DNA of 15,193 bases, filler included, from an uncultured virus (IMG/VR IMGVR_UViG_2049941000_000100) (taxonomy: Duplodnaviria; Heunggongvirae; Uroviricota; Caudoviricetes). It is 4 parts of one record of this genome, joined end to end, with 100 filler letters (N's around TTAATTAATTAA, not from the genome) between each part and the next. Parts side by side here need not be neighbours in the genome. Positions count along the whole stretch, not along the records: positions 10,688 to 13,695 come from IMGVR_UViG_2049941000_000100; 3 more parts are not named here. One strand, written 5' to 3'. Shown here in pieces: positions 1 through 15,193 of this stretch. The position numbers were made by a program, and so were the translations under genes. A model generated the notes under the pieces. It was not told the origin of the DNA. It ran no database searches and saw nothing but the letters and a program-made list of their open reading frames with translations. The first letter of the stretch is position 1. Each line of letters opens with the position of its first letter.

Positions 1-1178
1 GGTGGAACTGTAACCATTGAATACGTAGAATGTTAGCCAAATGAAGTATGGAATAGTTCTACTTAGTATTATATAGAGAATGATAAAGATTTAATTCTTG
101 AAACTATTTCTAATTTCTTTACAGATGTAAATGGTTCTGATTTGGTTATATATGGTAAAGTTTTTGAAGAGGATGGAATAACTTATTTAAACATAGAAAA
201 ATACATTTCTGTTAAAAATGGTTTATCAAGTGATATGTTAGATTTTAATATTAATGCCGGTAATTTTAATGCAGCTATATAGAATACTGGGTTATTATTT
301 AATGCTAACGGTTTAACAGTAACCAACGGTGGTTTTACTATTCAAACTAAAGATGGAGATAATCCTGCCGTTGATGTATTTAAAATAGTACAAAATGAAG
401 TTGGTGGAATCATTAATAATTCCTTATATTTAAATGGAACTGGCAGATTTACTGGAGATATTTATGCAGATAATGGATATTTTAATGGTGAAATAAATTC
501 TAAGATTGGTACTATTGGTGGTTTCGATATAAGTGAACATGCCATTACTTCAAGTGGTCTAGAATTACATTCAAGTTATAATGAATTAAGTTTAATTCCT
601 ACGCAAGATATAGCTAGGTTAGAAAATAAAAAGTATTATACTATTTTCAAAAATAAACAATATGAATATGATGGAAATGTTTTTGAAAAGGATAATATTA
701 ATAAATATATCGCAATTCCATAGTTAACTCCTGAGTATTTTTCTACGCATCGAACTGATTTTTATACATATGATGATGTTAATGATAGATATGAGTCTTG
801 CCCAGAATATATTGAAGTTTAGATTTCTGAATCTACTTTTAATAATAATAAAACTAATTATTATACTAAAGNNNNNNNNNNATAGTTTAGAGTTGCATAG
901 CATAGTGATTGGCCAACAACTCTATATGTCTATACTATGATTTATGACGGAATAATTGAAAATTATTCTTCATATATTGAAGTAGAAAATATAAAAATTG
1001 GTGAGGGGGCAGAAGTAAAGGGTTCTATTAAAATTGGAAATTTAAGTTTACTTAATCCAAATAGCCATAATGGAGATGTTTAGACCTTAAGAAAATATGA
1101 ACCTGTTTCAATAGACGCAGATAAATTTAATGAAGATAAAACTATTTATTATACTTTAGATGAAAATGGTTAGTTTAT
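1..1178 (+). CDS. Internal fragment of a large phage tail fibre/spike protein, TAG-recoded (partial at both ends; 10-N gap at 872-881)
   Basis: Frame +1 has no TAA/TGA over about 390 codons. Only TAG interrupts it (34, 64, 280, 721, 820, 883, 898, 1081, 1171). Translation has spike-like Gly/aromatic strands (LYLNGTGRFTGDIYADNGYFNGEINSKIGTIGGFDI) and Tyr-rich repeats shared with 10777-10832 and 14783-14914. Confidence 0.85.
19..78 (+). repeat. 20-codon protein repeat, also found at 14855-14914
   Basis: EYVEC*PNEVWNSST*YYIE versus EYVRC*ANEPWNSFT*YYIE: 16/20 identical, both TAG codons at equivalent positions. Confidence 0.9.
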
Positions 1179-1278
1179 NNNNNNNNNNNNNNNNNNNNNN
1201 NNNNNNNNNNNNNNNNNNNNNNTTAATTAATTAANNNNNNNNNNNNNNNNNNNNNNNNNNNNNNNNNNNNNNNNNNNN
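1179..1278. other. Artificial contig-joining linker
   Basis: Exactly N44-TTAATTAATTAA-N44 (stops in all six frames); the same structure recurs at 10588-10687 and 13696-13795. Confidence 0.97.
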
Positions 1279-1279
1279 A

Positions 1280-1384
1280 GCGGTTGCAGGTAATATAGTA
1301 GCTTATAAAAATGCTAGCATTAATAAAAAGGAATAGATTGAAAATATGAGTGTGAAAATGAAAAGTTCTTTCTTCTTCTCTTAA
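1280..1384 (+). CDS. Possible 3' end of an upstream gene of unknown function
   Basis: Frame +2 reads AVAGNIVAYKNASINKKE*IENMSVKMKSSFFFS, with TAG at 1334 and TAA at 1382-1384 just before the -35 box. Too short to be sure. Confidence 0.3.
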
Positions 1385-1387
1385 AAT

Positions 1388-1416
1388 TTGCAATCTCCGT
1401 AAAATTGTGGTATAAT
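1388..1416 (+). promoter_or_regulatory. Sigma70/sigmaA-type promoter with extended -10
   Basis: TTGCAA (1388-1393), 17-nt spacer, TGTGG-TATAAT (-10 at 1411-1416), then SD AAGGAG (1435-1440) and ATG at 1447. Confidence 0.85.
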
Positions 1417-1446
1417 TAATATAGAAAATGAAATAAGGAGATTTCT

Positions 1447-1683
1447 ATGGGAAATTATTACTACGATGACCCTGCCCAAGTAAAATATTTTTACGATGGC
1501 GAATATCACGGTGCTATTGCGTTTCGAGACGTTCTTATCGACGGAAAGACAGGTCAAGCTTATAATATTAGTGAGCTCCTGCAAAGTATTTATAAAGAAT
1601 ATGGTATTGAACCCGAACGCGCGTTAGTAGAGTATGAATGGGTTAATTTGAGCGAGGTAATTATTTATGGAGAAGTCGCTTAA
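1447..1683 (+). CDS. Hypothetical acidic protein, 78 aa
   Basis: ORF track; strong SD, directly downstream of the promoter, TAA stop, no TAG. Confidence 0.85.
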   Translation: MGNYYYDDPAQVKYFYDGEYHGAIAFRDVLIDGKTGQAYNISELLQSIYKEYGIEPERALVEYEWVNLSEVIIYGEVA

Positions 1684-1828
1684 GAAATCAAGTAAGTGCG
1701 AAAAATGCGGGAAGCCGATTGATAGGTCGGGAGAAGAGCTTATAGAGTACAATAAAAGAAGTATTCTTCATTTTATAGAGTGTAAAGAATGTGGGCATAT
1801 GAATTTAGTTTATAAAGAGAATAGATAA
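1667..1828 (+). CDS. Small zinc-ribbon protein, 53 aa
   Basis: SD GAGGT at 1654-1658. MEKSLKKSSKCEKCGKPIDRSGEELIEYNKRSILHFIECKECGHMNLVYKENR has two CxxCG pairs; TAA stop. Confidence 0.8.
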   Translation: MEKSLKKSSKCEKCGKPIDRSGEELIEYNKRSILHFIECKECGHMNLVYKENR

Positions 1829-1858
1829 AAATTAGTCAAGGCTGAGGTNNNNNNNNNN

Positions 1859-2743
1859 GTTTATATGCACATTAATAAAATAAATAATAAAAAATACATT
1901 GGCTTTACTGGATACTCTTTAGATGAAAGATGGAAAAATGGAAAGGGTTATAGTAAAGATACTCCTTTTGGCTAGGCAATTGAAAAATATGGGTGGGATA
2001 ATTTTGACCATTAGATTTTGTTTTCAAATTTAACTTTAGACGAAGCCGCAAGAAAAGAACAAGATTTAATTGATGAATATCATACTTATTTAGACGACCC
2101 ATTATGTTGGGGTTATAATGCCACGAGAGGAGGAGAAGGACGTAGTAAAGTAAGGCACGAAGAAGTAACTTCTTTATGGGAATAGGGATATTCAACAAAA
2201 CAAATTGGATAGAAATTAGGTGTTGATAGAAATACTGCCGGAAGAATATTATAGAATTATGGAAATTATTCTATAAAAGAAAGCGTAGAAAGAGGATATG
2301 AGCAAAGAATTGTTACAAATTCTCGTCCAGTTTCTCAATACGATTTAAATGGAAATTTTATAGCTACTTATCTTAGTATGAGTGATGCTTATGAAGCAAT
2401 TCATGGTTATAGAGATACAGAGCCAGATGGCACAAGACATTCAAATACTATTGGCTGTGCATGCCGAGAAGGGATAAAGGCATACGGTTTTCAATGGACT
2501 TACAAAGACGCTCCTCCTCCCGGGCCTTATCGTAAAGAAAAAAATTACCATGATGGGAAAGCGGTTGATTAGTATAATCTAGATGGCACTTTTGTAAAGA
2601 CCTATTAGAGTGCATCCGAAGCAGCAAGACAGTTAGGATTAAAAAGTCCTGGTGGGATATCTGATGTTTGTCGAAAACATAAAGGTACTTCAGCAAAATA
2701 TTTATGGAAGTTTCATAACGAAAAAGAGTGGTGGATAAAATGA
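1859..2743 (+). CDS. GIY-YIG homing endonuclease with HTH and two NUMOD1-type DNA-binding repeats, TAG-recoded (first residues lost in the gap)
   Basis: Frame +2: VYMHINKINNKKYIGFT...AIEKYGWDNF...KEQDLI...GYNATRGGEG (GIY-YIG core), GYSTKQIG*KLGVDRNTAGRIL (HTH), PVSQYDLNGNFIATYLS and AVD*YNLDGTFVKTY*SASEAARQLG (NUMOD1-like). TAG at 1973, 2012, 2183, 2210, 2252, 2570, 2606. Ends in TGA overlapping the next ATG (ATGA, 2740-2743). Confidence 0.92.
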
Positions 2744-3477
2744 GTAAGAAATACTTCGTAACAAGTGACGTTCATGGATTTTATAAAGAACTTATGAAGG
2801 CTCTTGAGGGCGCCGGCTACGATAAAAATAATAAAGACCATGTGTTTGTGAGTTGCGGAGACCTTTTTGATAGAGGTCCAGACGCGCGCGAAGTACTCCG
2901 ATTTGTAAATTCTATTCCAGACGAGAGAAAAATTCTTATTAGGGGTAACCATGAGGTTCTTATGAAAGAAATGATATTGAACTTGAGTGATTATCCGCGA
3001 ACTCACGATATTCGTAATGGTACTTGGAATAGCGCAATAGATATTACGAGAGCCGATTACGTAGAAGTTATGCGCGCGATGAGGAAGAATAATGAGTGGT
3101 GGAAGTACTATAATAGTTGCGTTAACTATGCGGAAGTAGGTAATTATATTTTCGTCCATGGGTGGTTGCCTATTAATTCTACTCCGAATGGCCCCGTTGT
3201 AAGAAATGACTGGCGTAAATTGGATGATAAGGATTGGGAAGAGGCTAGTTGGTTGAACGGTATGGCTATGTGGACATATGGCGCGCGTATTAAAGATAAG
3301 ACTATTGTATGCGGTCATTGGAACGTAAGTTGGGGTTGGAAGAATATTCGTAGAGCTTGTAAGGATGGATATAAGGGAGATGCCATTCACGATAGCTTTA
3401 TTGATGAGGGTATTGTCGCACTGGATGCGTGTACGGTAGTTAGTAGGAAAATTAACTGTTATACTTTTGAGGAATAA
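2740..3477 (+). CDS. Calcineurin-like metallophosphoesterase
   Basis: Motifs SDVHG, GDLFDRG, RGNHE, FVHG and CGHW in the canonical order. Start placed at ATG 2740 (ATGA overlap); TAA stop. Confidence 0.93.
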   Translation: MSKKYFVTSDVHGFYKELMKALEGAGYDKNNKDHVFVSCGDLFDRGPDAREVLRFVNSIPDERKILIRGNHEVLMKEMILNLSDYPRTHDIRNGTWNSAIDITRADYVEVMRAMRKNNEWWKYYNSCVNYAEVGNYIFVHGWLPINSTPNGPVVRNDWRKLDDKDWEEASWLNGMAMWTYGARIKDKTIVCGHWNVSWGWKNIRRACKDGYKGDAIHDSFIDEGIVALDACTVVSRKINCYTFEE

Positions 3478-3481
3478 ATAC

Positions 3482-3586
3482 ATGAAACCTATTTTTGAAG
3501 GATTTTTGGATGGGTTACAGATAGCATTTACTATATTCTGTATTCTTTGTCTTATTGGAATTCTATTTAGTTTATTTAGTTGTTAA
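3482..3586 (+). CDS. Small single-helix membrane protein, 34 aa
   Basis: SD GAGG upstream; MKPIFEGFLDGLQIAFTIFCILCLIGILFSLFSC has a hydrophobic C-terminal half; fills the intergenic space tightly. Confidence 0.65.
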   Translation: MKPIFEGFLDGLQIAFTIFCILCLIGILFSLFSC

Positions 3587-3595
3587 GAGGCGCAT

Positions 3596-3739
3596 ATGGA
3601 AATTGAAACTTATAATGTTTATATTAGTAATGACTGTGTAGCTAGAGATATGTCTTTAGATACTGCAATAATTTTGGTTAGAGGACTATTTCATAACTAT
3701 TATAATGAACCGATGCCTTCGATTCGTATTGAACGTTAA
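3596..3739 (+). CDS. Hypothetical protein, 47 aa
   Basis: SD GAGG at 3587-3590; MEIETYNVYISNDCVARDMSLDTAIILVRGLFHNYYNEPMPSIRIER; TAA stop. Confidence 0.7.
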   Translation: MEIETYNVYISNDCVARDMSLDTAIILVRGLFHNYYNEPMPSIRIER

Positions 3740-3793
3740 TGGAGAGAGCCTACTGAAGAAGAAATTAAAGCTTGGGAGTAAAGGAGACTATTT

Positions 3794-4653
3794 ATGTTAA
3801 ATTCTAGTACAGGTGAGCGCGAGCTCGCTTATGTAGTTCTTATTGATGAAATCATGCCCATTGAAGGGTATGACCGTGTAGAACTCGCGCGCGTCGGCGG
3901 TTGGCATGTAATCGTCCAGAAGGGACAGTTCACAGTTGGTGACCCTGCAATTTATTTTGAGGTAGATAGCAAGGTTCCTTCTGACCGCGAGTGCTTTGCT
4001 TTCCTTGCAAAGCGTAAGTATAAGATTAAGACCATTAAGATGTGCGGGGTTATTTCTCAGGGCTTGCTTATGCACGCCGAAGATTTCGGTTGGAAAATTG
4101 AATCTGCACAATTTTGTGGTGGAGTTTGTTATATTGTTGATGACGAGGGCAAACAACATTTTGGTTGTGATGAAACTCGTTTTCTTACCAAGAAGCTCGG
4201 TGTAACCCATATCGAAGACGAGGAAAATAAACCCACCCCAAGAGTAGATAAATATAAGGCTATGGCGCAGCGTCGGCCCAATATTTTTAAACAAAAGTGG
4301 GCGCGTTGGTTTATGAGACGAGAATGGGGTCGTAAGATTATGTATTTCTTCTTTGGACAAAAGAAGAAGAAATCTTCTGAGACTGCATTTCCTACTAAGT
4401 TTCCTTATGTACATAAAAGTGATGAGGAACGAATTGAGAATATGCCATTTCTTCTTAAGGATAAACAACCTTGGATTAAAACTCAGAAGATTGACGGTAC
4501 AAGTAGTACGTATATTCTTGCGCGCGGGCGCTTTGGGAAACTTGAAAAGTATGTGTGTTCAAGAAACGTGCGCCAGTTGACTCCTTCTCAAAAGACTTAT
4601 CATAAAGATATTGAAGAAAATGTATATTGGATGATGATATTTTAGCCGCAGGT
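3794..4653 (+). CDS. ATP-dependent RNA ligase, DRB0094-like family, copy 1 (3' truncated at the gap)
   Basis: SD AAGGAG. N-terminal RELAYVVLIDEIMPIEGYDRVELARVGGWHVIVQKGQF..GD.AIYFEVDS and GVISQGLLM; motif I KIDGTS; motif Ia VCSRN. The ORF-track stop at 4643 is a TAG 8 nt before an N gap, so probably not the true end. Confidence 0.88.
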
Positions 4654-4665
4654 NNNNNNNNNNGG

Positions 4666-4785
4666 GACACTAAAGTGACTCATGATTGTACAGATTGTAG
4701 CTATCAATATTGTGATTGGCTTGTATCAGATGAGTACGCGCGCCATGTGGCAGAACTTATTATTGACGCATTAGAAAAGGAGTAA
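4666..4785 (+). CDS. 3' end of a hypothetical Cys-containing protein
   Basis: DTKVTHDCTDCSYQYCDWLVSDEYARHVAELIIDALEKE then TAA; its last codons contain the SD (AAGGAG) of the next gene. Confidence 0.6.
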   Translation, partial: DTKVTHDCTDCSYQYCDWLVSDEYARHVAELIIDALEKE

Positions 4786-4788
4786 TTT

Positions 4789-5300
4789 ATGTTAAATCCC
4801 AATACAAATGAAAGAGAACTTGCTTATGTAGTTCTTATTGATGAAATTATGCCTATTGAAGGGTATGACCGTGTTGAACTCGCGCGAGTTGGCGGTTGGC
4901 ATGTGATTGTGCAAAAGGGGCAGTTTAAAGTTGGCGACCCAGCAATTTACTTTGAGGTAGACAGTAAGGTTCCTTCTGACCGCGAGTGTTTTGCTTTCCT
5001 TGCAAAGCGCAAGTATAAGATTAAGACCCTTCGTATGTGTGGAGTTATTTCTCAGGGTTTGCTTATGCATCCATCTGATTTTGGTTGGCACGTAAATCTT
5101 CAAGGTGAGATTGATGATGGTGAGATGACTCATACTCCCATAGATGAAACCCGTTTTCTTACTAAGAAGCTCGGTGTAACTCATATTGAGGATGAAGATA
5201 ATAAGCCTGCGCAGAAAGTAGATAAGTATAAGGCTATGGCGCAGCGTCGACCCAATATTTTTAAACAAAAGTGGGCGCGTTGGTTTATGAGACGAGAATG
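4789..5300 (+). CDS. RNA ligase, DRB0094-like family, copy 2 (5' part only; runs into a 997-N gap)
   Basis: Near-identical protein to the first part of 3794-4653, with many synonymous changes and a different central loop. Confidence 0.88.
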
Positions 5301-6304
5301 NNNNNNNNNNNNNNNNNNNNNNNNNNNNNNNNNNNNNNNNNNNNNNNNNNNNNNNNNNNNNNNNNNNNNNNNNNNNNNNNNNNNNNNNNNNNNNNNNNNN
5401 NNNNNNNNNNNNNNNNNNNNNNNNNNNNNNNNNNNNNNNNNNNNNNNNNNNNNNNNNNNNNNNNNNNNNNNNNNNNNNNNNNNNNNNNNNNNNNNNNNNN
5501 NNNNNNNNNNNNNNNNNNNNNNNNNNNNNNNNNNNNNNNNNNNNNNNNNNNNNNNNNNNNNNNNNNNNNNNNNNNNNNNNNNNNNNNNNNNNNNNNNNNN
5601 NNNNNNNNNNNNNNNNNNNNNNNNNNNNNNNNNNNNNNNNNNNNNNNNNNNNNNNNNNNNNNNNNNNNNNNNNNNNNNNNNNNNNNNNNNNNNNNNNNNN
5701 NNNNNNNNNNNNNNNNNNNNNNNNNNNNNNNNNNNNNNNNNNNNNNNNNNNNNNNNNNNNNNNNNNNNNNNNNNNNNNNNNNNNNNNNNNNNNNNNNNNN
5801 NNNNNNNNNNNNNNNNNNNNNNNNNNNNNNNNNNNNNNNNNNNNNNNNNNNNNNNNNNNNNNNNNNNNNNNNNNNNNNNNNNNNNNNNNNNNNNNNNNNN
5901 NNNNNNNNNNNNNNNNNNNNNNNNNNNNNNNNNNNNNNNNNNNNNNNNNNNNNNNNNNNNNNNNNNNNNNNNNNNNNNNNNNNNNNNNNNNNNNNNNNNN
6001 NNNNNNNNNNNNNNNNNNNNNNNNNNNNNNNNNNNNNNNNNNNNNNNNNNNNNNNNNNNNNNNNNNNNNNNNNNNNNNNNNNNNNNNNNNNNNNNNNNNN
6101 NNNNNNNNNNNNNNNNNNNNNNNNNNNNNNNNNNNNNNNNNNNNNNNNNNNNNNNNNNNNNNNNNNNNNNNNNNNNNNNNNNNNNNNNNNNNNNNNNNNN
6201 NNNNNNNNNNNNNNNNNNNNNNNNNNNNNNNNNNNNNNNNNNNNNNNNNNNNNNNNNNNNNNNNNNNNNNNNNNNNNNNNNNNNNNNNNNNNNNNNAATC
6301 TAAT

Positions 6305-6565
6305 ATGAAGAAAATTTTTATTGCAGATGTTCAATGGTGGAATGAATTTGACGAGAAGGATGTAACCGAAACTGTTCTTGTTCAGGCTAATAGCTTCATT
6401 GATGCTATGGAGCAGATTGAAAATCAGTATAAAGATACCCTTGAGGAGATTCATTATTTTACGTGCGTTGGTAACGGCTATGTCGTGCATCTTGGAAGTC
6501 GTGAAGTTAATCGCGAAGAAGTGGATACGGTAGTTAGCTGCATTACTGAAAATAATTGTTTTTAA
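6305..6565 (+). CDS. Hypothetical acidic protein, 86 aa
   Basis: ORF track; protein-like composition, TAA stop, tight packing with the next gene. Confidence 0.8.
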   Translation: MKKIFIADVQWWNEFDEKDVTETVLVQANSFIDAMEQIENQYKDTLEEIHYFTCVGNGYVVHLGSREVNREEVDTVVSCITENNCF

Positions 6566-6576
6566 GGAAAACTAAA

Positions 6577-6828
6577 ATGACTATTTATATTGTTGAAAAT
6601 TATTATGATGAACCTTTTTATAGGGCTCATAAAACTATTGAAAGCGCGCGGCTTGGTCTTTTAGAAGAGTATACAAAGAGCTGTCTGCCGGAAATGATTG
6701 AAATTATTAAAGAAGGTAAAAGTGTTGCCGAAACCGCGGATAATATTAAGACCGACCTTGAGAATATTCTTGCGCATGGTTATGTTGAAGACTTCGCTAT
6801 TATCCATGAATGTGAATTAGAGGAGTAA
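6577..6828 (+). CDS. Hypothetical acidic protein, 83 aa
   Basis: ORF track frame; ATG 6577 preferred because of SD AAGGA at 6564-6568; TAA stop. Confidence 0.8.
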   Translation: MTIYIVENYYDEPFYRAHKTIESARLGLLEEYTKSCLPEMIEIIKEGKSVAETADNIKTDLENILAHGYVEDFAIIHECELEE

Positions 6829-6830
6829 TT

Positions 6831-7292
6831 ATGGTAGCTAAAACCTTTCAGAATCTGCCGCAGGTGGGTGAACCGTTTGAGAGCGGCGGCAAGATGTATG
6901 TAAATGTACAGGGTAAGAACGGTAATGTGCGACGGGTACGTTGGTACGAAGTTGATGAATATATTAAGATGTATCCTGATACACCGCGCGCGGAAATAGA
7001 CCCATATTATAAAACTAAGAAACGTACTCTTTTTGGTGATGGTGAGTATGTATGGATTTTTAAGCCAGTAACGCACGATTTAATGGAACTTTTGGAACAG
7101 AGTTCTCATGTAAGATTCCATACGTATTGGGGTTGGTACGCGCGTACAGATGTCCCTGATGAAATTTTGGATGCGCTTCATGAAAGATTTGTTATGCGCC
7201 AGCTCTATTGGGATGATATCGCGGTTGATGAAGAGACGTTGAAACCGCAAAAAGAAGTAGATAAAATAGTTAAAGGAGTTTTAGGAATCTAA
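6831..7292 (+). CDS. Hypothetical phage protein, 153 aa
   Basis: SD GAGGAG; TAA stop overlaps the next start (TAATG). Confidence 0.85.
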   Translation: MVAKTFQNLPQVGEPFESGGKMYVNVQGKNGNVRRVRWYEVDEYIKMYPDTPRAEIDPYYKTKKRTLFGDGEYVWIFKPVTHDLMELLEQSSHVRFHTYWGWYARTDVPDEILDALHERFVMRQLYWDDIAVDEETLKPQKEVDKIVKGVLGI

Positions 7293-8215
7293 TGTTCTTT
7301 CAGATGCTTGTGGGTATTAGTGGTAGTGGGAAAAGCACCTATGCCCATTATATGAAGAATACATTTTTAGAGCCAGTAGAAATTGTTTCTTCCGACTCTA
7401 TTCGTGAAGAACTTTATGGGGATGAATCTATCCAGGGTAACTCTAATAAAGTCTTCCGTATTATGCTCGCGCGCACTAAGCGGTACTTGAGTGAGGGTAA
7501 GTCGGTTATTTATGATGCTACGAATTTGAGCGATCGACGCCGTATAAATCTTTTAAAAGAGCTTAAAGGATATGATTGTGCGAAACTTTGCCATGTAATT
7601 ATCGTTGACCCGCGTATGTGTAGTGAGAATCAGAAGCTGCGCGAACGTCATGTAAGTGATGAAGTAATTTATCACCAGGTCCAGCAGTTTCGTCCACCAC
7701 ATTTGAGTGAAGGATGGGATGCAATTACTATGGATGTGTATGCACCAGAAGATGAAAAACGCTACCTGGCTCATCTTTATAAAATGACTCTTGAAGTTGA
7801 CCAGCATAACCCTCATCATTCTTTAACTATTGGGAAACATAATTACCAAGCTTATATAAATTCTATTCAATATTTTGATGATAAAGTTTCTGCGGCTGCG
7901 GCATGGCATGATTTCGGGAAACTTATGACTCAGACTTTTGATAGTAATAAGGTCGCGCATTATTATTCCCATGAAAATGTAAGTGCATATTATTATCTAC
8001 TTTTTGAAGCTGAAAGTATTAGTCTTAATACCGTTACGTGTTGCGATAAAGCTAACGATGGTAGGTATGATTATCTTGACGTAGCGTGGTTAATCGCGCA
8101 TCATATGGACTTTTATAAAGATGAAAAATATCTTAAAAAAGTTTATGAACGTGTTGGGTATGAATTGTTTAATAAACTTTATAAGCTTCACGATTGTGAT
8201 GAAAGGGCGCATTAA
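7292..8215 (+). CDS. Polynucleotide-kinase-like P-loop kinase fused to an HD phosphohydrolase
   Basis: Walker A GISGSGKST, SSDSIR and YDATN motifs typical of PNK/AAA_33 kinases. C-terminal HHSLTIGKH, WHDFGK, HYYSHENVSAY, HHM and final D match the HD-domain pattern. Confidence 0.9.
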   Translation: MFFQMLVGISGSGKSTYAHYMKNTFLEPVEIVSSDSIREELYGDESIQGNSNKVFRIMLARTKRYLSEGKSVIYDATNLSDRRRINLLKELKGYDCAKLCHVIIVDPRMCSENQKLRERHVSDEVIYHQVQQFRPPHLSEGWDAITMDVYAPEDEKRYLAHLYKMTLEVDQHNPHHSLTIGKHNYQAYINSIQYFDDKVSAAAAWHDFGKLMTQTFDSNKVAHYYSHENVSAYYYLLFEAESISLNTVTCCDKANDGRYDYLDVAWLIAHHMDFYKDEKYLKKVYERVGYELFNKLYKLHDCDERAH

Positions 8216-8248
8216 AAACGCCCTAATATTATATATAGGAGAAAATAA

Positions 8249-8937
8249 ATGGAATTAATTTTTAAACCAGAAGACAGACCCTCTTTTACTAATTGCATTA
8301 TGTTTGCGTTCCAGTAGCTTTTGGCTATTATCGCAGCTACTATCGCAGTACCGGCTATTATTGGAAATGGAATGACTGCGTCCGCGGCGCTCTTTGGCGC
8401 GGGCATCGGTACTTTAATCTATCAATTTTTTACTAAGTTCCGTAGTCCCGTATTCTTAGGTTCTTCCTTTGCGTTCTTGGGCTCTATGTTCGCCGCGTTT
8501 GCAGGTGGAGTAAGTATGAGCCTAGGCTTTCTAGGATTAATCCTAGGCGCGGCTTTCGCAGGTTTAGTATACGTGGTTATTGCACTTATAGTTAGAAAGG
8601 TTGGCGTAGAGTGGATTAATAAGCTTATGCCGCCGGTAATTATTGGGCCTATTGTAGCTATTATTGGACTTAGTTTAGCGGGAAATGCAGTAGGCGATAT
8701 GTTAAGTGCGAGCTATTTAGGTTTCTTATGCGCGCTCGTAACTCTATTCGTAGTTATTCTTACTAGTGTATATGGAAGTAAGAACTTAAAGTTGGTGCCA
8801 TTTATTGTTGGTATTGCAGCAGGGTACGCGGTCGCACTTATTATAAGTTTAGCGGGCGCCGCATCTATAATTAATTTAGATAAGTTTAAAGAAATTAATA
8901 GTTTCTTTAGTCTGCCGCAGTTTACATTTTGGATTGC
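8249..8937 (+). CDS. uraA: NCS2-family uracil/xanthine permease, TAG-recoded at codon 23 (3' truncated at the gap)
   Basis: SD AGGAG, ATG 8249: MELIFKPEDRPSFTNCIMFAFQ*LLAIIAATIAVP. UraA/PyrP signatures ALFGAGIGTLIY, PVFLGSSFAF and MPPVIIGPIVAIIGLSLA; multiple transmembrane segments. TAG at 8315. Confidence 0.9.
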
Positions 8938-8947
8938 NNNNNNNNNN

Positions 8948-9256
8948 GGGCCTTCTTTACAAGGGAATCCTCATAAGTTTAAAGAGATTTGTTTCTTTGG
9001 ATATAATTTTATTCGTTCTGATAGCGGCCGTATGAATAGTATTGAAGCCGCGCAAATTTGTCAGAGTGCGGGAATCCCTTGGGTTCCTATTGCGGATAGT
9101 AATTATATTCTTCCTGACGATATGGAAACTCTTAAGCTTGATGCGGATGGACCTTGTATTGTTGGAGAAGGTATGCGCGAAGGATGGGTTTGCAGAAGTT
9201 ATGATGGAAAATTATCTTTTAAGAATGTAAGTAGAGAATATCTTTTAAAGCATTAA
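8948..9256 (+). CDS. C-terminal part of the RNA ligase, displaced by scaffolding
   Basis: GPSLQGN (after motif III), FFGYNF (IIIa), PWVP, REGWV (IV) and SFKNVSREYLLKH (V) are the ligase motifs missing from both 5' copies; unrelated to the permease upstream of the gap. Confidence 0.85.
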   Translation, partial: GPSLQGNPHKFKEICFFGYNFIRSDSGRMNSIEAAQICQSAGIPWVPIADSNYILPDDMETLKLDADGPCIVGEGMREGWVCRSYDGKLSFKNVSREYLLKH

Positions 9257-9683
9257 AATATCTTTGGTGTTAATTCTANNNNNNNNNNNNNNNNNNNNNN
9301 NNNNNNNNNNNNNNNNNNNNNNNNNNNNNNNNNNNNNNNNNNNNNNNNNNNNNNNNNNNNNNNNNNNNNNNNNNNNNNNNNNNNNNNNNNNNNNNNNNNN
9401 NNNNNNNNNNNNNNNNNNNNNNNNNNNNNNNNNNNNNNNNNNNNNNNNNNNNNNNNNNNNNNNNNNNNNNNNNNNNNNNNNNNNNNNNNNNNNNNNNNNN
9501 NNNNNNNNNNNNNNNNNNNNNNNNNNNNNNNNNNNNNNNNNNNNNNNNNNNNNNNNNNNNNNNNNNNNNNNNNNNNNNNNNNNNNNNNNNNNNNNNNNNN
9601 NNNNNNNNNNNNNNNNNNNNNNNNNNNNNNNNNNNNNNNNNNNNNNNNNNNNNNNNNNNNNNNNNNNNNNNNNNNNNNNNNNA

Positions 9684-10491
9684 CGAGTAAGAAAGCATTA
9701 TGAAACCGCAGTAGCTTACTTCGGTAGTGAAAAGTTTGTAGTTGGTGCGTTTCTTGTTGGTTCTCAGAATTATAAATTAGATATTGAAACGTCAGATGTA
9801 GACGTTAAAGTATTTGTTCTTCCTTCTCTTGAATCTATTATCGAGCTTGGCGCGCCGGAAAGTTCTACATGGGTATCTGAGGGCGGCGAGCATGAAGATT
9901 TTAAGGATTTTAGGCTTGTAATTAAGGAATTGGAAAAGGGTTCTCCCAATATGCTGGAGACCCTTTTCACCGATTATTATATTATTAATCCGGATTATAG
10001 TTTTATAATTGCACGGCTTAGAGCATATAGAGAACGTATCGCAAATAATAACCAAAAGGGTATTTTTAATGCGTTTTATGGTATGGCGCAAAGATTTATT
10101 AAGCTTTATAATGAAGGAAAATCAGATATTAAATCGGTAGTAACTCTTTTAAGAANNNNNNNNNNGAGATTTTATTTATAGTTATTTCGTATTAGGAGAA
10201 ACTTATAATAAGTCTCTTGTTCCTTCTAATTTATTTACATTACGAACTTTAAGAACCCAACCAGTTGAACAAGAAAAGTTAAAGGCTTTTGTAGATGAGG
10301 CAACCAAAGATTTAGAAGAGTTTAAATCTTTTAGTGAGAAGAAGGCCGCGCGCGGTAATGACACGTTGGGGAAAGTAGTTTTAAGAGATATATTATATGA
10401 TTTAATGTATACTCATTTAAAGAATGAAATTAAAGATTTTAGGTTTACTAATTTTGATGAGGTTATAAAAAATGAGAGTGTACTTTTGTAA
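9684..10491 (+). CDS. DNA polymerase beta-superfamily nucleotidyltransferase, RlaP/YcgL-like (5' partial; internal 10-N gap)
   Basis: GSQNYKLDIETSDVDVK is the GS...DxD motif, followed by KGSPNMLETLF. After the gap, frame +1 (10168-10491) continues with a helical tail DFIYSYF...NESVLL and TAA. Confidence 0.85.
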
Positions 10492-10587
10492 ATATTGTGG
10501 ATATAGTAAAAGGAAAGAAAACGATGATAATCTTTGCCCTCGATGCTTCCATTTTATGGCTGAAGAAGAATGGGAAATGGATGTGTT
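10472..10587 (+). CDS. Small zinc-ribbon protein (3' partial)
   Basis: SD GAGGT at 10459-10463; MRVYFCKYCGYSKRKENDDNLCPRCFHFMAEEEWEMDV has two CxxC pairs. Confidence 0.75.
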
Positions 10588-10687
10588 NNNNNNNNNNNNN
10601 NNNNNNNNNNNNNNNNNNNNNNNNNNNNNNNTTAATTAATTAANNNNNNNNNNNNNNNNNNNNNNNNNNNNNNNNNNNNNNNNNNNN
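10588..10687. other. Artificial contig-joining linker
   Basis: N44-TTAATTAATTAA-N44. Confidence 0.97.
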
Positions 10688-10689
10688 TA

Positions 10690-10832
10690 ACTGGTAATGA
10701 AAATACTTGTTATTTTAATATTGAAAATCTTTATTTTGATTTTATAAATAGTTTATTAGAAGAAAAATTAAAAGATTATTTACCAGTTTATATTACTAGT
10801 GAAGAATTTACTGACCATCAAACAGAATATTT
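10690..10832 (+). CDS. Short internal fragment of a tail protein
   Basis: Open frame +1 ending in YLPVYITSEEFTDHQTEY, matching the repeat YEPVNITEEEFEGHETDYF at 14783-14839. Confidence 0.65.
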
Positions 10833-10843
10833 NNNNNNNNNNT

Positions 10844-13695
10844 TTAAATAATGATTTATATTTAGAAATAAATGGTAGTGTTGGATTATATCCTAGATTA
10901 AGTCGTTTAAATAAAGAACGTAATTAGTTAATCGACTCCGCGGCTCCACTTGCTAATTCTATTAGTGATTTAACATCTAAATATTAGGTCGCATAGTTAT
11001 AGTATGATTCTGCTGAAAAAGACTTATAGAGGATGTTAGATCCATAGAGCGGCACTATTTATCAATATACGCATTATATTTATGATGACTTTTATAATTA
11101 GTATGGAAGAAAAGGCACTGCAGTAAATGTTAATGTACCTTCTTATAAGAACGAAATTTATTTTATAAAAGCTAGCGGATTAACTAATATTACTGCAAAT
11201 AGTGGCACTTTAAGTTATTATAAAGTGACTAATGATACAGCGCCGGTTAGTGGAAAAACATATTATTATATTTCAAGTAGTGTTTTTACACAATTAAATT
11301 CTACAAAATTTAGAGAAGGTTGTGTTTATTATGAAAAATTAAATAATACGCAATCTATATATGAAGCTAATACATATATGTAGACAGGAACCACCACAAC
11401 TACACTTACTTTTAGTGGAAGTGGTAGTCCAGAGATTTATATATACGGTGCCGCGCGCAGACGTATGGAAGGTCTTGGTGCGGAAGATTTTATAAATGAT
11501 AATTTTACTATTTCTACTTTAGAAAAAATAACAACCCAGCAAGCTAATAAAGATTCTGCCCAAGCAGATATGGAGAGATTTCAGCCTGATTTAGAATACA
11601 CCTAGGCATAGTATGATAGTATTTAGGATTAGCTTAAAACTATTGCTAATGCTACTGATGAAGTAGAAAAAGAATTTAATGTGAAATATGCTCGTTATGT
11701 TCAAGAAGGTTCTTGGACAGATGACAATTATATGGATGATGATTTATATTATCTTGATTCATTATCTGTGTTATATTAGTCTGCTTATCCGAAAGTTAGT
11801 TATAATTTTAATGTATTAGATTTGAGCTAGCTTGAGGAGTATGAAGGGTATAAATTTGATATAGGCGATAAAACTTATGTTGAAGATGTTGAATTCTTTG
11901 GTTATTAGACTATTGATGGTCTTAGAACTCCAGTAAAAGAATAGGTTGTAGTAACTGAATATGCTAAATATTTAGATGAAAATGATAAAAATCAAATAAA
12001 AATTCAAAATTATAAGTCTCATTTTGAAGATTTATTTCAACGTATTACCGCGGCGACATAGACATTAGAATATCATAGTGGAGAGTATGCCAAAGCTGCA
12101 GGGATAGTAACGCCTACTGGAGAACTTTCATAGAGTGTAGTTCAAAGATCGCTTGCTACTTCAAATTATATAATTACTAATTCTTACGATTAGTCTGTTG
12201 TATGGGATGAAACCGGTATTCATGCTACGAATTTAAATGACCCATTACAAATAACTCGTTTAACAAGTGCCGGTATTTTGGTTTCTGCTGATGGAGGTAA
12301 TAATTGGGGAGTTGCTATTAGTGGTTATGGTATTAATACTAATTACTTAACTGCTGGTTAGATTGATGCTGATAAAATTAATATTATGTCTGGCGCGTAT
12401 CCTACTTTTAAATGGGATAGTTTAGGACTTAGAGCTTATGGCTTCACAGTAGACAATAATGGAAATATTTTAAGCTACGATCCTTCTAAATATGTCGCAC
12501 ATGATAGATTTGGTATATATGGCATTAATGGATTAACAGATGCGAATTTTAAAACTGTTTAGGATGTTAAAGATAACGCTGTATTTGGCTTAACTTGGGA
12601 TGGACTATTTATAAAGTCTATACATAGAGATGGATATGTAAGTATCGATTCTGAAAACGATATTACTTTAAAAGAATATTATCAAGAAAATAATTAGAGA
12701 TTAGAACGCATTCGTGGAAAATTTGGTCTTTTAAATAAAAGAGAAGACAGTTCTTTAGAGTAGGATGTATATGGCCTTGCGCTTTATGCAGAAGATGGTA
12801 CTCCTACAGTAGAAACTAAATCTACTGGAACTTTATGGCTAAAATCTTAGATGGATATTGGTACTTCAGGTTAGAGTAATACAATTTATATTGGAGTGGG
12901 TGAAGAGGATACTTTAGACCCAACTCGTTATAAAGTTATTAAAGTTAATGACCTCGAAGATAATGAAAAATTTATAGTTTATTCTGATGGTACATTAAAA
13001 GCGAGCGGCGCGATAATAGAAGGTAGCGGTACTTTTACTGGTACTATTAATGCTAATGGTGGTCATATTGGTAATATGACGATTACTGGATTAGTTGATA
13101 CTGTTGGTGTTAGAATTAGTCCAAATACTACTGAATTTAAATATAATGGAAGTACTTCTACTCCTGTATAGATGACTTTTACTGCTATTCACGGATTTGA
13201 AAGTGCATAGTATGCATGGTATAAGGGTAGTAATCCTGACTAGATGGGTAACCCAGTCGGTAATAATAGTTCTTATACATACACATTTGATTCTAATGAT
13301 TTTAATAACGGAATAACTTATTTAAAAGTTATTATAACTGCTGGTGGCGGTGTATATAGCGATAGAATTACTTTAAGCTATGTAATTGATGGTTAGGAAG
13401 GACCTCCGGGACCTCCGGGCAGGGATGGTAAAGATGGTTATTCTTATACAATACGTACTTCTGCGCAAGAAATCTTTAAATTTATAAATTCTGATGAATC
13501 TACTTATGAAAATAAACAATATGAATTTTCTTTAAGCGAGTTAAATATTAGCGTTTTTGATATGCAGGAATAGGCTTTTATTCCTTTTGTGGCAGTTAAT
13601 AATTCAAAATTTGCTAGTTTAGATGTTAGAATAAGTAGTTATAATTTTAAAGATATAATTAATGAAAATGATTATTCTAGATATTGGGTGAGCTC
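10844..13695 (+). CDS. Large phage tail-tip/spike protein (prophage endopeptidase-tail-like), TAG-recoded, partial at both ends
   Basis: Frame +2 is open for about 950 codons with about 30 TAG and no TAA/TGA. Contains coiled-coil-like segments, SADGGNNWGVAISGYGINTNYLTAG*IDADKINI (resembling Gram-positive siphophage tail-tip proteins), beta-helix-like GSGTFTGTINANGGHIG and a short collagen stretch. Confidence 0.9.
13391..13438 (+). repeat. Collagen-like Gly-X-Y stretch in the tail protein
   Basis: G*E GPP GPP GRD GKD G; tandem DNA repeat GGACCTCCG x2 at 13400-13417; a TAG occupies an X position. Confidence 0.85.
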
Positions 13696-13795
13696 NNNNN
13701 NNNNNNNNNNNNNNNNNNNNNNNNNNNNNNNNNNNNNNNTTAATTAATTAANNNNNNNNNNNNNNNNNNNNNNNNNNNNNNNNNNNNNNNNNNNN
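13696..13795. other. Artificial contig-joining linker
   Basis: N44-TTAATTAATTAA-N44. Confidence 0.97.
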
Positions 13796-15193
13796 AAAAA
13801 AGTAGGAGATAGAATAGTTGCTACTTTTGATAAATTAGTTGCAAAAGATGGAGAATTTAGTGGTACTATTCATGCAAAAGATGGTGAATTTACTGGTGAA
13901 ATTATCTCTAGTGTAATTAATGCTTCAACTATTAATACTGCTAATTTTGTTACAAAAAAAACTCGTTCTATGGGTGTAGTGNNNNNNNNNNTTGCTTTAT
14001 CTGGTCGAGATATTCGGTATGGAAAATTAATTTCTAATATAGATAATGTTTTAATTATAGAGTTTTATTCTAATGATTATCAGACGATTCTTAGCCAAAC
14101 TGATATTTATACTACTGCAACTATTTTTGGTTATGGAAATTATAATGATGTATTAATCGGAATTAATTCTGATAATAGTTATACTGGTGACATATTACCT
14201 CCTCGTTCATTAGTAATGGAAGAATTTACTAATCTTCAATAGTTAAATAGTGGTACTGGTGATTTAGATTATAATCTTAGGTTATATCTTGGTGATTTAA
14301 CTTATGCTCCGGAAGGTGAAGGATATGGTCTCTACGCTGATAATGTATTCTTAAAAGGCAGTTTAACTACTATTGGGAGTAGTGACCCTAATTCACATAA
14401 TTATGCCGGTATTAATACTTTAAAAGATGTAACTTTTAATTATAATACTTGGAGTACTGGACCAGTTAGTTCTAATAATTATAGCACTGATAAAATTATA
14501 TTTTGGGGCGGCGCGTCGGGCGCGGATAATAGTTCAATTTAGGAAGCTCCATTTATTGTAACAGATAACGGGAATATATTTGCACGTAGTGGTGAATTTA
14601 AAGGCACTGTAATTAGTGATTCTTTAATTACTAATACTATTATTAAAGCACCAATTATTTATGGTAATAATAATGATGGAGAATCTGTTATTAATGAACC
14701 AAGTTTAAAAATTTATGATACTAATGATACCAATGGCGGTATTGGTTTTTATAAAAAAGTTGGTAGTATTGATGAAGATGGTTATGAACCGGTTAATATT
14801 ACTGAAGAAGAGTTTGAAGGTCATGAGACAGATTATTTCAAAAAAATTGATAATGAATATGTAAGATGCTAGGCAAATGAGCCCTGGAATAGTTTTACTT
14901 AGTATTATATTGAAGCACAAAAAGATATAAAGACTTTAGTATTATCTATTAATGGTTTTGTTCATTATTATAATAATAATGGTGATATTGTAGCATATGA
15001 TTTTTTAAGATTTGGTGAATCTAGTCCTGATATATACGTTGATGTAACTAGAGTTATTACTGGTACAACAAATTTGTATTAGAATCATTTAATTGATAAT
15101 AATAGTAGTATCTAGCTTAACGGTTAGCTTGATGGAAATAGTTTTAAAGGAATTAATTTATATACTACAAATTCTAATAATAATTCTAATATA
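13796..15193 (+). CDS. Internal fragment of a phage tail fibre/spike protein, TAG-recoded (10-N gap at 13982-13991)
   Basis: Frame +2 is open throughout except TAG at 14240, 14540, 14870, 14900, 15080, 15113, 15125. Motifs GYGLYADNVFLKG and FWGGA...I*EAPFIVTDNGNIFARSGEFKG resemble phage tail fibres. Confidence 0.87.
13841..13897 (+). repeat. Imperfect 33-nt-period tandem repeat (11-aa beta-helix-like unit)
   Basis: gcaaaagatggagaatttagtggt / gcaaaagatggtgaatttactggt encode AKDGEFSG(TIH) / AKDGEFTG(EII). Confidence 0.85.

Follow-up and report, generated by a model that had tools for sequence, protein, structure and literature searches.

TAG as a glutamine codon in the tail-tip gene of a bovine-gut phage and its gene-by-gene use in a family of mixed genetic codes

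A long reading frame broken by TAG alone, in the assembled sequence of an uncultured virus (IMG/VR IMGVR_UViG_2049941000_000100, Caudoviricetes), raises the question of what TAG means in this phage and why some of its genes carry the codon and others do not. The stretch analyzed (the window, 15,193 nucleotides) consists of four contigs joined by linkers, with the pieces out of genome order and with further N gaps (Table 1). The reading that we prefer, with a probability of about 0.9, is that a tailed bovine-gut phage of ~120 kb reads TAG as glutamine (code 15), that its probable Bacillota host stops at TAG, and that the codon is used gene by gene according to timing and yield.

From 10844 to 13693 on the plus strand runs a single frame of 950 codons (31% G+C) with 30 TAG, no TAA, no TGA, 14 CAA and 3 CAG. 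The preliminary description had put the frame at about 950 codons with about 30 TAG, outnumbering CAA and CAG (30 versus 17), and the exact counts bear this out. Each of the remaining five frames of this piece contains 47-122 TAA and TGA codons. In 1000 base shuffles of the tail piece, the best of six frames always had at least 31 TAA plus TGA, and 2000 codon-position-preserving shuffles gave on average 26.8 TAA, 11.1 TGA and 9.5 TAG (TAG maximum 19), so TAA and TGA are excluded from the tail frame and TAG is enriched. The same pattern had been claimed for 1-1178 (9 TAG) and 13796-15193 (7 TAG). The TAG counts hold, but each stretch is two gap-separated pieces and not one frame (5 + 4 TAG around a 10-N gap in the former; 0 TAG at 13796-13981 and 7 at 13994-15193 in the latter). 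Taken together, the tail pieces of the window have TAG at 46 of 72 glutamine codons. Gene ends, described beforehand as TAA or TGA wherever identifiable with confidence, are TAA in 8 and TGA in 1 of the 9 genuine cases; two code-11 open frames ending in TAG adjoin N gaps. Calling genes with table 15 instead of table 11, the check originally proposed, raises the portion of the tail pieces that lies in open frames of at least 100 codons from 14% to 89%, and table 4 leaves it at 14%. Under code 11 the longest stop-free run in 10844-13693 is 98 codons, so that the tail gene falls into pieces of at most this length and the phage would be mis-annotated. In all eight recoded relatives, the coding cover increases from 0.39-0.63 (code 11) to 0.81-0.92 (code 15).

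Table 1. Predicted features of the window, with coordinates counted along the whole stretch.
Feature	Position	Strand	Remarks
Two further tail-gene pieces (5 + 4 TAG) around a 10-N gap	1..1178	+	match to G001 and G005 tail proteins
Artificial contig linker, 100 bases	1179-1278; same at 10588-10687, 13696-13795		44 N + 12 A/T bases with stops in all frames + 44 N
GIY-YIG/NUMOD1 homing endonuclease, truncated at its start by a gap	1865..2743	+	NUMOD1 E 7e-14, GIY-YIG E 0.003 (Pfam); phrog_314 E 9e-22
Metallophosphoesterase, no TAG	2728-3477	+	Pfam/PHROG matches
Small ORFs within early/metabolic region, no TAG	2728..8215	+	
Two RNA-ligase N-terminal halves, no TAG	3794-4653, 4789-5300	+	Pfam/PHROG matches
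Polynucleotide-kinase-like gene, no TAG	7292-8215	+	Pfam/PHROG matches
Xanthine/uracil permease, N-terminal part	8249..8937	+	PF00860 E 8e-29
RNA-ligase C-terminal piece, no TAG	8948-9256	+	phrog_968 / phrog_388 matches for 8948..10155
Nucleotidyltransferase fragment, no TAG	9684-10155	+	phrog_968 / phrog_388 matches for 8948..10155
Misplaced piece, follows 13685 in real genome, same open frame	10688..10832	+	contigs of 3/4 runs; frame 10690-10830 stop-free
Middle of large tail-tip (Tal/central-fibre-type) gene, TAG=Gln	10844..13685	+	30 TAG, 14 CAA, 3 CAG; PHROG 6211 minor tail protein E 1.6e-11
Two last tail-gene pieces (0 + 7 TAG), open at window end	13796..15193	+	match to G001 1262-aa protein

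The product of the main frame is 78% identical to residues 774-1675 of the database protein P0002, and ~780 N-terminal residues of the tail-tip protein are absent from the window. Prophage_tail was found in three of the five tail homologs scanned by Pfam, the homologous genes are located after the tape measure and Dit genes, and the tail alignment gave weak matches in PDB to tip-attachment protein J (best E 0.002). The pieces beyond the main frame match the second tail protein of the relative G001 (1262 aa) in order, at residues 517-545, 544-717, 688-754, 784-837 and 885-1217; the second and third matches come from 1-1178 and the last two from 13796-15193. The former stretch also matches residues 1633-1870 of a single 2476-aa protein in G005, the tail-tip gene being undivided in this relative and split in two in G001, G002 and G003. 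Contigs of three of four runs (X1, X5 and X6) lead from 13685 to 10688 via 9 letters, and the frame, as read by eye, stays open across the joint. Because of this joint and the ordered G001 matches, the three tail frames most likely belong to one gene, probably a single, very long siphophage tail-tip gene.

Recoding had been placed in the tail genes, and is not limited to them. The homing endonuclease, visible under code 15 only, has 7 TAG, 5 CAA and 1 CAG (13 glutamine codons), and the permease, 75% identical to a G003 gene, has a single TAG, at codon 24, where G003 has Gln. The 12 early frames sum to 1 TAG, 21 CAA and 30 CAG, so that the TAG share of glutamine codons is 1/52 there versus 46/72 in the window tail (Fisher p 4e-14). 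Homologs of six middle-contig genes are clustered at 109.6-117.0 kb of the near-complete relative G003, which places the middle contig in the same kind of phage as the tail contig; given the stitched assembly and the two RNA-ligase N-terminal halves, a sister strain may be the source of the early genes.

Four comparisons, with database homologs, with related loci, in a multiple alignment and between strains, support the interpretation of TAG as glutamine in a recoded phage. Across 150 database homologs, window TAGs gave log-odds of +19.1 for Gln and +3.2 for Glu, in a comparison that is partly circular, as some of the homologs may be code-15 translations; Gln was the commonest residue at 3 of 21 well-covered TAG sites versus 7 of 12 CAA/CAG sites. 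P0002 (24/29 Gln) may itself be such a translation and was therefore not counted as independent. Related loci numbered 91 (80 viral, 11 from genome bins). In the four closest, the 110 positions aligned to window TAG include 34 TAG, 19 CAA/CAG and 7 Glu, and TAG occupies 11 of the 60 positions aligned to window CAA/CAG. For the standard-code loci alone, the pairwise margin is thin (Gln -0.3 versus Glu -3.3), with raw counts of 174 Glu and 162 Gln out of 1111.

The multiple alignment contained 63 non-redundant rows, 44 standard-code rows serving as the profile and 17 recoded rows being tested. Here the residues of homologs at TAG, which had been suggested as a check, clearly favored Gln (summed log-odds +253.8, the next being Glu with -147.1). 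TAGs of the recoded rows stood on Gln columns in 56 of 82 cases at 60% conservation and in 35 of 43 at 80%; for the CAA control, the values were 88 of 121 and 61 of 70, and in two code-4 rows, used as the TGA control, TGA fell on Trp columns in 11 of 12 cases. Window TAGs alone (22 scorable sites) gave Gln +14.3, Thr -3.7 and Glu -4.0; only three of them lie in conserved columns, one each of Gln, Glu and Thr. Genome-wide, the best pairing of TAG was Gln or TAG itself in 8 of 8 recoded relatives. On the profile alignment and the genome-wide pairing, we reject Glu, Trp, Tyr, Leu, Ser and Lys. A separate candidate, insertion of serine by a 90-nt amber tRNA of G010, was rejected: of 71 positions, TAG is opposite Gln in 25 and opposite TAG in 21, and Ser is outside the top seven.

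Strain differences point in the same direction. In the comparison between runs, which covered 10688-13695, the C-to-T changes at 11537, 11582 and 13565 all turn CAG into TAG, so that every one of the 3 CAG codons in this gene is TAG in one to three other runs, and in run X6 a CAA has become TAG through changes at 12248 and 12250. A further change, at 11563, converts CAA to CAG. No TAA is created among the differences considered (40 listed of 121, for all of these observations).

TAG is used very unevenly among the genes of the recoded relatives. In families present in at least four of the eight recoded records, it accounts for 268 of 525 glutamine codons in the tail tip, 55 of 147 in the terminase and 37 of 103 in the portal. 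The share is 0/348 in a polymerase III alpha-like family, 0/128 and 1/163 in gyrase-like families and 0/81 in a primase-like family (names that we assigned by our own reading of the sequences), and 0/75 in the ligase. Low values were also found for the putative major capsid (0/84), the adjoining gene (0/26) and the tail tube (2/54), so TAG does not gate every late gene. The putative capsid is named from its position and from 23-25% matches to annotated capsids; its PHROG is of unknown function, and it had no sequence match in PDB. The capsid match is without internal stop in 23 of 23 records, and of the full-length genes 11 are from TAG-recoded and 2 from TGA-recoded phages. The claim that the structural module is invisible under code 11 thus stands for the tail tip (14% cover) and fails for the relatives' putative capsid, its neighbor and the tail tube, which are nearly TAG-free. 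A literature search for capsid avoidance of in-frame stops returned nothing relevant, in a search that left subscription papers mostly outside, so that the observation may already be in print. Such avoidance bears on whether the recoding evolved as a timing switch or is drift that is tolerated.

An amber tRNA (anticodon CUA) is encoded in all five near-complete TAG-recoded records examined (G003, G005, G006, G010 and G011), and no suppressor tRNA was found in three partial recoded records nor in the TGA-recoded G012. A tRNA search found none in the window; by analogy with the relatives, the window phage would have a suppressor tRNA as well. No phage release factor (PF00472) was detected in 19 virus records and no Glu/Gln-tRNA synthetase (PF00749) in 12, the latter suggesting that the amber tRNA is charged by the host. 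In five host-labelled bins, all incomplete, gatB was found in 5/5 and a GlnRS over the cut-off in 0/5, which points to the indirect Glu-to-Gln route.

We propose that the phage supplies its own CUA-anticodon tRNA, charged by host enzymes, as judged from its relatives. Genes needed before this tRNA builds up (replication, RNA repair) would avoid TAG, and low-copy late genes (tail tip, portal, terminase) and homing endonucleases would take it up freely, mostly via CAG-to-TAG change in A+T-rich DNA. The very abundant virion proteins would avoid it, probably because TAG is read through less efficiently than a normal codon. Two constraints may then operate, timing barring TAG from early genes and yield barring it from abundant ones, with the outcome that tail proteins are completed only late in infection.

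A largely neutral spread of TAG, in which an amber tRNA and A+T-biased CAG-to-TAG change bring the codon in wherever it is tolerated and late timing is a side effect, is a serious competitor of this account, which we rate at a little under even odds. It concerns why TAG is used and not what TAG means, and is compatible with decoding as glutamine. CAG has collapsed in the recoded tail gene (3 of 47 glutamine codons versus 24% in standard-code relatives), as expected from such a bias, and across 52 gene families the TAG share drops with a codon-bias proxy of expression (Spearman -0.51, p 1e-4); avoidance by capsid and tail tube and repeated code switches on the tail-gene tree (at least four, see below) also fit. 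However, replication genes with low codon bias (0.13-0.25) are almost TAG-free, so timing constrains TAG at least negatively, and the published model, in the available text, has lysis genes biased to the recoded codon (bioRxiv 10.1101/2021.08.26.457843).

An extension of the proposed timing-and-yield account, which we consider rather unlikely, is that TAG in this family not only times expression but also sets protein dosage, through a decoding step not yet described. The amber tRNA would be charged by host GluRS and then amidated by GatCAB despite a mispaired U1, and read-through per codon would be high and yet incomplete, in agreement with 0 TAG in proteins needed in hundreds of copies and 30-84 in those needed in few. 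With 46 TAG, ~9% of chains would finish at 95% read-through and 63% at 99%; given such low completion, a phage of this kind would need an unrecognised factor restraining host RF1.

The same charging route allows for the reading of TAG as Glu, or as a mixture of Glu and Gln, if a non-discriminating GluRS loads the amber tRNA and amidation is incomplete; we consider this very improbable. In its favor are the gatB and GlnRS results for the host-labelled bins, the frequent Glu opposite window TAGs in distant homologs, and the acceptor stem of the amber tRNAs: bacterial GatCAB is reported to read the U1-A72 pair (PMC2811023, PMC1635274, in the available text), and in G003, G005, G006 and G010 U1 is mispaired with C72 or U72 and followed at the other end by G73. 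Yet U1 alone appears in the accessible parts of these sources as the main GatCAB determinant (PMC1635274, PMC2811023). Moreover, at conserved columns the ratio of Gln to Glu is 56/6 for TAG, as it is 88/9 for CAA, and is reversed for GAA/GAG (21/283), and CAG and TAG are exchanged between strains. TAG is also not significantly depleted at conserved Gln columns (45/127 versus 293/702, p 0.20). Ambiguous decoding, sought more generally as TAG avoidance at conserved Gln sites, was not significant (p 0.12-0.20).

Even less probable is that the host itself reads TAG as Gln and the phage merely follows. Avoidance of TAG in the early genes (1/52) would be needless in a recoded host, the relatives have amber tRNAs of their own, and the family includes standard-code and TGA-recoded phages in scattered positions. 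A first pass assigned code 11 to 68 of the 91 related loci, code 15 to 22 and code 4 to 1; L084 was later reassigned from code 11 to TGA-recoded, giving a second code-4 locus. In a quick tree of the tail gene (63 of 92 rows left after merging at 85% identity), the window forms a group (SH-aLRT 100) with L007, L008, L087 and L009, which are all TAG-recoded, and G003 falls in the subclade of the window. Over the 63 rows, the code state switches at least four times on strongly supported branches; in this tree L081, cut at 1900 residues, is misplaced, and L097 is a short piece of unsure code. With standard, TAG-recoded and TGA-recoded members intermixed, and CAG/TAG changes at strain level, the family is a natural experiment.

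The host is probably a member of Bacillota. The best GenBank matches of the G003 terminase are Geobacillus virus E3 (41%), followed by Alicyclobacillus, Enterococcus and Bacillus phages and phAss-1 (34%). In 19 records of the family, the terminase shares 57-68% identity with its G003 counterpart; one bin terminase, with 39%, is probably from another phage. Ten of the 11 bins holding a homolog are labelled Bacillota and one an archaeon, labels that are weak as host evidence.

A pseudogene or an artefact of assembly, with TAGs as real stops, has a negligible probability in spite of the gapped assembly and its pieces out of order. Decay cannot yield 30 TAG without TAA or TGA, and the same pattern, with TAG positions in common, recurs in 22 of 91 related loci. 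Of 30 bins, 27-29 are covered by three other runs, and most of the differences listed are at third positions. A contig of 25.8 kb from run X1, which may be the source run, is identical to 10843-13685 with zero differences, which shows that the TAGs do not stem from assembly noise; the final 10 bases of the piece (13686-13695) are absent from it. Runs with the stretch carry bovine gut or gut metagenome labels; four rows of one sample matched at least 95% of words, and four rows of other studies 34-49%.

The recoding itself is already established, and what is added here is one more rumen lineage. As far as the available text goes, TAG for Gln, late-gene bias and suppressor tRNAs have been described in crAss-like phages, Lak and six further clades (bioRxiv 10.1101/2021.08.26.457843), proteomics proves TAG as Gln in two crAss-like phages (PMC9523058), and the same assignment is predicted for 666 human-gut vOTUs (PMC11210395). 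In coding density, in the alignment of TAG with Gln and in the concentration of TAG in late genes, the window phage agrees with code-15 phages, and it would work like those described.

Our likely guess is that it belongs to the Agate clade, to which it was likened on the published description of that clade. According to the accessible description, shared features are large genomes (108-140 kb in the near-complete relatives here; ~127 kb for the Agate lineage and ~127-154 kb for the clade), origin from cattle gut, close neighborhood of standard, TAG-recoded and TGA-recoded members, recoding of structural genes next to replication genes in the standard code, a recoded homing endonuclease within the early region and, in the near-complete TAG-recoded relatives, a suppressor tRNA. 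Since, in that text, codes 11, 15 and 4 are mixed in four clades (bioRxiv 10.1101/2021.08.26.457843), mixed codes do not single out Agate. Differences are RF2, given there for two TAG-recoded Agate phages (bioRxiv 10.1101/2021.08.26.457843) versus 0/19 virus records here, and the TAG-free capsid and tail-tube genes of the present family, not mentioned for Agate in the available text.

The proposed Phassvirus phAss-1 (OQ749652; PMC10607447) is, in the parts of its description available, also a ~130-kb siphophage with TAG for Gln and a predicted Bacillota host, and has amber tRNAs, no synthetase and polymerase III alpha. Its terminase (34%) and capsid (37% identity to G003) make it detectably related and distant, in contrast to 57-68% among the terminases of the window family, and it comes from the human gut. 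The genus Phassvirus, defined by more than 80% nucleotide identity and synteny with phAss-1, was rejected on these values and because the tail protein had no match in a GenBank phage set that includes phAss-1.

Crass-like and Lak phages share the code, late-gene bias and suppressor tRNAs, to the extent of the published text available, but have Bacteroidota hosts and unrelated gene sets. Membership in either group is ruled out: the best matches of the terminase and the putative capsid are Bacillota phages, with no crAss or Lak record among the best 30 of 131 matches of the G003 terminase, and the relatives, at 108-140 kb, are smaller than Lak phages (at least 540 kb). The tail-tube family, which avoids TAG in the phages related to the window, prefers TAG in crAss phages, as stated in the available part of the preprint (bioRxiv 10.1101/2021.08.26.457843).

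The reported bias of lysis genes towards the recoded codon in other recoded phages (bioRxiv 10.1101/2021.08.26.457843) was not seen in G003, a near-complete TAG-recoded relative, whose holin and putative endolysin are instead TAG-poor (0/6 and 1/6 Gln codons, respectively). In the related record G001, the two genes contain 1 and 4 TAG codons. TAG is abundant, despite a location in the replication arm, in a conserved gene combining an N-terminal hydrophobic stretch with a C-terminal GIY-YIG domain (G003:C1:24388-25446), where it accounts for 62 of 142 Gln codons in six genomes.

Recoding is not uniform in the family of the window phage, as the members G012 and G013 (loci L055 and L084) read TGA as Trp. 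In G012, Trp was found opposite TGA in 55/66 cases; no opal tRNA was found in this genome. Among the TAG-recoded relatives, the amber tRNA of G010 (G010:C1:95354-95443) is 90 nt long and has a long variable arm; TAG in G010 nonetheless aligns with Gln. For G005, ARAGORN also predicted a tRNA with the ochre anticodon UUA (L112 12177-12251), which may be a degenerate gene.

The tail-tip gene is most probably a single fused gene in the window, is likewise fused in G005, and forms two genes in G001, G002 and G003. The junction lies at short Gly/Asp/Pro-rich repeats present in both split genes, which suggests recombination between these repeats. The RNA ligase is represented in the window by two differing N-terminal halves and one C-terminal piece, versus a single gene in the relatives G003 and G005, and the pieces may therefore reflect either two strains mixed in the assembly or a gene duplication. 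A TAG at window position 4643 is 8 bases off a gap, and it is at this gap that the alignment stops.

Coordinates of lysis, tail-tip and RNA-ligase features
Feature	Location
Holin and putative endolysin	G003:C1:9974-11638
Tail-tip gene, fused or split	window about 13390-13460; L001 7040-16113
RNA ligase, N-terminal half	window 3794-4653
RNA ligase, different N-terminal half	window 4789-5300
RNA ligase, C-terminal piece	window 8948-9256

The xanthine/uracil permease gene (window 8249-8937) adjoins a kinase gene and has 75% identity to its G003 counterpart; it is a genuine phage gene. The bin that contains the tail-gene locus L087 also has a more divergent terminase (39%; G004:C73:2758-4401), which carries 13 TAG codons and probably represents a second TAG-recoded phage. 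Terminase matches fell into 2-4 pieces at loci of G008, G012, G014, G018, G020, G021 and G023, as would be expected from introns or inteins.
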